Shown here: positions 1-16,897 of the stretch, one piece after another
How the letters are laid out: each line of letters opens with the position of its first letter
Position numbering within the stretch: the first letter of the stretch is position 1
Source: a virus
Virus genome (UHGV): UHGV-0124835
Length of the DNA stretch: 16,897 nt
Reading direction: 5' to 3' (one strand)
Translations under genes and position numbers: made by a program
The notes under the pieces: generated by a model
Databases searched by the model: none
Told to the model about the DNA's origin: nothing
What the model saw: the letters and a program-made list of their open reading frames with translations, nothing else

Positions 1-49
1 TAAAGCGTGGTGTTGCCCTCCACGCAGTTAACATGACGGGTATTAAGGA

Positions 50-1363
50 TTAACTTACTGATTTTAATAAGCCTCTGGTGTCACTTTGGTGACTATGGGG
101 CATCATTGGGACATAATCTGTCAGCTTCTGATTCAGCATTGCGATCTGTTCTGCATTGCTGTCAGTCATCCATGCTCCGTATACATTGAATACCATCTGG
201 GCACTTGCATGGCCCATCTGGCTGGCAATGAAGCTTGGGTTTGCTCCGGCAGATAATGACCAGCACGCATAAGTGTGTCGTGACTGGTATGCCTTTCGAT
301 GCCTGATCCCTGCACGCTTAATGGCTGTTTCCCATGAGTCACCTACAGAATCGACTTTGTAGACAAAACCTACCTGTTCGCTTTTTCTAACCACTTGAGG
401 GTTAAACACGAAAGTACATTCATGGTTCACTGAACGTCCATATTCACGTAGTTGCACCTTGATGTTGTACTGCTTACCCAGTCTTGTCATTTCAGCCTGA
501 TTTTTCAGGACACTGATAGCGGGCTGGATAAGGTGCACAACCCTGTTTGTGCTTGCTTCAGTTTTCGGTAGAGTGAACTCACCAAGTTTCGTATAATTGC
601 GCCTGATGGTAATTGTTCCTGCCTTCAGATCGATATCTTCCCAGGCCAGGGAGACCAGTTCACCGTGACGCATTCCTGTGTACACAGCCAATGACCACAG
701 GTTTTTCGTCTGCTGATGTCGGCAAGCATCTATCAGGCGAATAAATTCGTCACGAGTTAGCGGATCTGGCTCTGCCCTGGCTCTTTTAAGAGGCTTAATT
801 CCCTGGAAGGGATTTGCTTCTAAGTAACCGTGATCTGCAGCAAACTGAAACATTCCAGCGATTGTCGTCATGTAATAATTTACAGTAACGACGCTCCGTC
901 CTTTTGCTGCTGCTTTGTTTTTCGTTGAATTCTGATACCCGGTAAGCAAATCTTTCCTGATATACAGCAATTCCTCTTTGGTTACCGATGACACCAGTCT
1001 ACTGCCTCCAATTTTCGGAACCATCGTTCTTGCAACGGATTCATAGCGATTGAATGCATTTGCAGAGATTTCCATTCGTTTCAGATCCAGCCACTTTTCT
1101 TCAAGTTCCTTCACCCTAATTTCTTTTTTACTTACCCCAAAAGCCTGAAGGTTGGGGGAGTCAGGGAACTGTGCAGCATAATCAAAGCTTCCTGTGCGGA
1201 TGGCAAAACATACTGATGTCCGCAGTTCCCCGGCGATCTTCCTGTTCTTGGCAGTGTCAGGGACACCAAGATTTTCCCTGACACGTTTACCTTTAAAATT
1301 AAACCAGATGCGTAATGTGCCGCCGTGGTTTTCGACGCCTGTTGGATATTTGACTTTATCCAT
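50..1363 (-). CDS. int: phage integrase, tyrosine recombinase family
   Basis: 437-aa track ORF; C-terminal region carries the tyrosine-recombinase pattern (RHTYACWSL ... GHASAQMVFNVYGAWM); sits at the prophage edge next to an excisionase-like gene. My hand count of the displayed text places the ATG 1 nt from the track start; track coordinates used. Confidence 0.9.
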   Translation of the reverse strand: MDKVKYPTGVENHGGTLRIWFNFKGKRVRENLGVPDTAKNRKIAGELRTSVCFAIRTGSFDYAAQFPDSPNLQAFGVSKKEIRVKELEEKWLDLKRMEISANAFNRYESVARTMVPKIGGSRLVSSVTKEELLYIRKDLLTGYQNSTKNKAAAKGRSVVTVNYYMTTIAGMFQFAADHGYLEANPFQGIKPLKRARAEPDPLTRDEFIRLIDACRHQQTKNLWSLAVYTGMRHGELVSLAWEDIDLKAGTITIRRNYTKLGEFTLPKTEASTNRVVHLIQPAISVLKNQAEMTRLGKQYNIKVQLREYGRSVNHECTFVFNPQVVRKSEQVGFVYKVDSVGDSWETAIKRAGIRHRKAYQSRHTYACWSLSAGANPSFIASQMGHASAQMVFNVYGAWMTDSNAEQIAMLNQKLTDYVPMMPHSHQSDTRGLLKSVS

Positions 1364-1418
1364 CGATACCTCCAGACGCCCAAGAGCGATACGAGCTTAC
1401 ATATTTCATGATATTAAA

Positions 1419-1655
1419 TCACCTGGGTTGTTTGTTTTTCATTGAGGCGACCCAGGCATCTATTGCTTTTCTGTTATACATACATTCACTGGAAGGCTTT
1501 GGATTACCGTCTGGTGATACGTGAATATACTCTCTTCCAACCATCCAGCATTCTTTCCGGGCCCGAAGAATTGTGCCTGGTTTGAGCCCGGTAATTGCGA
1601 TAAGAACGCTTTCACAAACCCATTCATTGGGAGCCAGTTGAATCACATTGCCCAT
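1419..1655 (-). CDS. xis: excisionase-like protein (DUF1233-type putative excisionase)
   Basis: 78-aa ORF immediately upstream of int on the same strand; ATG at 1655 preceded by GAGG; small basic protein resembling enterobacterial prophage excisionases from memory. Confidence 0.6.
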   Translation of the reverse strand: MGNVIQLAPNEWVCESVLIAITGLKPGTILRARKECWMVGREYIHVSPDGNPKPSSECMYNRKAIDAWVASMKNKQPR

Positions 1656-1663
1656 GTATTACC

Positions 1664-1810
1664 TCACACAACACTCAGCCCACGGCAGTGGCACCACACT
1701 TCAAACATTCGCTTCACAACTTCACGACAGTAGAAGCCGTCAACATCTCGCGTCAGGTAATAGCGATTGCCGTAACGCTGGTGGACCCATCGTTCAAATG
1801 CTTTATTCAT
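1664..1810 (-). CDS. hypothetical small protein (48 aa), not in ORF track
   Basis: Hand translation MNKAFERWVHQRYGNRYYLTRDVDGFYCREVVKRMFEVWCHCRGLSVV; ATG preceded by AAGGAAG; its TGA stop lies 8 nt before the xis ATG, and the upstream ORF stops 4 nt before its ATG, so it fits a tightly packed operon. Confidence 0.4.
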   Translation of the reverse strand: MNKAFERWVHQRYGNRYYLTRDVDGFYCREVVKRMFEVWCHCRGLSVV

Positions 1811-1813
1811 TCT

Positions 1814-2092
1814 TTACTTCCTTTTTATGGCTCGTAATTTTTTCAGGTGCTTTTCCTGCTCAGTGTCCGCGAGAATTTTGCGGTACTCCTGGTGGTCAAT
1901 ATGTTCGAACAGGCAGTTTAACTCACCAATGCGTACCCGCCCGGATCGTCCGTCCATCCGTCGAAAGAACACTGAGTGCTCAGTGATACGAGTAATCACC
2001 ACGGGGTATCCGGCTCTGTCCGTGTATATCTGACCGCGTTGAATCAAAGCGAACATGTGGTTATCCCCATCGACAAATCGAGAACACAACAA
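1814..2092 (-). CDS. hypothetical protein, possibly the remnant 3' part of a disrupted upstream gene
   Basis: 92-aa track ORF whose first codon is TTG with no convincing SD; an internal ATG (Met13) has a weak GGGGA upstream. A G6 tract lies just upstream in the junction with the previous gene. Confidence 0.35.
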   Translation of the reverse strand: MLCSRFVDGDNHMFALIQRGQIYTDRAGYPVVITRITEHSVFFRRMDGRSGRVRIGELNCLFEHIDHQEYRKILADTEQEKHLKKLRAIKRK

Positions 2093-2141
2093 ACGCTGCT
2101 GCGAATACCACCCCCCAGAGTTACGATTGCATCAGGCCAGC

Positions 2142-2885
2142 TCATTGATTCACCTCCTGCCTGTCGTCCGGCATTCGCTCACTACAGCTTATCCAACCAT
2201 CCGGAGTTACCGGAACTTGTGGAATGGCTGTCTGCTCTCGAACGTCATTAGGCGCTATAGGTTCTGCTGCCAACTGACTGGCATATTTGTTAATGGTAAC
2301 GATAAGCTCTTGCTCAGCCTCATCCAGACAATCACCGATACCTCGCCTGTCACCGTCAAAATCATCGAAATCGGCACGAATCCTGGCAACCTTCAGGATT
2401 GCGGACAACACCTCACTAGGAATTGCCGGATAGTTGGTTGACGTTTCCGCGATTTCCCGAAAATTATTGGTTGACGAATTCTTGTTTTCCCGAAAGTTTC
2501 CGGACTGAAGCATGGCGGCGCGGCAGGCGTTCCATATTTCGGCAGCAATATCGCGCTCGCTATCGGTTAATTTGTACGTTGAAACATAGCCAGAGAGCAT
2601 TTCTACGTTTTCCGGAGTTGCTTCTTCAGGCACTACCGGTGCTGGCGGGGCGATGCGTCCAAGCAACTTATTTACCTCTTTCGCCATCGCGTCATATTTA
2701 TCTAAATGGCGATTAGCTTCTAAGCAGACTCGGCGCATCTGATCTGAGTTAACTCGTTTAACTGGATCTGCTTCCAGCGATGCCAGCGCAATCCGTGCCA
2801 GTTCCATTTGTTCACCACGGGTAAGCCCGTTTTCAAGCGGATTTTTAATGAACAATTCAATACGTTCTTTGGTAATAGTGGTCAT
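2142..2885 (-). CDS. hypothetical phage protein with truncated DUF551-like C-terminus
   Basis: 247-aa ORF; C-terminus ...PDGWISCSERMPDDRQEVNQ* resembles the start of the DUF551 motif (WIsv.drlPe...) but stops before the rest of that domain. Confidence 0.7.
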   Translation of the reverse strand: MTTITKERIELFIKNPLENGLTRGEQMELARIALASLEADPVKRVNSDQMRRVCLEANRHLDKYDAMAKEVNKLLGRIAPPAPVVPEEATPENVEMLSGYVSTYKLTDSERDIAAEIWNACRAAMLQSGNFRENKNSSTNNFREIAETSTNYPAIPSEVLSAILKVARIRADFDDFDGDRRGIGDCLDEAEQELIVTINKYASQLAAEPIAPNDVREQTAIPQVPVTPDGWISCSERMPDDRQEVNQ

Positions 2886-2895
2886 GTGTTACTCC

Positions 2896-3159
2896 TTAAC
2901 CCGCAGTGCTTTCAACTGATGAGGGGAACAAAATCTTTTCATCAAACCCTGCATTCATATCATTGACAGCAACACACCAATCCATTGACGAACGATTATC
3001 AAGAGCCTCCATGATTTCATCCATGCGGCGCAGGTCATACAGGTAAATGCTTTTATCGCCAATGGTGTAAAAACCAATTTTTTTCGGTGATGGGCAGCGA
3101 TCAAGAACGTCCTGTAATTCGCTCAACCATGCTTGTTCTTTTTTTGTCAAAGTTGCCAT
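2896..3159 (-). CDS. hypothetical protein (87 aa)
   Basis: Track ORF 2896..3321 trimmed to the internal ATG at 3159 (MATLTKKEQAWLSELQ...), preceded by AAGGAGAG and lying 1 nt after the TGA stop of the upstream gene. Confidence 0.6.
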   Translation of the reverse strand: MATLTKKEQAWLSELQDVLDRCPSPKKIGFYTIGDKSIYLYDLRRMDEIMEALDNRSSMDWCVAVNDMNAGFDEKILFPSSVESTAG

Positions 3160-3160
3160 A

Positions 3161-3784
3161 TCACTCTCCTTTGATGCGAATGCCAGCGGCGCGCTCGGCT
3201 TCACTTTGTTCCCAAAACCACTTGTGAAGCTCCATAAGCTTTTCGTCAATCGGTGCATATTTGCGATTAAAGTAGGCCTGAGCATCTTTCTCAGATTCGT
3301 CCGGCAATTCGCCTGGGCCAAACAGTGTGTTATAAATCCATGCCAGTCCGCTTTTAGCGTCGCCAGTTGCCTGCCATTCGATAATCGCAGCCTGCATGAC
3401 CAGAATGTTTTTCCCGATTAACAGGTCCAGCTCTTTGAACCGGTTGCGGATGTATGCATTCTCGCTTTGTAATTTTGCGTTGCGCTTCTCTGCGGCTTCC
3501 AGCTCAACACGCAGCTTCCCTACAGTTAGCGCAATTTCCTCGTTCTCCTGATCGCGGCGTTTTATGTATTGCTGGTTTCTTTCCCGTTCATCCAGTAGTG
3601 CCAGCACGGTTTCTGGTCCGGTCAGAAATTTGAAGGCATTGAGCGCATCAATATCCACACCGTAATCTTTAAGTTCCTGTTCACTTAACAAATCATCATC
3701 AGTTGGCAACATTAACAGGCGTTCCATTGCTGGAATTGCACGTTCTGCTGCCTCACGCAGTGCCTGGTAATTAATTTCGCTCAC
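3161..3784 (-). CDS. Ead/Ea22-like family protein
   Basis: 207-aa ORF; GTG start preceded by AAGGAGG; N-terminus MSEINYQALREAAE... matches the characteristic N-terminus of lambdoid Ea22-like proteins (from memory). Confidence 0.7.
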   Translation of the reverse strand: MSEINYQALREAAERAIPAMERLLMLPTDDDLLSEQELKDYGVDIDALNAFKFLTGPETVLALLDERERNQQYIKRRDQENEEIALTVGKLRVELEAAEKRNAKLQSENAYIRNRFKELDLLIGKNILVMQAAIIEWQATGDAKSGLAWIYNTLFGPGELPDESEKDAQAYFNRKYAPIDEKLMELHKWFWEQSEAERAAGIRIKGE

Positions 3785-3830
3785 TGGTTGCCTCCTTTGC
3801 GAAGCTCTGCGGCTAAATACTCCAACGCCA

Positions 3831-4223
3831 TTACCGGGACGCCAACAAGCACAGTTCCTTTAAACTTCTTATGCAGGTGCTCGATAGCTGTATCCACGCC
3901 CTGCGCCGTACTTCAGCCAGGAAAGCATCGGTGGCCGGAGTTTCAGGAATCCGTCTCCTCATCAGTTCTATTGCATGATTGAACCCGAAATCTTCAGCAA
4001 GAGATACGTCATCCATATTGTCATTGTCGTCCTCAATATCCCGTGGTTCTGGAATTGCAGACTTTATTACCGCATTCTCCGCCGCCAGCGCCGCGCACTT
4101 GGCCTCAAGAGCGGCAACCACTTCCTGATGGTCTTTGTACTTAACGTATGAGCCGGAGATGTCATCACCTTCGGTGTTTAGCCATGCGTCATTGCAATTC
4201 ACTGCGTAGGTTCTGATGCTCAT
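3831..4223 (-). CDS. hypothetical protein (130 aa), possibly the C-terminal part of a split Ea22-like paralog
   Basis: Track ORF 3831..4280 trimmed to the ATG at 4223 (MSIRTYAVNCNDAW...), preceded by GGGAGAG; that ATG overlaps the TGA stop of the upstream 61-aa ORF (ATGA). Confidence 0.5.
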   Translation of the reverse strand: MSIRTYAVNCNDAWLNTEGDDISGSYVKYKDHQEVVAALEAKCAALAAENAVIKSAIPEPRDIEDDNDNMDDVSLAEDFGFNHAIELMRRRIPETPATDAFLAEVRRRAWIQLSSTCIRSLKELCLLASR

Positions 4224-4405
4224 GTTGATGCTCTCCCGCCCCTGACAGACGCCAGGCCAGTCAATAAAGTATCCGCACAATGCCTACCCTCAGACGTGCG
4301 CGCAGGATAAATGCCGTTATGACCCGGCAAAATATATGCTACCCATTCATCTTGCGTTGCCTGTTCCGCCGCCTCGCGCAGTGCCTGATAGTCAATCTTG
4401 CTCAC
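4220..4405 (-). CDS. Ead/Ea22-like N-terminal fragment or short paralog (61 aa)
   Basis: GTG start with AAGGAGG; N-terminus MSKIDYQALREAAEQATQDEW parallels the gene at 3161..3784; the C-terminal half is Arg/Gly-rich and looks out of frame. Confidence 0.45.
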   Translation of the reverse strand: MSKIDYQALREAAEQATQDEWVAYILPGHNGIYPARTSEGRHCADTLLTGLASVRGGRAST

Positions 4406-4706
4406 TGGCAGCCTCCTTTGCCGGGATTTCTAACTTTTGAGTGGTTGTATCAAATTCAAACAACTTAACCACGTCATCAAACAGGACATAATCACCATCA
4501 GGATCTTCAGTCATATCTGCGCCACAATCCTGACCGCACGAGTCGCAACCATCCATATCAAGCTCGTATCGCTTCAGGTTTGCGATATTTGATAAATTCA
4601 GCGCCAGTACAGCCAGGTCATAAACCTCTTCGGCAGTGACATCGCTGTTCAGTCCCATTTCATGGCGATATATGATTTTTTCTACTCGTTGTTTTGTGAT
4701 CGTCAT
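4392..4706 (-). CDS. hypothetical protein (104 aa)
   Basis: Track ORF 4392..4730 trimmed to the ATG at 4706 (MTITKQRVEKIIYRHEMG...) preceded by GAAGAGGAAA; its stop overlaps the start of the next gene. Confidence 0.6.
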   Translation of the reverse strand: MTITKQRVEKIIYRHEMGLNSDVTAEEVYDLAVLALNLSNIANLKRYELDMDGCDSCGQDCGADMTEDPDGDYVLFDDVVKLFEFDTTTQKLEIPAKEAASEQD

Positions 4707-4977
4707 TTTCCTCTTCACTCCGATATACAAGGATTACTACACCCCCTCTGCTGATTGCGCGAGCTGGATCCCCTGGTTCCATGCCGTCAATTCCGAAGGC
4801 TTCGGAAAACGCATTCATTGCCTTCTGGCGTTCATCCTGCTTACGGCGTTTATTCCATTTTTTCAGGAACAACAGCGACAGCCACCGTCCGCTGCAGAAC
4901 ACGATGTAAAAATAACCAAGGAGCGCCAGGCCGACATTCAGGGCCGTTTCTATGGTTAGTTGTGAGTCAGTTGCCAT
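4660..4977 (-). CDS. small membrane protein (one predicted TM helix)
   Basis: ATG at 4977 preceded by AGGTAAG; hydrophobic stretch ALNVGLALLGYFYIVFCSGRWLSLLFL followed by a basic KKWNKRRK segment; the true C-terminus is uncertain because of overlap with the next gene. Confidence 0.5.
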   Translation of the reverse strand: MATDSQLTIETALNVGLALLGYFYIVFCSGRWLSLLFLKKWNKRRKQDERQKAMNAFSEAFGIDGMEPGDPARAISRGGVVILVYRSEEENDDHKTTSRKNHISP

Positions 4978-5215
4978 TTCTTACCTGTTTAAGTAACTGG
5001 TTGAACATAACACTTAGGGGATTGCTGTATCCAAACGGCAGATTGTTTACGCAGTACAGAATCATTTTGTTTTTTTCTCCAGTTCGTACTATTAACCCAT
5101 TCCACAATAACCGTGATAATTCATTACTGATAGAAGTTGCGCTTCTTCCAAGTGCGAGGGATATATCTTCTCTACTGCAATCTGGATTTTCCTGGATATA
5201 CTCGATAACGGTCAT
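4967..5215 (-). CDS. small winged-helix-like putative DNA-binding protein (83 aa)
   Basis: Track ORF 4967..5257 trimmed to the ATG at 5215 (MTVIEYIQENPDCSREDISLALGRSATSISNELSRLLWNGLIVRTGEK...) preceded by AAGGGA, directly after the TAA of the upstream gene. Confidence 0.55.
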   Translation of the reverse strand: MTVIEYIQENPDCSREDISLALGRSATSISNELSRLLWNGLIVRTGEKNKMILYCVNNLPFGYSNPLSVMFNQLLKQVRNGN

Positions 5216-5225
5216 GTGGTCCCTT

Positions 5226-5807
5226 TTACTTAATATCTGTTTCGGATTGCATGCCATGAGTATTTATTTCGTTAATAATTTCATCCAGAAGGATTTCAAG
5301 CCCTTCTCGACCCATATCTGAAAGAATGAAACCTTTATCAGGGGAAGTAGTGAGCATTTTCTGATAAAGAAACAGCGCTCTTCCCATTCCTTCAGCTTCG
5401 CCGTATTTTTGAATTAAATTCCATTCAATATACTGTTGTAAGGCAAATCGAATGGGGCCGGGATATATCGTCATAAACCCATACATCCCGTTATATACCA
5501 CGGCGTGTTCAGTTGTTCCGTGTTCATTCAGGATATCAATTGTGCCGTTCTTGTCTTCTTCTTCGTTGATGAATGTCGTCACATACAACCATCGCCACTG
5601 AGCAACCTTCATCTCAACCGGAAGTTTACCCAGTAATCCTGCTTCGTCGGCTTGCGCCAGACACTGAAGGATACGTAAACCTCGCACATTAGGAGTATCG
5701 AATTCTCCGGCATCCAGACGACGTATGGCGTCGTGATAATCAATCGTCATACTGCCAGTTCGTATACCATTGGCTGTTGCTTCAGCCTGGAATTCATCGT
5801 ATTGCAT
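5226..5807 (-). CDS. hypothetical protein (193 aa)
   Basis: ATG at 5807 preceded by GAGGAA; long well-formed ORF with no motif I recognise. Confidence 0.7.
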   Translation of the reverse strand: MQYDEFQAEATANGIRTGSMTIDYHDAIRRLDAGEFDTPNVRGLRILQCLAQADEAGLLGKLPVEMKVAQWRWLYVTTFINEEEDKNGTIDILNEHGTTEHAVVYNGMYGFMTIYPGPIRFALQQYIEWNLIQKYGEAEGMGRALFLYQKMLTTSPDKGFILSDMGREGLEILLDEIINEINTHGMQSETDIK

Positions 5808-5896
5808 GATATTTATTCCTCATCTTCATCTTCATCTGCTGGTGCAATAACGTCATATCCTGCCCTTTCTGCAATAAACAGGAATGTTGAAAGAGT

Positions 5897-6001
5897 TCAT
5901 ACAAGTTCATCGTCATGAACATGGCGAATGAATATTACTTTCCCGTTTTTGATGGTCAGCAATACTCTGGTTTGTTCGTGTTCTGCTGTTTTCTGATGCA
6001 T
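5897..6001 (-). CDS. hypothetical small protein (34 aa), not in ORF track
   Basis: Hand translation MHQKTAEHEQTRVLLTIKNGKVIFIRHVHDDELV; ATG preceded by GGGAGA; the frame stays open past its TGA for 27 more codons ending in an acidic tail (ADEDEDEE). Confidence 0.3.
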   Translation of the reverse strand: MHQKTAEHEQTRVLLTIKNGKVIFIRHVHDDELV

Positions 6002-6003
6002 TA

Positions 6004-6117
6004 TTATCTCCCGTATGCTTTACGCAGAAATAAGCAGGCAATATGCATGTAATTTTCACCGTATTGTGCAATAAGGCAGGCGGTCTTGTGTGATGCCATA
6101 TTCTTTATAAAAGTCAC
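6004..6117 (-). CDS. hypothetical small protein (37 aa), not in ORF track
   Basis: GTG start 7 nt downstream of a perfect AGGAGG; TAA stop abuts the ATG of the next small ORF (TAATAATG). Confidence 0.3.
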   Translation of the reverse strand: MTFIKNMASHKTACLIAQYGENYMHIACLFLRKAYGR

Positions 6118-6195
6118 AATAAAGCCTCCTGTGGATTAAGGTTGTAACAATCCCCGGCGATAAAACCGCAATAAACGTTCAGGGCATATTTGTTG

Positions 6196-6561
6196 TTATT
6201 GCGCTAATTCTTTTTCGGCAGCAGCTTTTGTATACTCACATGCAAAACTCAGAATTTCGCTGCCGAGTGTTTTCGTTTCGTGATTACTGGACATATGTAA
6301 TACCTGTGTTGCATGCAATAAATGATAAACATTTACCGCAAATGAATCAGGCTCCAGACAAATGCCTTCGTAATTATCTTGCTGTGAGGTTGTTTCTGTC
6401 ATTGCTCCTAAAGTGCATGCGAGCCTGTTTTTGACAATTCTCTTTTCTCTAATCACTATATCGGCAACATCTATTGCCTTTACAACCTCCGGGAGAAGTT
6501 CCGGGTTTGTATAATCAAAGTCATCAACATGGAGAACAGTTATGTTTTCGAACTTTTTCAT
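6196..6561 (-). CDS. hypothetical protein (121 aa), second gene of the cI-downstream module
   Basis: ATG at 6561 preceded by GAGGAAG; no recognisable motif. Confidence 0.65.
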   Translation of the reverse strand: MKKFENITVLHVDDFDYTNPELLPEVVKAIDVADIVIREKRIVKNRLACTLGAMTETTSQQDNYEGICLEPDSFAVNVYHLLHATQVLHMSSNHETKTLGSEILSFACEYTKAAAEKELAQ

Positions 6562-6599
6562 GGCTTCCTCAGCTGACTTATATGTTCTGCTATATAGCG

Positions 6600-6628
6600 A
6601 GTCTCAGAAGTGTTTTCATATTGAGACT
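6600..6628. promoter_or_regulatory. 7-bp inverted repeat (AGTCTCA-N15-TGAGACT) upstream of the 121-aa gene
   Basis: Perfect 7-bp arms with a 15-nt spacer, about 40 nt upstream of the ATG at 6561, overlapping a TATATA -10-like element on the minus strand. Confidence 0.35.
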
Positions 6629-6689
6629 GTTTCCGCAATGATTGATAAAAATGTTCGCATGTACCTTGAAGGGCGAAGCGGCGATTATG

Positions 6690-7238
6690 TCACCATTGGT
6701 ATTGGTTCTTCCGCAGAAGAGCTTCGCGAGATAAGGGGCAAACTTGTTGAGATGCGTCATGGTGTTGCTGCTCCTCACTTTTTGGTTGCTCCGGAGGAGT
6801 AACCTCACCAGTTAACAGCCACATCGGATCGCAGCCAAGAATATTTGCCAGTGGGATAAGCATACTGATAGTTGGTTCATACTCTCCGCTCTCCCACTGG
6901 ATGATAATTTCTTCATCGAGATCGAGCAGCCTGGCGAGTTCGGCGGTTGTTAAGCCGCAGGCTTCGCGTTGGGTGCGAAGGTTAACCAGCCAGCTTTCAG
7001 GGAAGGATTGTTTTTGTTGTGCAGGAGAAGCAGCAGATAGAGCATATTCATGGATAAATTCCATTACCTCAATGCCCAGTTCCTTTGAGCGAGCACAATC
7101 CAGAAGATGGAATGTGCGTACAGCACTTAGCAAATTTGCAATATTTAATGCAAAGGAATCAAGTTCTAAGCCCTTAAGCGTAACACAGCCGCAGTTGATA
7201 AAATTAGTTGTTTCTGGAGTTGCTTTTAGTGTCTTCAT
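6690..7238 (-). CDS. XRE-family helix-turn-helix domain protein with unknown N-terminal domain
   Basis: Track ORF 6690..7268 trimmed to the ATG at 7238 (MKTLKATPETT...); residues LTTAELARLLDLDEEIIIQWESGEYEPTISMLIPLANILGCDPMWLL match the Cro/C1-type HTH consensus; the ~95-aa N-terminal region is unrecognised. Confidence 0.7.
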   Translation of the reverse strand: MKTLKATPETTNFINCGCVTLKGLELDSFALNIANLLSAVRTFHLLDCARSKELGIEVMEFIHEYALSAASPAQQKQSFPESWLVNLRTQREACGLTTAELARLLDLDEEIIIQWESGEYEPTISMLIPLANILGCDPMWLLTGEVTPPEQPKSEEQQHHDASQQVCPLSREALLRKNQYQW

Positions 7239-7350
7239 ATATCCGCCAACAATTTTAAATTGAATCAAATCAAGTTATAATTGATGGTGCGATATTATGT
7301 TTTGGGAAACAGGCTGTCAAGAAAAAATTGATATCGTATATTTCAGGCAG

Positions 7351-7372
7351 AAAAAAACGGGCAAAGCCCGTT
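7351..7372 (-). terminator. rho-independent terminator downstream of cI
   Basis: On the minus strand ACGGGC-TTT-GCCCGT followed by T7 (plus strand shows A7-CGGGC-AAA-GCCCG-TT), 12 nt after the cI stop. Confidence 0.75.
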
Positions 7373-7383
7373 AAAATCAAAGA

Positions 7384-8073
7384 CTAACCAAATCTGTTTA
7401 TGTTGAATGGTACTGATGAGATCACTTTAGACTGGATATAAAGCAGAGCTAACCCCTCTTTTTCGATGCTCCATGGTTGATAATTGGGGTTATCAGATAA
7501 CACCATGATTTTGCTTCCAATTTTTTGAAGCCTTTTCACGTAGCATTCTCCATCAAAACAAAATGCATAAATACCATCGCCATCAAAATAAGTTACTGTC
7601 TTATCAAGAAAAAGAAGGTCGCCAGGTGAGATTGTGGGAGCCATACTGTCTCCTCTGGCGTTACCTATTTCTATATTTTTGAATGCCCGATTTCCAACAA
7701 GACGTCGGGCATATTCAGGATCAAGTTCTATTGAGCGCACTACATCTATCAAGTCACCACGGACATGAGTTCCATCACCGCAACTAAACTCAACATCAAG
7801 GACATTAAATACGACGCTATCTGTTCTTGTCTGGTGTTTCTCTTGCGAGGAAAAGGTTGGTGAGGAGTCTTCACCTAAGAACCAGGATTGTGGATAACCG
7901 CTAATCTCTGATAAATGCGCGAGCTTATCACTCCGTGGAAATGTTTTTCCTGTTGTCCAGTACTGCACTGATTGCGCACTCACACCTAACTTGCGGGCCA
8001 GTTGAGCCTGAGTCCATCCTTTTGCTTTCAGCATCGCGGCTATTCGATTTTCCGTGTTTTTGACGTTCTTCAT
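7384..8073 (-). CDS. cI-like prophage repressor (N-terminal HTH, C-terminal S24 LexA-like peptidase domain)
   Basis: Track ORF trimmed to the ATG at 8073 (MKNVKNTENRIAAMLKAKGWTQAQLARKLGVSAQSVQYW...); HTH near the N-terminus and a C-terminal domain with GDSMAPTISPGDLLFLD and a KRL motif typical of S24 autocleaving repressors; divergent from a cro-like gene. Confidence 0.9.
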   Translation of the reverse strand: MKNVKNTENRIAAMLKAKGWTQAQLARKLGVSAQSVQYWTTGKTFPRSDKLAHLSEISGYPQSWFLGEDSSPTFSSQEKHQTRTDSVVFNVLDVEFSCGDGTHVRGDLIDVVRSIELDPEYARRLVGNRAFKNIEIGNARGDSMAPTISPGDLLFLDKTVTYFDGDGIYAFCFDGECYVKRLQKIGSKIMVLSDNPNYQPWSIEKEGLALLYIQSKVISSVPFNINRFG

Positions 8074-8206
8074 GACCAAATCCTGTGGGTTTCTTTACAA
8101 GGATAAATCTTTACTTGATTTTAGTGTATTCGATCCTTTTGTAACTTGCATGTTAATTTAAACTTGATGTATTCTTGATTTATAAAGTTAATATTGGTGC
8201 TTTGTT
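8074..8206. promoter_or_regulatory. immunity-region intergenic: divergent cI/cro promoters and probable operators
   Basis: 133-nt AT-rich spacer between divergent repressor genes containing four CTTG(A/C) repeats (TACTTGAT 8111, AACTTGCA 8142, AACTTGAT 8160, TTCTTGAT 8172) plus TTACAAG/CTTGTAA-like elements; exact operators and -10/-35 boxes not resolved. Confidence 0.5.
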
Positions 8207-8479
8207 ATGGAAGGAAATGATTACGACAAACTTCGTGCATTAATTGCGCAAAATGCCATAGCGCGAAATCTTGGTGTGACGCCGCAAGCGGTGAATCAGT
8301 GGTTTTCAAAAAACACAATTCCTGCTCGTTTCGTTTTACGCGTATGTGAAGTAGTTGCATGGAAGGTCACGCCACATGGCTTAAGGCCAGATCTTTATCC
8401 TCACCCTGAAGATGGAATTCCTGATTCGTTACGCAAAATTTCAAATCCAAGCTTAGCGCACACAGAGGACGAGAAGTGA
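8207..8479 (+). CDS. Cro/YdaS-like HTH transcriptional regulator
   Basis: 90-aa ORF divergent from cI; motif LGVTPQAVNQWFSKNTIPARFVLRVCEVV...GLRPDLYPHPED resembles YdaS/Cro-family proteins. Confidence 0.75.
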   Translation: MEGNDYDKLRALIAQNAIARNLGVTPQAVNQWFSKNTIPARFVLRVCEVVAWKVTPHGLRPDLYPHPEDGIPDSLRKISNPSLAHTEDEK

Positions 8480-8519
8480 TGGTGGTGATATGAGCGAAAA
8501 AATAACTATTAAATACGAT

Positions 8520-8542
8520 GGGGCAACCATTTCGATTGCCCC
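8520..8542. terminator. hairpin between the convergent cro-like gene and the 8550..8843 gene
   Basis: GGGGCAA-N9-TTGCCCC stem-loop 8 nt beyond the stop of the minus-strand gene; a T-rich tract follows on the minus strand only after about 15 nt, so terminator function is tentative. Confidence 0.3.
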
Positions 8543-8549
8543 AATCACA

Positions 8550-8843
8550 TTAGCGTTCGCTGAGAAGTTGTTGGTAAGCCTTAAAGGATGCGAACTGCAT
8601 TCTACCTTCGGCATTGATTCCAATGCCTTCGCTTGTACACCAGGTGATGAACTCGGCTGTATCCGCTTCAACTTTAATAACTCGTTGCCCGCTTCTTTCG
8701 ACACGCTTAATCAATTTTTCAGCGTCGTGTTTCCACTCGGTGTAACTGTCGGAGAGCACATCAGCATCAGTAAAAATATTTTTGAGCTCATGATACTGAA
8801 TCGCATCGCGAAACCAGAATAAACCAACGGCCTGAACTTTCAT
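8550..8843 (-). CDS. hypothetical protein (97 aa), convergent to cro
   Basis: ATG at 8843 preceded by AAGGAGGT at ideal spacing; protein-like composition (MKVQAVGLFWFRDAIQYHELKNIF...). The overlapping plus-strand ORF 8490..8822 is judged antisense. Confidence 0.55.
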   Translation of the reverse strand: MKVQAVGLFWFRDAIQYHELKNIFTDADVLSDSYTEWKHDAEKLIKRVERSGQRVIKVEADTAEFITWCTSEGIGINAEGRMQFASFKAYQQLLSER

Positions 8844-8962
8844 GTCGAACCTCCTTTGGTTCTTTTGTTTATAGGGATCAAAAGGATAACTGAAGGAAGG
8901 TTCGGCACCAATAAGTACGAATGTGCGGAATCTTAAAAGAATTTATCCGTAAGGAGATGGCA

Positions 8963-9568
8963 GTGAACACCGCAATTTTTAACGACAAAGCATCCATGAC
9001 CAGCGTTGAGATCGCAGAGCTGGTGGGTAGTCAGCACTCAGATGTTAAACGTAGTATCGAACGCCTGGTTGCTAAAAACATCATCCGGAAACCGCCAATG
9101 GCTGTTTCCGAGAAAATCAATAACTTAGGTTTTAAAGTTCAATATGAGCATTACCTGTTTGAAGGAGAACAAGGTAAGCGCGACAGCATCATTGTCGTCG
9201 CACAGCTCTGCCCTGAATTCACTGCTCGCCTGGTAGATCGCTGGCGTGAACTGGAAGAACAGATCCGTAAGCCAATGAGCGAAATCGAAATGGTTGCCGC
9301 GATGGCTCTTGAAGCCGTTCGCCAACAGAAACGGATCACTCAGGTGGAAGAAAAAGTCAGCCACGTTGCTGAAACAGTCGAGCAAATTAAAAAGGGCACT
9401 ATTCGTGAGGGCTATGCCGGATATCGCCAACTGAAAGCAAAAACCGGTTTGTCAGATGATAACCGCGAGGGACTCGCTGGTATCACCCGAAAATGGGGTT
9501 ATTTCAGGTTATTGGTTGGCAGCGGTGAAAAAAAGCCGGGAGTAACCCGGCTCACTCAACATCAATAA
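8963..9568 (+). CDS. Rha-family phage regulatory protein (antirepressor-like), paralog 1
   Basis: Motif MTSVEIAELVGSQHSDVKRSIERL typical of the Phage_pRha family. The track ORF starts at ATG 8921 with no SD; an in-frame ATG at 8957 abuts the AAGGAG; the GTG at 8963 has the best SD spacing and is used here. Confidence 0.75.
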   Translation: MNTAIFNDKASMTSVEIAELVGSQHSDVKRSIERLVAKNIIRKPPMAVSEKINNLGFKVQYEHYLFEGEQGKRDSIIVVAQLCPEFTARLVDRWRELEEQIRKPMSEIEMVAAMALEAVRQQKRITQVEEKVSHVAETVEQIKKGTIREGYAGYRQLKAKTGLSDDNREGLAGITRKWGYFRLLVGSGEKKPGVTRLTQHQ

Positions 9569-9658
9569 CGGGGAGCTGTTTCGCATAAAACGGCTCCGAA
9601 ACATCCAAGAACAGTTCTAAAGATATCAGCAGCTATATGATCATTTCAAGACCAAATA

Positions 9659-9687
9659 TTGATTCTGCAATTTCGGGACGTTACACT
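9659..9687 (+). promoter_or_regulatory. sigma70-like promoter of Rha module A (TTGATT-N17-TACACT)
   Basis: Read directly: TTGATT, 17-nt spacer, TACACT; the same element recurs almost base-for-base at 10315..10343. Confidence 0.55.
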
Positions 9688-9795
9688 GTCTCTGCACCTT
9701 ATAAAGCGGGTGCCGGGGGTCGCAGCCCGGAATTGCATACGGCGATATATGACGCGCCAGCGTCTTTTTTATCGTCCGCGCTCACGCACGCCAGA

Positions 9796-9906
9796 ATTAT
9801 GGTGGGCTGGGCAGGGGAGCCGAAAGGCTCGCCGGTTTCCGTATGCGCCGGTACTGCGAACCCTGTTCAGTTCACCACCCATGAGTTTCGCAGCTCCGGT
9901 GGTGGA
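9796..9906 (+). ncRNA. c4-like antisense RNA candidate, module A
   Basis: Conserved ATTATGGTGGG box; GAAA-tetraloop hairpin 9817-9830; CCGG-closed 12-nt loop TTTCCGTATGCG (9836-9847) complementary to TGCATACGGAGG at the SD of the downstream gene; 8-bp TCACCACC/GGTGGTGG stem (9872-9879 with 9898-9905). Ends are not defined. Confidence 0.5.
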
Positions 9907-9916
9907 AGTTATCCAT

Positions 9917-9928
9917 TGCATACGGAGG
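9917..9928 (+). promoter_or_regulatory. antisense target site overlapping the SD of Rha paralog 2
   Basis: TGCATACGGAGG pairs with loop 9836-9847 over 12 positions (9 Watson-Crick plus 3 G-U); a direct repeat of the core ATTGCATACGG is at 9731-9741. Confidence 0.5.
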
Positions 9929-9936
9929 CTGCCATC

Positions 9937-10299
9937 ATGGCTACTGTCCTAACTTCCCCATTCCTAAAAATCGAAGTCGTCAACGGCAAGGCCGTTATTT
10001 TCTCCCTGCATGTTGCCTGCCATTTCAAGCGCATGCACCAGAACATCGTTGACAAAATCGAGTATCTGAACTGCTCACGCGAGTTTTTTACCCGCAATTT
10101 CATACCGGGTACTTATCACATCTACGGTGACTCCCTGCGTGGTTATTACATCACCCTTGATGGTCTGATGATGCTTCAGCTTGGGTTAAGTCTGCGCACA
10201 ATGCGGTACTACGAGAGCTGCATTGAAGCATTCCATGAGGCTGAAACCGTCCAGGGTCACTCCGCGTTCCGTCGTAATCAACGGGAGGTGCACCTATGA
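9937..10299 (+). CDS. Rha-family phage regulatory protein, paralog 2 (120 aa)
   Basis: ATG at 9937 with GGAGG 8 nt upstream; Rha-like core IEVVNGKAVIFSLHVACHFKRMHQNIVDKIEYLNCSREF...YYITLDGLMML. The track ORF extends upstream to 9637 through the leader; that extension is judged non-coding. Confidence 0.65.
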   Translation: MATVLTSPFLKIEVVNGKAVIFSLHVACHFKRMHQNIVDKIEYLNCSREFFTRNFIPGTYHIYGDSLRGYYITLDGLMMLQLGLSLRTMRYYESCIEAFHEAETVQGHSAFRRNQREVHL

Positions 10300-10314
10300 T
10301 CCGCCACCAGCATA

Positions 10315-10343
10315 TTGATTCTGCAATTCCGGGACGTTACACT
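10315..10343 (+). promoter_or_regulatory. sigma70-like promoter of Rha module B (TTGATT-N17-TACACT)
   Basis: Same element and spacing as 9659..9687, inside a ~60-nt block nearly identical between the two modules. Confidence 0.55.
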
Positions 10344-10451
10344 GTCTCCGCACCTTATAAAGCGGGTGCCGGGCGTGGAAACCCGAAATTCAATATAGAG
10401 CACAACCGCGCTCATGCGGTTTTTTCGTGTCATGAGCATCGTTACGCCCAA

Positions 10452-10564
10452 ATTATGGTGGGGCGTGCAGGGCCAACTTCGGTTGGGCCGGGTTCTATGT
10501 TGACCGGTATTTCCACCCCTGTACGTCTCACCACCTATATGGTCGTGGAAAGCCTTGGTGGTGA
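10452..10564 (+). ncRNA. c4-like antisense RNA candidate, module B
   Basis: Same architecture as module A with compensatory changes: UUCG-tetraloop hairpin CCAAC-TTCG-GTTGG (10473-10486); CCGG-closed 12-nt loop GTTCTATGTTGA (10492-10503) complementary to TCAACATAGGGG at the SD of the downstream gene; conserved TCACCACC/GGTGGTGA stem. Confidence 0.5.
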
Positions 10565-10575
10565 GTTCATTGAAT

Positions 10576-10587
10576 TCAACATAGGGG
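10576..10587 (+). promoter_or_regulatory. antisense target site overlapping the SD of Rha paralog 3
   Basis: TCAACATAGGGG pairs with loop 10492-10503 (9 Watson-Crick plus 2 G-U); an upstream near-repeat TCAATATAGAG is at 10390-10400. Confidence 0.5.
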
Positions 10588-10595
10588 CTGTCACC

Positions 10596-11147
10596 ATGAC
10601 TACTCTCCCAACCCAATCTCACCCTGAAATCACGATTATCAATGGTCGCGTTGTCACCACATCTCTTGCAGTAGCTAATTACTTTACTAAACGGCATGAG
10701 CGGGTTTTAGATAGAATTAGAAACCTCGAATGTTCCGCTGAATTTACTGAACACAATTTTGTGTTAAGTGAATACACCGACGCATCAGGCCGCAAACTCC
10801 CTTGTTACCAAATCACCCGCGACGGTTTTGCGTTTCTTGCCATGGGCTTCACTGGTAAACGTGCTGCCCGGTTCAAAGAGGCATACATCAACGCCTTTAA
10901 CCTGATGGAGAAGAGTTTATCAGGTGCCGATGCGTCTGATATGTCAGCTGTCGCACGAAACGCCAGAGGCGTATACCTGCATTTGCGTGAAATCCATCAA
11001 ATCTGGACAAGCCAGCTTTATCCAATGCTTAAGGCCGTTGAATCTCCGCTGGCTAGCAAACTGTACGACCGTGTTGGTGATGCTGTTTTTGGCGCTGCAC
11101 TTGTTGATTCCAGGCTGAATGGTTCTGACAAGGAGGTTCGCCCATGA
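10596..11147 (+). CDS. Rha-family phage regulatory protein, paralog 3 (183 aa)
   Basis: ATG at 10596 with AGGGG 8 nt upstream; Rha-like core ITIINGRVVTTSLAVANYFTKRHERVLDRIRNLECSAEF...YQITRDGFAFLAMGFTGKRAARFKEAYINAFN. The track ORF extends upstream to 10296 through the leader. Confidence 0.65.
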   Translation: MTTLPTQSHPEITIINGRVVTTSLAVANYFTKRHERVLDRIRNLECSAEFTEHNFVLSEYTDASGRKLPCYQITRDGFAFLAMGFTGKRAARFKEAYINAFNLMEKSLSGADASDMSAVARNARGVYLHLREIHQIWTSQLYPMLKAVESPLASKLYDRVGDAVFGAALVDSRLNGSDKEVRP

Positions 11148-11338
11148 TTAGTTACGAAATCATCATCTCCACTACGGAATACAGAAACGATGTATCAGTT
11201 CGCACGGATGTATCTGTCTGGCACCGTCGCTATAAATCCAGAAAAACAGCGGAACTGAAAGCGGCAGAGATGTGTGAAACCATCTCAATGAAAGGTAGCC
11301 CGGTTAAATACGTAACTACGGCGGAGGTGCGTCCATGA
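11144..11338 (+). CDS. hypothetical protein (64 aa)
   Basis: ATG overlaps the stop of the Rha gene (ATGA); AAGGAGG upstream. Confidence 0.6.
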   Translation: MISYEIIISTTEYRNDVSVRTDVSVWHRRYKSRKTAELKAAEMCETISMKGSPVKYVTTAEVRP

Positions 11339-11559
11339 TCCGCCACATCGTTAATTCCCTGTATCACCGATACAACCGTTGCCCCCGTGTGGGGCAGTGG
11401 TTCGCCACCAGCAACGGTCACGTTCTGCGGGTTTGCCTAGTCAACGCTGAAAGCCAGAAAGTCGTGTGCGAACTACAGGGGCGTAGCTACACCATCAGTT
11501 ACCCTCTGGCGGTATTTCTGTCTGGAAAAATGTTTAAGCGTCTGGGAGGTGTGGCGTGA
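11335..11559 (+). CDS. hypothetical protein (74 aa)
   Basis: ATGA overlap with the upstream stop; GGAGG upstream. Confidence 0.6.
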   Translation: MIRHIVNSLYHRYNRCPRVGQWFATSNGHVLRVCLVNAESQKVVCELQGRSYTISYPLAVFLSGKMFKRLGGVA

Positions 11560-11855
11560 ACTGTTTTCAGTTTGTGTGCGGATGTGCTTTCGATAACCCG
11601 ATTCAGCGCCTAATTATGTTGCGTGTTTTGATGTCGGGTTCTTCAGACGGTGAAGGCGAGAGAGTTATTGATCATCAGGTGCTTGCTGATTTCTGCTGTT
11701 GTTCTAAGCAAGCGATATTCAGGGAAACCCTGGCACTGGAAAGAGCTGGTTATCTTCATATCCGAAAAATTGCAACGCTTACTATTGATGCAAAAGCCAG
11801 ACTACAACCTGCGCGTGGCTACACAATTCTCATGCCGCGGAAGGAGGTTGTATGA
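11556..11855 (+). CDS. hypothetical protein (99 aa), possibly winged-helix DNA-binding
   Basis: GTG start overlapping the upstream stop (GTGA) with GGGAGG upstream; translationally coupled to the replication gene that follows. Confidence 0.55.
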   Translation: MNCFQFVCGCAFDNPIQRLIMLRVLMSGSSDGEGERVIDHQVLADFCCCSKQAIFRETLALERAGYLHIRKIATLTIDAKARLQPARGYTILMPRKEVV

Positions 11856-12844
11856 GCCGTTACGCCCCCACACCGGAAGTTATGGCTATTGGTCAAATTA
11901 ATATTTCCGGCAATGTTACACCTGCGAACTGGTGGAAATATATTCGACTACCCAGTGGGCGTCCGGATGCGACGGCTATCGCTCTGCTTTCAGAGATCGT
12001 TTACTGGTACCGCCCGACAGAGGTCAGGGATGAGCACACCGGAGCGTTGCTGGGATATCGCAAGCGTTTTCAGGGCGACAAACTGCAAAGAAGCTACCAG
12101 GCGTTTGCTGAGCAGTTTGGTTTCGGGAAAAGGGAAACCGCAGATGCGCTGAAGCGTCTGCGCGATGCAGGGTTTATTACTCTGGATTTACGCACGGTGG
12201 AAATGCTCGATGGGGTGAAATGCAGCAATATTTTGTTTGTCGGGATCAACCCACAGGCAATTGCGGCCATCACCACACCTTCTTCTGTTTCGCCAGAAAG
12301 TAACAGCAATAATGCAATCAGCGATACAGCTATTACGTTAAAACGGAACAGCCCCCGACGTCATAACGGAACAGGGGATACGCCGAATGTTGATACAAAT
12401 ACAGAGATTACTACAGAGATTACAACGGAGACTAAAAACACTATTGATGCATCCGCTGACGCGTCTGCGCCAGCGCGTTCTGCCCGACAGGAATATTCAC
12501 CGGAATTTGAACAGGCCTGGCAGGAATATCCCAAACGTGCTGGTGGCAATTCCAAGTCAGCAGCCTTCAAAGCCTGGAAAGCCCGTATCAGGGAGGGAAT
12601 AAAACCGGAGACCATGCTTGATGGCGTGAAGCGGTATGCCGCCTGGGTACGTGCTACAGGAAATACCGGCACACAGTTCGTGAAGCAGGCTGCGACGTTC
12701 TTTGGACCCGATCGTCACTTCGAAGATTACTGGCAACAGCCAGCCGCTCACGGAGGTGGGCGACAGCGACAGGTCGATGTCCTGGCTGGCCTGGGAGCCA
12801 TGTCTGACAAATTCGGTAAATCCAGTAACAAATTGACATTCTGA
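11852..12844 (+). CDS. phage replication initiation / replisome organizer protein (O-like)
   Basis: 330-aa ORF, ATGA-coupled to the upstream gene; two-domain layout with an internal low-complexity linker containing DNA direct repeats; C-terminal region EFEQAWQEYPKRAGGNSKSAAFKAWKARIREGI... resembles the conserved C-terminus of enterobacterial phage replication proteins (from memory). Confidence 0.75.
   Translation: MSRYAPTPEVMAIGQINISGNVTPANWWKYIRLPSGRPDATAIALLSEIVYWYRPTEVRDEHTGALLGYRKRFQGDKLQRSYQAFAEQFGFGKRETADALKRLRDAGFITLDLRTVEMLDGVKCSNILFVGINPQAIAAITTPSSVSPESNSNNAISDTAITLKRNSPRRHNGTGDTPNVDTNTEITTEITTETKNTIDASADASAPARSARQEYSPEFEQAWQEYPKRAGGNSKSAAFKAWKARIREGIKPETMLDGVKRYAAWVRATGNTGTQFVKQAATFFGPDRHFEDYWQQPAAHGGGRQRQVDVLAGLGAMSDKFGKSSNKLTF
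12343..12436 (+). repeat. short direct repeats inside the O-like gene (candidate iterons)
   Basis: AACGGAACAG at 12343 and 12365; tandem 12-mers ACAGAGATTACT / ACAGAGATTACA / ACGGAGACTAAA at 12401-12436, encoding TEITTEITTET. Confidence 0.45.
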
Positions 12845-12854
12845 GGTGACAGCG

Positions 12855-13754
12855 ATGATGACGATTGACCAACGTGAGAAACAAACAAGACTACAGGCGC
12901 GAATGGATGAGTTACGGGCAGAAATGGATGAGTTACGGGCAGAGATTGCATTTGCTCAGAAGGGCGAAAAGCCATGGCCTTATCGTTCCTGCCTGATGCG
13001 TGAAGATCGCGGATATTGCGAAAAACACGGTAAATATCGTACGCATATACTGGTGTGGATCGATCGTAATGGCGAGGACAGAGAAAAAATTTCATGCTGC
13101 CCTGACTGCTTGATCGCTGAGGCCAGTGATTTGACCATGGAACTGTCGTCCCTCAAGGCGGAAGAACTGACTGATAACGCCGGAATTGCTCTGCGTTTTC
13201 GGGACTGCGAGTTTGATAATTATCTGGAGGTTAATCCTGACGCAGCCAGAAATCTTGCGGCCTGTCGCCGCTATGCGGAGAACTGGCCAGATATGCTGGA
13301 GAACGGTACCAGTATTGTTATGACCGGCAGTTGCGGTACCGGGAAAAATCATCTGGCGGTATCAATGGCAAAACACATCATCCGTAACTATCTGGCCAGT
13401 GTGGAGATCACCGACGTGATGCGCCTTACCCGGGCTGTGAAAAACTGCTGGCGGAATGACAGTGAAAAAACAGCGGATGACGTCATTGAGCATTATGCGT
13501 CACTGGATTTGCTGATTGTCGACGAAGTCGGCGTTCAGTTTGGCAGTGCGGCTGAAATGGCCATTTTGCAGGAAATTATCAATGCCCGGTATGAGGGTAT
13601 TTTGCCAACTATCCTGATCAGCAACCTTTCACCGGAAGAATTGTGGGCGTTCATCAGTCCCCGGATTGCCGACAGGATCACCGATGGCGGGCGCAACTGG
13701 TTGTCGTTTAACTGGCCCAGCTACCGTTCTCGTATCGGAGGTGTTGCCGCATGA
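12855..13754 (+). CDS. DnaC-like helicase loader (IstB-like AAA+ ATPase) with N-terminal Cys-rich extension
   Basis: Walker A GSCGTGKNHLAVSMAK and Walker B LLIVDEVG. The track start at 12846 is a GTG overlapping the SD; ATG at 12855 follows GAGGTG at good spacing. Confidence 0.85.
   Translation: MMTIDQREKQTRLQARMDELRAEMDELRAEIAFAQKGEKPWPYRSCLMREDRGYCEKHGKYRTHILVWIDRNGEDREKISCCPDCLIAEASDLTMELSSLKAEELTDNAGIALRFRDCEFDNYLEVNPDAARNLAACRRYAENWPDMLENGTSIVMTGSCGTGKNHLAVSMAKHIIRNYLASVEITDVMRLTRAVKNCWRNDSEKTADDVIEHYASLDLLIVDEVGVQFGSAAEMAILQEIINARYEGILPTILISNLSPEELWAFISPRIADRITDGGRNWLSFNWPSYRSRIGGVAA
12903..12944 (+). repeat. 21-bp tandem duplication (2 copies, 20/21 identical)
   Basis: ATGGATGAGTTACGGGCAGAA followed by ATGGATGAGTTACGGGCAGAG; an in-frame duplication of the heptad MDELRAE in the N-terminus of the DnaC-like gene. 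Confidence 0.8.
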
Positions 13755-15151
13755 CCAGCCAGAACACCCCGGCATGGCGTAACGATGACCTGGAAGGCGC
13801 TGTCATCGGTGCGTTTTTTCTGCGTGGGGCCGATCCGGAAGTGATGGATATTCTGGCCACACTTCCGGCGGATGTATTTTTTGTGCGTCAGTACCGGGAT
13901 ATTTACGCGGGGATTTGCAGACAGGCTCGCATATCCGGCGTCATTGACCCCGTACTGCTGTGCAATGAGATGCCGGAACTTGCCCCGGTGATTACCGACA
14001 CCGGACGCAAAACCTGGGTGAAGTCTTCACTGGAGCACTATGTCGCAGCGTTGCGGCGCAATGCCGCACTGCGCGATGCAGAAAAAACACTGACTGAAGC
14101 ATTACAGAATTTACGTGATGCGTATACCTGTGAAGCAGCCGAGGATGCCCTGAAGGATGCGCAGAACATGATGGCCTCACTGTCGACCGGAAAGGGCGTC
14201 ATTCAGCCGGTTCACATTGATGATGTCCTTCCGGAAGTGGTCGACCGTGTTGAATGCCGCAATCAGGGACTGGAGAAATCCAGGGCGCTGATGACCGGTA
14301 TTGATGAACTGGACGCAAAAACGGGCGGTATGGAGCCCGGAGACCTGGTATTCATTGCCGCCCGTCCTTCGATGGGGAAAACCGAACTTGCGCTGGACAT
14401 CATCGACAAGGTGACTGAGCAGGGGCATGGCGTGCTTCTGTTCACCATGGAGATGGCGAACATCCAGATTGGTGAACGTATGGTGTCTGCTGCCGGTGGA
14501 ATGCCGGTATCCCGTCTTAAGTCTGTTGCCCGTTTTGAAGATGAAGACTGGGCGCGTTTCACGCAGGGCGTGGGACGAATGACGGGGCGTAATATCTGGA
14601 TGGTGGACCAGGCAAACCTGACCATTGATGAGATATGTGCAACCACGAAGCACCACCGGATGAAACACCCGGAAACGGCGCTGGTGGTGGTCGATTACCT
14701 CGGCCTGATTAAAACCCGCAGCACGGGGCGTCACGACCTTGCGGTGGGGGAAATCTCAAAGGGACTTAAAAGCCTGGCAAAATCCGGCGGTTTTCCGCTG
14801 ATTGCTCTGAGCCAGCTCTCCCGCGGCGTGGAATCCAGACCCAATAAACGCCCAATGAACTCGGACCTGAAAAACTCCGGGGAAATCGAGGCGGATGCCG
14901 ACATCATTCTGATGCTTTACAGGGATGAGGTATACAACCCGGAAACTCAGGCCAGAGGCATAGCAGAAATCAACATCACGAAACAGCGTAATGGCACGCT
15001 GGGTACCATTTACCGGCGTTTTCATAACGGGCATTTTCTGCCTGTGGATCAGGAGAGTGCCCGGGTTCTTTCCACACCCATGACGCCGGGCAATCCGCGC
15101 AGATACAGCAATAACCGCATGTCGGGCAGTAAAACGGAGCGTTTATTTTGA
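13751..15151 (+). CDS. DnaB-like replicative DNA helicase
   Basis: 466-aa ORF, ATGA-coupled with GGAGGTG upstream; Walker A GDLVFIAARPSMGKTELALDI and overall DnaB-family organisation. Confidence 0.9.
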   Translation: MTSQNTPAWRNDDLEGAVIGAFFLRGADPEVMDILATLPADVFFVRQYRDIYAGICRQARISGVIDPVLLCNEMPELAPVITDTGRKTWVKSSLEHYVAALRRNAALRDAEKTLTEALQNLRDAYTCEAAEDALKDAQNMMASLSTGKGVIQPVHIDDVLPEVVDRVECRNQGLEKSRALMTGIDELDAKTGGMEPGDLVFIAARPSMGKTELALDIIDKVTEQGHGVLLFTMEMANIQIGERMVSAAGGMPVSRLKSVARFEDEDWARFTQGVGRMTGRNIWMVDQANLTIDEICATTKHHRMKHPETALVVVDYLGLIKTRSTGRHDLAVGEISKGLKSLAKSGGFPLIALSQLSRGVESRPNKRPMNSDLKNSGEIEADADIILMLYRDEVYNPETQARGIAEINITKQRNGTLGTIYRRFHNGHFLPVDQESARVLSTPMTPGNPRRYSNNRMSGSKTERLF

Positions 15152-15405
15152 ACAACAGAACAATCACTGTTTCACCGGAACAACTTCGTCGGCAGGCGCA
15201 GGAGATGCTTCGTTGTGCTGAACAGATGGAAAAAACGAGCGTGGCAAAAGATACGCTCCGCAAGCAGCTTACTCCGGCGCTTCGTGATCTGCTGCAGGCA
15301 AAACACCGTACACAAAAGGCGGTGGATGAGCTGGTGGATTGCGTGGAGGAACTGGAAGGACAGGTAAGCCAGTTTGAAATACTGGTGAAGGAGTTTACTG
15401 CGTGA
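15148..15405 (+). CDS. hypothetical coiled-coil protein (85 aa)
   Basis: TTG start overlapping the dnaB-like stop with ACGGAG 8 nt upstream; the start codon is uncertain. Confidence 0.5.
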   Translation: MNNRTITVSPEQLRRQAQEMLRCAEQMEKTSVAKDTLRKQLTPALRDLLQAKHRTQKAVDELVDCVEELEGQVSQFEILVKEFTA

Positions 15406-15426
15406 TGACTGAGTTTTTTTCTCTGT

Positions 15427-16446
15427 ATGCATTCAATATCGTTTGCTGAGGTGACCGTGAGAGCACTGCTGACCCCTGAAATTGCCCCGCGTATGGGGAT
15501 TGTATTGTTCAGGCCCGGTTCAGAGCTGATGCCCCTGTTTATGCAGGGGCGTGTCCTGCTGGAGCCTGAGCCGGAACGTTATTCATCTTTCGCCAGTGGT
15601 GCCGTTCCGGCGGCATCACAACCGCTGGCGGATGATCCTGCCGTTCGGGCCGTGTTCCGCAATGAGGCAGTGATCCGTCGTGCTGGTGGCGTGGAATGTC
15701 TTGAAAGCTGGTTACTTCGTGAAAAAGGCTGCCAGTGGCCTCATTCCGACTGGCACAGCGAGAACATGACCACAATGCGACACGCTCCGGGTGCAATCCG
15801 TCTGTGCTGGCACTGCGATAACCAGCTGCGCGATCAGTTCACGGAACGGCTGGAATCAATGGCAACGGATAACTGTGCCCGCTGGGTGTTGTCTGTTGTG
15901 CGTCGGGATCTCGGTTTTGATGACAGTCACGTTGTGACAATGCCGGAACTGTGCTGGTGGCTGATTCGTAATGACCTGGCGGATGCCTTACCGGAAAGTG
16001 CAGCCCGTAAGGCACTGAGATTACCGAAGCCTGTTGTGCCGTCTGTCACCCGGGAAAGTGACCTTGTGCCTTCGGTTCCTGCCACCAGCATCATCCAGGA
16101 TAAAGCGAAAAAGGTGCTGGCGCTGAAAGTGGATCCGGAGTCGCCGGAGTCTTTTATGTTACGCCCAAAACGTCGTCGCTGGGTTAATGAAAAGTACACG
16201 CGCTGGGTTAAGACGCAGCCGTGTGCATGTTGTGGTAAGCCAGCCGACGATCCTCATCACCTGATTGGTCATGGTCAGGGTGGAATGGGTACAAAAGCGC
16301 ATGACCTTTTTGTGTTGCCTTTGTGCAGAAAACACCATGACGAACTACATGCGGATACCGTGGCATTTGAAGAGAAGTATGGTTCCCAACTGGAGCTGAT
16401 ATTTCGTTTTATCGATCGCGCGCTGGCGATTGGTGTGCTGTCCTGA
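15427..16446 (+). CDS. DUF968-like phage protein with Cys/His-rich C-terminal motif
   Basis: 339-aa ORF; C-terminal region ...[48 protein letters not shown]... resembles DUF968 proteins found upstream of Q genes in lambdoid prophages. The start could instead be the in-frame GTG at about 15457, which has a GAGG SD. Confidence 0.7.
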
Positions 16447-16463
16447 TTTTGTGGAGAAAGTTG

Positions 16464-16847
16464 ATGCGTGATATTCAGATGGTTCTCGAACGCTGGGGAG
16501 CGTGGGCGGCTAATAATCATGAAGATGTGACCTGGTCGTCCATTGCCGCCGGTTTTAAGGGATTAATTACTTCAAAAGTAAAATCTCGCCCGCAATGTTG
16601 TGACGATGACGCGATGATTATTTGCGGGTGCATGGCCCGTCTGAAAAAGAACAACAGCGATTTGCACGATTTATTAGTAGATTATTATGTAGTCGGTATG
16701 ACATTCATGTCACTGGCAGGTAAGCATTGCTGCTCTGATGGTTATATCGGGAAAAGGTTACAGAAGGCTGAGGGCATAATTGAAGGGATGTTAATGGCAT
16801 TAGATATCCGGTTAGAGATGGATATCGTTGTTAATAACTCTAATTAA
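16464..16847 (+). CDS. antitermination protein Q-like (Phage_antitermQ family; resembles DLP12 QuuD from memory)
   Basis: Track ORF trimmed to the ATG at 16464 preceded by GGAGAAAG; 127-aa product [24 protein letters not shown]... with Cys-rich segments, positioned as the last early gene. Confidence 0.7.
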
Positions 16848-16880
16848 TATGCCAATTGTTTACTAAAAATTATTAAAAAT

Positions 16881-16897
16881 GGGGCGTTGCAACGCCC
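16881..16897 (+). other. perfect palindromic hairpin at the window edge
   Basis: GGGGCGTTGCAACGCCC, 34 nt downstream of the Q stop; the window ends before any T-tract could be seen. Confidence 0.3.

Follow-up and report, generated by a model that had tools for sequence, protein, structure and literature searches.

A likely chimera of Ead/Ea22-type and EaE-like parts, divided by two frameshifts, in the early-left region of an E. coli lambdoid prophage

The window analysed here (16,897 nt, virus genome UHGV-0124835) carries at positions 3785-4405 a gene that is spread over three reading frames and is followed directly by an Ea22-like gene. This arrangement raises the question of whether the broken gene is a decaying copy of its neighbour, a pair of genuinely coupled small genes or a product of some other history. 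Comparison with homologs leads us to consider it likely that the locus is a mosaic early-left (exo-xis/ea) gene of an E. coli lambdoid prophage, which would have originated as a chimera and then suffered two frameshifts. The minus strand is the coding strand for every gene of the region. Specifically, the first ORF (ORF1; 4220-4405, minus strand) opens with a GTG at 4405, closes with a TGA at 4220-4222 and encodes 61 aa beginning MSKIDYQALREAAEQ, with a Shine-Dalgarno sequence, AAGGAGG (4412-4418, minus strand), read from the sequence 6 nt upstream of the GTG. An ATGA overlap (4220-4223, minus strand) joins it to a second ORF of 130 aa (ORF2; 3831-4223, minus strand), which extends from an ATG at 4223 to a stop at 3831-3833. 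A third-frame tail (3781-3903, minus strand) reads QGVDTAIEHLHKKFKGTVLVGVPVMALEYLAAELRKGGNQ up to its stop, a TGA (3781-3783) that overlaps the GTG (3782-3784) of the downstream lambda-Ea22-like gene (3161-3784, minus strand; 207 aa beginning MSEINYQALREAAE; Pfam Ead_Ea22 match at 2e-30; phrog_250). The latter has its own AAGGAGG (3791-3797, minus strand) 6 nt upstream of the GTG and, in other alleles, its start normally forms a GTGA stop-start coupling with the gene under study. An Rfam scan of 3785-4405 returned no match.

The original prediction described the two ORFs joined by ATGA, the protein-like continuation running into the next GTG and the Shine-Dalgarno and start codon common to both genes, and all of these are present as described. 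It found the arrangement to fit a duplicated Ea22-like gene decaying by frameshifts, with genuinely coupled small genes as an alternative. The two tandem start regions are indeed ~83% identical over ~58 nt in alignment, but BLASTP finds the encoded proteins alike only at residues 1-16 (13 of 16 identical). The kinship of the two genes therefore extends to the Shine-Dalgarno sequence and the first 16 codons, with no likeness over the remaining length, and the idea that one is a duplicate of the other has to be given up.

Several other features of this region and of the wider window deserve mention. The Ead/Ea22-type C-terminal motifs (…LRKGGNQ and …IRIKGE, each followed by the stop) are encoded by AAAGGAGG or AAAGGAGA (3781-3800 and 3157-3175, minus strand), each lying 5-6 nt ahead of the start of the following gene, where stop and start codons overlap or abut. 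The K/RGE motif at Ea22 C-termini has been called 'of unknown significance' (PMC7093339, PMC10834534); its placement in these sequences raises the prospect that it may be an embedded Shine-Dalgarno of the next gene. Just past the downstream Ea22 gene lies an open ORF of 87 aa (2896-3159, minus strand), and PGAP calls a small gene in the equivalent position 'frameshifted' in three relatives (L001 2887-3065, L002 2766-2944 and L003 2768-2946). Farther away, two tandem isrK sRNA copies, each followed by a C4 antisense RNA, lie 656 nt apart (9694-9882 and 10350-10538, plus strand), all four matches exceeding the Rfam gathering score; the pair looks like a duplicated P1/P7-type c4-ant immunity module within a lambdoid prophage.

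Alignment against intact homologs, which the original prediction had proposed as a check, resolves both frame breaks as an extra TG and a missing G, and on this comparison they are true indels and not chance ORF patterns. The first break (4276-4279, minus strand) is a 2-nt duplication at codon 43, TGTG versus the TG of in-frame alleles: in the alignment of the window and its relatives, the split genes read CATTGTGCGG and the fused gene CATTGCGG. The second (3906-3907, minus strand) is a 1-nt deletion after residue R106 of ORF2, GG versus the GGG of all intact alleles, the window alone reading TACGGCGC and all other aligned alleles TACGGGCGC. The nearest complete E. coli relatives display three allele states at the locus, namely a single 228-aa 'ead/Ea22-like' gene (strain BEC1, L002), a pair of 61 aa and 168 aa (O111 strain 12A, L003; the 168-aa protein is WP_000027851.1) and a pair of 61 aa and 147 aa (Ecol_316 and M2021, L001 and L004). 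Without its G deletion, the window's gene is exactly the 61+147 allele. ORF1 comprises 42-43 native residues of the Ead/Ea22 N-terminal module followed by an out-of-frame tail of ~18-19 residues (ADTLLTGLASVRGGRAST), and is identical to WP_001300192.1, a separate CDS in RefSeq genome annotation. ORF2 comprises 106 native residues of an EaE-like protein (MSIRTYAVNCNDAWLNTEGDD..., a coiled coil and ETPATDAFLAEVR) and 24 out-of-frame residues, and differs from its intact 147-aa allele, WP_001586955.1, by the missing G alone. What remains in the third frame is a relic of the original C-terminus (residues 108-147 of the 147-aa protein), with DNA 100% identical to that of the intact Ecol_316 allele. 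Decay by frameshifts is thus real to the extent that two indels split a protein of 203-228 aa and leave a relic of its end; it fits the break at 3906-3907 and the ORF1 fragment, but not the separation of ORF2 from ORF1.

The origin of the gene emerges from its internal joint. The Pfam Ead_Ea22 profile (PF13935; gathering cutoff, 27 bits) matches ORF1 at positions 1-45 (54 bits), ORF2 at positions 48-138 (39.9 bits) and a conceptually repaired 207-aa protein at 1-138 in one stretch (98.4 bits), all three above the cutoff. The domain does not lie in one uninterrupted frame, positions 1-45 and 48-138 being separate and the C-terminus occupying a third frame. A reading of this 1-45/48-138 split as one ancient domain broken in two was dropped after a stand-alone family surfaced. 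In a three-way DNA alignment, the window matches a canonical Ead gene (L107, P0156) exactly until GACTGGCCTGGC and shows no relation to it past there, whereas a stand-alone gene (L103) is unrelated to the window before GCCTGGC and identical past it. Because the matches and mismatches of these two genes are opposite around this 7-nt microhomology (4251-4257, minus strand), where the Ead 5' fragment meets the EaE-like leader, the alignment identifies the uninterrupted 203-228-aa fused form as a chimera with its crossover within GCCTGGC.

The protein alignment places the same boundary. The Ead-type part consists of the first ~52 residues up to DWPG, shared with canonical relatives, which have C-G/E-x-x-I-D/K-W-P/T-G in the unshifted frame. 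Past DWPG, canonical Ead proteins continue with DGQ.NA..NA.YIAA.NP and not with CQGRESINMSIRTY, whereas the fused proteins read CQGRESIN-MSIRTYAVNCNDAWLNTEGDD, of which MSIRTYAVNCNDAWLNTEGDD is how the stand-alone proteins begin; the canonical core (..NA.FIAA.NP..ALLDE..) is absent past this point in the comparison with P0156, P0160, P0247, P0270 and P0300. The residues directly after the joint correspond to a former 5' leader of the stand-alone gene (4224-4257, minus strand), with the Shine-Dalgarno sequence GGGAGAG (4231-4237) 7 nt upstream of the ATG, which fused alleles translate as (W)PGVCQGRESIN. The leader occurs once in the window. In L103, an 88-nt intergenic region ends in ...CAATCAGT GCCTGGCTTCTGTCAGGGGCGGGAGAGCATCAGC ATG, the same ~36 nt as 4224-4257 of the window, and in L102 this 36-nt leader, GCCTGGCTTCTGTCAGGGGCGGGAGAGCATCAGC, recurs (2272-2306) in front of an unrelated 65-aa gene, which an ATGA in turn joins to an EaE-like gene. 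The leader is found as intergenic DNA in L102 and L103 only, both non-RefSeq assemblies; in every complete E. coli genome that has it, it adjoins the Ead fragment. We also considered the ~37-nt leader as a widespread intergenic cassette and rejected this, only 5 phage records containing it.

Some fused genes have diverged further. In P0099, P0113 and P0001 (fused proteins of 226 aa and 203 aa), small in-frame deletions (GRESISIRTY, GRESIRTY) delete the internal ATG, and fused alleles without it are common (116 and 253 contigs). With the internal ATG lost, the stand-alone product can no longer be expressed, which makes these alleles committed fusions.

A search of 1.8 billion cluster representatives reveals the family to which ORF2 belongs: dozens of proteins at 42-72% identity have their first residue precisely where the fused protein has M61, and the stand-alone EaE-like proteins include P0185, P0199, P0204, P0241 and P0275, of 142-164 aa. 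ORF2 has the N-terminal motif M-x(2,4)-TYAVNCNDAWLNTEGDDISGSYVKY, made up of near-invariant columns, at the very start of the protein. The genes upstream of the stand-alone homologs are unrelated (a 100-aa gene and a terminator-like hairpin in L101, a 65-aa gene in L102, a 52-aa gene and an 88-nt gap in L103, DUF7740 in L104 and a 78-aa gene in L105), and tblastn finds no Ead fragment upstream of the stand-alone genes in L101-L105. Virulent Skatevirus phages encode a 108-aa 'EaE protein' starting MSEVKTYAVNCNDAWLNTEGDD. Over the first 60 codons of ORF2 homologs, pairwise dN/dS is 0.1-0.35 for most pairs, which argues for a real coding family read from that start; by this measure, ORF2 is under purifying selection over its first 60 codons. 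ORF2 is equipped with a start codon and ribosome-binding leader of its own, both of which recur in L103 as intergenic DNA. Given an independently conserved family with the same methionine and leader and the signature of purifying selection, the comparison identifies the ATG of the ATGA overlap as the native start of an EaE-like gene, exposed by the frameshift, and not as a random break, and ORF2 would be translated from this start of its own. Independent conservation among homologs, raised by the original prediction for each of the two ORFs, is thus found for ORF2 and its stand-alone family but not for ORF1, which is not conserved at depth. As for function, PHROGs lists all pieces as 'unknown function', with the 61-aa product as its own family (phrog_14804), a literature search on EaE function turned up nothing relevant, and a PDB sequence search with the intact protein gave no meaningful match (best E-value 0.5, antibody chains).

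A simple pseudogene, that is, a unitary Ea22 paralog derived by tandem duplication and decaying by random frameshifts with no functional piece, is an unlikely description of such a locus. It would accommodate the two non-triplet indels relative to intact homologs, the majority held by in-frame forms and a second lesion that arose on an already broken copy. Against it stand the mere 16 residues common to the tandem genes, the exact coincidence of ORF2 with a conserved stand-alone gene, start codon and leader included, and the presence of the 61+147 allele on hundreds of contigs. The distribution of lesions in other lineages also speaks against it. The Ead fragment has been severed elsewhere by a change from CCGGGT to CCGGT (20 complete genomes and several IMG/VR loci), by a T-run deletion, by AACGGC to AACGC and by a lesion in the leader. 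In IMG/VR, 31 of 68 loci of chimeric architecture are severed and ORF2 is damaged in only 2-3, locus counts without phylogenetic independence, since clonal prophages enter them repeatedly. Overall, at least five independent lesions crowd the 180-nt N fragment versus at most three in ~450 nt, and ORF2 is open in almost all severed alleles. This excess suggests, at the level of sequence comparison, that the locus can dispense with the Ead fragment and that ORF2 is maintained.

On an adaptive reading, at least five independent severing frameshifts would suggest selection to restore the stand-alone EaE-like protein. We nevertheless regard it as quite doubtful that the splitting is an adaptive gene fission, in which selection restores the stand-alone protein by severing the Ead fragment and the 61-aa remnant, which has an N-terminal helix in common with the neighbouring Ea22, might modulate Ea22. 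If fission were adaptive, the window's extra deletion would be the first step of real loss.

The TG duplication can be assessed from its frequency and diversity. Alleles were counted with 50-nt queries centred on the junction, a placement that forces every 28-nt megablast seed to cross it. TGTG occurs in 34 and the in-frame TG in 196 of 5,426 complete E. coli genomes, with 20 TGTG and 74 TG loci in IMG/VR; the exact 61-aa protein is encoded by at least 999 contigs, compared with 582 for the 147-aa protein. Over 50 nt, the 34 TGTG junctions agree at 99% identity or more, and TG junctions are more diverse. The in-frame reading, CGYFIDWPG, agrees with canonical Ead proteins in alignment, whereas the shifted tail of ORF1 has no counterpart in any aligned Ead relative. 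Since the unshifted frame fits Ead, the shifted tail matches nothing and the TGTG alleles are less diverse, we infer that TGTG is the derived state, a polarity drawn from homolog reading frames and low TGTG diversity rather than from a rooted phylogeny. TGTG is found on several 5' haplotypes, which could reflect recurrent mutation or recombination. In P0081, P0138 and P0139, which are other chimeras, CGYFIDWPGVCQGRESINMSIRTY… follows an N-terminal module of quite another kind (…AAENTSLKQSEKE), the two meeting exactly at the codon of the TG duplication; recombination, and not only mutation, may have acted at this codon.

These data make it very unlikely that ORF1 and ORF2 form a selected two-gene operon, both functional, ATGA-coupled and ancestral in arrangement. 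Such an operon would explain the ATGA overlap with an SD-like GGGAGAG upstream, the annotation of both ORFs as CDSs in RefSeq and the wide occurrence of a 61-aa protein with its own PHROG. However, the last 18 residues of ORF1 lack the Ead counterparts that the unshifted frame has, the representative search yields no diverged 61-aa family, the TGTG alleles are nearly uniform at the junction and stand-alone ORF2 homologs are preceded by unrelated genes.

The second break has a different distribution: by the same kind of junction-centred query, none of the 5,426 complete E. coli genomes has the GG allele and 371 have GGG. Its absence from all these RefSeq genomes, together with the shortness of the G run, could point to one or both indels being sequencing or assembly errors in the window, but this is highly improbable. 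The exact 130-aa protein is encoded on at least 60 draft or metagenome contigs (115 index blocks), and the GG deletion is common to two independent assemblies, an NCBI draft genome and an ENA metagenome scaffold (L005 and L006), which match the window at 99.97% and 99.92% identity across 6.4 kb and differ from it by 2 and 5 SNPs, each having its own. Occurrence on so many contigs, including independent assemblies with different SNPs, argues that GG is a real allele, and TGTG for its part is found in 34 complete genomes. Few intact proteins have the window's C-terminal module (P0153, 207 aa; P0154, 205 aa; P0001, 203 aa). Programmed ribosomal frameshifting that restores the full-length protein from the split allele is hardly credible: a canonical -1 heptamer, T_TTA_AAG (3858-3864, minus strand), is in phase only in the post-deletion ORF2 frame and a -1 slip there would re-enter the original frame, but it is probably a chance occurrence, as an estimated ~0.5 in-phase heptamers are expected per ORF this long, no slippery site lies at or just upstream of either break, in-frame alleles predominate, and lesions that differ in site and kind between lineages are a signature of mutation and not of a conserved recoding signal.

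As a real allele, the G deletion has clear consequences on paper. It replaces the last 41 residues of ORF2 (107-147, ending ...AELRKGGNQ) with 24 unrelated ones, leaving ORF2 without the complete C-terminal module that reaches the next gene's start. The stop now lies at 3831-3833, 46 nt upstream of the next GTG, so that the GTGA stop-start coupling is lost, despite which the downstream gene retains its own AAGGAGG. An intact relative was modelled with AlphaFold (31-sequence alignment, mean pLDDT 64), and confidence is high only in a central helix and in two C-terminal helices that form a hairpin (residues ~152-198); a long helix is predicted at residues 85-112, and the model is poor for residues 17-73 and uninterpretable over the N-terminal 73 residues. 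In this model the deletion falls within the first helix of the hairpin and removes the second, which is why the truncated product would be expected to be impaired. The G deletion at 3906-3907 is the one truly degenerative lesion of the locus.

The Ea22 of lambda and Stx phages is early, prolysogenic and modular, built from a short N domain, a coiled coil and a C-terminal domain that varies, and that of lambda and Phi24B favours lysogeny over lytic growth and forms a tetramer via the coiled coil (Dydecka et al. 2020, PMC7093339; Goddard et al. 2024, PMC10834534). The gene under study shares with it the location in the early-left operon between recombination genes and xis/int, the N-terminal motif MS.I.YQALREAAE, the layout of short N domain, coiled coil and variable C-terminal domain, and a C-terminus ending in a K/R-G-rich motif. 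It differs in that only the first ~52 residues are Ead-type, the remainder deriving from a stand-alone gene, and in that the window copy is split over three frames. The downstream 207-aa gene is of the lambda/Stx Ea22 type, whereas the gene under study is otherwise EaE-like. With the EaE protein of Skatevirus (for example, Salmonella phage ZBSTP8, WQY91085.1) it has in common a homologous start methionine and TYAVNCNDAWLNTEGDDISGSYVKY followed by a coiled coil. Unlike stand-alone EaE-like proteins, the window's ORF2 has an Ead fragment upstream on the same transcript, with the ATGA overlap, and has lost its C-terminal module to the 1-nt deletion. Relative to the RefSeq split pairs (WP_001300192.1 with WP_001586955.1 or WP_000027851.1), ORF1 is identical and the difference is the window's additional G deletion. 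By analogy with Ea22, this family probably modulates the lysis-lysogeny decision.

Under the preferred reading, that of a chimera later divided by frameshifts, the following order of events at the locus can be proposed from the sequence comparisons. A crossover within GCCTGGC would have joined the first ~160 nt of an Ead/Ea22-type gene to the leader, until then untranslated, of a stand-alone EaE-like gene, with the joint in frame by chance and giving rise to the 203-228-aa 'ead/Ea22-like' fusions common in E. coli, in which the old leader is read as CQGRESIN. The TG duplication at codon 43 (4276-4279) would then have shifted the frame of the Ead fragment, and the first stop of the new frame falls on the native EaE-like ATG (ATGA), which would leave the 61-aa remnant and allow the EaE-like gene to be expressed alone again from its native GGGAGAG and ATG, perhaps assisted by termination-reinitiation. 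Finally, the window's lineage would have dropped one G of the GGG run (3906-3907), losing the hairpin end of ORF2 and ending the coupling to the next gene.

The locus as a whole is a case of ordinary prophage mosaicism and mutational decay, and all its products are already in public databases. Many E. coli 'ead/Ea22-like family protein' entries (61, 130, 147, 168 and 228 aa) would be states of one chimeric locus; for annotation, the 147-aa and 168-aa ORFs would be EaE-like genes with a native start and not fragments, and the 130-aa form should be flagged as frameshifted. The interest is mild, with little import beyond annotation, and lies in how clean the chimeric joint is and in the recurrent splitting of the fused modules. 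In these respects the locus would be a clear illustration, from the poorly understood exo-xis/ea region, of modules fused through microhomology and then split apart again repeatedly.

Follow-up and report, generated by a model that had tools for sequence, protein, structure and literature searches.

Layout of the leftward early region

The window, that is, the whole stretch of 16,897 nucleotides that was analysed, covers the left half of a lambdoid prophage. The integrase gene occupies positions 50..1363 on the minus strand, and the gene for the cI-type repressor, which combines an HTH domain with Peptidase_S24, lies on the same strand at 7384..8079. A YdaS/Cro-like gene is found on the plus strand at 8207..8479, and to its right there are three Rha-domain genes and replication genes of the DnaC/DnaB type. 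Two tandem units, each consisting of isrK sRNA and C4 antisense RNA, are also present on the plus strand at 9694-9882 and 10350-10538 (Rfam, 59-83 bits, above the gathering score). Two adjacent genes encoding Ash and Rha domains (9637..10299 and 10296..11147) each contain one unit in their 5' part, and the arrangement looks like a duplicated antirepressor cassette under antisense control of the P1/P7 style.

On the other side of cI, a terminator-like hairpin (7372..7356, minus strand) directly follows the cI stop codon. A candidate pL, TTGACA-17-TAATAT, is recognised at 7320..7292 on the minus strand by its near-consensus match, and it is bracketed by two candidate oL palindromes at 7269-7285 (ATCAAGTTATAATTGAT) and 7316-7332 (GTCAAGAAAAAATTGAT). 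Palindromes of the form ATCAA-N7-TTGAT, with one mismatch allowed, occur just three times in the window, the third being located at 8103-8119 between cI and cro. This count is unremarkable in itself; the placement of all three in the two intergenic stretches flanking cI has a chance probability of about 3e-6.

Two genes lie between the candidate promoter and the small open reading frames that are the subject of this work. The first encodes a 192-aa HTH protein of the XRE type (6690..7268, minus strand; Pfam HTH_3, E = 5e-11; phrog_4836), and the second, the immediate upstream neighbour of the small ORFs, encodes a 121-aa homologue of phiP27 L08 (6196..6561, minus strand; phrog_5451). Since the candidate pL/oL region adjoins cI, both would precede the small ORFs. 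The 192-aa HTH gene is most likely the first gene of the leftward operon and, judging by the consensus promoter match, the small genes are likely to be about third and fourth in it. The preliminary description had assigned the small ORFs to the first-gene position, where lambda encodes N and where other phages put small host-takeover or anti-defence proteins. This is not supported, as two genes would intervene and neither small protein matches an N-like, host-takeover or defence-related family; no match to N-like antiterminator families was obtained for the 37-aa or the 62-aa protein in Pfam, PHROG or NCBIfam. The operon layout is thereby altered, with a 192-aa HTH gene as the likely first leftward gene and no N-like gene at the position of the small ORFs.

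The 121-aa ORF matches phrog_5451 over its full length, and the RefSeq annotation has just its C-terminal 68 aa. A segment of about 50 residues is common to the 192-aa HTH and 121-aa genes, both of which match phrog_4587 and phrog_5451, and the same two genes contain a repeat family (D1/D3/D7/D9) with a spacing of 812-818 nt. Taken at face value, this suggests a partial internal duplication.

The constant 3' neighbour of the small ORFs is a 193-aa gene (5226..5807, minus strand), a homologue of phiP27 L06 that matches phrog_1515 with E = 2.4e-90 and has its own ribosome-binding site, GAGGA. Just 3' of it there is a MarR-like winged-helix ORF (4967..5257, minus strand; phrog_1687, E = 1e-24), probably of 82-84 aa with a start near 5215. 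This ORF is without annotation in phage PhiR49_2 and in the RefSeq annotation of E. coli AR_0372, is annotated in Stx1 phages and is called in metagenome contigs. Searches of Pfam, NCBIfam and PADLOC returned no match for the 37-aa, 62-aa, 193-aa or 121-aa protein, and PHROGs contained none for the 37-aa protein; PADLOC consists of defence models, and its negative result bears on defence functions.

A gene interrupted at codon 35

The first of the small ORFs is an intact 37-aa frame (MTFIKNMASHKTACLIAQYGENYMHIACLFLRKAYGR; MTFIK...LRKAYGR) at 6004..6117 on the minus strand, which runs from a GTG at 6117 to a TAA at 6004-6006 and is preceded by the Shine-Dalgarno sequence AGGAGG (6130..6125), 7 nt 5' of the GTG. 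The second, of 34 aa, extends on the same strand over 5897..6001, from an ATG at 6001 to a TGA at 5897-5899, and its Shine-Dalgarno sequence GGGAGA (6012..6007) is contained in the final codons of the 37-aa gene. The two are joined by the junction TAATAATG, which is read as TAA-TA-ATG, so that the second start is found 2 nt past the first stop. Beyond the TGA the same frame stays open for 27 codons (TLSTFLFIAERAGYDVIAPADEDEDEE; 5816..5896) and ends with a TAA at 5813-5815. Rfam contains no RNA element matching the region from 5800 to 6200. The starts, ribosome-binding sites, junction and tail are all located where the preliminary description had put them. Its remark that the 27-codon run is not significant alone also holds, since a sequence of this base composition would show such a run by chance with a probability of about 0.24.

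Past the TGA the frame contains no ATG, GTG or TTG; consequently, the tail cannot be a separate gene. It can be read as the 3' part of a longer gene. The closest public relatives of the window are PhiR49_2, which is 99.9% identical over window positions 5600-6400, and E. coli AR_0372, and in both of them a single intact 62-aa CDS is annotated over 5813..6001 (WP_021556324.1 in PGAP). In a 331-nt alignment, TGA versus GGA is the sole difference from PhiR49_2 and one of two from AR_0372. The mutated base is 5899, where a coding-strand G to T change converts GGA (Gly) into the TGA nonsense codon at codon 35 (5897..5899, minus strand). When Gly35 is restored, the 62-aa sequence matches phrog_340 with E = 1.1e-22, residues 2-61 being aligned with profile positions 17-76 of 85, and the match thus crosses the position of the stop. 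The window copy, which lacks an uninterrupted frame over the whole domain, is a disrupted allele of a phrog_340 member, homologous to phiP27 L07, at 5813..6001 on the minus strand. The 193-aa gene has its ribosome-binding site within the last codons of this 62-aa gene.

The 3' end of the gene encodes an acidic tail (5816..5836, minus strand) built from hexanucleotide repeats of the GATGAA type, and prophages that are otherwise nearly identical differ in the number of copies. The relatives are accordingly proteins of 60-72 aa with tails ranging from DEDEE to DEDEDEDEDEDEDEDEE. A 42-aa alternative frame at 5794..5922 was dismissed as chance: it is open because of the GATGAA repeat, and it appears as a protein just in frameshifted database entries.

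The distribution of the alleles was assessed in 80 related loci, which comprise two GenBank/RefSeq records and 78 IMG/VR contigs. Of these, 79 have GGA at codon 35, and the remaining locus, L080, carries a 1-nt deletion at this point that shifts the frame. Identical or near-identical intact ORFs of 60-72 aa are found in 78 loci, the exceptions being L079, at a contig end, and L080. The earlier proposal that the TGA and the open tail are coincidental is contradicted both by these intact copies and by the phrog_340 match across the stop. Among complete E. coli genomes, 136 were matched by a 57-nt probe with the TGA at its centre; in 135 of these the match differed by one base, and the exact TGA allele was absent from all 136.

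The TGA allele is nevertheless recorded repeatedly. The exact 34-aa product is known from 60 contigs, and the identical TGA occurs in nine loci that were assembled independently from various samples in ENA, JGI and Logan, which identifies it as a real allele and not an error. These nine loci represent one near-clonal prophage, whose identity to the window is 99.8-100% in alignments of up to 12 kb; it is integrated beside a DUF72 gene and has a recombinant right arm in a few cases. Over 351 nt around the gene they are unchanged, except for the in-frame loss of one GATGAA unit in one locus, and this points to one recent, inherited mutational event. By comparison of the alleles, the TGA is the derived state and is confined to one prophage lineage. 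Of the explanations first offered for the stop, a pseudogenising mutation is therefore the one that agrees with the GGA codon in 79 of 80 loci, and the search for homologues with a sense codon in place of the TGA gave GGA, or another codon for a small residue, as the rule.

Intact alleles are much more frequent, with individual exact sequences present on 1000 or more contigs. The TGA is also not the only disruption of the 62-aa gene. Other disrupted alleles include a 41-aa form (WP_284676235.1, 31 contigs), 56-aa alleles, and frameshifts in the database sequences P0021, P0025 and P0026 and in L080; the public records of disrupted alleles are P0081, P0082/83, P0021/25/26 and L080. Some of the truncated records of this gene are partial CDS at contig ends.

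Families and selection

When 1.84 billion representatives were searched exhaustively with HMMER, 40 clusters of the 62-aa family were found at an E of 0.001 or better, mostly proteins of 60-80 aa. They have the motif R.LLTIENG.V...DE..[AG]S..TF...A..AGY.V.PP, which is conserved on both sides of position 35, and position 35 itself is nearly always occupied by a small residue, mostly A or G. An AlphaFold model built from the family alignment (pLDDT 88) contains strands at residues 13-18 and 21-27 and a helix at 37-46, with the stop at codon 35 falling between the beta-hairpin and the helix of the modelled domain. Some family members carry two copies of the domain, and in one (P0051) it lies C-terminal to Phage_pRha (PF09669). 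The latter arrangement agrees with weak matches of the 62-aa protein to the C-terminal parts of two PHROGs labelled 'anti-repressor', phrog_4792 and phrog_2379. A decoy idea, in which the three Rha-domain proteins of the window would themselves bear the 62-aa domain C-terminally, was rejected on hhalign probabilities of about 1% or less. Structural or sequence relatives of known function were not found for the 62-aa protein, and a literature search on phiP27 L07 yielded nothing relevant.

Selection on the 62-aa gene differs with the depth of the comparison. The restored protein is 43% identical to phiP27 L07, with a dN/dS of about 0.20, and the 193-aa gene gives 0.17 against phiP27 L06; these ratios are rough because synonymous sites are saturated in the comparisons with phiP27. 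Among close E. coli relatives, the 62-aa gene has 9 synonymous and 27 non-synonymous changes versus 67 and 45 in the 193-aa gene (Fisher p = 0.0005). Coding constraint on the 62-aa gene is thus apparent in the deeper comparisons only. Given the lack of a synonymous excess and the presence of other disrupted alleles, its recent evolution in E. coli is either relaxed or diversifying.

The 37-aa gene presents a different picture. In 79 of the 80 related loci its frame is open from the homologous start, which is GTG in 52 sequences (the window counted) and ATG in 28; in L029, a recombination breakpoint replaces the start or first part of the ORF. Variable sites in the related loci are distributed over codon positions 1, 2 and 3 as 6, 1 and 10, a third-position excess with p = 0.03, and the ratio of synonymous to non-synonymous changes is 11:7 in frame versus 5:13 and 1:16 in the other two frames. 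The copy in phiP27 (MTFLKHKASYKTACLIAQHGDSYLHIASLYLRKAYGR), which is unannotated there, has 17 synonymous changes and 13 non-synonymous ones, most of the latter conservative, corresponding to a dN/dS of about 0.07.

Homologues of the 37-aa protein were sought by tblastn on phages and by a scan of genome contigs. Proteins of 32-38 aa were recovered from 19 genome loci of other Enterobacterales and from two phages, SaltyDalty, where the gene is annotated, and Cronobacter phage ENT39118, where it is unannotated. The prophage copies belong to Citrobacter, Trabulsiella, Phytobacter, Enterobacter, Superficieibacter, Pseudocitrobacter, Atlantibacter, Kosakonia, Buttiauxella, Raoultella and Pantoea, and the family spans at least a dozen genera of Enterobacterales. 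The homologues in these phages and genera start with ATG, have a conserved Gly in the centre and end in LRKAYG[R] with hardly any variation. In 17 of the 19 loci of other genera nothing interrupts the frame from the homologous start onwards, and in the other two the match starts a few residues in. The 90%-identity cluster of the peptide was rejected as evidence of relatedness, as it also includes unrelated 119-aa proteins. A single-sequence structure model consists of one long helix (pLDDT 78) and is weakly informative.

Frame-specific substitutions, the low dN/dS against phiP27 and the conservation of start and stop across genera together argue that the 37-aa ORF is not a chance frame, and these comparisons mark it as a real, strongly constrained microprotein gene. 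The conservation and synonymous-substitution analysis proposed for the locus thus identifies both small ORFs as conserved coding genes. The preliminary description had called them untracked. This does not apply to the 62-aa gene, which is annotated by PGAP and in phage records; it applies in part to the 37-aa ORF, which PGAP skips in the two RefSeq genomes checked and which some phage records annotate.

The order of the genes in other genera is usually a cI-like repressor, about 1 kb of further sequence, the 37-aa gene, a 119-aa gene, a gene of the 62-aa family and, in some loci, the 193-aa gene. The 62-aa-family gene follows in 14 of the 19 genome loci of other Enterobacterales, and the 193-aa gene lies 3' of it in Citrobacter and Raoultella loci too. 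In these loci (L096-L114) the string of early left genes is found at about 2500-4600, and the 119-aa protein belongs to the 'Fels-1 prophage protein' family. The lineage of the window has lost the 119-aa gene, and the 37-aa and 62-aa genes abut as TAA-TA-ATG because of this absence. Mosaic breakpoints are present on both sides of the 37-aa gene. The homology of E. coli razor3 to the window stops at about 6001 and is followed by a 119-aa gene, and in phiP27 the 121-aa protein is 95% identical and the 37-aa, 62-aa and 193-aa genes are all deeply diverged.

Interpretation and comparison with known systems

It is very probable that the 34-aa ORF and the 27 codons after it constitute one 62-aa gene, that the gene ahead of it is the conserved 37-aa gene, and that the TGA is a routine, derived inactivating mutation as opposed to a site of read-through. 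Two consecutive small protein genes would then be carried by the leftward early transcription unit of the prophage. A single G-to-T transversion in this lineage has changed Gly35 from GGA to TGA. Ribosomes initiating at the ATG 2 nt past the 37-aa stop would release a 34-residue fragment, predicted to consist of the N-terminal tail and the hairpin and to be devoid of the helix and of the AGY.V.PP segment that the family conserves. The other 27 codons represent the stranded 3' half of the gene, and the 193-aa gene would still be translated from its own ribosome-binding site. Because the stop removes the helix and the AGY.V.PP segment of the modelled domain, the 34-aa product is probably null or inactive. 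Since the TGA allele persists in many samples, the fragment may have a residual or new role, or the loss of the gene may offer an advantage.

The persistence of the allele also enters into the case for programmed read-through or recoding of the TGA, which would supply both the 34-aa and the 62-aa product at a useful frequency. This explanation, raised in the preliminary description, can further draw on the 27 open codons past the stop and on the stop context TGA-A, which is not the strongest context for termination. The open tail is accounted for by the recent age of the mutation, the TGA-allele loci being without further change in 351 nt. The stop is derived, restricted to one near-clonal prophage and not conserved among homologues; a sense codon occupies its position in all other homologues, close and distant, and almost always specifies a small residue (mostly G or A), so that the insertion of Trp would place a bulky residue there. 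Rfam revealed no recoding signal in the window. Recoding is consequently very improbable, and basal read-through of UGA, perhaps a percent or so, would leave traces of a G35W full-length protein. An error of sequencing or assembly, with GGA as the true codon, would explain the single-base difference from the closest complete genomes and the absence of the TGA from the 136 complete E. coli genomes carrying the segment. It is hardly credible in view of the identical TGA in at least nine independently assembled contigs (ENA, JGI, Logan) and of the 60 contigs that yield the 34-aa product. There is practically no likelihood that the region is a non-coding leader or intergenic stretch in which the small ORFs are open by chance. 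Both are short, neither has a Pfam or NCBIfam match, and PGAP omits the 37-aa ORF; against this stand the frame-specific substitutions and low dN/dS of the 37-aa ORF, start and stop positions kept across genera, and, for the 62-aa protein, the phrog_340 match, the family of 40 clusters and a confident model.

A further proposal concerns the reason for the spread of the stop. The loss of the 62-aa gene could be an adaptive or neutral domestication, in which a gene that is dispensable or mildly harmful in lysogens is lost and the TGA spreads with a successful host clone. Several independent disrupted alleles are in line with this, as is the near-neutral ratio of synonymous to non-synonymous changes among close relatives, unlike that of the 193-aa gene. 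The far greater frequency of intact alleles (single sequences on 1000 or more contigs) and the long-term dN/dS of 0.2 speak against it, and some of the truncated records are partial CDS at contig ends. Domestication is therefore a possibility of less than even weight. It refines the account of a nonsense mutation, with which it is compatible, and under it the disrupted alleles would be either tolerated or favoured. A more speculative proposal, which is rather unlikely, is that the 37-aa protein is a functionally important factor of the early operon, for example a modulator of a repressor or of a host target, and that, separately, the 62-aa protein is a free-standing version of the C-terminal interaction domain of Rha proteins that tunes such regulators. 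If the latter were true, the near-neutral or diversifying pattern of the 62-aa gene and its recurrent disruptions in E. coli would reflect conflict and not decay.

Under the preferred reading, that of an ordinary nonsense mutation, the finding at the stop is an ordinary one, and both the intact 62-aa protein and the exact truncated product are already in public databases. In this lineage, 5813..6001 should be annotated as a pseudogene and not as a 34-aa protein. The 37-aa gene is widely conserved, often omitted by automated annotation and without a curated family, and the breadth and constraint of its family are the part that remains mildly interesting.

Among known systems, the closest is the family itself. 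phrog_340, phiP27 L07 and WP_021556324.1 belong to one family, and phiP27 L07 likewise lies between the 37-aa ORF and L06, the homologue of the 193-aa gene. The window copy differs from the other phrog_340 members in being cut at codon 35 by the TGA, and its acidic DE tail is characteristic of the E. coli subgroup and missing from most of the distant members. The Rha-type 'anti-repressor' proteins (phrog_4792 and phrog_2379, where this label is annotation only, and P0051) have the same hairpin-helix domain of about 45 residues at the C-terminus, whereas the 62-aa protein is that domain alone, without Phage_pRha (PF09669) or any other DNA-binding part. The likeness to lambda N goes no further than small gene size and a place on the leftward early transcript of a lambdoid prophage. 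Unlike N, the small genes are probably not in the first position and have no N-family match, and neither protein contains an arginine-rich N-terminal motif.

TF-smORF modules are defined by a transcription factor and a small gene that it activates, the small gene being transcribed divergently (Silpe et al. 2023, PMC10432266). The locus is similar to these modules in that small proteins are encoded near cI and a gene for an XRE-type transcription factor. In contrast to them, the HTH gene points the same way as the small genes (minus strand) and is separated from them by the 121-aa gene, and identity with a TF-smORF induction module was rejected on gene orientation. By analogy, a small protein acting on a repressor is possible as a working model. 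As regards the stop itself, the locus corresponds without notable difference to ordinary prophage pseudogenes, which show the same single, derived and lineage-restricted nonsense change, no secondary decay and other sporadic disruptions.

Follow-up and report, generated by a model that had tools for sequence, protein, structure and literature searches.

Results

The locus

The window, a 16,897-nucleotide stretch of viral DNA (UHGV virus genome UHGV-0124835), contains a small minus-strand gene between a cro-like repressor gene and the first Rha gene, both of which are on the plus strand. The features of this region are as follows.

8207..8479 (+): cro-like repressor gene, 90 aa, YdaS/Cro helix-turn-helix (Pfam YdaS_toxin 1.6e-12, P22_Cro 7e-5; phrog_35)
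8470..8951 (both strands): 482-bp insert, absent from phage PhiR49_2; the full accessory cassette with its flanks
8490..8822 (+): shadow ORF, 110 aa; codon-aligned antisense frame of the 97-aa gene, not a gene
8519..8543 (-): 3' stem-loop of the 97-aa gene mRNA; terminator or stabilizer without a clean U-tract
8550..8843 (-): gene for a 97-aa protein, phrog_4753 family (WP_000867914.1); ATG 8843-8841, stop 8550-8552
8841..8951 (both strands): segment common to E. coli prophages with other cargo in the same slot; 97-99% identity
8843..8907 (+): long conserved hairpin in PR-sense RNA, ~65 nt, with stems P1, P2 and P3 and an apical loop
8849..8856 (-): Shine-Dalgarno sequence AAGGAGGT (8856-8849), 5 nt (TCGAC) before the ATG at 8843-8841
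8883..8911 (-): predicted leftward sigma-70 promoter; -35 TTGGTG 8911-8906, 17-bp spacer, -10 TATCCT 8888-8883
8963..9568 (+): Rha paralog 1; GTG start 8963 (RefSeq), SD AAGGAG 8951-8956; Pfam Phage_pRha, phrog_63

The cro-like gene, annotated in RefSeq as 'transcriptional regulator', is the last gene of the immunity module. It converges on the 97-aa gene and ends with a stop codon at 8477-8479.

The 97-aa gene lies in an insert at a conserved slot

We found that the gene is part of a discrete insert. Positions 5100-8469 of the window are 99.2% identical to positions 1-3370 of the PhiR49_2 locus, and positions 8952-9462 are 90% identical to its positions 3383-3894. Between these collinear blocks PhiR49_2 has 12 bp where the window has 482 bp (8470-8951). 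In PhiR49_2, cro overlaps the start of the Rha/Roi gene. PPyecE_EH1910 likewise lacks the 97-aa gene at this junction. The initial annotation had suggested that an opposite-strand moron was inserted here and had called for a synteny comparison, and the comparison bears the suggestion out. The GC content of the insert is 0.427, compared with 0.40-0.50 in the flanks, and so carries no foreign signature.

The insert is found in a minority of E. coli genomes and its placement is widely kept. A match was present in 88 of 5,426 complete E. coli genomes, and in 75 of these 88 it covered at least 80% of the insert. In 33 loci from IMG/VR, the 97-aa gene lies between the immunity region, which is of several types, and Rha1. 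A cro gene was recognizable in about half of the 33 loci, and there it was always on the strand opposite the 97-aa gene. The same placement was kept in more distant IMG/VR loci, also in Klebsiella and Pectobacterium prophages. The slot, downstream of cro and convergent with it, is conserved in all prophage contexts examined, which come from several enterobacterial genera. Our verdict is that the 97-aa gene is a moron, and that it sits on a shared platform not previously described.

The minus strand is the coding strand

The ORF at 8550..8843, which runs against the rightward early operon as the initial annotation stated, is a genuine, conserved, protein-coding accessory gene. RefSeq calls it as WP_000867914.1. 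The homology search proposed for its product gave a full-length match to phrog_4753 (E = 1.8e-49; all 97 residues aligned to all 97 profile positions), and variants of 92 aa also match this family (E = 7.5e-16). A search with the family profile recovered 1,128 cluster representatives (threshold E <= 1e-3). Selection on the minus frame is strongly purifying (dN/dS 0.03-0.12), and variable columns are distributed 30/13/75 over the first, second and third codon positions. The strong Shine-Dalgarno sequence reported for this gene is also present: AAGGAGGT is a perfect 8-nt complement of the 3' end of 16S rRNA.

The initial annotation named the plus-strand ORF at 8490..8822 as the product whose expression would speak against the 97-aa gene. 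According to this alternative, the PR operon would continue from cro into the plus-strand ORF, and the 97-aa ORF would be the shadow. The plus-strand ORF does start 11 nt past the cro stop, behind an SD-like run (GGTGGTG). The equivalent frame is open in distant homologues as well, is the one annotated in phage EKP1, and is also called in a Pectobacterium contig. However, the substitution pattern points to the minus strand. dN/dS in the plus frame is 0.65-2.3, that is, around 1, and substitutions cluster at the first codon position of that frame. Because synonymous sites of the minus frame are saturated, no second constraint from the plus frame is visible. The length and ends of the plus-strand ORF also vary (110 aa versus 145 and 178 aa), and the codon-aligned antisense frame is nearly free of stops even in chromosomal homologues without an adjoining cro. 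Searches of Pfam and PHROG with the plus-strand ORF gave no convincing family, only a single weak PHROG match (E = 0.015). A real gene on the plus strand is ruled out by the dN/dS values, the codon-position counts and the generality of the open antisense frame, and we regard this alternative as almost certainly wrong. As a rule for annotation, a long ORF on the cro strand after cro at this site is a shadow ORF, even though it is annotated in at least one deposited phage.

A stem-loop follows the 97-aa gene

The GGGGCAA/TTGCCCC hairpin noted earlier between the stop codons of the 97-aa gene and cro is present (GGGGCAA at 8520-8526, TTGCCCC at 8536-8542), and it belongs to the mRNA of the 97-aa gene itself. 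A terminator scan identified a minus-strand site at 8543-8519 with 11 pairs. The 81-nt minus-strand RNA from 8560 to 8480 folds at -24.1 kcal/mol (z = -3.0), and 4 of 200 shuffled sequences folded as well. The stem-loop is conserved across genera, and all 8 variants of the 97-aa type fold more stably as minus-strand RNA. Where a single base differs, pairing is maintained by G.U, and only on the minus strand. Leftward termination may be leaky, since the stem-loop has no canonical U-tract.

The 97-aa protein has a small predicted fold

The predicted structure is that of a small protein with the order beta-alpha-alpha-beta-alpha-alpha. Searches of Pfam, NCBIfam and PADLOC returned no family for the protein, and the defence models of PADLOC-DB 2.0 gave none at E <= 1. 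No match was found in the PDB by sequence or by profile (the profile search misses 2OX6), and a fold search of BFVD returned only uncharacterized homologues. Longer family members have no informative fused domains; environmental homologues are solitary genes with no conserved neighbour or partner.

The initial annotation had also suggested a structure search. The top Foldseek match was the C-terminal half of SO3848 (PDB 2OX6; TM 0.56), which is not significant (E = 0.45). SO3848 of Shewanella oneidensis is an Aca2/YdiL-like HTH protein with an extended C-terminal dimerization domain (PMC8434428). From the predicted model, we infer that the order of elements in the 97-aa protein corresponds to that of this dimerization domain (aligned ranges were not given). 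The two proteins share 10-14% sequence identity. SO3848 has an HTH domain that the 97-aa protein lacks, and the fold matches include neither Aca2 nor YdiL. An HTH regulator of the Aca2/YdiL/SO3848 type was rejected for a protein of only 97 aa with no Pfam HTH family and a beta-alpha-alpha-beta-alpha-alpha model.

The head of the cassette is shared with unrelated cargo genes

We found that the sequence upstream of the 97-aa gene also occurs in front of other genes. Sequence matching segment 8841-8912 is present in 635 of 5,426 complete E. coli genomes (~12%), O157:H7 included. The segment heads at least 10 unrelated small cargo ORFs, including those of the ECs1072 and BssS families; strain U90, for example, has a BssS-family gene at the shared segment, and ETEC1734 has a 151-aa ORF there. 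In alignments, the homology begins exactly at the cargo ATG, and the matches cover only insert positions 370/372-482. All of 44 leader variants with unrelated cargo keep the GGAG core of the SD and the TTCG ahead of the ATG, and the remainder of the SD is almost invariant. The other cargos bring their own 3' hairpins. The ~70-bp head appears to be a module that drives different small cargos on one strand and specifies a conserved RNA hairpin on the other. Its motif, GTCGAACCTCC...GGTTCGGCACC, can be used to find further cargo genes.

One sister cargo has been noted before. ECs1072 is among the genes with a significant change in expression at growth transitions in uninduced cultures of O157 Sakai (microarray table in PMC2241611). 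Literature searches on the protein accessions, on genes 'downstream of cro' and on the leader sequence found nothing else relevant.

The head contains a predicted leftward promoter

The cassette probably has its own promoter, as judged from sequence motifs. The predicted leftward promoter at 8911-8883 scores 7.8 bits with a position weight matrix (PWM), at the 99.97th percentile of the window, and its inferred start is near 8876-8878. There is a second leftward candidate (-35 TTCACT 8967-8962, -10 TAAATT 8945-8940), and both score like the best PR and PRM candidates in the window (7-8.7 bits). A stricter consensus scan (9 of 12 matches) found no promoter in the cassette region in either direction. 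The arrangement nTGGnG, 17-18 bp, TAnnnT (-10) is present in 32 of the 44 leader variants. By inspection, most of the other 12 have an extended -10 (TGnTAnnnT), a motif seen where the spacing is longer. A possible CI/Cro operator in this promoter was rejected: CAAAAGGATM occurs 3 times, compared with 2.7 expected by chance.

The initial annotation had placed a promoter for the 97-aa gene in 8844-8955 and expected the same region to serve Rha paralog 1 through a second, divergent promoter. The leftward half of this proposal is consistent with the predicted candidates. The rightward half is not: the best plus-strand PWM score in 8832-8965 was 0.6 bits, compared with 7-8.7 bits for the other candidates, and no promoter-like site for Rha was found there. 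With no Rha promoter found, the divergent pair is unsupported. Two observations speak for a separate Rha promoter. The insert puts ~480 bp between Rha and cro, and a weak terminator-like hairpin followed by a T-run lies on the plus strand at 8847-8862, which could make such a promoter useful. However, the T-run is not kept in other leader types. In addition, because the Rha/Roi gene overlaps cro in PhiR49_2, it is part of the PR operon in that insert-free phage. Together with the low plus-strand score and the empty consensus scan, these results make two divergent promoters improbable. Region 8843-8907 is better explained by a conserved hairpin in PR-sense RNA.

The head folds as an RNA hairpin in the PR sense

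As an RNA hairpin, the head module is most stable in the PR sense, and its covariation fits that sense. Stem P1 (UGUCGAACCU:AGGUUCGGCA) is separated from stem P2 by a 1-nt bulge. Beyond P2, an asymmetric internal loop that is the complement of the leftward -10 leads to stem P3 and the apical loop. In the window, the plus-strand hairpin (8843-8907) folds at -29.3 kcal/mol (z = -5.5), and the minus strand folds at -22.4 kcal/mol (z = -3.9). The PR sense was more stable in 43 of 44 leader variants, with 96.3% of cells paired compared with 82.3% in the opposite sense; the variants are related to one another, so these observations are less independent than the strand comparison and the shuffles suggest. 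Paired positions in the PR sense alternate between UG, UA and CG. One position is U.G in 37 of 41 sequences when read in the PR sense, and in the opposite sense it is unpaired, reading C.A, in 39 of 44. Stem P3 is preserved with differing sequences, and the architecture is the same in all leader types. A local hairpin, GAACC/GGUUC, is nearly invariant and for that reason uninformative.

The position of the hairpin relative to the next gene differs among leader types. In several, it lies directly before the ribosome-binding site of the next gene; in types other than that of the window, the SD and ATG of that gene come within 5-8 nt. The window itself has 45 nt between the hairpin and the next ribosome-binding site, and the two are not adjacent. 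The covariance models of Rfam 15 gave no match to 8843-8907 at the gathering score; the matches at E <= 5 were chance matches to miRNAs only.

The same inverted repeat might instead act in the cargo mRNA, as a translational riboregulator whose upstream arm (GCCGAACCUUCC) sequesters the SD until a signal arrives. The arms (8843-8857 and 8893-8907) are complementary, their pairing covers the SD, and the minus-strand RNA does fold at the z-score given above. However, the conserved -10 lies between the two arms, and a transcript from the leftward promoter would therefore lack the upstream arm. Pairing is also poorer in the minus sense, in which 82% of cells are paired and variable positions are unpaired in about half of the sequences; in the PR sense, 96% are paired and the fold is the more stable in all but one of the variants. 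An SD-sequestering hairpin in the 5' UTR was rejected on the position of the -10, the poorer pairing, and the fold of 8915-8810 (z = -1.2). We consider such a riboregulator to have little likelihood, and prefer the reading in which the structure acts in PR-sense RNA.

Discussion

Our results are probably best explained by a genuine gene in a self-contained moron cassette of ~430 bp, located at the junction of the immunity module (cI-cro) and the next early module (Rha). We suggest that the cassette is transcribed leftward from the predicted promoter of the module, giving an mRNA with a very strong SD and a 5' UTR of ~30 nt. Since its transcription would meet that from PR head-on, most of its expression would be expected in the lysogen, where PR is repressed. 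After induction, antisense RNA and read-through from PR would shut the cassette down. Transcription from PR would continue across the cassette to supply Rha and the genes beyond it. The hairpin in PR-sense RNA lies between the segment antisense to the cargo and the next early gene. It would most likely act as an RNase III-type processing element or a 5'-stabilizing element that would uncouple the downstream early mRNA from the antisense segment. The 97-aa product is a putative small cytoplasmic binding or modulating protein that may benefit the lysogen.

The leftward unit might instead be mainly regulatory, an analogue of lambda PRE or Po/oop in which the protein is a passenger. Read-through of the leaky 3' hairpin would produce RNA antisense to cro, continuing into cI, and would bias the decision to lysogeny. 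The unit indeed points leftward in every case. It sits at the right-hand end of the immunity module, cI lies downstream of it and is read in the same direction, and its 3' hairpin has no U-tract. In O157-type prophages the slot is flanked by the cII-like ydaT and the replication gene, a position that Po/oop occupies in lambda, and a site without cargo retains the promoter-like part, pointing into ydaT. However, the cargo proteins are under strong purifying selection and each gene has its own 3' hairpin. That of the 97-aa gene ends at 8519, 40 nt short of cro, and there is thus no built-in overlap with cro. No sequence similarity to lambda Po/oop was seen by eye. A mainly regulatory unit is, in our view, unlikely, and we favor the protein-coding moron cassette.

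We suggest more tentatively that the ~70-bp head could be an undescribed bifunctional element that marks a hotspot of cargo exchange in lambdoid prophages. It would combine a constitutive promoter and ribosome-binding site for proteins that benefit the lysogen (phrog_4753, ECs1072, BssS-like and others) with a structured RNA that lets the PR operon tolerate a head-on insert, through processing, stabilization or antitermination. In this proposal, which is possible but somewhat doubtful, the 97-aa protein would be a free-standing SO3848 C-terminal domain whose binding target is a protein of the host or of a phage; an immunity-like or anti-defence role is one example.

The module carries at least 10 families of small conserved proteins beside the lysis-lysogeny switch. 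If expressed in the lysogen, these cargos are candidates for phage exclusion, toxin immunity, or control of biofilm formation or signalling; the BssS-family cargo points to the last of these. The module also shows how a phage may accommodate a head-on gene within an essential early operon. One strand of this DNA would provide a promoter and ribosome-binding site, and its complement would encode a conserved RNA structure.

Comparison with known systems

Morons of lambdoid phages include HK97 gp15 and lambda bor and lom, and they are reportedly treated in the review 'The moron comes of age'. Like these, the cassette gene is present or absent between collinear genomes, is flanked by two phage genes, and has a predicted promoter and its own 3' stem-loop; expression from the prophage would also be expected. 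In contrast to morons in the late or tail region, the cassette is inside the early PR operon and head-on to PR. It also differs in that its base composition is not atypical and in its conserved 70-bp head, which is common to many unrelated cargos and also encodes a conserved hairpin in the RNA of the opposite strand.

The cassette resembles lambda Po/oop in its place on the map, at the right-hand end of the immunity/regulatory module. It is likewise a short unit with a terminal stem-loop and a leftward promoter that abuts the start of the next rightward gene and converges on PR, and convergent RNAs could form RNase III substrates. However, lambda oop is a 77-nt non-coding RNA that overlaps the 3' end of cII, whereas the cassettes encode proteins and this one stops 40 nt before cro. 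An antisense RNA of the lambda oop type was rejected because the cassette encodes a protein under selection and its stem-loop ends at 8519, with cro ending at 8479.

Temperate phages have accessory hotspots, such as the defence hotspots of P2 and P4 and the immunity-adjacent lambda rexAB and BTP1 bstA. As in these, one fixed slot beside the immunity region holds interchangeable, mostly uncharacterized small cargo in an orientation compatible with expression in the lysogen. Unlike in these, the 97-aa protein is PADLOC-negative, and the slot is marked by a conserved module, with a predicted promoter and a hairpin, in addition to conserved flanking genes.

Phage early mRNAs contain hairpins that are processed by RNase III, such as those of the T7 R1.1 type and that of the lambda N leader. 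The irregular ~65-nt hairpin of the module is like these in architecture: it is intercistronic in the early transcript, and an asymmetric internal loop separates its long lower stem from an upper stem. In most leader types it is also positioned right before the next ribosome-binding site. Unlike these, it is encoded by DNA whose other strand appears to provide a promoter and ribosome-binding site.

Coding strand of the 97-aa gene

We found that the 97-aa gene is a real moron, encoded on the minus strand of a lambdoid prophage of E. coli. The prophage is near-identical to one integrated beside yecE in strain AF39, and its features in the window are:

50-1363, minus strand: integrase
after the integrase on the map: leftward early operon
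7384-8079, minus strand: LexA-like CI repressor
8207-8479, plus strand: cro (YdaS/Cro-type)
8550-8843, minus strand: 97-aa ORF
right of the 97-aa ORF: three Rha/Ant-type genes, then replication genes and QuuD

The initial annotation had described this ORF, an SD (AAGGAGGT, 8856-8849) 5 nt upstream of its ATG, and a GGGGCAA/TTGCCCC hairpin (8520-8542); all were present. An 81-nt minus-strand RNA containing the hairpin was significantly stable (-24.1 kcal/mol, z = -3.0).

Coding by the overlapping plus-strand ORF (8490-8822) had been named as the finding that would overturn this assignment. The comparison used 16 distinct alleles, some from IMG/VR contigs and others from prophages of Klebsiella and Pectobacterium, with amino-acid identities as low as 77%. 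In the minus frame, codon positions 1/2/3 held 30/13/75 variable columns. For pairs of divergent alleles, dN/dS was 0.03-0.12 in that frame, whose synonymous sites are saturated and so show no second constraint. For the codon-aligned plus frame, the values were 0.65-2.3. The minus ORF matched phrog_4753 end to end (E = 1.8e-49); the same family searches gave no convincing match for the plus ORF. Stops in the plus ORF frame arise solely opposite the sense codons TTA, CTA and TCA, and even where a homologue is a solitary chromosomal gene, the equivalent frame contains almost no stops. Based on the dN/dS values, the lack of a convincing match and this general scarcity of stops, we rejected 8490-8822 as a gene and consider it a shadow ORF. 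The minus frame codes.

Two alleles (IMG/VR contigs L024 and L031, gene 4001-4291) had premature stops, at codons 37 and 36, indicating that the 97-aa gene is occasionally inactivated. The deposited annotation of phage EKP1 (OM284015) calls the shadow ORF, which shares the strand of cro (3564-3896, 'hypothetical protein 21'); the phrog_4753 homologue is on the opposite strand (~3501-3779), with a well-conserved leader upstream.

A 482-bp insert in a conserved slot

The insert-free relative PhiR49_2 is 99.2% identical to the window up to 8469, and the match resumes at 8952. Twelve bp in PhiR49_2 replace 482 bp of the window, and its cro overlaps the start of roi/Rha. This difference bears out the proposal, made from the sequence alone, that the gene is a moron. 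The insert was matched in 88 of 5,426 complete E. coli genomes.

The position of the gene is conserved. In the 33 IMG/VR loci, which represent several immunity types, it is flanked by the immunity region on one side and Rha1 on the other; cro is recognisable in about half of these, always on the strand opposite to the 97-aa gene. A position directly downstream of cro, and convergent with it, is also kept in more distant IMG/VR loci and in prophages of Klebsiella and Pectobacterium, where the neighbour on the far side may be a Rha, cII-like or replication gene.

Different cro proteins end in a common tail, PSLAHT(E/G)(D/E)EK (window 8447-8479; L050 ~2135-2167; L051 ~1804-1836), and the DNA encoding it is conserved across immunity types. 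This DNA looks like a mosaic junction: homologous recombination here and in the shared leader, on the opposite flank, could exchange the cargo.

A shared leader with unrelated cargo

About a dozen E. coli genomes matched only 8841-8951 of the window (97-99% identity) and carried a different gene there, such as a BssS-family gene in strain U90 or a 151-aa ORF in ETEC1734. Homology begins exactly at the cargo ATG. The ETEC1734 ORF (L051, 2050-2505, minus strand) is unannotated; an annotated opposite-strand 'hypothetical protein' (1836-2228) that partly overlaps it may be a mis-call.

We assessed the spread of the leader by pattern scans of IMG/VR and blastn of E. coli genomes. By blastn, 635 of the 5,426 complete E. 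coli genomes contain sequence matching the ~70-nt leader, with up to four places per genome; in the phage collection, only two deposited genomes matched a variant of it. The leader precedes at least 10 unrelated small ORFs, each accompanied by its own 3' hairpin. These cargos include:

97-aa and 92-aa phrog_4753 proteins
the NCBI 'ECs1072 family' (O157:H7)
a second family of ~151 aa
BssS-like proteins
several ORFs of 70-157 aa

ECs1072 is among the genes listed in PMC2241611 as changing significantly in expression when uninduced Sakai cultures pass through growth transitions.

The two strands of the leader

The minus strand of the leader reads as a promoter. The motif nTGGnG, 17-18 bp, TAnnnT was present in 32 of 44 leader variants with unrelated cargo; the other 12 have longer spacing, and by inspection most carry an extended -10 (TGnTAnnnT). 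Two elements were predicted in the window:

-35 8911-8906, -10 8888-8883, minus strand: predicted leftward promoter (7.8 bits)
8843-8907, plus strand: long hairpin in PR-sense RNA (folding)

The promoter score is similar to those of the best PR and PRM candidates in the window, and the expected 5' UTR of the cargo mRNA is ~30 nt.

The hairpin was more stable in the PR sense (-29.3 kcal/mol, z = -5.5) than in the cargo-mRNA sense (-22.4 kcal/mol, z = -3.9). The same was true of 43 of the 44 variants (means -30.9 versus -23.7 kcal/mol). Because the variants are related, this count and the pairing counts that follow overstate independence; the direction of the asymmetry is nonetheless consistent across clearly different leader types. 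When the same 16-17 pairs are scored on both strands, the share of cells that pair is 96.3% for the PR sense and only 82.3% for the cargo-mRNA sense. Variable positions alternate among U-A, U.G, C-G and G.U in the former; in the latter, about half of the sequences leave them unpaired. One position, which reads C.A and is unpaired in 39 of 44 sequences in the cargo-mRNA sense, forms in the PR sense a U.G wobble that is replaced by U-A or C-G in other sequences. The upper stem is maintained with differing sequences (UUCUU:AAGAA, UCUGU:ACAGA, UCCU:AGGA), and the complement of the -10 always falls within an asymmetric internal loop. No Rfam family matched the hairpin. For most types, the rightward gene that comes next has its SD and ATG within 5-8 nt of the hairpin; in the window, the Rha SD is 45 nt away.

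The initial annotation also placed a separate Rha promoter in this region, and none was detectable. Most simply, Rha is served by PR reading through the cassette. Leftward expression from the predicted promoter would occur while PR is repressed, and after induction head-on transcription from PR would silence the 97-aa gene. By its architecture, the PR-sense hairpin could be a processing or stabilising element of the RNase III type, which would uncouple the downstream early mRNA from the antisense-cargo segment. Alternatively, the hairpin might have a put-like antitermination role, or the leftward transcript a PRE/oop-like regulatory role.

Neighbouring early genes

In the leftward operon, the HTH protein encoded at 6690-7268 (minus strand, 192 aa) matched a PHROG family described as 'CII-like regulator' (phrog_4836, E = 2.3e-78). 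Given this match, a cII-type regulator may be on the PL side instead of after cro. Relative to the closest complete genome (L001), the window has an extra Ash/Rha module (9462-10311), because of which Rha paralog 1 is 201 aa rather than 235 aa. Rfam (58.8-83.3 bits) identified isrK sRNA followed by C4 antisense RNA in two tandem plus-strand copies:

9694-9770 and 9795-9882, plus strand: isrK and C4, copy 1
10350-10426 and 10451-10538, plus strand: isrK and C4, copy 2

Both copies fall within the N-terminal 'Ash' parts of ORFs 9637-10299 and 10296-11147, so the 'Ash family' frames there may be non-coding RNA genes upstream of Rha/Ant-type ORFs. We take this arrangement to resemble P1 c4-icd-ant.

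The protein and comparison with known systems

The phrog_4753-type family comprises 1,128 clusters at 50% identity (E <= 1e-3), and most members are ~100 aa. No Pfam, NCBIfam or PADLOC model matched the 97-aa protein. The longer members examined had no informative fused domains, and environmental members were solitary genes with no conserved neighbours among the neighbourhoods examined. An AlphaFold model from a 116-sequence alignment was confident (pLDDT 95.3; beta-alpha-alpha-beta-alpha-alpha). Near-invariant residues (W10, D26, W37, G52, W68, C69 and R81) would fit a binding module better than an enzyme. The Aca2-like HTH protein SO3848 has an enlarged dimerisation domain at its C-terminus (PMC8434428). 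Judging by the order in which secondary-structure elements occur, we infer that the 97-aa protein corresponds to the C-terminal half of SO3848 and lacks the HTH.

No account of a conserved two-strand module heading interchangeable cargo genes at the junction after an immunity module (after cro or the cII-like ydaT) came up in our literature searches. Morons, accessory hotspots and intercistronic processing hairpins are already known. In O157 EC4115, the slot is between ydaT and a replication gene, the position equivalent to that of Po/oop in lambda. OkiPb01712 has an apparently cargo-less slot there (2501-2559), with a partial module that keeps the promoter-like part and upper stem and lacks the SD/ATG arm. 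Its predicted leftward promoter would then be directed at the 3' end of ydaT, in the same way as Po/oop is directed at cII in lambda.

Follow-up and report, generated by a model that had tools for sequence, protein, structure and literature searches.

Putative tandem IsrK-C4 antisense RNA switches upstream of two Rha-type regulator genes, treated as protein in current databases

Two genes for Rha-type regulators lie in tandem in the viral sequence UHGV-0124835 (16,897 nt, hereafter the window), and each is preceded by a leader that current annotation reads as coding sequence. RefSeq relatives carry the locus without any annotated RNA gene, with an 'ash family protein' or an N-terminally extended Rha instead, and part of the region is matched by 1402 of 5426 complete E. 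coli genomes (a sample). Are these leaders, analysed here within positions 9655-10600, protein-coding domains or structured RNAs? Judged from sequence and predicted structure, both are the ordinary switch of phages, an IsrK-like leader followed by a C4 antisense RNA, in two tandem copies, each of which precedes its own Rha-type regulator gene and differs from the other in its recognition sequences. The design is known from P1/P7 immI, P4 CI/seqA and Gifsy-1 IsrK, and its novelty is therefore low; the RNA families concerned were already described in 1990, 2008 and 2010. What is new is that RefSeq, Pfam (Phage_ASH) and PHROGs treat the isrK-C4 RNAs as protein, and that the leader frame is open well beyond chance with almost no constraint at the amino-acid level. 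Ribosome transit through the leader may be part of the switch.

An earlier sequence-only reading had proposed that the leaders of Rha paralogues 2 and 3 are themselves paralogous and have the character of P1/P7 c4 and IsrK RNAs; the sequence features it named are all present where it placed them. The paralogy is borne out by an 84-nt direct repeat (89% identity, copies 656 nt apart) and by 81% column identity between the aligned leaders. A recent duplication of the tandem pair was considered and rejected, because the cargo proteins Rha2 and Rha3 are only 36% identical. The parts of module A are the following.

9637-10299 (+): long ORF, 'ash family protein' in RefSeq relatives, including Rha2; codons 1-100 correspond to the module A promoter-like site, IsrK and C4, in the frame of AUG 9799
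9659-9687 (+): promoter-like site, TTGATT (9659-9664), 17-nt spacer, TACACT (9682-9687), ending 6 nt upstream of the isrK 5' end
9694-9770 (+): IsrK-like leader RNA, 77 nt (Rfam isrK, 58.8 bits)
9694-9713 (+): isrK hairpin 1 (fold, covariation)
9714-9729 (+): isrK hairpin 2, with a1 (TCGCAG, 9720-9725) in its loop
9734-9742 (+): b1, TGCATACGG, target match to b'
9751-9764 (+): intrinsic terminator (terminator scan), followed by a U run (9765-9770)
9795-9882 (+): C4 antisense RNA (Rfam C4, 83.3 bits; minimum free energy fold identical to the Rfam structure)
9799 (+): conserved AUG at the C4 5' end
9800-9816 with 9861-9877 (+): C4 closing stem
9817-9830 (+): GAAA-tetraloop hairpin, GAGCC-GAAA-GGCTC
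9831-9852 (+): b' hairpin, loop UUUCCGUAUGCG at 9836-9847
9853-9860 (+): a' single strand, ACUGCGAA
9871-9906 (+): alternative hairpin, 3' strand of the C4 closing stem with GGUGGUGG (fold, covariation)
9887-9893 (+): a2 (UUCGCAG), in the apical loop of the alternative hairpin
9917-9939 (+): b2 operator region, UGCAUACGGAGG (9917-9928) over the Shine-Dalgarno sequence GGAGG (9924-9928)
9937-10299 (+): Rha2, 120-aa Rha-family regulator, ATG 9937 (Pfam Phage_pRha; PHROG 995, 821 and 518; anti-repressor families also matched in the PHROG profile search), the predicted target gene of module A

Module B is built in the same order.

10296-11147 (+): long ORF of 283 aa, 'Rha family phage regulatory protein' in RefSeq relatives, including Rha3; codons 1-100 correspond to module B, and its ATG overlaps the Rha2 stop (ATGA), 7 nt after GGAGG
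10315-10343 (+): promoter-like site, TTGATT, 17-nt spacer, TACACT, identical to that of A at a 656-nt offset
10350-10426 (+): IsrK-like leader RNA (Rfam isrK, 61.6 bits)
10370-10385 (+): isrK hairpin 2, 4-bp stem and 8-nt loop
10375-10381 (+): a1 (GUGGAAA), in the loop of hairpin 2
10390-10401 (+): b1, UCAAUAUAGAGC, target match to b'
10404-10421 (+): terminator (terminator scan), U run after it
10451-10538 (+): C4 antisense RNA (Rfam C4, 82.4 bits; fold z -5.2)
10455 (+): conserved AUG at the C4 5' end
10473-10486 (+): UUCG-tetraloop hairpin, CCAAC-TTCG-GTTGG
10492-10503 (+): b' loop, GUUCUAUGUUGA
10509-10516 (+): a' strand, AUUUCCAC
10527-10565 (+): alternative hairpin, presenting a2 (fold, covariation)
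10545-10551 (+): a2 (GUGGAAA)
10576-10598 (+): b2 operator region, UCAACAUAGGG (10576-10586) over a purine-rich Shine-Dalgarno sequence
10596-11147 (+): Rha3, 183-aa Rha-family regulator, ATG 10596 (Pfam Phage_pRha, E 3e-30; PHROG 821, E 3e-105, plus anti-repressor families), the predicted target gene of module B

Both modules score above the gathering thresholds of the two Rfam families concerned, in agreement with the identity first proposed for them. The C4 model (RF01695, gathering score 45 bits) is matched over positions 1-87 of 87 at 83.3 bits in A and 82.4 bits in B (E about 1e-15), and the isrK model (RF01394, 50 bits) over its full length at 58.8 and 61.6 bits; the E-values of the C4 and isrK matches lie at about 1e-11 to 1e-15. 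The c4-a1b1 model (RF03163, 46.7 bits) remained below threshold, with a 25-bit match at 10337-10389 in module B and none in A. Elsewhere it reached 44.1 bits in P4 and 22.3 bits in a P1-like phage; the isrK model, which overlaps it, describes the locus better. The minimum free energy folds of both C4 regions reproduce the Rfam structure (z -4.6 in A, -5.2 in B), in which a 17-bp closing stem surrounds the tetraloop hairpin, a second hairpin whose loop has 12 nt, and a single-stranded 3' stretch. The isrK region of each module folds into two 5' hairpins and contains a Rho-independent terminator with a T run (fold, terminator scan).

The compensatory changes noticed between the two copies extend to a wider alignment of related modules from viral contigs. 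Among 87 distinct C4 cores, 96% of the cells at paired positions are paired, against 81% after shuffling and 31-47% with slid partners, and 15 pairs carry double-sided changes; the columns GCCGG/CCGGT, GGG and ATGG are uninformative here because they were fixed by the module search pattern. The tetraloop stems had been described as a compensated swap, and indeed four of their five pairs differ on both sides between A and B with all of them still paired, while all five pairs covary among the 87 cores. The 4-bp stem and its 8-nt loop, also pointed out previously at 9714-9729 and 10370-10385, correspond to hairpin 2 in the isrK model of Rfam, and isrK hairpins 1 and 2 both covary in a 92-sequence alignment. 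RNAalifold did not recover the isrK terminator in that alignment, owing to indels, and its assignment is based on single-sequence folds and the terminator scan. The promoter-like site agrees with the consensus at 8 of 12 positions in A and, identically, in B. A consensus promoter scan called the isrK promoter in neither module; similar -35 and -10 hexamers are equally spaced from isrK in divergent related modules, and the assignment is one of position and conservation only.

A third stem, between TCACCACC and GGTGGTG, had been listed beside these. It is real and conserved, but as an alternative to the C4 fold rather than an additional stem, because it is built from the 3' strand of the C4 closing stem. 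In module A, TCACCACC (9872-9879) pairs with GGTGGTGG (9898-9905). The hairpin folds at -18.1 kcal/mol in A (z -3.5) and -18.2 kcal/mol in B (z -3.0), and nine of its ten pairs covary among 91 sequences; it and the C4 fold are mutually exclusive. Covariation in 87-92 related modules is therefore found for all three stems of the sequence-only reading, that is in C4, in the isrK hairpins and in the hairpin presenting a2.

Each C4 presents two recognition elements, the 12-nt loop b' and the 8-nt single strand a', which are complementary both to an upstream pair of sites (a1 and b1, in the IsrK-like leader) and to a downstream pair (a2 and b2). Pairing was counted as contiguous pairs limited to the loop and single strand, in preference to RNAduplex energies; these were discarded as a measure of specificity since spurious partners turned up for the GC-rich closing pairs, and the energy of one cross pair was better than that of a cognate pair. 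By this count b' and b2 form 12 contiguous pairs in A and 11 in B (nine Watson-Crick in each), covering the Shine-Dalgarno sequences GGAGG (A) and AGGGG (B), 8-9 nt upstream of the Rha ATG. The corresponding values for A and B are 9 and 12 for b' with b1, 6 and 7 for a' with a1, and 7 and 7 for a' with a2. The order of parts suggested before (promoter, target, structured RNA, target at the Shine-Dalgarno sequence, gene) is thus recovered, its first element as a candidate promoter, with targets that pair as in P1 and b2 lying on the Shine-Dalgarno sequence. Between modules, Watson-Crick runs reach at most 5-6. As the a/b sequences differ, A and B should not cross-regulate, and each C4 should, by its pairing, control only its own Rha gene; the a' of module B also fits GUGGAA at 9902 in the module A leader with six Watson-Crick pairs, however, so that complete orthogonality of the two putative switches is not proven. 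When the whole window was searched for additional C4 targets with G-U pairs allowed, many chance matches appeared but no adjacent a and b pair.

The same correspondence holds in the family at large. The 109 modules examined contain 24 types of a' and 67 different b' loops, all of them with matching targets of their own, and each of the 24 a' types has its own 7-nt a1 and a2. Counting Watson-Crick pairs only (with G-U pairs the background rises to about 35%), an a1 of at least 7 nt is present in 102 of 109 modules against 3% of foreign queries, a2 in 108 of 109 against 2.9%, and a b2 at the ribosome binding site with at least eight pairs in 95 of 109 against 0.6% of foreign loops. An E. coli allele 97% identical to module A carries matched changes at b1, b' and b2, three bases having changed together in a coordinated swap.

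Each leader is, with high probability, an RNA immunity cassette complete in itself, of the type known from P1 immI, P4 CI-seqA and Gifsy-1 IsrK. Transcription would start at the IsrK-like leader from a weak sigma-70-like promoter and run into a 77-nt leader predicted to hold a1 in a hairpin loop, b1 in single-stranded form and an intrinsic terminator at its end. Most transcripts would stop at this terminator and yield a short IsrK-like RNA; those reading through would contain C4, then a2, then b2 over the Shine-Dalgarno sequence, and then the Rha gene. Mature C4 would presumably be excised by RNase P, as in P1; Hartmann et al. (1995, cited in PMC4919922) are said to have found that the 77-nt RNA of P1/P7 is matured from a longer precursor by this enzyme. 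Pairing of b' and a' with b2 and a2 would then occlude the ribosome binding site and keep the antirepressor-like Rha regulator off. The short IsrK-like RNA, offering the same targets in a1 and b1, could act as a decoy by competing for C4, and from such competition our reading of trans-activation by Gifsy-1 IsrK would follow.

The c4 mechanism of P1/P7 (Citron and Schuster, 1990), as outlined in the summaries of PMC12197685 and PMC7313666, shares with this locus the order of promoter (here a candidate one), a1/b1 leader, C4, a2 and b2 at the ribosome binding site, the C4 fold with recognition in a 12-nt hairpin loop and a 3' single strand, and a specificity set by few bases, as in P1/P7 heteroimmunity. 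The P1-like phage RCS47 has the isrK and C4 Rfam pair upstream of icd-ant, with a 73-aa icd followed by ant. P1 places the 73-codon icd between b2 and the regulated gene, whereas no icd-like ORF was found at that place in either module and b2 lies on the Rha ribosome binding site itself. The cargo of P1 is the 371-aa Ant rather than a small Rha-domain protein, and its setting is a plasmid prophage rather than the early-right operon of a lambdoid prophage, here with two cassettes in tandem. Furthermore, the AUGG frame closes after 39 codons in the P1-like phage, whereas here it runs into the cargo gene.

IsrK and C4 are considered equivalent to seqA and CI of P4 (PMC3632133), which score 60.8 bits (isrK) and 74.9 bits (C4) with the Rfam models. 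For P4 the described output is that transcription of the replication operon ends prematurely, rather than that an antirepressor ribosome binding site is occluded, and C4 pairing at this locus might likewise act mainly by premature termination or polarity in the leader. P4 has the same isrK and C4 pair, and early transcription termination there is reported to be under the control of CI RNA, which pairs with seqA and seqC. An intrinsic terminator separates a1/b1 from C4 in both modules, and in Gifsy-1 a transcriptional fusion rose 8-fold when IsrK was provided in trans. We nevertheless judge a chiefly transcriptional output unlikely, as the translational effect in Gifsy-1 was 139-fold, far above the transcriptional one, and b2 covers the Shine-Dalgarno sequence in both modules and nearly all relatives, which is the translational-block design of P1.

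This translational block can also be set beside the isrK - orf45 (STnc1160) - anrP locus of Salmonella prophage Gifsy-1 (RF01394, PMC4825925), again a lambdoid prophage with a short terminated IsrK, a read-through mRNA and an antirepressor-like downstream gene, present in one copy rather than two. IsrK bases G28/G31 pair there with downstream C162/C159, the counterpart of a1 with a' here, and orf45 has as its first start codon the conserved AUG that opens the C4-like region. IsrK binds Hfq and trans-activates the read-through mRNA; the published model stresses IsrK as a demonstrated activator, and a repressor role of the C4-like STnc1160 has not been demonstrated (PMC4825925). The orf45 stop (AUGA) overlaps the anrP start, giving translational coupling. 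No such overlap was found at the homologous AUGs present here (9799 and 10455), whose frame instead continues, free of stops, into Rha2 and Rha3, in frame with ATG 9937 and 10596.

This open frame is what the databases have annotated. PGAP names the long ORFs 'ash family protein' and 'Rha family phage regulatory protein', the leader translations score 62.7 and 35.8 bits with Pfam PF10554, Phage_ASH (gathering score 26; E 5e-17 and 1e-8), and about 100-143 N-terminal positions of the PHROG 995 and 821 profiles match the leader. Taken at face value, these labels make the leaders the N-terminal 'Ash' domain of Ash-Rha fusion proteins and the RNA-like features incidental. We hold this to be highly improbable. 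It leaves unexplained the 15 compensated C4 pairs and the three-way covariation with the targets, it ignores two curated RNA families that match at E about 1e-11 to 1e-15, and it has a candidate promoter, an intrinsic terminator and an internal Shine-Dalgarno sequence with ATG falling inside the supposed domain. The translations GWAGEPKGSPVSV and GRAGPTSVGPGSM of the long ORFs had been given correctly, together with the remark that amino acids are not preserved, which the alignment upholds. Identity at the amino-acid level is 0.51 in the leader frame (0.48 and 0.47 in the others), below the nucleotide identity of 0.67; a synonymous fraction of 0.19 compares with 0.14-0.15 for the wrong frames; and entropies of 0.87, 0.94 and 0.92 at the three codon positions give no codon periodicity and no excess variation at the third. 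The protein-level conservation expected of a Phage_ASH domain was thus not found in any of these measures. In P4, the ORF annotated as 'cI gene product' (Phage_ASH, E 4e-16) overlaps the Rfam C4 match in the same frame, although it starts after the isrK/seqA element, unlike the long ORFs here; the P4 immunity factor is treated as the CI RNA in the literature (PMC3632133, PMC10111431), and P4 epsilon belongs to a different Pfam family. We regard Phage_ASH as largely the translation of the isrK-C4 locus and not as a demonstrated protein domain.

Why, then, is the frame open? Its conservation makes an entirely non-coding account of the leaders incomplete. Between -110 and +84, 90 of 109 modules have no stop in the AUGG frame, whereas only 14 and 13 lack one in the other two; these counts are not independent, as many modules are related. 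Going upstream, the first in-frame stop lies at a median distance of 231 nt, compared with 65 and 73 nt. Average linkage was used to define 19 sequence clusters, since single linkage at 75% had joined 76 of 89 modules and gave no usable independence. The frame extends without a stop over 135 nt or more downstream in 14 of these clusters (2 and 2 for the other frames) and over 110 nt or more upstream in 12 (5 and 7). Within unique b' loops, 3 stop triplets fall in this frame, and 29 and 12 in the others (shuffle P = 0.04). The DNA may serve twice, encoding the RNAs and being translated from AUG 9799/10455 or from the long-ORF starts 9637/10296, in the manner of orf45 in Gifsy-1 and kil/eta in P4. 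Ribosome transit through IsrK and C4, rather than the peptide sequence, would then be part of the switch; moving ribosomes could melt the RNA folds, counteract the IsrK terminator or Rho-dependent polarity, and reach the Rha frame. We give this slightly less than even credence; it would refine the cassette explanation, not replace it. The module B long ORF has GGAGG, 7 nt and ATG over the Rha2 stop, whereas AUG 9799 and 10455, and the module A start 9637, have no upstream Shine-Dalgarno sequence. The open-frame excess in modules and clusters and the scarcity of stops in b' loops are to be weighed against the kinship of the modules, five to seven clusters that lack the open frame (P1-like ones included), some modules in which its product looks like junk and a real 76-aa gene lies in another frame, and the amino-acid measures above. 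Leader translation had been thought incompatible with an RNA reading, a claim that does not hold, since the counterparts in Gifsy-1 are translated (orf45, PMC4825925): orf45 starts at the homologous AUG, a tag Western detects its product, and it is needed for anrP translation though its amino-acid sequence varies.

At its widest, the picture that emerges is one in which the Ash family (PF10554, RefSeq and parts of several PHROGs) would essentially be the in-frame translation of isrK-C4, kept open for ribosome transit; shuffled Rha/Bro/Ant genes would carry dual-use RNA/ORF switches in their 5' part, tandem cassettes would form two independent channels, and the repertoire of 24 a' by 67 b' types would be a combinatorial immunity code that diversifies by three-site swaps. 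We advance this whole tentatively and with more doubt than belief. On the practical side, Pfam and PHROG profiles have absorbed the translation of an RNA, and studies that use PF10554 as a protein marker probably count RNA genes; one of them equates PF10554 with P4 epsilon, which the Pfam scan here puts in another family. For the phage itself, two Rha-type regulators beside the cI/cro switch are probably under RNA-based rather than protein-based control and, because their control sequences differ, would be separately addressable. The near-identical E. coli allele, with its coordinated swap at three sites, shows cleanly how specificity shifts at such a locus. If this reading is true, tandem cassettes with distinct a/b codes would give a single prophage two independent RNA-addressed channels.

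The two tandem leader cassettes that precede the Rha2 and Rha3 genes, modules A and B, are close to certain to be RNA cassettes of the C4/IsrK family in which the ribosome binding sites of the Rha genes bear cognate operators. The sequence-only reading had likened these leaders to C4 antisense and IsrK-like RNAs, and a scan of the entire window with Rfam at gathering thresholds bore this out, returning exactly four matches, all on the + strand, with isrK and C4 above the gathering score in both modules.

Rfam matches in the window
9694-9770, + strand: isrK (RF01394), module A, 58.8 bits (gathering score 50)
9795-9882, + strand: C4 antisense RNA (RF01695), module A, 83.3 bits (gathering score 45)
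10350-10426, + strand: isrK (RF01394), module B, 61.6 bits (gathering score 50)
10451-10538, + strand: C4 antisense RNA (RF01695), module B, 82.4 bits (gathering score 45)

The minimum-energy folds of C4 coincide with the Rfam consensus structure, at -46.2 (z -4.6) and -44.5 kcal/mol (z -5.2). The tetraloop hairpins pointed out earlier, GAGCC-GAAA-GGCTC at 9817-9830 and CCAAC-TTCG-GTTGG at 10473-10486, are present, differ on both sides in four of five pairs and form the first internal hairpin of C4, while the 4-bp stem with an 8-nt loop, found as described at 9714-9729 and 10370-10385, is hairpin 2 of isrK. Within 9655-10600 the paralogous leaders share 81% column identity over ~316 nt in a pairwise alignment, including an 84-nt repeat (89% identity, 656-nt spacing, one copy per leader). 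Rha2 and Rha3 share only 36% identity, and the conserved unit is therefore the RNA cassette and not the whole gene.

C4 carries two recognition elements, the single strand a' and the 12-nt loop b', which face upstream targets (a1, b1) and downstream targets (a2, b2).

Parts of the two cassettes
TTGATT 9659-9664, 17-nt spacer, TACACT 9682-9687: promoter-like site, module A
From G9694: IsrK-like leader, module A, with hairpin 1, hairpin 2 (UCGCAG loop) and single-stranded UGCAUACGG
9751-9764, then U6: intrinsic terminator, module A (terminator scan and fold)
24 nt: spacer between IsrK-like leader and C4, module A
C4 recognition elements, module A: b', 12-nt loop UUUCCGUAUGCG; a', single strand ACUGCGAA
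a2, module A: UUCGCAG, downstream of C4 and presented by a hairpin
b2, module A: UGCAUACGGAGG, which includes the Shine-Dalgarno sequence
ATG 9937: cargo of module A, a Rha-domain protein of 120 aa
Module B: offset by 656 nt from module A
C4 recognition elements, module B: b' GUUCUAUGUUGA; a' AUUUCCAC
Targets, module B: a1 and a2, both GUGGAAA; b1 UCAAUAUAGAGC; b2 UCAACAUAGGG

Contiguous pairing in module A amounts to 12 pairs for b'-b2, 9 for b'-b1, 7 for a'-a2 and 6 for a'-a1, and the elements of module B form 7-12 pairs with their targets. Between modules, Watson-Crick runs never exceed 5 in the b elements or 6 in the a elements, so that the two cassettes carry different addresses. The sequence GUGGAAGU in the module A leader (9902-9909) can form 6 Watson-Crick pairs, or 8 counting G-U, with a' of module B. 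A minor site of cross-talk is one possibility; coincidence is the other, since the sequence belongs to the conserved GGUGGUGG strand.

A search pattern built from invariant C4 positions only retrieved 120 loci from viral contigs, yielding 109 distinct modules with full flanks. Nearly all of these have an IsrK-like element upstream of C4, separated from it by a variable spacer, and promoter-like hexamers at the same distance. Across 87 distinct C4 cores, the proportion of paired cells is 96%, compared with 81% after shuffling and 31-47% with slid partners; 15 pairs show double-sided changes, among them all five of the tetraloop hairpin, the columns fixed by the search pattern being uninformative. 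Covariation is also seen in 5 of 6 pairs of IsrK hairpin 1. Two further loci (L029, L070) hold tandem modules, and the b' loops differ within each pair.

The strongest functional evidence, drawn from sequence comparison, is the covariation of the targets with C4. The 109 modules display 24 a' sequences and 67 b' loops in 79 combinations, and on each side of C4 every a' type has a perfectly complementary 7-nt site of its own.

Target matches in own modules and with foreign queries
a1, at least 7 nt Watson-Crick: 102/109 own modules; 3% of foreign queries
a2, at least 7 nt Watson-Crick: 108/109 own modules; 2.9% of foreign queries
b1, at least 8 nt Watson-Crick: 68/109 own modules; 2.2% of foreign queries
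b2, at least 8 nt Watson-Crick: 95/109 own modules; 0.6% of foreign queries

An allele of module A in E. coli JKHS016 (L001) is 97% identical to the window, and the positions at which it differs are concentrated in b1, b' and b2 (9734-9742, 9836-9847 and 9917-9925 in the window; 9135-9143, 9237-9248 and 9318-9326 in L001), a few others lying nearby, within the 3' strand of C4 and immediately upstream of b2. The 3-nt changes from window to JKHS016 are matched: b1 and b2 each go from GCATACGG to GTCAACGG, and b' from CCGTATGC to CCGTTGAC. Judged from the aligned alleles, these differences constitute a coordinated, natural three-way compensatory switch of specificity.

A third stem had been proposed, TCACCACC (9872-9879) with GGTGGTGG (9898-9905). 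It exists at those positions and covaries, in 9 of 10 pairs among 91 sequences (for example GCTATCGCC/GGCGATAGC), but it does not belong to the same fold as C4. Since it uses the 3' strand of the C4 closing stem, it represents an alternative conformation of the unprocessed transcript. This alternative hairpin (9871-9906 in module A, 10527-10565 in module B) joins the 3' strand of the closing stem to the downstream GGUGGUG strand and displays a2 in its apical loop. It frees the C4 5' strand, including an AUG, and is thus a possible switch of processing or translation in the precursor.

A conserved AUG (9799, 10455) stands at the 5' end of C4. Its frame is almost without constraint at the amino-acid level, yet it is kept open through IsrK and C4 and on into the downstream gene, much more frequently than either alternative frame. 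Between -110 and +84 it contains no stop in 90 of 109 modules, versus 14 and 13 for the other frames, and the median distance to an in-frame upstream stop is 231 nt versus 65 and 73. When modules were grouped into 19 average-linkage clusters as a control for independence, 14 clusters had the frame open over 135 nt or more downstream (versus 2 and 2) and 12 over 110 nt or more upstream (versus 5 and 7); in the P1-like and several distant clusters it is not kept open. The hypervariable b' loops contain 3 stops in the AUG frame versus 29 and 12 in the others (shuffle P = 0.04), a start codon close to the Shine-Dalgarno sequence is in the AUG frame in 58 of 86 modules, and the long ORF of module B has a good ribosome binding site, its ATG overlapping the stop codon of Rha2. 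There is at least one group whose real gene is in another frame and whose open-frame product appears to be meaningless. P4 kil/eta, like orf45 of the Salmonella prophage Gifsy-1, is translated and required, with a variable amino-acid sequence. For orf45 these properties have been documented (PMC4825925). An open frame almost free of amino-acid constraint suggests selection for the transit of ribosomes, not for a protein, and in many cassettes the switch probably involves the passage of ribosomes through the RNA region. The sequence-only reading was consequently wrong to hold translation of the leader frames against an RNA: the frame is kept open, orf45 is translated, and ribosome passage does not weaken the identification. 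In phage SfV (L006, 2550-3386), the open frame runs through ~100 codons upstream that resemble the stand-alone PHROG 1170, then the RNA cassette and then a downstream gene of 77 aa, making one ORF of 278 aa annotated 'orf37: immunity region'.

Public annotation treats the locus as protein. RefSeq relatives have no RNA annotated there, and their calls are an 'ash family protein' at 9637-10299 and a 'Rha family phage regulatory protein' at 10296-11147. The leader translations match Pfam Phage_ASH (PF10554; E 5e-17 for module A, 1e-8 for module B), and the first 100-143 positions of the PHROG 995 and 821 profiles correspond to the leader. In the C4 core, amino-acid identity is 0.51 in the annotated frame versus 0.48 and 0.47 in the others, with a nucleotide identity of 0.67; the earlier statement that the encoded amino acids are not preserved thus holds, as do the translations it quoted for the long-ORF frame. 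The synonymous fraction in the core is 0.19 versus 0.14-0.15, and no codon periodicity of variability was found there. It is RNA sequence and pairing that are conserved, not protein sequence. The translated isrK-C4 locus (9637-9936 and 10296-10595 in the window) is what PF10554, the RefSeq 'ash family protein' and, in their N-terminal parts, PHROG 995, 821 and 3960 represent. In P4, the ORF 'cI gene product (AA 1-137)' (L122, 8168-8584, minus strand) matches Phage_ASH (E 4e-16) and overlaps the Rfam C4 match, whereas epsilon belongs to another family, PF25738; a paper using PF10554 as an epsilon marker therefore seems to detect the isrK-C4 locus instead.

The window is the early region of a lambdoid prophage, with integrase and excisionase at the left; to the right of the cassettes follow small ORFs, replication genes and, further right, a Q-like antiterminator, as in an annotated relative.

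Genes upstream of the cassettes
7384-8079, minus strand: LexA/S24-type repressor, CI-like
8207-8479: Cro/YdaS-like gene
~8954-9568 (region 8921-9568): Rha1, Rha family, PHROG 'anti-repressor Ant', directly upstream of the cassettes

Rha2 and Rha3 match PHROG families of Rha-like regulators and anti-repressors. Rha1 has no C4/IsrK leader in the Rfam scan of the window and is not detectably similar to Rha3; within its 3' end, a hairpin (9533-9553) scores as a minus-strand terminator. Of 5426 complete E. coli genomes, 1402 contain part of the query and 94 contain 80% or more of the tandem pair. A gene-boundary repeat, GGAGGTGCnnCnATGATCCGCCAC (Shine-Dalgarno sequence, ATGA overlap and codons MIRH), lies at 10284-10307 and 11323-11346 and, in weaker form, at 11132-11155, preceding module B and a 74-aa ORF at 11335; the same CACCAGCAyATTGATT junction opens many IMG/VR modules. 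The repeated boundary has the look of a joint at which cassettes are inserted by recombination.

Rfam places the isrK and C4 pair in P4 at the positions of CI RNA and seqA, and, in the P1-like phage RCS47, immediately 5' of icd and ant. IsrK/C4 had already been equated with P4 seqA/CI and the pair recognized in lambdoid Salmonella prophages, P1, P7 and N15 (PMC3632133), as well as in APSE phages (PMC7313666) and PICI satellites (PMC10111431), and a catalogue of 2010 lists both the c4 and the c4-a1b1 motif (PMC2864571). In Gifsy-1, translation of a read-through isrK-orf45-anrP mRNA is activated by short IsrK, G28/G31 of IsrK pair with C162/C159, the counterpart of a1:a' here, and STnc1160 is a stable processed RNA overlapping orf45 (PMC4825925). 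Unlike P1, the window lacks icd; the frame equivalent to orf45 runs in-frame into the Rha gene, whereas that of Gifsy-1 stops at AUGA; and only the window, compared with P1, P4 and Gifsy-1, has two tandem cassettes. By analogy with P1, P7, P4 and Gifsy-1, C4 would be processed by RNase P and repress the Rha gene, the short IsrK-like RNA would relieve this repression, and cassettes A and B would act without cross-talk.

The original interpretation is thus correct, and the locus is an ordinary example of an already known system. Its novelty is modest and lies in the tandem cassettes with differing recognition sequences, the specificity swap at three sites in a near-identical allele, the alternative hairpin presenting a2, and the evidence that what is called the 'Ash' protein family is an RNA locus translated in a frame that is kept open.

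Follow-up and report, generated by a model that had tools for sequence, protein, structure and literature searches.

Two short Rha genes of a viral genome (UHGV-0124835; the window is the whole stretch of 16,897 nucleotides analysed here) are each preceded by a leader with an open reading frame of exactly 100 codons, which raises the question of what this frame is for. The two leader modules, A and then B, stand in tandem, each ahead of its Rha gene; flanking them are an S24 CI-like repressor gene (7384-8079, minus strand), a Cro-like gene at 8207, and replication genes (11852-15151), and the modules belong to a lambdoid E. coli prophage that has a CI/Cro protein switch. E. coli S1-IND-01-B has this prophage at 98.8% identity. 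The sequence-only reading of this DNA saw in the leaders possible N-terminal extensions of Rha; its coordinates and frame are right, but it overlooked that the leaders primarily are RNA genes. Judged from their sequence, the two repeat in tandem an RNA switch familiar from phages, in which an IsrK/seqA-like small RNA is followed by a C4/CI-like antisense RNA (IsrK is equated with seqA, and C4 with CI, in PMC3632133); the locus is thus a further example of an already known system, not a new kind.

The matches to the isrK model span its full length (1-77) in both modules, and a terminator scan predicts an intrinsic terminator towards the 3' end of each (Table 1). RNAs of the C4 class, to which P1 c4 and P4 CI belong, are made from a precursor that RNase P and PNPase process to a stable RNA of about 77 nt. 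The C4 fold is supported by compensatory double changes in 11 of its 27 pairs among 46 distinct homologous C4 sequences, with canonical pairs in 99.8% of the cells. Between 8000 and 12000, at E<=1, there are no further IsrK/C4 remnants near Rha1, bar a sub-threshold match to RF03163 (c4-a1b1) inside module B (10337-10389). The module family as a whole is matched in 1,423 of 5,426 complete E. coli genomes and in 365 phage records, many Stx phages included.

Table 1. Features of the two modules, in window coordinates; promoters, transcription start sites (TSS), terminators, RNAs and their segments are predictions.
Feature	Position	Strand	Details
Leader ORF A	9637-9936	+	100 codons, in frame with short Rha A; start 57 nt upstream of predicted TSS
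Promoter A	9659-9687	+	TTGATT 9659-9664, 17-nt spacer, TACACT 9682-9687; predicted TSS G9694
IsrK/seqA-like sRNA A	9694-9770	+	Rfam RF01394, 58.8 bits (gathering 50)
Box a1, module A	9720-9726	+	TCGCAGC, within IsrK A hairpin 2
Box b1, module A	9735-9742	+	GCATACGG, within IsrK A
Intrinsic terminator A	9751-9770	+	GC stem 9751-9764 and T-run to 9770
C4/CI-like antisense RNA A	9795-9882	+	Rfam RF01695, 83.3 bits (gathering 45)
C4 A segments	9836-9847; 9853-9860	+	b' loop; a' single strand (MFE fold)
Target region A	9886-9936	+	a2 TCGCAGC 9888-9894; b2 TTGCATACGG 9916-9925
Short Rha A	9937-10299	+	120 aa; Pfam Phage_pRha (PF09669) 30.0 bits (cut-off 29.9), borderline
Coupling junction	10283-10299	+	SD GGGAGGTG 10283-10290; ATGA 10296-10299
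Leader ORF B	10296-10595	+	100 codons, in frame with short Rha B; start 54 nt upstream of predicted TSS
Promoter B	10315-10343	+	TTGATT 10315-10320, 17-nt spacer, TACACT 10338-10343; predicted TSS G10350
IsrK/seqA-like sRNA B	10350-10426	+	Rfam RF01394, 61.6 bits (gathering 50)
Box a1, module B	10375-10381	+	GTGGAAA, within IsrK B
Box b1, module B	10391-10398	+	CAATATAG, within IsrK B
Intrinsic terminator B	10404-10425	+	GC stem 10404-10421 and T-run
C4/CI-like antisense RNA B	10451-10538	+	Rfam RF01695, 82.4 bits (gathering 45)
C4 B segments	10492-10503; 10509-10516	+	b' loop; a' (MFE fold)
Target region B	10539-10595	+	a2 GTGGAAA 10545-10551; b2 CAACATAG 10577-10584
Short Rha B	10596-11147	+	183 aa; Pfam Phage_pRha (PF09669) 105.8 bits (cut-off 29.9)

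In both modules, the a' and b' segments of C4 are complementary to a1 and b1 within IsrK and to a2 and b2 over the Shine-Dalgarno sequence (SD) of the short Rha gene. The b2 box of module A overlaps the SD GGAGG (9924-9928), 8 nt ahead of the ATG at 9937; that of module B abuts an SD-like AGGGG (10583-10587) ahead of the ATG at 10596. The nucleotide conservation of the leaders is thus explained by RNA genes with complementary boxes on the Rha ribosome-binding site. Pairing was evaluated on box-level duplexes; predicted duplexes of the C4 core with all of IsrK or of the target region were extensive and bulged and did not discriminate. Within its own module, b' pairs with b2 at -21.6 kcal/mol in A, in a duplex that covers the SD, and at -16.0 kcal/mol in B, against -7.9 kcal/mol for A on B and -6.6 kcal/mol for B on A. 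As the a and b alleles differ, the two modules are orthogonal, and each C4 is expected to act on its own module only. The same holds across homologous modules, where the b'-b2 duplex averages -17.7 kcal/mol for cognate and -7.9 kcal/mol for non-cognate pairs, and where only 2-4% of foreign targets form a stronger duplex than the cognate one. A search for extra trans targets of the b boxes gave equal rates for cognate and non-cognate boxes (0.297 and 0.296 per module), and thus no evidence of such targets; given this equality, a GCATACGGGAG site at 6018-6008 (minus strand) is taken as chance.

The start of each module repeats a block, of some 60 nt in the earlier description, that is identical between the two in 59 of 62 positions (9655-9716 and 10311-10372), and a recheck finds TTGATT-N17-TACACT in both where that description had placed it. 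That this element is a promoter is supported by comparison with homologues, but to call it a good sigma70 promoter goes beyond its own sequence, which matches the consensus at 8 of 12 positions; the promoter scan, with its threshold of 9 of 12, lists neither copy. We therefore rely, in place of the scan, on the comparative position of the -10 hexamer: homologous leaders have at least four promoter sequences unrelated to one another, all of which place it about 7 nt before the same GCACC, and the conserved -10 ends 7 nt ahead of the 5' end of IsrK. The IsrK numbering in Gifsy-1, where the orf45 AUG is A107 (PMC4825925), fits a +1 at position 1 of the Rfam isrK model, which is 9694 in module A and 10350 in module B. 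Sequence, homology and comparison together place a promoter inside each long ORF, with transcription predicted to start at G9694 and G10350. Both leader ATGs precede these starts, so that transcripts from the internal promoters are unable to translate them, as had been pointed out before.

From ATG 9637 to ATG 9937, and from ATG 10296 to ATG 10596, each leader measures exactly 300 nt with zero in-frame stops, and the whole long ORFs run in frame through the RNA genes from 9637 to 10299 (A) and from 10296 to 11147 (B). The equal length of exactly 100 codons is a coincidence: the leaders add up as 57 + 243 nt in A and 54 + 246 nt in B, upstream and downstream of the predicted start of transcription, a 3-nt shift of the ATG being offset by a 3-nt indel at a2. 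The start of leader B overlaps the stop of Rha A behind an SD, as the sequence-only reading had it; the stop of Rha B in turn overlaps the start of the next ORF (ATGA at 11144), and the chain of coupled ORFs leads to the replication genes. ATG 9637 has neither a Shine-Dalgarno sequence nor upstream coupling, with a 68-nt untranslated gap before it, and a long form of module A is thus doubtful. The proposal that read-through transcripts yield N-terminally extended Rha proteins consequently gains from a precedent in phage P4, from the retention of the open frame, and from the start/stop overlaps, but loses ground for module A. The two short Rha proteins share 36% identity; that of module A consists of a Rha-type N-terminal domain and corresponds in position to P4 Kil and P1 Icd. 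RefSeq/PGAP annotates the region only as its longest ORFs, an 'ash family protein' (the 220-aa long form of A) and a 'Rha family phage regulatory protein', and gives no ncRNA; its users thus see nothing of the regulators, namely the two sRNAs, the promoter, and the terminator of each module.

For the nesting of a long and a short form, the right comparison is with eta/kil of P4, not with P1. In the account of Forti et al. (1999) given in PMC10111431, experiments show that the long form of eta/kil is made only from read-through transcripts, that eta is translated, and that its translation suppresses immunity-dependent termination. The P4 immunity region (PLE promoter, seqA, CI RNA, seqC, eta/kil) resembles the present modules in having its promoter internal to the long ORF, an IsrK-type element (seqA) followed by a C4-type RNA (CI), and a long ORF that stays in frame through both RNAs to the start of the short gene (EAAIMAT...); in NC_001609, Rfam places isrK at 8692-8615 and C4 at 8507-8420, both within the eta ORF (8767-8168), and the start of Kil, ...EAAIMATTLTPSHPE, resembles ...EAAIMATVLTSP in the present modules. 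Like the long ORF of module B, but unlike that of module A, eta begins with an ATG that overlaps the stop of the gene before it, ORF88. Further, the Pfam family Phage_ASH covers the same segment, namely residues 22-146 of Eta (E=4e-23), leader A (E=2e-15), and leader B (E=4e-7). The differences are that the cargo here is a Rha-family regulator instead of Kil, that the element is a lambdoid prophage with its protein switch and not a satellite, that IsrK and C4 lie 84 nt closer together, that two cassettes of different specificity stand in tandem, and that the long-form start of module A is uncoupled.

The resemblance to the icd/ant coupling of P1, which had been proposed for these leaders, holds in part. 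The link to P1 is real, since C4 is a homologue of P1 c4 within the same a1b1-c4-a2b2 layout; as annotated in the P1 record, immI of P1/P7 has a promoter, a1 and b1, C4 with a' and b', a2 and b2, and the ribosome-binding site of the first gene, and its a and b boxes set specificity (compare the heteroimmunity of P1 and P7). In both systems the first gene is also ATGA-coupled to the next, icd to ant1 in P1 (starts at 48470 and 48688 in the record) and Rha A to long Rha B here. However, the frame through c4 contains stops in P1, which thus lacks a long nested form; the target there is the small icd with ant behind it, whereas here the SD is that of the Rha gene itself, the boxes lying directly on it with no separate icd-like ORF between b2 and Rha in either module; and the promoters of P1 are C1-controlled.

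Each module is probably an RNA immunity cassette of the P4/P1 type that sits in frame within a Rha (Bro-network) regulator gene; its transcription start, processing, termination, and long-form translation are predictions. The first 77 nt of the promoter transcript would form the IsrK/seqA-like sRNA, ending at the intrinsic terminator, and transcripts that read through the terminator would contain the C4/CI-like RNA. By analogy with experiments in P1, P4, and Gifsy-1, C4 in the lysogen would mask the Rha ribosome-binding site, leaving short Rha untranslated and letting transcription stop ahead of the downstream replication genes; the short IsrK-like RNA would compete for C4 and tip the balance towards expression. 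Such a cassette explains how an antirepressor-type Rha and the replication genes that follow it can stay silent in a lysogen. As in the design of eta/kil, the internal constitutive promoter would make the immunity RNAs and the short protein, and the long form would be translatable only from upstream transcripts, coupled in module B to the upstream gene through ATGA. These upstream transcripts would be those of the early-right operon, starting near the Cro-like gene; on them, ribosomes would enter at ATG 10296 via coupling to the Rha A stop and then cross promoter B, IsrK B, its terminator, C4 B, and the a2/b2 boxes. Ribosomes passing in this way would break up the terminator structure and the sites bound by the antisense RNA, so that early transcripts would escape the RNA immunity; they would also produce a Rha B with an N-terminal extension, of 283 aa in all. 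Module A may behave likewise, though its ATG has no ribosome-binding site. The leader frame would thus matter by being translatable, not by its peptide, to judge from eta/kil and from the conservation of the frame described below.

Another use of the frame is suggested by the isrK-orf45-anrP locus of Gifsy-1 in Salmonella (PMC4825925), which likewise belongs to a lambdoid prophage and has IsrK with its terminator, a C4-type RNA (STnc1160), boxes on the SD of an antirepressor-like gene, and an AUG in corresponding position (+107 there, +106 here) from which orf45 begins in the same frame. Experiments on this locus validated the a1-a' pairing by compensatory mutations, established by SPA-tagging that the orf45 AUG is used, found translation of orf45 to be needed for that of anrP, and showed IsrK in trans to activate translation through orf45; they thus support a logic that differs in part from the present model. 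In the leaders studied here, an in-frame AUG at the 5' edge of C4 (9799 in A, 10455 in B) is conserved in all sampled leaders, and read-through transcripts of the internal promoter could be translated from it, a reading that could coexist with ribosome transit from upstream but that we consider somewhat unlikely. Neither AUG is preceded by a Shine-Dalgarno sequence, and both lie within the closing stem of the very stable C4 fold (-46 kcal/mol, MFE). In Gifsy-1 a 4-nt shorter loop shifts the frame so that orf45 ends on the anrP AUG (AUGA); here a small ORF ending on the downstream start is absent, the frame from 9799 or 10455 entering Rha without a stop, and the outcome would therefore differ, Rha being extended by 46-47 aa, to about 166 aa in A and about 230 aa in B, with no coupled small peptide. 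Nor would this start explain why the frame is open upstream of the AUG and even of the start of transcription. In Gifsy-1 the frame closes two codons before the C4 AUG, whereas the present one is open from upstream of the promoter and fused to Rha. The Gifsy-1 locus also differs in following the Q antiterminator gene instead of lying in the early-right operon, and Rha B has no homology to AnrP (BLASTP E=3.2), so that a transfer of function from AnrP is unjustified.

The openness of the leaders could also be fortuitous, with only the RNAs and short Rha functional, the frame open through RNA conservation, and the RefSeq long forms artefacts of an annotation that picks the longest ORFs and records no ncRNA in this region. 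A single open frame of 100 codons is indeed expected in about 5% of dinucleotide shuffles of the same composition, and other frames are almost open too (+ frame 1 of A has a single stop, and one minus frame of B has no stop at all); the two leaders, being homologous, are not independent evidence. By itself the open frame is thus weak evidence and becomes significant only through comparison with homologues. In an alignment of 82 distinct homologous leaders, which were picked with one RNA sequence pattern and not by their ORFs, stops occupy 2 columns in frame against 17 and 20 in the other two frames, both in-frame columns being singletons and one of them coming from a truncated copy (binomial P = 2.8e-5, in a test that overstates independence because the leaders are phylogenetically related); the depletion holds in the hypervariable boxes as well. 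All length differences among the leaders are multiples of 3, the C4 AUG being found at +106, +109, or +115 and the gene ATG at +244 or +247, with P4 longer by 84 nt, and in many homologues the start of the leader ORF overlaps the stop of a sizeable upstream ORF in the ATGA manner.

RNA function alone does not force the frame open, since P1, Gifsy-1, and two divergent leaders (L009 and L096) keep the RNAs with stops in the leader frame; for P1 and Gifsy-1 this equally means that such a switch works with the frame closed. In 29 of 116 modules the leader and the gene behind it are in different frames; fusion in frame is frequent without being a requirement. Some of the openness could descend from conserved RNA sequence. 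Variability shows no codon-position periodicity (0.70, 0.73, and 0.71 bits), which rules out an ordinary protein-coding leader and indicates that the leader peptide is not under ordinary protein selection; like the missing SD of ATG 9637, this would also be expected of a fortuitous ORF. Weighed against the in-frame stop depletion, the lengths in multiples of 3, the recurrent overlaps, and the experimental effect of eta translation in P4, a fortuitous origin is unlikely. What appears from the alignment to be conserved is the frame rather than the peptide, and the comparative data offer a clean case in which selection acts on the translatability of a frame and not on its peptide.

That Ash (PF10554) is a genuine folded domain whose amino-acid sequence contributes to the function of long Rha is very improbable in spite of the significant Pfam matches in both leader translations and in Eta, the conserved open frame, and conserved motifs such as APYK-GAG, for the invariant stretches are the IsrK hairpins and C4 stems, so that conservation tracks RNA features, the variable ones are the a and b boxes, whose variation is matched between complementary partners, third-position changes are not in excess, the Pfam match and the nucleotide conservation both set in at the -10 hexamer, and the nucleotides of orf45 are conserved while its amino acids vary (PMC4825925). 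In its RNA covariation and lack of codon periodicity, the family that RefSeq calls 'ash family protein' behaves as a translated RNA cassette and not as a protein domain.

Carried further, and tentatively, the preferred reading of an immunity cassette crossed by ribosomes may extend to the 'Ash domain' of many prophage and satellite regulators, which would then be a dual-use cassette whose frame is kept only for the ribosome transit that switches RNA immunity off early; the two orthogonal cassettes of the present prophage could act as independent serial RNA locks upstream of the replication genes, beside the protein CI repressor, with specificities drawn from a pool of at least 14 a and at least 25 b alleles. 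The cassette predicts cross-talk between co-resident prophages that share a and b alleles. Among the homologous modules, the boxes occur in 47 distinct combinations made up of 14 a' and 25 b' alleles, a natural series that provides a ready set of orthogonal RNA regulators for engineering.

The leaders ahead of the two short Rha genes (Rha A, 9937-10299, 120 aa; Rha B, 10596-11147, 183 aa) lie in a lambdoid prophage and each carry two RNA genes: an Rfam scan gives four matches above the gathering score, one IsrK and one C4 antisense RNA per leader. Both IsrK-like elements have a GC hairpin and then a T-run at their 3' end, and the predicted C4 folds (-46 and -44 kcal/mol) have the family's long closing stem and two internal hairpins; among homologues, compensatory double changes occur at 11 of 27 C4 base pairs, with canonical pairing in 99.8% of cells. 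Downstream of the modules follow small ORFs coupled by ATGA or GTGA, and then the replication genes. IsrK and C4 are structural homologues of seqA and CI RNA, and some lambdoid prophages carry an 'IsrK-C4 immunity system' (PMC3632133); the P1 record (annotated a1b1 / c4 / a2b2) and P4 (seqA / CI / seqC) have the same layout as the modules here.

Features of the prophage and of its tandem modules A and B
Feature	Position	Strand	Complement in C4	Source
Integrase	50-1363	minus
S24 CI-like repressor	7384-8079	minus
Cro-like gene	8207-8479
Rha1	8921-9568
IsrK (RF01394), module A	9694-9770			Rfam scan
Box a, module A: TCGCAG(C)	9720 and 9888		a' at 9853-9860
Box b, module A: GCATACGG	9735 and 9918		b' at 9836-9847
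C4 antisense RNA (RF01695), module A	9795-9882			Rfam scan
IsrK (RF01394), module B	10350-10426			Rfam scan
Box a, module B: GTGGAAA	10375 and 10545
Box b, module B: CAA(T/C)ATAG	10391 and 10577
C4 antisense RNA (RF01695), module B	10451-10538			Rfam scan
Replication genes: O-like ORF, DnaC-like loader, DnaB helicase	11852-15151

Homologues come from a single exact-pattern scan of IMG/VR for IsrK 5' hairpins, and are phylogenetically related; its 120 stretches, with the window's two modules, provided 119 copies of the module, among which 85 leaders are distinct.

The sequence-only reading had placed a promoter, TTGATT-17-nt spacer-TACACT, at 9659-9687 and 10315-10343, in a block nearly identical between the modules (here 59/62 positions). 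Its coordinates hold, but not the strength it drew from sequence alone: the promoter matches 8/12 consensus positions and is absent from the promoter scan list, and when either leader is dinucleotide-shuffled, a 100-codon open frame appears about 5% of the time. The best evidence here for a real promoter is comparative, in that homologous leaders have promoters of at least four unrelated sequence types (TTGATT..TACACT, TTGCCA..TACATT, TTGAAA..TATAGT, and others), with the distance from the -10 hexamer to GCACC constant across all types. The IsrK model starts 7 nt past the final base of TACACT, and at the homologous, experimentally studied Salmonella locus of Gifsy-1 the first AUG of orf45 is numbered A107 (PMC4825925); on the Gifsy-1 sequence this AUG is at +107 when +1 is position 1 of the Rfam isrK model. 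The promoter is thus probably that of IsrK, with transcription starting, by homology, at G9694 and G10350. Given these starts, neither leader ATG is part of the promoter-derived transcript, which begins 3' of both, as had been proposed.

Two segments of the IsrK alignment are hypervariable, a1 in hairpin 2 and b1 directly after it; they recur in the same sense 3' of C4 as the target boxes a2 and b2, and C4 carries their reverse complements, a' in its 3' single strand and b' in the loop of its hairpin 2. Box b2 enters the Shine-Dalgarno sequence of the short Rha gene, and GGAGG of module A falls within the 14-bp b'-b2 duplex. The 14 a' and 25 b' alleles occur in 47 distinct combinations; in box-level estimates the mean b'-b2 duplex has -17.7 kcal/mol for cognate vs -7.9 for non-cognate pairs, and a foreign target gives stronger pairing than the cognate target in only 2-4% of cases. 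Within the window these box-level estimates are -21.6 (A on A), -7.9 (A on B), -16.0 (B on B), and -6.6 kcal/mol (B on A); at the level of predicted pairing, modules A and B are orthogonal. Tandem pairs at four homologous loci (L003, L010, L016, L082) likewise differ in a, b, or both. At two further loci the IsrK box does not fit the C4 and target of the same module: L088 (module at 586) has CAATATAG as b1 but CACCAAAG as b' and b2, and in L011 a1 is unlike a' and a2; to judge from their boxes, both arose by natural recombination, with exchange between the IsrK half of the cassette and its C4 half. On the minus strand of the window (6018-5897), GCATACGGGAG is a perfect match to the module A b-box that runs into a Shine-Dalgarno sequence, 6 nt 5' of ATG 6001, where a leftward-operon ORF of 34 aa begins; as an additional target it is probably due to chance, since extra cognate b-box sites show no general excess in 118 modules (0.297 vs 0.296 per module in the control).

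Between ATG 9637 and ATG 9937, and between ATG 10296 and ATG 10596, 300 nt each, there is no in-frame stop, and ATG 10296 overlaps, as ATGA, the stop codon of the Rha gene before it, GGGAGGTG being found upstream (here at 10283-10290), all as first reported. The exact length of 100 codons in both leaders is a coincidence (-57 + 243 in A, -54 + 246 in B), and other frames of these segments are also almost open. Across 82 aligned distinct leaders, chosen by RNA motif and not by ORF calls, the interval +1 to +238 has stops in the leader frame in only two alignment columns, each in one sequence, one of these a truncated copy, against 17 and 20 stop columns in the other two frames; the binomial P of 2.8e-5 for this depletion is optimistic because the sequences are related. 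TGA, TAG, and TAA triplets are numerous in the hypervariable boxes, always out of frame; leader lengths differ by multiples of three, with the C4 AUG at +106, +109, or +115 and the gene ATG at +244 or +247; and the frame is open across every promoter variant too. Its usual start codon is found 51-57 nt 5' of the transcription start, or far upstream within a larger ORF, and often shares bases with the stop codon of a sizeable ORF before it. Codon periodicity of variability is not found in the leaders (0.70, 0.73, and 0.71 bits for the first, second, and third positions), and the alignment indicates that what is kept is the frame, not the peptide. RNA function alone does not force an open frame, because, unlike in the window, it is interrupted in P1 (stops inside c4), in Gifsy-1 (closed by a stop two codons 5' of the C4 AUG, and shifted within the loop), and in the divergent leaders L009 and L096.

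In P4 (NC_001609, minus strand), IsrK (8692-8615) and C4 (8507-8420) lie within one ORF, eta (199 codons), with a spacer 84 nt longer than in the window modules, again a multiple of three; its ATG 8767 overlaps the ORF88 stop, and Pfam Ash covers residues 22-146. The 65-aa Kil starts ...EAAIMATTLTPSHPE, much like ...EAAIMATVLTSP in Rha A and MTTLPTQSHPE in Rha B. Translation of Eta blocks termination, and Kil is translated upon occasional read-through (experiments of Forti et al., 1999, as summarised in PMC10111431). All sequence-level elements of this eta/kil design are present in the window, most fully in module B.

In a lysogen, the internal promoters would yield IsrK-like RNAs and, by read-through of the terminator, C4-like RNAs; C4 would pair with a2/b2, block the Rha ribosome-binding site, and let transcription stop before the replication genes, with the IsrK-like RNA competing for C4. 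On early-operon transcripts, ribosomes ending Rha A would reinitiate at ATG 10296 and cross promoter B, IsrK B with its terminator, C4 B, and a2/b2, which would make these transcripts insensitive to RNA immunity and produce an extended Rha B. The same transit may occur in module A, whose ATG 9637, however, stands behind a 68-nt gap and lacks a Shine-Dalgarno sequence. At two homologous loci (L032, L045) the Rha1 homologue, having no stop, continues in frame into a leader of the module A type, and the separate Rha1 and uncoupled ATG 9637 of the window may therefore be a derived, decayed arrangement. A GC-rich hairpin at the end of Rha1 (9533-9553), which on the plus strand precedes the gap, scores as a terminator on the minus strand only, where the T-run lies.

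Compatible with ribosome transit, a translation start at the conserved AUG on the 5' border of C4 (9799, 10455), as for orf45 in Gifsy-1, is a possible if doubtful addition; here it would produce a Rha form longer by 46-47 aa and no separate orf45. That the leader ORFs are fortuitous, which would account for the absent periodicity and for the missing Shine-Dalgarno sequence in module A, we consider unlikely, as it leaves the stop depletion, the indels in multiples of three, and the recurrent coupling unexplained. Translations of both leaders match the Pfam 'Ash protein family' (PF10554), but a real folded Ash domain is highly improbable, conservation following RNA pairing.

RefSeq/PGAP annotates in L001 (NZ_CP145655.1 1860271-1861781, the counterpart of window 9637-11147) the long forms only, A with 220 aa ('ash family protein') and B with 283 aa ('Rha family phage regulatory protein'), and no ncRNA, promoter, or terminator, though Rfam has both RNA families. 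The parts and their logic are already known from P4, P1/P7, and Gifsy-1, and are detected by Rfam and Pfam; specific here are a pair of Rha regulators as cargo, the location in a lambdoid early-right operon ahead of the replication genes, two tandem cassettes of different specificity, and comparative evidence indicating a frame maintained without peptide constraint. The importance lies chiefly in annotation and in the understanding of cross-immunity between prophages; the cassette family is widespread, with matches in 1,423/5,426 complete E. coli genomes and in 365 phage records, including many from Stx phages.

At some loci the leader frame extends further. In P4-like satellites (L007, L011, L018, and other TTGCCA..TACATT loci) the gene with Shine-Dalgarno and ATG after the cassette, for a 76-aa protein (MANRKQ...), is out of frame with the leader, yet the leader frame overlaps it and has no stop for about another 100 codons, to +559. 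Elsewhere (L006, L017, L020, and similar, about -360 to -1; also L030, L037, L054, L066, L073) it extends far upstream, from an ATG that overlaps the stop of an upstream ORF and through a conserved segment whose S/L/R/C-rich translation (e.g. ...GSQKHSALSIFAKTTRM..LCGNSGVILLSVK...) does not look like a protein; this segment may be a further element that acts as nucleic acid and is read in frame. A 139-aa ORF opposite leader B (10278-10697, minus strand) is most likely an accident of low stop density in a structured, G+C-rich segment. The junction ahead of leader B at 10282-10307 (GGAGGTGCACCTATGATCCGCCAC) closely resembles 11321-11346 (GGAGGTGCGTCCATGATCCGCCAC), the start of a 74-aa ORF at 11335, both ORFs beginning MIRH, and the leader ORF start ATGATCCGC(A/C)AC is found at several unrelated loci; this suggests that recombination at a conserved junction of gene starts moves the cassette.

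Follow-up and report, generated by a model that had tools for sequence, protein, structure and literature searches.

The immI region of phages P1 and P7, said to have been described by Citron and Schuster in 1990, reportedly consists of a c4 antisense RNA followed by icd and ant1/ant2. In both phages c4 is processed from a precursor, with RNase P acting at the 5′ end, to a stable RNA of ∼77 nt that represses in trans, and the heteroimmunity of P1 and P7 arises because a change in the RNA is matched by one in its targets. Alteration of specificity by such matched changes is also documented in the literature (PMC12197685). The P1 record (NC_005856) annotates, in order, the promoter P1c4, the sites a1 and b1, c4, and the sites a2 and b2 ("repression of icd ant translation"), and then icd.

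A similar arrangement in Salmonella, isrK-orf45 (STnc1160)-anrP of Gifsy-1, has been studied experimentally. The Gifsy-1 RNA demonstrated to act in trans is IsrK, which is an activator, not a repressor, and promotes translation of the downstream antirepressor-like gene (PMC4825925). Translation of orf45 is required for translation of anrP, and Hfq binding and trans-activation by isrK have been demonstrated for Gifsy-1 only (PMC4825925). Constitutive expression of the C4-like STnc1160 strengthened, rather than weakened, IsrK toxicity (PMC4825925), a result that does not fit a simple picture of C4 as a repressor and that warns against such a picture.

The authors of the Gifsy-1 study remarked on the likeness of their system to seqA and CI of P4 (PMC4825925). 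In the satellite phage P4, seqA, the CI RNA (seqB), and seqC lie within the nested genes eta and kil (Forti et al. 1999, summarized in PMC10111431), and the Rfam C4 and isrK models detect relatives of P4 CI and seqA inside "Bro-network" genes (PMC10111431). The existing annotation of phage APSE-3 includes C4 together with its recognition elements a′ and b′ (compare PMC7313666). The C4/isrK switch is a well-known type of prophage switch, of which the observation treated here is a rediscovery that adds no new mechanism.

The stretch of DNA analyzed here (the window) comprises 16,897 nt of the virus genome UHGV-0124835 and carries two tandem modules, A and B, with all of their elements on the plus strand. 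The b′ loop of module A, TTTCCGTATGCG (9836-9847), is closed by a CCGG/CCGG stem (9832-9835 and 9848-9851) and forms 9 Watson-Crick and 3 G-U pairs with a downstream target, b2, TGCATACGGAGG (9917-9928). This target includes a GGAGG Shine-Dalgarno sequence located 9 nt 5′ of the Rha2 ATG at 9937. An upstream copy, ATTGCATACGG, is at 9732-9742, one base away from the position (9731-9741) given in a preliminary description of the region, whereas both loops and the other three target sites were read directly at the positions given there. The corresponding elements of module B are the b′ loop GTTCTATGTTGA (10492-10503), the downstream target b2, TCAACATAGGGG (10576-10587), ahead of the Rha3 ATG at 10596, and the upstream copy TCAATATAGAG (10390-10400). 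Within the window there are 4 copies of GCATACGG (0.46 expected) and 3 copies of TCAAYATAG (0.21 expected), and 0 of 200 shuffles reached either count. The fourth GCATACGG site (6011-6018, minus strand) can form 11 pairs with b′ of module A and lies on the GGGAG Shine-Dalgarno sequence of a 34-aa open reading frame. It was rejected as a co-evolving target because it is invariant in 34 sources (33 loci and the window), whatever b′ type is recorded there.

Both loops lie within full-length matches to the C4 antisense RNA family (Rfam RF01695; gathering score, 45), at 9795-9882 in module A (83.3 bits) and 10451-10538 in module B (82.4 bits). C4-A has a 17-bp closing stem and two hairpins, with b′ as the loop of the second hairpin and a′ in the junction. 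The loop that the preliminary description had flagged can thus be identified as b′ of a C4 antisense RNA of the phage P1 type, and the proposed complementarity of the loops to the Rha2 and Rha3 Shine-Dalgarno sequences and to the upstream copies is borne out by the Rfam assignment, the P1-like layout, and covariation. That description was right about a C4-type antisense loop at the Shine-Dalgarno sequence but missed the second recognition pair, which is formed by a′. In module A, a′ is CUGCGAA (9854-9860) and pairs with a2 and a1; in module B, a′ is UUUCCAC (10510-10516) and pairs with GUGGAAA at both a2 and a1. Both elements are distinct in the two modules, with differences at 6 of the 9 core b positions and 4 of the 7 a positions. 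C4 may be processed, the visible signs of this being only a conserved 3′ CACCACC motif and a tRNA-acceptor-like stem.

The upstream copies are also present as proposed, but the preliminary description did not recognize that they lie within a distinct sRNA with its own terminator, which belongs to the isrK family (Rfam RF01394; gathering score, 50). The isrK-family sRNA of module A (9694-9770; 58.8 bits) consists of hairpin 1, hairpin 2 with a1 (UCGCAG, 9720-9725) in its loop, a single-stranded linker with b1 (UGCAUACGG, 9734-9742), and a terminator hairpin (9751-9764) followed by U6. That of module B (10350-10426; 61.6 bits) contains a1 (10375-10381), b1 (UCAAUAUAGAG, 10390-10400), and a terminator (10404-10421) followed by a U-run; both terminators were identified with a terminator scan. 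Hairpins 1 and 2 were 99.6 to 100% paired and hardly variable, with a compensatory change in 1 of 10 pairs. Assignment of the upstream segment to the c4-a1b1 family (Rfam RF03163; gathering score, 46.7 bits) was rejected, as the matches were below threshold (25.0 bits at 10337-10389 and 17.2 bits at 9681-9733) and the isrK model fits better. P1 itself scores 51.0 bits with the c4-a1b1 model.

A putative promoter (TTGATT, a 17-nt spacer, and TACACT; 9659-9687) can be read from the sequence ahead of isrK-A, with a putative transcription start at about G9694. Its position corresponds to that of P1c4/P51b, the promoter annotated in P1, and to that of the isrK promoter in Gifsy-1. A consensus promoter scan did not call the putative isrK promoter of module A, which has 8 of 12 consensus matches. 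The putative promoter of module B (10315-10343; start at about G10350) has hexamers identical to those of module A, and the promoter regions of the two modules share a repeat (D1) with 89% identity over 84 nt.

Each C4 sequence is followed by a leader and a nested gene. Leader A (9887-9936) contains a2 (UUCGCAG, 9887-9893), an anti-Shine-Dalgarno sequence (CUCCG, 9894-9898) that pairs in cis with CGGAG (9923-9927), and b2 with the Shine-Dalgarno sequence (UGCAUACGGAGG, 9917-9928). The anti-Shine-Dalgarno helix was 84% paired with compensatory changes in 5 of 9 pairs, which is moderate covariation support. Leader B (10545-10595) contains a2 (10545-10551) and b2 with the Shine-Dalgarno sequence (UCAACAUAGGGG, 10576-10587). 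The nested Rha2 gene (9937-10299; 120 aa) encodes a short protein with the Rha N-terminal domain only, and the nested Rha3 gene (10596-11147; 183 aa) encodes a Rha-family regulator (Phage_pRha, 105 bits; TIGR02681, 100 bits). The two cassettes meet at a junction (10284-10299) in which GGAGG (10284-10288) is followed by ATGA, so that the start of the second long open reading frame (10296) overlaps the Rha2 stop codon (10297-10299). The same junction is found 5′ of second and third modules in other arrays, and the junction repeat (D3) recurs in the window at 11323-11346.

Rha2 and Rha3 are paralogues (36% identity; E = 7e-21; BLAST). The Rha matches of Rha2 were under the cutoffs (28.0 versus 29.9 bits; 35.6 versus 45.95), and a Rha2-type 120-aa open reading frame is conserved in many loci. 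A further gene, Rha1 (8921-9568), has no RNA module. BLAST comparison of Rha2 and Rha3 with AnrP and P1 Ant detected no similarity. Because the cargo proteins are unrelated across systems, the RNA switch is a portable unit that is placed on different Bro-network genes. The modules are located between a cro-like gene and replication genes, in the early right operon of a lambdoid prophage that also encodes a LexA-family (CI-like) protein repressor.

The RNA elements themselves are within long open reading frames. Long ORF A (9637-10299; 220 aa; "ash family protein" in RefSeq) reads through the putative promoter, isrK-A, C4-A, and the leader and shares its frame with the nested Rha2 gene, and long ORF B (10296-11147; 283 aa; "Rha family phage regulatory protein" in RefSeq) covers module B and the nested Rha3 gene. 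Pfam Phage_ASH (PF10554) matched amino acids 16 to 106 of ORF A and 15 to 111 of ORF B (62.7 and 35.8 bits), coinciding exactly with the DNA of isrK, C4, and the leader; the Rha domain was at amino acids 123 to 203 of ORF A and 121 to 206 of ORF B (105 bits). From the isrK start to the Rha ATG, the gene frame had 0 stops versus 136 and 61 in the other frames (38 of 38 distinct modules open). In all 51 modules compared, the AUG within C4 (AAUUAUGG; here at 9799 and 10455) shared the reading frame of Rha, an ATG ∼300 nt upstream of the nested Rha start was conserved, and C4 variants with an a′ 1 nt shorter always had a leader 1 nt longer. Given the stop counts, the in-frame AUG, and the compensation of the 1-nt offset, the open frame over the RNA region is not a trivial artifact. 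As in P4 eta/kil, a long open reading frame runs through the promoter, the upstream site, C4, and the downstream site, with an in-frame nested gene.

A scan of IMG/VR with the conserved promoter word yielded 89 stretches, 80 of which were listed as loci, and a covariance model derived from the C4 sequences of modules A and B gave 97 C4 copies in the listed loci and the window. These 97 copies could be sorted into 13 types of b′ loop and 8 types of a′. Every one had matching b1, b2, a1, and a2 in its own module, and a and b types were combined differently among the modules of the listed loci and the window. The C4 fold (27 pairs; 26 distinct variants) was 99.9% paired with 12 compensatory pairs, versus 30 to 49% pairing in slid controls. 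In 44 distinct modules, the contacts of C4 with the leader were conserved by compensatory changes at 7 of 12 pairs for b′-b2 (94.7% paired) and 4 of 5 pairs for a′-a2, and the contacts with isrK by compensatory changes at 7 of 9 pairs for b1-b′ (99.5% paired) and 6 of 7 pairs for a1-a′ (95.1% paired), so that C4 and both sets of sites vary together. When the register of the long-range pairs was slid by 1 to 3 columns, only 34 to 47% were paired. The b2 element was on the Shine-Dalgarno sequence in 44 of 44 modules.

The same contacts can be located in Gifsy-1, where a1 is UUGGCGU, a′ is ACGCCAA, and b2 (AUCACCGGAGGG) covers the anrP Shine-Dalgarno sequence. Compensatory mutations have been reported for G28-C162 and G31-C159 (Hershko-Shalev et al. 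2016; PMC4825925, Table 1D), and the IsrK mutants G28A and G31A are inactive in trans (PMC4825925, Table 1F). When Gifsy-1 was numbered from the A that starts IsrK, the published C18, G28, G31, A107, U120-G121, C159, and C162 were reproduced, and both published compensatory pairs were a1-a′ pairs. Thus, the a1-a′ contact is experimentally established in this homologue.

The preliminary description had proposed that loops and targets co-vary between the modules, making the two RNAs heterospecific in the manner of P1 versus P7 c4, and had suggested a comparison of cognate and cross duplex energies. With RNAduplex, b′ of module A paired with leader A at −16.7 kcal/mol versus −7.9 kcal/mol with leader B, and b′ of module B paired with leader B at −12.1 kcal/mol versus −6.2 kcal/mol with leader A. 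Mean values in the comparative set were −16.1 kcal/mol for cognate and −8.4 kcal/mol for noncognate b′-leader duplexes, and the calculated energies favored cognate over cross duplexes by ∼6 to 9 kcal/mol. On its own, the a element is not cleanly module-specific, because a′ of module B finds a site in leader A (9901-9909) at −8.8 kcal/mol. When complete C4 was folded together with the leader or isrK in RNAcofold, the ΔΔG was ∼0; loop-loop (pseudoknotted) contacts are beyond this program, so the value carries no information on the kissing interactions, and RNAduplex energies of the loops and counts of covarying pairs were used in its place. The covariation and the asymmetry between cognate and cross energies show that the pairings are under selection. 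These energies and the 44 distinct modules support the prediction that modules A and B have separate specificities, as in P1/P7, and cross-talk between A and B would not be expected in vivo.

The most probable interpretation of these results is that each module is an RNA switch of the P1-immI/Gifsy-1-isrK type placed before a Rha ("Bro-network") regulator gene, in which the a′ and b′ elements of C4 close the nested Rha start, isrK decoys relieve this block, and ribosomes arriving from upstream override it. The internal promoter would give rise to a short, terminated isrK-like sRNA, and read-through of the weak isrK terminator would produce a longer transcript with the C4-like RNA, the leader, and the Rha gene. 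C4 would present two recognition elements, b′ in the 12-nt hairpin loop and a′ in the adjoining junction. Pairing of b′ with b2 over the Rha Shine-Dalgarno sequence and of a′ with a2 ∼30 nt upstream would close the nested Rha start, which the cis anti-Shine-Dalgarno helix would also close; C4 pairing may therefore not be the main gate. The presence of a1 and b1, which are target copies in the same sense, would allow the isrK-like sRNA to compete for a′ and b′ as a decoy and relieve the block. The a and b sequences together would set specificity, and because modules A and B differ in both elements, each RNA is expected to act on its own cassette only. Ribosomes from upstream could override the switch by reading through the RNA elements into Rha, because the RNA region is open in the Rha frame. 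Candidate entry points are the ATG of long ORF A (9637), the ATG at 10296 (ATGA-coupled to Rha2 and preceded by the GGAGG of the junction), and the AUG inside C4.

Experiments on the Gifsy-1 homologue (PMC4825925) also lend themselves to an account of activation only, in which C4 is part of a self-inhibited mRNA (a1/b1 with a′/b′ in cis) and never a free repressor, and isrK is the sole trans-acting RNA, opening the structure for ribosome entry at the C4 AUG (9799, 10455) into Rha. The in-frame AUG in 51 of 51 modules and the stop-free frame are consistent with this account. However, b′ and a′ show covariation with b2 and a2 that is no less tight than with b1 and a1, which such a model does not require and which points to pairing of C4 with the leader, and the P1 homologue is annotated in the P1 record as a processed trans-acting repressor; activation only is a possible but doubtful explanation. 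It seems somewhat less plausible, and on balance unlikely, that the modules act as in P4 immunity, with pairing of a CI-like C4 with seqA-like and seqC-like sites mainly terminating transcription early, silencing the replication genes 3′ of the array rather than Rha translation. Detection of P4 seqA and CI by the isrK and C4 Rfam models (PMC10111431), the location of the modules between the cro-like gene and the replication genes, the terminator in each module, and the placement of RNA elements in a long open reading frame with a nested shorter gene, as in P4 eta/kil (PMC10111431), would all agree with such a role. Yet the overlap of b2 with the Shine-Dalgarno sequence in 44 of 44 modules favors translational control, the terminator scan found no conserved terminator 3′ of a2/b2 (a hairpin at 9982-9996 was present in module A only), and the prophage has its own LexA-family (CI-like) protein repressor.

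Two further explanations would dispense with an RNA switch altogether. The Pfam Phage_ASH matches, the RefSeq long open reading frames, and the strictly conserved frame might suggest that the region is merely an N-terminal "Ash" domain of Rha proteins and that the complementarities are by-products of coding repeats. This is very improbable, as the compensatory changes found in three helices and in four long-range pairings have no explanation in coding, the scores of both covariance models lie far above their thresholds, and homologous RNAs have been detected experimentally in P1 and in Salmonella (PMC4825925 for Salmonella). The matches are short (9 to 12 nt), as might be expected if the complementarity had arisen by chance, but with 0 of 200 shuffles reaching the observed counts and co-variation across 13 loop types, which refutes chance, the probability of such an origin is negligible.

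The preliminary description regarded two modules in tandem in one prophage as unusual, a view that the genome counts do not sustain. The whole 1.6-kb pair was present at ≥80% coverage in 91 of 5,426 complete E. coli genomes (parts of the pair were found in 1,420), and the junction of Rha2 and module B was present in 95 of the 5,426. Among the matches listed, 15 of 77 IMG/VR loci with a C4 match had arrays of 2 to 3 modules, 12 loci with two C4 copies and 3 (L039, L078, and L045) with three. There were 11 distinct array compositions, counting the pair in the window. None of 17 within-array pairs had the same b′ type, a difference from shuffled arrays that was not significant (P = 0.08). The module itself occurs in 354 phage records, including many Stx phages, SfV (where it is in the "immunity region"), and APSE-3, and the module B address is also present in a Salmonella phage (L092).

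A bolder reading, possible but less likely than not, is that E. coli lambdoid prophages possess arrays of C4/isrK-Rha cassettes that differ in specificity and that can be expanded to as many as three. Specificity might be written in a two-part code in which at least 13 b types assort independently of at least 8 a types; cassettes might be exchanged at the conserved junction GGAGGTGCNNCCATGATCCGCCAC and be translationally coupled through ATGA; and an RNA-based network of cross-talk and anti-immunity might exist among prophages. If so, one prophage could run several independently gated regulators, and RNA "addresses" could be common to co-resident or superinfecting phages. A search of a limited collection of literature found no description of the array organization, the combinatorial address, or the fused reading frame, and these three features may not have been described before.

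The 13 b and 8 a types with their matched targets, together with the arrays of 2 to 3 cassettes, provide a ready set of predicted mutually specific RNA-target pairs. This natural set is suited to testing how few mismatches separate self from nonself in C4-type regulators and to testing RNA communication between prophages that share a cell. The results also offer a correction of annotation: RefSeq and Pfam give only "ash family protein" and "Ash domain, function unknown" for DNA that encodes two curated RNA families, the pairing code of which can be read straight from the sequence.

Comparison with the described systems shows which features are shared. In the APSE phages of Hamiltonella, C4 and isrK are likewise upstream of a BRO-N/Rha Bro-network gene (PMC7313666; record LR794150), and a′ and b′ are matched to the region upstream of that gene (PMC7313666); the APSE systems differ in having a single module. 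P4 has a processed C4-family RNA with one complementary site on each side, an internal constitutive promoter, and RNA elements within a long Bro-network open reading frame with a Pfam Ash domain and a nested shorter gene; the modules described here agree with P4 in these features, the promoter and the processing being putative. However, the output in P4 is transcription termination and there is no protein repressor, whereas in the window the Shine-Dalgarno sequence of the nested gene serves as the downstream site and a LexA-family (CI-like) repressor is encoded in the prophage.

Gifsy-1 isrK-orf45 (STnc1160)-anrP has the same isrK and C4 architecture (C4, 71 bits), and there too an AUG inside C4 opens a reading frame that leads into the cargo gene. 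In Gifsy-1 the UGA of orf45 (45 codons) overlaps the anrP AUG, which provides translational coupling, whereas in the window the same frame continues into Rha uninterrupted by a stop codon; the single Gifsy-1 module is also 3′ of the Q antiterminator gene rather than next to cro, and its cargo, AnrP, is unrelated. P1 immI and module A share the order of their elements, with spacings that agree within 1 to 2 nt. The Rfam model RF01695 gives P1 c4 a score of 68.8 bits, and there too b′ occupies the hairpin 2 loop and a′ the junction. Unlike P1, the modules in the window have a Rha-family gene as cargo instead of icd-ant, and their a1/b1 segment has its own terminator and matches isrK (59 to 62 bits) better than c4-a1b1 (17 to 25 bits). 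They further differ from P1 in having a reading frame that stays open across the entire region and is fused with the cargo gene, in being located in the early right operon of a lambdoid prophage, and in being present as two tandem modules.

The annotated proteins carry an Ash domain (Pfam PF10554), a domain of unknown function whose sequence is simply the DNA encoding isrK, C4 and the leader in conceptual translation. In the window, these Ash-coding RNA segments lie at 9682-9955 in module A and 10338-10628 in module B, the tandem RNA cassettes upstream of Rha2 and Rha3, respectively. Among 38 modules, the Ash/Rha frame had no stop codons, versus 136 and 61 in the other two frames. Because the Ash frame has been kept free of stops although the DNA is that of isrK, C4 and the leader, the segment seems to be an RNA gene and a translated sequence at once.

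The motif GGAGGTGCNNCCATGATCCGCCAC, which comprises a Shine-Dalgarno sequence, an ATGA overlap and the start of a protein beginning MIRH, is repeated at the cassette boundaries of the window (10284-10307, 11132-11155, and 11323-11346). In other loci it stands before the second and third modules, and it looks like a recombination and coupling point for cassette addition. Module stretches of related prophages were located in L039 (9709-11108), L078 (5203-6602), and L045 (6795-7903), and further C4 stretches were located in L009 (8148-8598) and L055 (1625-2078); some related prophages have three modules with a period of 656 bp. A divergent C4 (56 bits, 15-nt loop) in L009, L045, and L055 follows just 360 nt past the preceding C4 and sits within a single 242-amino-acid ORF.

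The C4 loop (b', GUUCUAUGUUGA) and adjoining junction (a', UAUUUCCAC) of module B were also found in the Salmonella phage S.Typ Adana (L092, 1537-1790), and thus this RNA "address" is common to phages of E. coli and Salmonella. The a' of module B can also pair with GGUGGAAGU in leader A (9901-9909) at -8.8 kcal/mol, a pairing as strong as that with module B's own a2 leader site. This sequence, a possible point of one-way cross-talk, lies partly within a conserved GGUGGUG, to which the 3' strand of C4 can also base-pair.

Eleven pairs could form between the module A loop and AGCAUACGGGAG (6007-6018, minus strand), which overlies the GGGAG Shine-Dalgarno sequence of a 34-amino-acid ORF (5897-6001, minus strand) in the leftward operon. 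This site was unchanged across 34 sources (33 loci and the window) whatever the recorded C4 loop type; therefore, the pairing is probably a chance match, and the site at most an opportunistic target.

A terminator-like hairpin, AACGGCAAGGCCGTT (9982-9996), followed by ATTTTCT, lies 45 nt inside Rha2; no equivalent site was called for Rha3 in the terminator scan. Between the cro-like gene and Rha1, the paralogue without an RNA module, is a minus-strand ORF of 97 amino acids (8550-8843), which overlaps another ORF on the plus strand (8490-8822). The minus-strand ORF has AAGGAGG as a strong ribosome-binding site and is followed by an 11-bp terminator hairpin (8543-8519). Sixteen bases of this hairpin (8522-8537) have a perfect inverted copy within Rha1 (9283-9298).

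An AUG internal to C4 is located at 9799-9801 and 10455-10457 in the window and at 34254-34252 (minus strand) in L093. In each of the 51 modules examined, the C4 AUG was in the reading frame of Rha. In the homologous isrK-orf45-anrP module of Salmonella Gifsy-1, the equivalent AUG starts orf45, the UGA of which overlaps the AUG of anrP. In Gifsy-1, orf45 is coupled to anrP, whereas in the window modules the frame of the C4 AUG is fused to Rha.

Follow-up and report, generated by a model that had tools for sequence, protein, structure and literature searches.

Lambda recruits the replicative helicase DnaB of its host and has no helicase gene of its own. Host DnaB is loaded by lambda P and, presumably, by the DnaC-like loaders of the mEpX1 type; in P22, gp18 recruits gp12. 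In phage SPP1, a non-DnaA origin binder, a loader and a helicase are encoded in one operon, and the host gives primase and polymerases (PMC3561973). Its three proteins, G38P, G39P and G40P, make up a reconstituted system in which the host loading system cannot load G40P, and the 14.6 kDa loader G39P is without homology to other studied loaders (PMC3561973). The dnaC gene itself is thought to be phage-derived (PMC5109545). Here, we describe a locus in a 16,897-nucleotide stretch of virus genome UHGV-0124835 (the window) that probably serves a lambdoid E. coli prophage as its replication module, with its own helicase plus a dedicated loader. The module is already known: it is annotated in Shiga-toxin phages, and its logic is known from SPP1. 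A first interpretation made from the letters alone (the sequence-only reading) had presented this arrangement as unusual for lambdoid phages. It is common instead: of 5426 complete E. coli genomes, 480 carry it, annotated as such, and it is also annotated in phiP27 and many Stx-converting phages. The literature searched contained no experimental work on any member of the module.

Gene order, junctions and protein families

The three consecutive genes proposed at 11852-15151 are all intact ORFs on the + strand (Table 1), and initiator, loader and DnaB-type helicase genes follow one another in one operon, which is the layout of an SPP1-type module. The overlapping stop and start codons claimed for both junctions exist at one of them: ORF2 and ORF3 overlap by 4 nt (ATGA, 13751-13754), whereas the TGA stop of ORF1 (12842-12844) and the ATG start of ORF2 (12855) are separated by 10 nt. 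This ATG is the RefSeq start and agrees with the conserved N-termini of homologues; starting at the alternative GTG at 12846 would not create an overlap with ORF1 either, and the GAGGTG Shine-Dalgarno of ORF2 spans the ORF1 stop. The coupled chain extends past the three genes, with an ATGA overlap between ORF0 and ORF1 and a TTGA overlap between ORF3 and ORF4. A search for + strand terminators inside the module returned none that was convincing, and no primase, SSB or polymerase gene was seen in the window.

Table 1 Coordinates of the genes and sequence features of the module within the window
Feature	Coordinates	Strand	Description
ORF0	11556..11855	+	99 aa; small optional gene
ORF1	11852..12844	+	330 aa; replication initiator (origin organiser)
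Candidate origin iterons	12289..12380	+	four units in 23-bp register, inside ORF1
12-bp tandem repeat TACAGAGATTAC	12400..12431	+	2.7 copies; TRF score 50; encodes TEITTE linker
ORF1 tail-domain coding part	12500..12745	+	residues 217-298; motif EYSPEFEQAWQEYPKRAGGNSK...FFGPDRHF
ORF2	12855..13754	+	299 aa; DnaC/IstB-type AAA+ helicase loader
21-bp perfect tandem duplication in ORF2	12902..12943	+	2.0 copies, 100% match
ORF3	13751..15151	+	466 aa; full-length DnaB-family replicative helicase
ORF4	15148..15405	+	85 aa; phrog_2565 match, function unknown

That ORF3 encodes a full-length DnaB-family helicase, as the sequence-only reading held, is borne out by its layout of a DnaB N-domain (PF00772, 25.7 bits for a cut-off of 23, residues 12-89), a linker and a RecA-type C-domain (PF03796 DnaB_C, 249 bits for a cut-off of 27, residues 180-426), by its match to phrog_19 (3.2e-115), and by its alignment with residues 34-457 of E. 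coli DnaB (E=7e-64; 33% identity to the K-12 protein). The concern that it might be a degenerate or ATPase-dead paralogue is dispelled by the same comparison with E. coli DnaB, in which the catalytic motifs are intact: Walker A AARPSMGKT (K210/T211), TMEM with the catalytic E234, Walker B VVVDYLG (D315), SQLSR, and KQRNG with the arginine finger R413. Its scores stay below the NCBIfam equivalog cut-offs for DnaB (TIGR00665, 310.2 vs 385.25), phage_DnaB (TIGR03600, 279.7 vs 498.65) and enterobacterial DnaB (222 vs 898). On these sequence features, ORF3 belongs to a divergent phage clade of the DnaB family and is a predicted 5'-3' hexameric helicase.

The DnaC-like nature of ORF2 is likewise supported, with 54.1 bits against PF01695 IstB_IS21 (cut-off 24.1) and a match at 1.8e-87 to phrog_50, 'DnaC-like helicase loader'. 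Its residues 90-296 align with residues 41-242 of K-12 DnaC at 31% identity, and its top Foldseek match is DnaC (6qem_G, 1.5e-6); at 124.7 bits for a cut-off of 357, it is not an enterobacterial DnaC equivalog (NF005931). The AAA+ residues are invariant in 30 homologues, including Walker A G158-K164 (GTGKNH), Walker B D223/E224 (DEVG), the sensor I residue N257 and, at the arginine finger, D273/R274. Residues 1-89 have no DnaC counterpart, and the N-terminal helicase-binding segment of DnaC (its first ~40 residues) is unmatched. The N-terminal ~100 residues of ORF2 form instead a helix, Cys/His beta-ribbon, helix module that E. coli DnaC does not have, modelled by AF2 with a pLDDT of 85-96 and in which C55, H58, C82 and C85 are invariant in 30 sequences. 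We considered the fold of B. subtilis DnaI-N, a zinc-binding helicase-interaction domain with Cys67, Cys70, His84 and Cys101 (PMC2673437), and rejected it, as Foldseek against the PDB gave AAA+ matches alone and no DnaI-N entry. Among PDB sequences, ORF2 matched DnaC and DnaI-type chains only and no G39P chain, and comparison with lambda P gave no meaningful sequence similarity. The 21-bp duplication doubles the heptad MDELRAE, bringing ORF2 to 299 rather than 292 aa, and the resulting 7-residue insertion is present in the alignment in the window's variant only.

Two small genes flank the module. ORF0 matches positions 3-93 of the 223-position profile phrog_4617 (2e-29), resembles the N-terminal part of another phage 'replication initiation protein' family, contains a weak Crp-like HTH, and is found in some, not all, of the loci carrying the ORF1 head. 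In Raoultella, ORF0 stands by itself, and the initiator gene downstream of it has another head. ORF4, which matches its PHROG family at 4.8e-30 and is annotated in RefSeq, accompanies the helicase in close relatives (75 of 80 loci when these are chosen by the ORF1 tail), whereas none was detected in species-level loci farther away.

The helicase system depends on the initiator tail type

ORF1 matches phrog_270, 'replication initiation protein', at 6.6e-78, and has no match in Pfam, NCBIfam or PDB sequence searches. In its AF2 model, a disordered linker (143-213) connects a winged-helix head (~30-142) to a helical tail domain (217-298), and the C-terminal tail that follows is again disordered; the fold search returned weak winged-helix matches only. 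The tail domain has 28 invariant positions in the alignment of homologues, no match in the PDB or Pfam, and is presumably the docking domain for loader and helicase. The description of ORF1 as an O-like organizer applies to its architecture and not to its sequence. As judged from the AF2 model, from the comparison of repeat arrays with lambda's annotated iterons and from exchanges of tail partners, ORF1 shares with lambda O a DNA-binding head, iterons in its own gene, a linker and a partner-specific tail. Searched against Pfam Phage_rep_O (PF04492), it gave nothing at E<=0.01; the best BLASTP segment with lambda O has 8/26 identities (single-comparison E=0.025) and is not meaningful, and the sole sequence link is a weak PHROG 'O-like' match (phrog_391, 6e-7). 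Neither was there meaningful similarity to P22 gp18.

The candidate origin lies within ORF1. The iteron array of the window is weak, with two good copies, 12335-12351 (ACGTTAAAACGGAACAG) and 12358-12374 (ACGTCATAACGGAACAG), and two degenerate units. The exact 10-mer AACGGAACAG occurs in the window only at 12342 and 12365, and the 23-bp spacing puts the two copies in different reading frames, indicating that the repeat is DNA-level. Its ACGGAAC/ACGTAAC core is kept in relatives sharing the ORF1 head. Other heads have their own repeat arrays, with six 23-bp units in two of the loci (L007 and L011), and the place and period of these head-specific arrays inside initiator genes are comparable to those of the annotated iterons in lambda O. 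The 12-bp tandem repeat, a candidate for an unwinding element, a recombination joint or both, sits in an A-rich, lower-GC patch (GC = 0.37 at 12380-12439) and is conserved 3' of the iterons across several types of head and with both tail types.

The distribution of initiator heads and tails shows that the helicase system depends on the tail type and not on the head. When the ORF1 tail is carried by any of four other heads (P0080, P0074, P0070 and L17 of phiP27), loader and helicase always come next. Reciprocally, when the ORF1 head is joined to a different tail (P0068 and P0069), the loader is absent and a Toprim-AAA_25 primase-helicase fusion follows. Among loci picked by the tail alone, the loader is present in 78/79 and the helicase in 77/78, the sole exception being a deletion derivative; a helicase without loader was never found behind an ORF1-type tail domain. 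In a one-genome-per-species collection, a DnaB-family gene abuts the full-length loader downstream at 18 of 18 loci, whose loaders are 44-91% identical and span 11 named enterobacterial genera. In the same collection, no DnaB-family gene lies within 5 kb of the ~30%-identical DnaC-like genes. This adjacency suggests that ORF2 would bind and load a DnaB-type hexamer. Loaders of the Serratia fonticola loci share 67% identity with ORF2 but their helicases only 47-48% with ORF3, indicating that the loader-helicase pair can be recombined.

A proposed loading cascade and its alternatives

The self-contained helicase-loading system put forward in the sequence-only reading is the best-supported interpretation, given the intact motifs and the co-inheritance of loader and helicase (18/18); such a system would presumably work without host DnaB or DnaC. 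On this comparative evidence, we consider it likely that the module encodes an initiator, loader and helicase cascade that would use host primase and polymerase. The winged-helix head of ORF1 would bind the head-specific repeats at 12289-12380 in its own gene, upon which the adjacent A-rich 12-bp repeat region would open. The tail domain would then recruit a complex of the ORF2 loader and the ORF3 hexamer, and ATP-bound ORF2 would open the ORF3 ring, or assemble it, on single-stranded DNA and depart after hydrolysis. Host DnaG primase and Pol III may complete the replisome, a step proposed because genes for primase, SSB and polymerase were not seen in the window.

It is also conceivable, if unlikely, that ORF2 loads host DnaB at the phage origin and that ORF3 is a second helicase, either recruited directly by ORF1 (as gp12 is by gp18 in P22), or used in a later mode of replication, or standing in for DnaB in the way of P1 Ban, to which the C-domain of ORF3 has a 38% match. 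Loaders related to ORF2 that share its C-x2-HG...CP-x-C module do occur without an adjacent helicase gene, in mEpX1, Pseudomonas phage Skulduggery and Vibrio phage X29. The mEpX1 loader, 44% identical to ORF2, adjoins a lambda-type O, and a stretch of 3 kb around it has no helicase, suggesting that the loader family of ORF2 can presumably act on host DnaB; conversely, the gene 18/gene 12 module of P22 is loader-free, so that a DnaB-type phage helicase such as gp12 need not have an AAA+ loader. Such a division of labour is nevertheless difficult to reconcile with a loader and a helicase that are adjacent in all 18 species-level loci, with genes overlapping by 4 nt, with the constant presence of the loader wherever a helicase follows an ORF1-type tail, and with the limited identity of ORF2 to DnaC, whose first ~40 residues it does not match. 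The lack of any sequence sign of host DnaB binding, together with an N-terminal module unlike that of DnaC, also makes it improbable that ORF2 has a dual role, loading the phage helicase and trapping host DnaB in an inactive state to shut down host replication in the phage's favour, even though ORF2 keeps the DnaC-type AAA+ core and PMC4828956 describes an inhibition of replication by dnaC overexpression through continual DnaB rebinding.

Decayed copies of the module are known, with IS-disrupted initiators (L093, L094) and a loader-DUF968 deletion fusion (L174), and helicase matches are interrupted in a few IMG/VR loci (L025, L056, L058). However, every ORF of the window is intact and the catalytic residues are invariant, database entries submitted as phage genomes, phiP27 and Stx-converting phages among them, contain the same module at 88-95% identity, and full-length homologues extend through 11 named genera to identities as low as 44-50%. 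We hence regard it as most improbable that the module is a non-functional remnant of a defective prophage. Returning to the self-contained cascade, we tentatively suggest a broader scheme, speculative in its full extent, in which the initiators of this group are built of exchangeable modules: a head that brings its own iterons, and a tail of ~85 residues, matching no family, that would act as specific adaptor for one helicase system, either loader plus DnaB-type helicase or primase-helicase fusion. The two would be joined at the conserved 12-bp repeat, serving as both recombination joint and unwinding element, and the Cys/His loader would be exclusive to the phage helicase, leaving widespread Stx-type prophages independent of host DnaB/DnaC.

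Comparison with known systems

The practical value of these observations is modest. The module is one common replication type among Shiga-toxin-converting E. coli prophages and related ones; PMC8951638 calls the Eru7 type particularly widespread, and toxin output has been linked to phage replication efficiency (PMC8044961). The Eru typing scheme rests on two genes next to cI alone (PMC8951638); it sorts phages by Rha-type regulators beside cI and not by real replication genes, and the Eru papers consequently do not discuss the latter. The natural head/tail swaps provide a ready-made design to ask which part of the initiator picks the origin and which picks the helicase system, and a DnaC-type loader with its cognate phage DnaB in E. 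coli would be a tractable system to set beside the well-studied complexes of DnaB with DnaC and with lambda P.

The same module is found in phiP27 (Stx2e; genes L17, L18 and L19) and in Stx1a/Stx2a-converting phages, including the 'Eru7' reference LC567818, where the ORF1 tail, loader, helicase and ORF4 show 85-95% DNA identity, in like order and spacing, under labels such as 'putative replication protein DnaC' and 'putative helicase'. Rha-family genes 3' of cI/cro and before the replication genes are common to the window and the Eru7 phages. By contrast, phiP27 and the Stx phages are without the ORF1 head, its iterons and ORF0; DNA similarity begins at window position ~12401 for the Stx phages and ~12442 for phiP27.

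With E. coli DnaC-DnaB, the likeness lies in the AAA+ core of ORF2, which corresponds to DnaC 41-242 and in fold comes closest to the DnaC of the DnaBC complex; identities are just 31% for ORF2 and 33% for ORF3, scores are far under the NCBIfam equivalog cut-offs, and DnaC has a short N-terminal segment where ORF2 has a Cys/His module of ~90 residues. As in lambda, iterons with ~23-bp spacing lie mid-gene, a flexible linker is present and the loader gene is next downstream, although neither ORF1 and O nor ORF2 and P show meaningful sequence similarity. ORF3 is 40% identical to P22 gp12 over 452 aa, closer than to host DnaB (33%), and in both phages the initiator gene lies directly upstream in the same operon, but in P22 gene 12 follows gene 18 with no loader gene between, and gp18 is unrelated to ORF1. 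The module differs from that of SPP1 in that ORF2 is an AAA+ DnaC/IstB-type ATPase and not a G39P homologue, and in that SPP1 encodes its own SSB, whereas none was seen in the window. It resembles the G38P/G39P/G40P set in combining an origin binder, a dedicated loader and its own DnaB-type helicase in the same gene order, and ORF3 matches, at about 1e-47, the PDB chains 3bgw and 3bh0 ('DnaB-like replicative helicase'), which we take to be SPP1 G40P.

Gene order and junctions around the replication genes

By its gene content, the window covers the early part of an E. coli prophage of the lambdoid group. It runs from an integrase through early-left genes, the cI-like repressor gene, cro, two Rha-type regulators and small ORFs to the replication genes, which a DUF968/HNH protein and the antiterminator Q follow. 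ORF calls on the window confirmed, at the coordinates listed in the table, the three ORFs that the sequence-only reading had described as an organizer (ORF1), a DnaC-like loader (ORF2) and a DnaB-like helicase (ORF3). Its claim that all three are joined by overlapping stop and start codons holds for ORF2 and ORF3, which share a 4-nt ATGA overlap, but not for ORF1 and ORF2: the ORF1 stop lies at 12842-12844 and ORF2 starts at ATG 12855, the RefSeq start, which matches the N-termini of homologues. The GAGGTG ribosome-binding site of ORF2 sits across the ORF1 stop. The coupled chain is longer in both directions, the stop of ORF0 overlapping the ORF1 start (ATGA) and the TTG start of ORF4 overlapping the helicase stop (TTGA), and a promoter and terminator scan revealed no convincing + strand terminator or promoter inside the module.

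Features of the replication module, its candidate origin and its flanking genes
Feature	Coordinates	Strand	Description
ORF0	11556-11855	+	99 aa
ORF1 (initiator)	11852-12844	+	330 aa; PHROG "replication initiation protein" families, phrog_270 at 6.6e-78
Candidate iterons	12289-12380	+	Four units in a 23-bp register; two strong (ACGTTAAAACGGAACAG, ACGTCATAACGGAACAG), two degenerate
12-bp tandem repeat	12400-12431	+	TACAGAGATTAC x2.7; A-rich, lower-GC patch; downstream of candidate iterons
ORF2 (loader)	12855-13754	+	299 aa; DnaC/IstB-type AAA+; PF01695 54.1 bits; phrog_50 1.8e-87
ORF3 (helicase)	13751-15151	+	466 aa; full-length DnaB-family helicase; DnaB_C 249 bits; DnaB N-domain 25.7 bits; phrog_19 3.2e-115
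ORF4	15148-15405	+	85 aa; phrog_2565; predicted coiled coil

ORF0 is similar to the N-terminal ~90 residues of another phage "replication initiation protein" family (phrog_4617) and contains a weak Crp-like HTH. We considered whether it came from another initiator as a detached or fused head; a fusion was rejected because ORF0 also stands alone in Raoultella, where the initiator downstream of it has a different head, and because many loci that carry the ORF1 head lack it. It is optional, present in only some of these loci, and may act in regulation or represent an orphan DNA-binding head. Almost all close relatives (75 of 80 loci) have ORF4 alongside their helicase gene, but it was not detected in more distant genera; it may assist the helicase as an accessory factor. 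Upstream of ORF0, two ATGA-chained small ORFs of 64 aa (phrog_7046) and 74 aa (phrog_1153) occupy 11144-11559, the latter being the immediate upstream neighbour of the initiator gene in the majority of related loci, irrespective of head type. On the other side, a 339-aa DUF968/HNH-type protein (15427-16446; PF06147, 271.6 bits) separates the module from Q (16449-16847; PF06530).

The initiator and a candidate origin

ORF1 has no match in Pfam, NCBIfam or PDB sequences, and BLASTP comparison with lambda O, P22 gp18 and E. coli DnaT returned nothing meaningful. In its AF2 model, a winged-helix head predicted with confidence (residues ~30-142) is connected through a disordered linker (143-213) to a small helical domain, the tail (217-298), and the chain ends in disorder; a fold search gave weak, generic winged-helix matches only. 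The label "O-like" therefore suits the layout seen in the model, but not the sequence. Attempts to place the tail in a known family failed by profile search against PDB sequences, by Pfam scan at E<=10 and by BLASTP against DnaT, and an NCBIfam scan did not return the name under which it appears in RefSeq, "LvrA C-terminal domain-related".

Where the linker begins, the coding DNA contains direct repeats, different for different head types; two related loci (L007 and L011) have six clear 23-bp units each. Within the window, the exact 10-mer AACGGAACAG of the candidate iterons occurs only at 12342 and 12365. Since 23 is not a multiple of 3, these two copies are in different reading frames, which argues that the repeat is maintained at the DNA level. 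Relatives that share the head retain the core as ACGGAAC or ACGTAAC, some copies being inverted, and annotated lambda iterons occupy a comparable place in O, with a 20-24-bp spacing. The 12-bp tandem repeat is common to several head types and to both tail types, and DNA similarity to Stx phages starts at this point; it is plausibly an unwinding element, a recombination joint, or both.

Loader, helicase and their pairing with the initiator tail

Among ORF1 homologues, head and tail have been swapped independently of each other. At least four further heads (P0080, P0074 with HTH_36, P0070 and the phiP27 initiator L17) occur in front of the ORF1 tail, and with each of these four the tail is followed by a 292-aa DnaC-like gene, a 463-471-aa DnaB-like gene and an 80-85-aa ORF; the gap between tail and DnaC-like gene is 10 nt in the metagenome-derived loci, and the DnaC-like and DnaB-like genes overlap by 4 nt. 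When the ORF1 head has another tail attached (P0068, P0069), what follows is a Toprim/AAA_25 primase-helicase fusion of 623-629 aa, with no loader. All 80 IMG/VR loci selected by the loader have the tail upstream and the helicase downstream and, when loci were selected by the tail, the loader was found in 78 of 79 and the helicase in 77 of 78. In a one-genome-per-species collection, every full-length loader (18/18 loci, from 11 named enterobacterial genera, with loaders 44-91% identical) has an abutting DnaB-like gene, and 16 of these loci have the tail upstream. In the same collection, ~30%-identical DnaC-like proteins, matched over their AAA+ part only and probably including host dnaC, have no helicase within 5 kb. 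Taken together, the partners of the tail and the adjacency of loader and helicase indicate, at the level of gene arrangement, that the tail specifies the helicase system and that loader and helicase are inherited as a pair.

Three apparent counter-examples were set aside. L174, the exception among the tail-selected loci, which has neither the loader AAA+ domain nor the helicase, is a deletion derivative; its loader N-terminus is joined in frame to the C-terminal end of the DUF968 protein. The two species-level loci that lack the ORF1 tail, L093 and L094, are IS-disrupted. L093 (E. coli CP178302.1) also carries at 1927-3786 a Toprim primase-helicase-like ORF with an apparent intein directly after the P-loop (GHGK|ACPL...) and LAGLIDADG-like motifs (LLGDGSL, LLETDGYV); this ORF is cut off by IS3-type transposase fragments, and the same fragments replace the initiator upstream of the loader.

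Loader and helicase identities track each other at most loci, unlike in Serratia fonticola (L097, L098), where the loader is 67% identical to ORF2 and the adjacent helicase only 47-48% identical to ORF3, which suggests recombination between the two genes in this lineage. In three otherwise near-identical IMG/VR loci (L025, L056, L058) the helicase match is broken or shortened; some prophages may carry frameshifted or pseudogenised copies.

The possibility that the helicase is degenerate or ATPase-dead is not borne out by its sequence: ORF3 aligns with E. coli DnaB over DnaB residues 34-457 (E=7e-64) and keeps all catalytic motifs, namely Walker A AARPSMGKT (K210), catalytic E234, Walker B D315, SQLSR and the arginine finger KQRNG (R413). 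ORF2 aligns with DnaC over DnaC residues 41-242, and its Walker A, Walker B, sensor I and arginine are invariant across 30 homologues. Both proteins score well under NCBIfam equivalog cut-offs. Judged from pairwise identities, which are low (ORF3, 40% to P22 gp12 and 33% to K-12 DnaB; ORF2, 31% to K-12 DnaC), recent capture from the host is excluded, and ORF2 and ORF3 represent phage lineages.

The AF2 model of ORF2 has pLDDT mostly <50 in the AAA+ part, and the N-terminal module alone was used. Residues 1-100 are predicted with high confidence as helix, beta-ribbon and helix, with C55, H58, C82 and C85 invariant. Homology of this putative Zn-ribbon to DnaI-N was rejected, as a Foldseek search against the PDB returned AAA+ matches only, with no match of the module to DnaI-N or any other solved structure. 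Nor does the Cys/His motif mark loaders that serve a phage helicase: it is found in mEpX1, Skulduggery and X29 without an adjacent helicase gene. mEpX1 encodes a lambda-type O and the motif-bearing loader, then Ren; the Gifsy-2 and SPN3UB loaders are without the motif. A perfect 21-bp tandem duplication in the loader gene (12902-12943) doubles the heptad MDELRAE in an N-terminal helix, giving a loader of 299 aa, whereas most homologues have 292 aa; IMG/VR has many examples of either length.

A proposed initiation pathway and its known relatives

We consider it fairly probable that the module encodes a self-contained initiator-loader-helicase cascade that uses host primase and polymerase. The ORF1 head would bind the candidate iterons, the region beside them would open, and the tail would recruit the loader-helicase complex; the AAA+ loader would then set the DnaB-type ring on single-stranded DNA, where host primase and polymerase would take over. 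The main rival, that ORF2 works on host DnaB while ORF3 is recruited directly in the fashion of P22, seems rather unlikely to us. It is kept alive by mEpX1, whose loader of the ORF2 kind lacks an adjacent helicase gene, and by the loader-free gp18/gp12 pair of P22; the strict pairing of loader and helicase lowers its likelihood.

Copies of the module are found in phiP27 (88% identity) and in many Stx1a/Stx2a-converting phages (85-95%); their records name its genes replication protein, DnaC-like and helicase. Among complete E. coli genomes, 480 of 5426 carry it, with identities of up to 99.6%. The sequence-only observation was essentially right and its interpretation reasonable, for a module that is ordinary, widespread and already annotated; the literature searched contained no experimental study of this particular module. 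Our analysis adds three things: an initiator that is modular in head and tail, a candidate origin, and bounds on how far the labels "O-like" and "DnaC-like" apply.

Among the matches is LC567818, the reference of the "Eru7" Stx-phage type. The Eru scheme is built on the two genes adjoining cI only, and the real replication genes are not discussed (PMC8044961, PMC8951638). Here, the two genes next to cI are Rha-type regulators; the content of 8921-11147 is what defines "Eru7" in the literature, and these genes are regulators, not replication proteins. Three ORFs lie there between cro and the replication genes (8921-9568, 9637-10299 and 10296-11147, the last with Ash and Rha domains), and a near-identical genome (L002) has two Rha-family genes annotated across the region.

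DnaC-type loaders are frequent in phages without a helicase, according to a global survey (PMC4889955), and a phage origin has been proposed for dnaC itself (PMC5109545). The logic of an initiator with a dedicated loader and its own DnaB-type helicase is established for G38P/G39P/G40P of SPP1, whose loader is a small non-AAA+ protein (PMC3561973), whereas ORF2 is an AAA+ protein.

Follow-up and report, generated by a model that had tools for sequence, protein, structure and literature searches.

The initiator gene of an E. coli lambdoid prophage located beside mlrA carries short direct repeats near its middle, and the question this locus raises is whether these repeats are the origin at which the prophage replicates or only a feature of the encoded protein. 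We address it here within a 16,897-nt stretch of DNA, the whole of which is referred to as the window, combining sequence comparison, structure modeling and duplex stability analysis.

The replication module and its initiator

The prophage encodes an initiator, a DnaC-like loader and a DnaB-like helicase, in this order and in one operon:

11852–12844, plus strand: replication initiator gene, 330 aa; phrog_270 'replication initiation protein' (6.6e-78), no Pfam family
12846–13754, plus strand: DnaC-like helicase loader gene; IstB_IS21 (2e-14), phrog_50 (1.8e-87); the RefSeq start is at 12855
13751–15151, plus strand: DnaB-like replicative helicase gene; DnaB_C (6.3e-74), phrog_19 (3.2e-115)

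Close homologs of the 330-aa initiator are named 'replication protein' by NCBI, and a gene 99.9% identical to that of the initiator is present in E. coli SCU-105. The structure model of this protein consists of an N-terminal winged-helix-like domain, a disordered linker and a helical C-terminal domain, and divides the gene into three parts:

11852–12274, plus strand: putative origin-binding N-terminal domain, aa 1–141, with a modeled helix-turn-helix and beta wing (H77-88, H93-106, E109-132)
12275–12487, plus strand: linker-coding segment, aa 142–212, with the candidate origin inside; pLDDT 27–34 and no secondary structure in the model
12488–12844, plus strand: C-terminal domain, aa 213–330, a separate exchangeable module that is found behind several unrelated N-terminal domains

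The model is confident for the C-terminal domain alone (pLDDT 74–90 over aa 211–290, dropping to ~35 beyond aa 300), and the fold of the initiator is used here just as 'winged-helix-like'. A Foldseek search of the model against the PDB gave no matches at E≤0.001; the weak matches of the N-terminal domain were all to winged-helix proteins, including the N-terminal domain of DnaD. Sequence searches with the initiator detected no Pfam families at E≤0.01, no NCBIfam models and no solved structure, and the N-terminal fragment (aa 1–149), compared with Pfam at E≤10, yielded nothing beyond the sub-threshold families HTH_36 (0.02) and NirdL-like HTH (0.18). The N-terminal domain itself is also present in phages of Geobacillus, Bacillus and Acinetobacter, at 41–55% identity.

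The first-pass annotation of this DNA described the gene as 'O-like'. The initiator is a functional analog of lambda O that lies outside the O family: its N-terminal domain does not belong to Phage_rep_O, its matches to the 'O-like' PHROGs are weak (phrog_391, 6e-7; phrog_678, 7.6e-5), its C-terminal domain belongs to a family (phrog_26426, phrog_1701) that differs from the lambda-O type, and the genes downstream are DnaC-like and DnaB-like, with no P-type partner. Homology to the N-terminal domain of G38P (Phage_rep_org_N) was not detected either, the initiator having no Pfam matches. The C-terminal domain is presumed to contact the loader or the helicase.

Searches of the replication module for another iteron-like array or a DnaA-box cluster found none. 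There are no DnaA boxes within 8403–13436, and their total over the window is below the chance expectation. Likewise, no promoter- or terminator-like sites were predicted in the initiator linker, and their counts over 11300–13300 are at chance level. Within the loader gene, a 21-bp sequence is repeated exactly in tandem (12902–12943); it was considered as an origin feature and rejected as a lineage-specific duplication.

Two classes of repeats in the linker-coding segment

The linker-coding segment and its immediate surroundings contain the following elements:

12329–12351, plus strand: iteron 1, core ACGTTAAAACG at 12335–12345, 66 nt 5' of the 12-mer array, peptide T-L-K-R-N-S
12352–12374, plus strand: iteron 2, core ACGTCATAACG at 12358–12368, 43 nt 5' of the 12-mer array, peptide R-R-H-N-G-T-G
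12375–12397, plus strand: third iteron position, degenerate, in the -21 register, ACGCCGAATGT at 12380–12390
12401–12436, plus strand: constant 12-mer array, ACAGAGATTACT (12401–12412), ACAGAGATTACA (12413–12424) and degenerate ACGGAGACTAAA (12425–12436)
12393–12438, no strand assigned: duplex of lowest stability in the initiator gene, from a nearest-neighbor free-energy scan in 46-bp windows
12454–12469, no strand assigned: G+C-rich overlapping palindrome CGCTGACGCGTCTGCG, directly past the A/T-rich block

The string AACGGAACAG is present in two copies, as the first-pass annotation noted, at 12342–12351 and 12365–12374; these are 23 bp apart start to start, not 22 bp, and the window has no further exact copy. 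Allowing one mismatch adds a single site on the opposite strand (expected count at ≤1 mismatch, 0.94). This string is real, and it is part of a longer unit than was first recognized, namely the 17-mers ACGTTAAAACGGAACAG (12335–12351) and ACGTCATAACGGAACAG (12358–12374), which are identical at 15 of 17 positions. The core of the unit is a near-palindrome, ACGTTnnAACG, with internal dyad symmetry. The third position, which reads ACGTTGAAA(A/C)G in homologs, is decayed in the window sequence and in loci L044 and L042, so that the window holds two intact iterons and one decayed one, at spacings of 23 and 22 bp. Because the two 17-mer copies are read in different frames, the repeat belongs to the DNA and not to the peptide.

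The three tandem 12-mers were also correctly reported, the third unit being degenerate. They are translated in frame within 11852–12844 as T-E-I-T, T-E-I-T and T-E-T-K, and their consensus is ACAGAGAnTACw, with the peptide unit T-E-x-T. Tandem Repeats Finder assigns them a period of 12, 2.7 copies and a score of 50, the second highest in the window. These repeats are real and not due to chance. All of them, 17-mers and 12-mers alike, fall at aa 162–195, which bears out the inter-domain placement originally proposed, given the very low pLDDT and lack of secondary structure over aa 142–212. The 17-mers and the 12-mers had been taken for one set of iterons; they are two separate classes of elements.

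Nor does the statement that no obvious AT-rich unwinding block follows the repeats stand, since the 12-mer array is itself the low-stability block. Across the 16.9 kb, just ~1% of segments of equal size have a lower stability than 12393–12438; the segment 12391–12445 has 31% GC, which is just moderately A/T-rich, and its top strand is 47% A. By analogy with known origins, we propose the 12-mer array as a candidate DNA unwinding element. Beyond the array, the sequence CGCCAGCGCG (window 12467–12476), which adjoins the palindrome, is shortened by a 6-bp deletion in E. coli R14.

The linker is constrained as DNA

Repeats within a coding sequence could reflect nothing more than a slippage-prone, Thr/Glu-rich flexible linker with no role in cis, in which case the origin would be elsewhere. 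The predicted disorder of the segment, the wide distribution of the T-E-x-T peptide and the variation of copy number within E. coli are all compatible with this explanation. We consider it very unlikely, given several observations that it does not accommodate. First, synonymous-codon identity among 11 homologs peaks in the linker, climbing there from ~0.45 to 0.9 (0.73–0.92, vs 0.35–0.55 in both domains), despite the peptide there being variable and disordered. Second, in a codon-degenerate scan for TEITTEIT, the codons ACA-GAG-ATT-AC[T/A] were used in 80 of 87 distinct contexts (~90%), corresponding by protein cluster to 17 of 20, on contigs with GC from 0.33 to 0.62. Inside these arrays Glu is encoded by GAG in 98% of cases, vs 41% elsewhere in the same ORFs, and Thr by ACA or ACT in 95%, vs 52%; the position of the 12-mer that does vary is the non-synonymous one (Ile/Asn/Thr). 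Third, translation of the 17-mers and of related repeats uses two or three different frames. Fourth, the replication module offers no other candidate array.

Finally, a block made up of three iterons, three 12-mers and ~45 further bp is present on the Bacillus plasmid pBSG3, with 76% identity to the initiator linker of phage PM1 over 181 nt. Its frame is broken by indels, both initiator domains are absent, and the block, which lies outside any initiator gene, is overlapped just by a 63-aa ORF in another frame.

With regard to the codon evidence, the loci of the first DNA scan were chosen by sequence, and many 12-mer loci are related enterobacterial prophages; the 12-mer logo is partly circular because that scan fixed 16 of 18 of its letters. 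The logo was accordingly excluded as evidence for synonymous conservation, for which the degenerate scan and the protein-selected homologs alone are unbiased with respect to codon choice. Taken at this scope, the sequence comparisons argue that the 12-mer is constrained at the DNA level and that the linker-coding segment is under selection as DNA, in all likelihood as a cis-acting element that overlaps the coding sequence.

The first-pass annotation suggested comparing repeat copy number among homologs and regarded absence of the repeats from conserved homologs as fatal to its proposal. The repeats are kept in homologs at the DNA level, and copy number does vary; in one homolog, from Citrobacter amalonaticus (L041), the 12-mer array is largely degenerate. 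The 12-mers are present in one to three copies among near-identical E. coli genes, and thus the copy requirement is not strict.

A function at the RNA level, such as an mRNA structure, an sRNA target or a translational pause, would fit the location of the 12-mers, which without exception are in the coding strand and share a single frame. Folded as RNA, 12325–12475 has a z-score of -0.14 with the 12-mers unpaired, there are no Rfam matches in the replication module, the linker is devoid of promoter- or terminator-like sites, and the pBSG3 block is not part of an initiator gene. We rejected this explanation, which is barely credible in view of the folding result and the lack of Rfam matches.

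The 23-bp repeats follow the N-terminal domain

Among 15 genes that share this N-terminal domain, 13 contain the core ACGTTnnAACG (≤2 mismatches) two to six times, including genes of Yersinia, Serratia, Acinetobacter and Geobacillus phages. The cores are concentrated in the linker, at 19.4 per kb vs 1.9 per kb in the rest of the gene. Their spacings are mostly 22–23 bp or twice that, and, counted from the first 12-mer, they occupy positions -21, -43, -66, -88, -111 and -133 in most genes; in the Geobacillus and phIS3501 arrays this register is offset by ~12 nt. In Geobacillus phage PT9.1, the domain of which is 55% identical, four perfect cores are translated in three different frames, and the variants in Yersinia differ from each other by complete units of 45 bp. 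The core follows the N-terminal domain: within this domain subfamily it is kept from E. coli to Geobacillus, in phIS3501 (41% identity) it reads ACATTnAAACG, and in PM1 and qsb1 other sequences take its place. From these comparisons, the 23-bp-spaced 17-mers appear to behave as initiator-specific iterons. The presence of two intact iterons in the window, vs three to six in most relatives, is a weakness for the origin reading; the prophage could be replication-defective.

A constant 12-mer in diverse phage initiator genes

The 12-mers extend much farther than the iterons. They are nearly letter-identical in initiator genes of E. coli, Acinetobacter, Bacillus and Staphylococcus phages, and the T-E-x-T frame accounts for 120 of the 123 ACAGAGAHTACWACAGAG matches, which usually lie 130–200 aa into an ORF of ~170–570 aa. 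These ORFs were grouped into 52 clusters at 60% identity (single linkage at 35% fused 118 ORFs into one group and was dropped), and the representatives of 43 of the 52 match 'replication initiation protein' PHROGs. The arrays have two to four units in 51 of the 52 clusters. The 100 nt 5' of the array contain a direct repeat that is specific to the cluster. In this segment the best 12-mer match averages 11.25/12, whereas control segments average 8.6 and 8.9 (52 clusters; Wilcoxon p ~3e-10); a repeat of at least 11/12 is present in 43 clusters, and 23 of these have a spacing of 23 bp. A scan of genome collections gave 2 full-length homologs only, and homolog DNA was then retrieved protein by protein. 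On this comparative evidence, the 12-mers appear to be a constant element common to many initiator families with differing iterons.

A different role for the array is suggested by mosaicism. In E. coli genomes, many matches start at query 550 (window 12401, the first 12-mer) or at 589–598, just past the array, placing mosaic boundaries at the array start and just beyond its end, and the array is joined to many types of N- and C-terminal domains. The 12-mers could therefore be kept mainly as a patch of homology at which N- and C-terminal modules are swapped by recombination. This we regard as highly improbable: homologous recombination works poorly on 24–36 bp, and neither the identity among phages of Staphylococcus, Bacillus, Acinetobacter and E. 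coli, which cannot meet, nor the fixed register with the iterons, nor the orphan copy in pBSG3 would be explained. Junctions at these borders are expected regardless if the origin and its binding domain travel as a unit.

Melting alone also seems an insufficient account of the 12-mer, because it would favor GAA over the invariant GAG. Conservation beyond the need of melting, with almost invariant synonymous positions, is what would be expected if the roles within the origin were swapped, that is, if the 12-mers were the true duplex binding sites that nucleate an initiator oligomer with a 12-bp period, the 23-bp repeats were secondary or specificity elements, and unwinding occurred elsewhere. 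Initiators of the HTH_36 type have their own 12-bp element, GAACCAGTCAWA; the type of 12-mer thus tracks the N-terminal superfamily, which a double-stranded binding site fits equally well, and where mosaic boundaries occur, the 12-mer remains attached to the N-terminal module. We nonetheless deem the swapped arrangement unlikely. Clearly different initiators would share sites, at the cost of origin specificity; the variable 23-bp repeats are those with classical iteron spacing and dyad symmetry, and they co-vary with the domain; and the array is the stability minimum, located exactly where lambda and SPP1 have AT-rich unwinding tracts.

Origin reading and proposed mechanism

We conclude that 12329–12440 is likely the prophage origin of theta replication. 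Like the origins in lambda gene O and SPP1 gene 38, this segment lies inside the gene of the initiator itself, where the linker is encoded. This reading follows from the anatomy of the locus, the DNA-level constraint, the way in which the iterons co-vary with the N-terminal domain, and a location that matches two mapped origins, all of which are observed; initiator binding, unwinding and origin activity at 12329–12440 are what we infer from them. The operon context, the low duplex stability of the array, the orphan block of pBSG3 and the mosaic boundaries at the array also speak for it. The best reading, by analogy, is an origin of a known kind, the lambda/SPP1-style intragenic type in which iterons precede an unwinding element. 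The lambda-like origin envisaged in the first-pass annotation is upheld in outline, with homologs keeping the repeats as DNA and the layout matching both ori-lambda and SPP1 oriL, and is corrected in its details.

Under the proposed mechanism, the N-terminal winged-helix domain would bind the 22–23-bp iterons (core ACGTTnnAACG), probably as dimers. The initiator-iteron complex would destabilize the adjacent A-rich ACAGAGAnTACw array (12401–12436), which would serve as the unwinding element, and the C-terminal domain would then recruit the phage DnaC-like loader and DnaB-like helicase. The letter-for-letter conservation of the 12-mer across hosts implies that it is probably recognized sequence-specifically. 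The likeliest reader would be the initiator superfamily itself, perhaps on one strand, in the manner of plasmid Rep proteins with 13-mers, and the T-E-x-T peptide would be largely a by-product of the DNA.

Extending this reading, we put forward, as a tentative generalization, that ACAGAGAnTACw arrays may be a universal sequence-specific origin part of a very large superfamily of winged-helix phage initiators in Proteobacteria and Firmicutes (contigs of 30–64% GC), placed between variable iterons and the C-terminal module and read as DNA and probably as one initiator-bound unwound strand. If so, T-E-x-T would be a by-product in general, and orphan plasmid copies such as that in pBSG3 may serve as phage-origin decoys or represent hitch-hiking origins.

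The analysis narrows the probable origin to ~110 bp and identifies the letters that matter. It also suggests a rule for finding origins in uncharacterized phages and prophages, relatives of Stx phages included: within the initiator linker, look for family-specific repeats ~23 bp apart followed by a 12-mer array. For annotators, 'T-E-I-T' peptide repeats would denote DNA signals, not protein motifs. The sharing of the 12-base element among phages of E. coli, Acinetobacter, Bacillus and Staphylococcus points to a shared recognition step in origin opening, of which no description was found in the literature searched. Among the hits listed in a full-text literature search whose coverage mostly leaves out subscription journals, none was relevant and none contained the exact strings ACAGAGATTAC and TEITTEITTE. 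No description of the 12-mer was found in work on staphylococcal and lambdoid phage origins, and an earlier one may exist; no experimentally mapped origin carrying the 12-mer was found in the literature.

Comparison with known origins

The closest parallel is ori-lambda, which lies in the middle of gene O, between the parts encoding its two domains, N-terminal (origin-binding) and C-terminal, and comprises four 18-bp iterons and a 38-bp AT-rich tract. The iterons are spaced by 20, 24 and 23 bp and are directly followed by the A-rich tract (PMC3349717); two iterons and the AT tract are enough for unwinding, and O binds the resulting single-stranded DNA (PMC7466680). The prophage locus shares with lambda the site between domains, dyad-symmetric repeats (~18–23 bp, at intervals of ~20–24 bp or roughly two helical turns), covariation of the repeats with the N-terminal domain, and an adjoining meltable, A-rich tract of low stability directly after the iterons on the same side. 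It differs in having two intact iterons instead of four, in the pairing of its C-terminal domain with DnaC-like and DnaB-like genes where lambda has P, and in its AT tract, which consists of tandem 12-mers conserved across phyla whereas that of lambda is non-repetitive. Initiators of the mEp460 type, with an apparent lambda-O-type C-terminal domain (judged by eye), have 12-mers in place of the lambda AT tract.

In gene content, the module is of the same three-gene type as that of SPP1 (organizer gp38, loader gp39, DnaB-type helicase gp40), with the same organizer–loader–helicase order and with repeats plus a predicted unwinding element inside the organizer gene. SPP1 oriL consists of direct repeats together with an AT-rich unwinding element in the linker-coding part of gene 38 (PMC6316719), and in both phages these elements lie just 5' of the part encoding the C-terminal domain. 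In contrast, the gp38 N-terminal domain and repeats look unrelated to ours by eye, and the AT block of SPP1 is AACAATGATAAC-like, distinct from ACAGAGAnTACw. Whereas oriL is experimentally proven, including by in vitro reconstitution, the prophage origin is predicted from sequence. Staphylococcus phage 37 has a Phg_2220_C domain, with a C-terminal resemblance to SPP1 gp38 that was judged by eye, and its 12-mers stand where SPP1 oriL has the AT-rich unwinding element.

P22 and phage L gene 18 are likewise cases of lambdoid initiators each with their own repeats within the coding region. The internal repeats of phage L gene 18 were read as an origin without experiment (PMC8022706); they differ from those described here, being six copies of TGTCCAACGGA, and the paper makes no reference to a constant element that is shared.

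A further likeness is to iteron plasmids such as RK2 (oriV) and F, in which the iterons of winged-helix Rep proteins adjoin an A/T-rich element of short repeats, the exact sequence of which is important, and one strand of the repeated 13-mers in the unwinding element is bound by Rep (PMC4081077). The prophage locus corresponds to the RK2 type in its tandem 12–13-mers, two to four in number, conserved in sequence and set in an A/T-rich block beside iterons. The plasmid origins are intergenic and their 13-mers replicon-specific, whereas the repeats described here are translated and are common to many replicons and hosts.

Replication module of a lambdoid prophage

The window derives from an E. 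coli lambdoid prophage and corresponds to its early region; a 99.9% identical copy in strain SCU-105 adjoins mlrA, flanked by integrase and excisionase genes on one side and, on the other, by genes for the Q antiterminator, tRNAs and lysis. In the SCU-105 locus (L272, 1-25000), the prophage lies beside mlrA (yehV), which we take to be a common Stx-phage integration site, and a DUF6645 gene is located downstream of Q and the tRNA-Ile/Arg/Arg genes, where stx would presumably be expected in an Stx phage. The features of the replication module are:

11852-12844, + strand, initiator gene (330 aa; phrog_270 'replication initiation protein', 6.6e-78)
12401-12412, + strand, first 12-mer, encoding TEIT
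12413-12424, + strand, second 12-mer, encoding TEIT
12425-12436, + strand, third 12-mer, degenerate, encoding TETK
12846-13754, + strand, DnaC-like loader gene
13751-15151, + strand, DnaB-like helicase gene

The initiator matched no Pfam family, and the RefSeq records label its gene 'hypothetical protein' or 'replication protein' and annotate no origin. Directly 5' of this gene and overlapping its start is a 99 aa ORF (11556-11855) whose match to phrog_4617 'replication initiation protein' (2e-29) covers positions 1-93 of that family; the Yersinia, Serratia, Salmonella and Citrobacter loci likewise have a small gene of this kind ahead of the initiator. Near its 5' end, the loader gene carries an exact 21-bp tandem duplication (AATGGATGAGTTACGGGCAGA twice, 12902-12943) that adds MDELRAE and, because it is absent from the Citrobacter and Stx2-phage homologues, is recent and lineage-specific. 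Elsewhere in the window, isrK (RF01394) and C4 antisense RNA (RF01695) occur in two copies each, at 9694-9882 and 10350-10538, at the 5' ends of the Ash/Rha-type gene pair 9637-10299 / 10296-11147, an arrangement resembling a P1/P7-style c4-type antisense immunity cassette in duplicate.

Two kinds of repeats in the initiator linker

The first-pass annotation had described a 10-mer occurring twice, 22 bp apart, followed by three tandem 12-mers in the inter-domain linker of the initiator gene. The two copies of AACGGAACAG are indeed present (12342-12351 and 12365-12374) and are the only exact ones in the whole window, but they are spaced 23 bp start to start; the full repeat, or iteron, is 17 nt long (ACGTTAAAACGGAACAG and ACGTCATAACGGAACAG, 15/17 identical). 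All three 12-mers were recovered, the last of them degenerate. The linker placement is also correct, since in an AlphaFold model based on 25 homologues the repeats fall in a disordered stretch (aa 142-212, pLDDT 27-34, without secondary structure) flanked by an N-terminal domain with a helix-turn-helix plus wing and by a helical C-terminal domain that is modelled with confidence.

Location in a flexible linker raises the possibility that the repeats are simply a peptide spacer, which we consider improbable. The first 17-mer reads T-L-K-R-N-S and the second, in another frame, R-R-H-N-G-T-G; such reading in several frames contradicts a peptide role and, judged from the sequence, the 17-mers are DNA repeats, not peptide repeats. 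Moreover, across 11 homologues, the fraction of same-amino-acid codon pairs with an identical codon is 0.35-0.55 in both domains vs 0.73-0.92 in the linker, with the maximum at aa 173-190, even though the linker peptide varies more than any other part of the protein and has many indels. A cis-acting element that overlaps coding sequence would be expected to leave such a synonymous pattern. Equally, any notion that the element acts as RNA can be given hardly any credence, being contradicted by the lack of predicted RNA structure (z = -0.14) and of any Rfam match.

Iterons in related initiators

Protein similarity was the sole criterion for choosing homologue DNA (Citrobacter, Salmonella, Pectobacterium, Serratia and Yersinia), which was supplemented with Acinetobacter, Geobacillus and Bacillus phages whose N-terminal domains are 41-55% identical. 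The near-palindromic iteron core ACGTTnnAACG (<=2 mismatches) is found 2-6 times in 13 of the 15 genes, so that repeat copy number does vary among homologues, a check that the first-pass annotation had proposed. Spacings are mostly 22-23 bp or twice that, and core density is 19.4 per kb in the linker vs 1.9 per kb in the rest of the gene. In most genes the cores keep a register of -21, -43, -66, -88, -111 and -133 nt from the first 12-mer, displaced by about 12 nt in the Geobacillus and phIS3501 arrays; the window retains the -66 and -43 copies, the -21 site having decayed. Geobacillus phage PT9.1 has four perfect cores (GGGTGTGACGTTnnAACGTCAG) in three reading frames, and the Yersinia genes differ from one another by multiples of a 45-bp unit that corresponds to two iterons. 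With more distant N-terminal domains the repeat changes, to ACATTnAAACG in phIS3501 and to other repeats in PM1 and qsb1. In a Citrobacter amalonaticus locus (L041, 1501-2505), the 12-mers are largely degenerate (T-E-N-D-L-E-T-K-R-E-I-K) and three or four AACGGAA-type cores are kept, which could reflect either a decaying prophage origin or a loose 12-mer requirement.

The 12-mer array as a constant element

A blastn search with the linker against phage records retrieved initiator genes of Staphylococcus, Bacillus, Acinetobacter, Klebsiella and other E. coli phages; the array of Staphylococcus phage 37 reads ACA GAG ATT ACT ACA GAG ATT ACT ACA GAG ACT. Scanning IMG/VR for ACAGAGAHTACWACAGAG yielded at least 123 matches. 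Among the 123 listed, 120 are in the T-E-x-T frame, the array typically lies 130-200 aa from the ORF start, with ORFs about 170-570 aa long, and contig GC is 30-64%. Because this pattern had fixed the codons, a second scan used a codon-degenerate pattern for TEITTEIT, and 80 of the 87 distinct contexts still had ACA-GAG-ATT-AC[T/A], as did 17 of the 20 protein clusters. Inside arrays vs elsewhere in the same ORFs, Glu is GAG in 98% vs 41%, Thr is ACA or ACT in 95% vs 52% and Ile is ATT in 98% vs 50%, in all GC classes; the variable position is non-synonymous (Ile/Asn/Thr). Such near-fixed codons again contradict a purely peptide function.

Grouping the N-terminal domains of array-bearing ORFs at 60% identity gave 52 clusters, 43 of whose representatives match 'replication initiation protein' PHROGs; the C-terminal domains are Phg_2220_C, DnaB_2, DnaT or unknown. 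These comparisons indicate that a large class of initiators shares the 12-mers as a constant element. A cluster-specific direct repeat lies in the 100 nt upstream of the array (best 12-mer match averaging 11.25/12 vs 8.63 and 8.85 in N- and C-terminal domain control segments; Wilcoxon p about 3e-10), and of the 43 clusters whose repeat scores >=11/12, 23 have a spacing of 23 bp, 31 one of 22-24 bp and 8 one of 45-48 bp. Thus, the order is variable iterons about two helical turns apart, constant 12-mer array, C-terminal module.

In E. coli, otherwise near-identical genes have one to three exact units per array. At 12400-12423, E. coli/Shigella genes carry exact TACAGAGATTAC once (P0001), twice (window) or three times (strain PU-1), and in strain R14 the G+C-rich CGCCAGCGCG (window 12467-12476) is shortened by a 6-bp deletion. 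Across 480 E. coli genomes, many alignments begin either with the first 12-mer (query 550) or immediately past the array (589-598); therefore, the putative origin-binding domain moves as a unit with the iterons and 12-mers, and the C-terminal domain with the loader and helicase genes. The same modular logic is known for lambda O.

HTH_36-class initiators that share the C-terminal domain of the protein encoded in the window possess a constant 12-bp element of a different kind, GAACCAGTCAWA, which encodes E-P-V-K / E-P-V-I, has conserved codons and stands after their own tandem repeats (linkers of the comparison loci L003, L005, L008 and L010-L012; in L005, for example, four units of GGTGCAGCAGTTTCACCACAT, read GAAVSPH). 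It is a second class of constant element.

An orphan copy on Bacillus plasmids

Plasmid pBSG3 (L275, NC_014104) carries at 717-888 a block of three CCTACAGGGAAAG iterons spaced 22-23 bp apart, followed by three ACAGAGATTACT units and some 45 bp more, 76% identical over 181 nt to the initiator-gene linker of phage PM1; the same block is present in at least seven Bacillus plasmids of 8.4-8.9 kb, among them 8.4-kb ones near-identical to pBSG3. Since its frame is broken by one-base indels and pBSG3 shows no trace of the initiator N- or C-terminal domain, the block is kept as DNA; the sole ORF across it reads the 12-mers in another frame, L-Q-R-L. The block may act as a decoy for a phage origin, or be an origin that hitch-hikes. 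This orphan copy contradicts both the peptide explanation and the suggestion, which we regard as highly improbable, that the 12-mers are a patch of homology for recombination.

Predicted unwinding element and comparison with known origins

Contrary to the first-pass view that no obvious AT-rich unwinding block follows the iterons, the array is the least stable 46-bp duplex of the gene (31% GC; top strand 47% A), and only about 1% of same-size windows in the 16.9 kb are less stable. We propose that it would serve as the DNA unwinding element next to the iterons. In lambda, four iterons (39034, 39054, 39078 and 39101) are followed at once by ACACAAAAGACACTATTACAAAAGAAAAAAGAAAAGATTATTCG, the unwinding tract lying directly after the iterons (PMC3349717), a position that the 12-mers take in the candidate origin. 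Unwinding in lambda needs no more than two iterons beside the AT tract, which O binds in single-stranded form (PMC7466680). In mEp460-type initiators, the 12-mers stand just before a C-terminal domain that, by eye, looks lambda-O-type. SPP1 oriL, within gene 38, comprises direct repeats together with an AT-rich unwinding element and supports reconstituted replication (PMC6316719); its AT block immediately precedes the gp38 C-terminal region, and the 12-mers hold that place in Staphylococcus phage 37, before a Phg_2220_C domain that, by eye, resembles that region. The closest precedent for a sequence-conserved array beside iterons, and hence the basis of our interpretation, comes from plasmids RK2 and F, whose unwinding elements contain repeated 13-mers; winged-helix Rep proteins bind these on a single strand, and each 13-mer's sequence is important (PMC4081077). 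By analogy, we infer that the 12-mers are an unwinding element, probably recognised by the initiator. The main rival retains the origin and swaps the roles, the 12-mers being duplex binding sites; the link between 12-mer type and N-terminal superfamily fits this unlikely alternative, but fits an unwinding element equally. No DnaA boxes were found near the candidate origin in the window.

In the literature covered, neither the cross-phylum 12-mer nor its fixed register relative to the iterons is described; novelty is not proven, because most subscription journals lie outside that coverage. Intragenic iteron origins as such are textbook knowledge for lambda. They have been inferred for gene 18 of P22 and phage L (PMC8022706) and proven for SPP1 (PMC6316719), and the candidate origin is very probably a further case, in an initiator family without a Pfam model.
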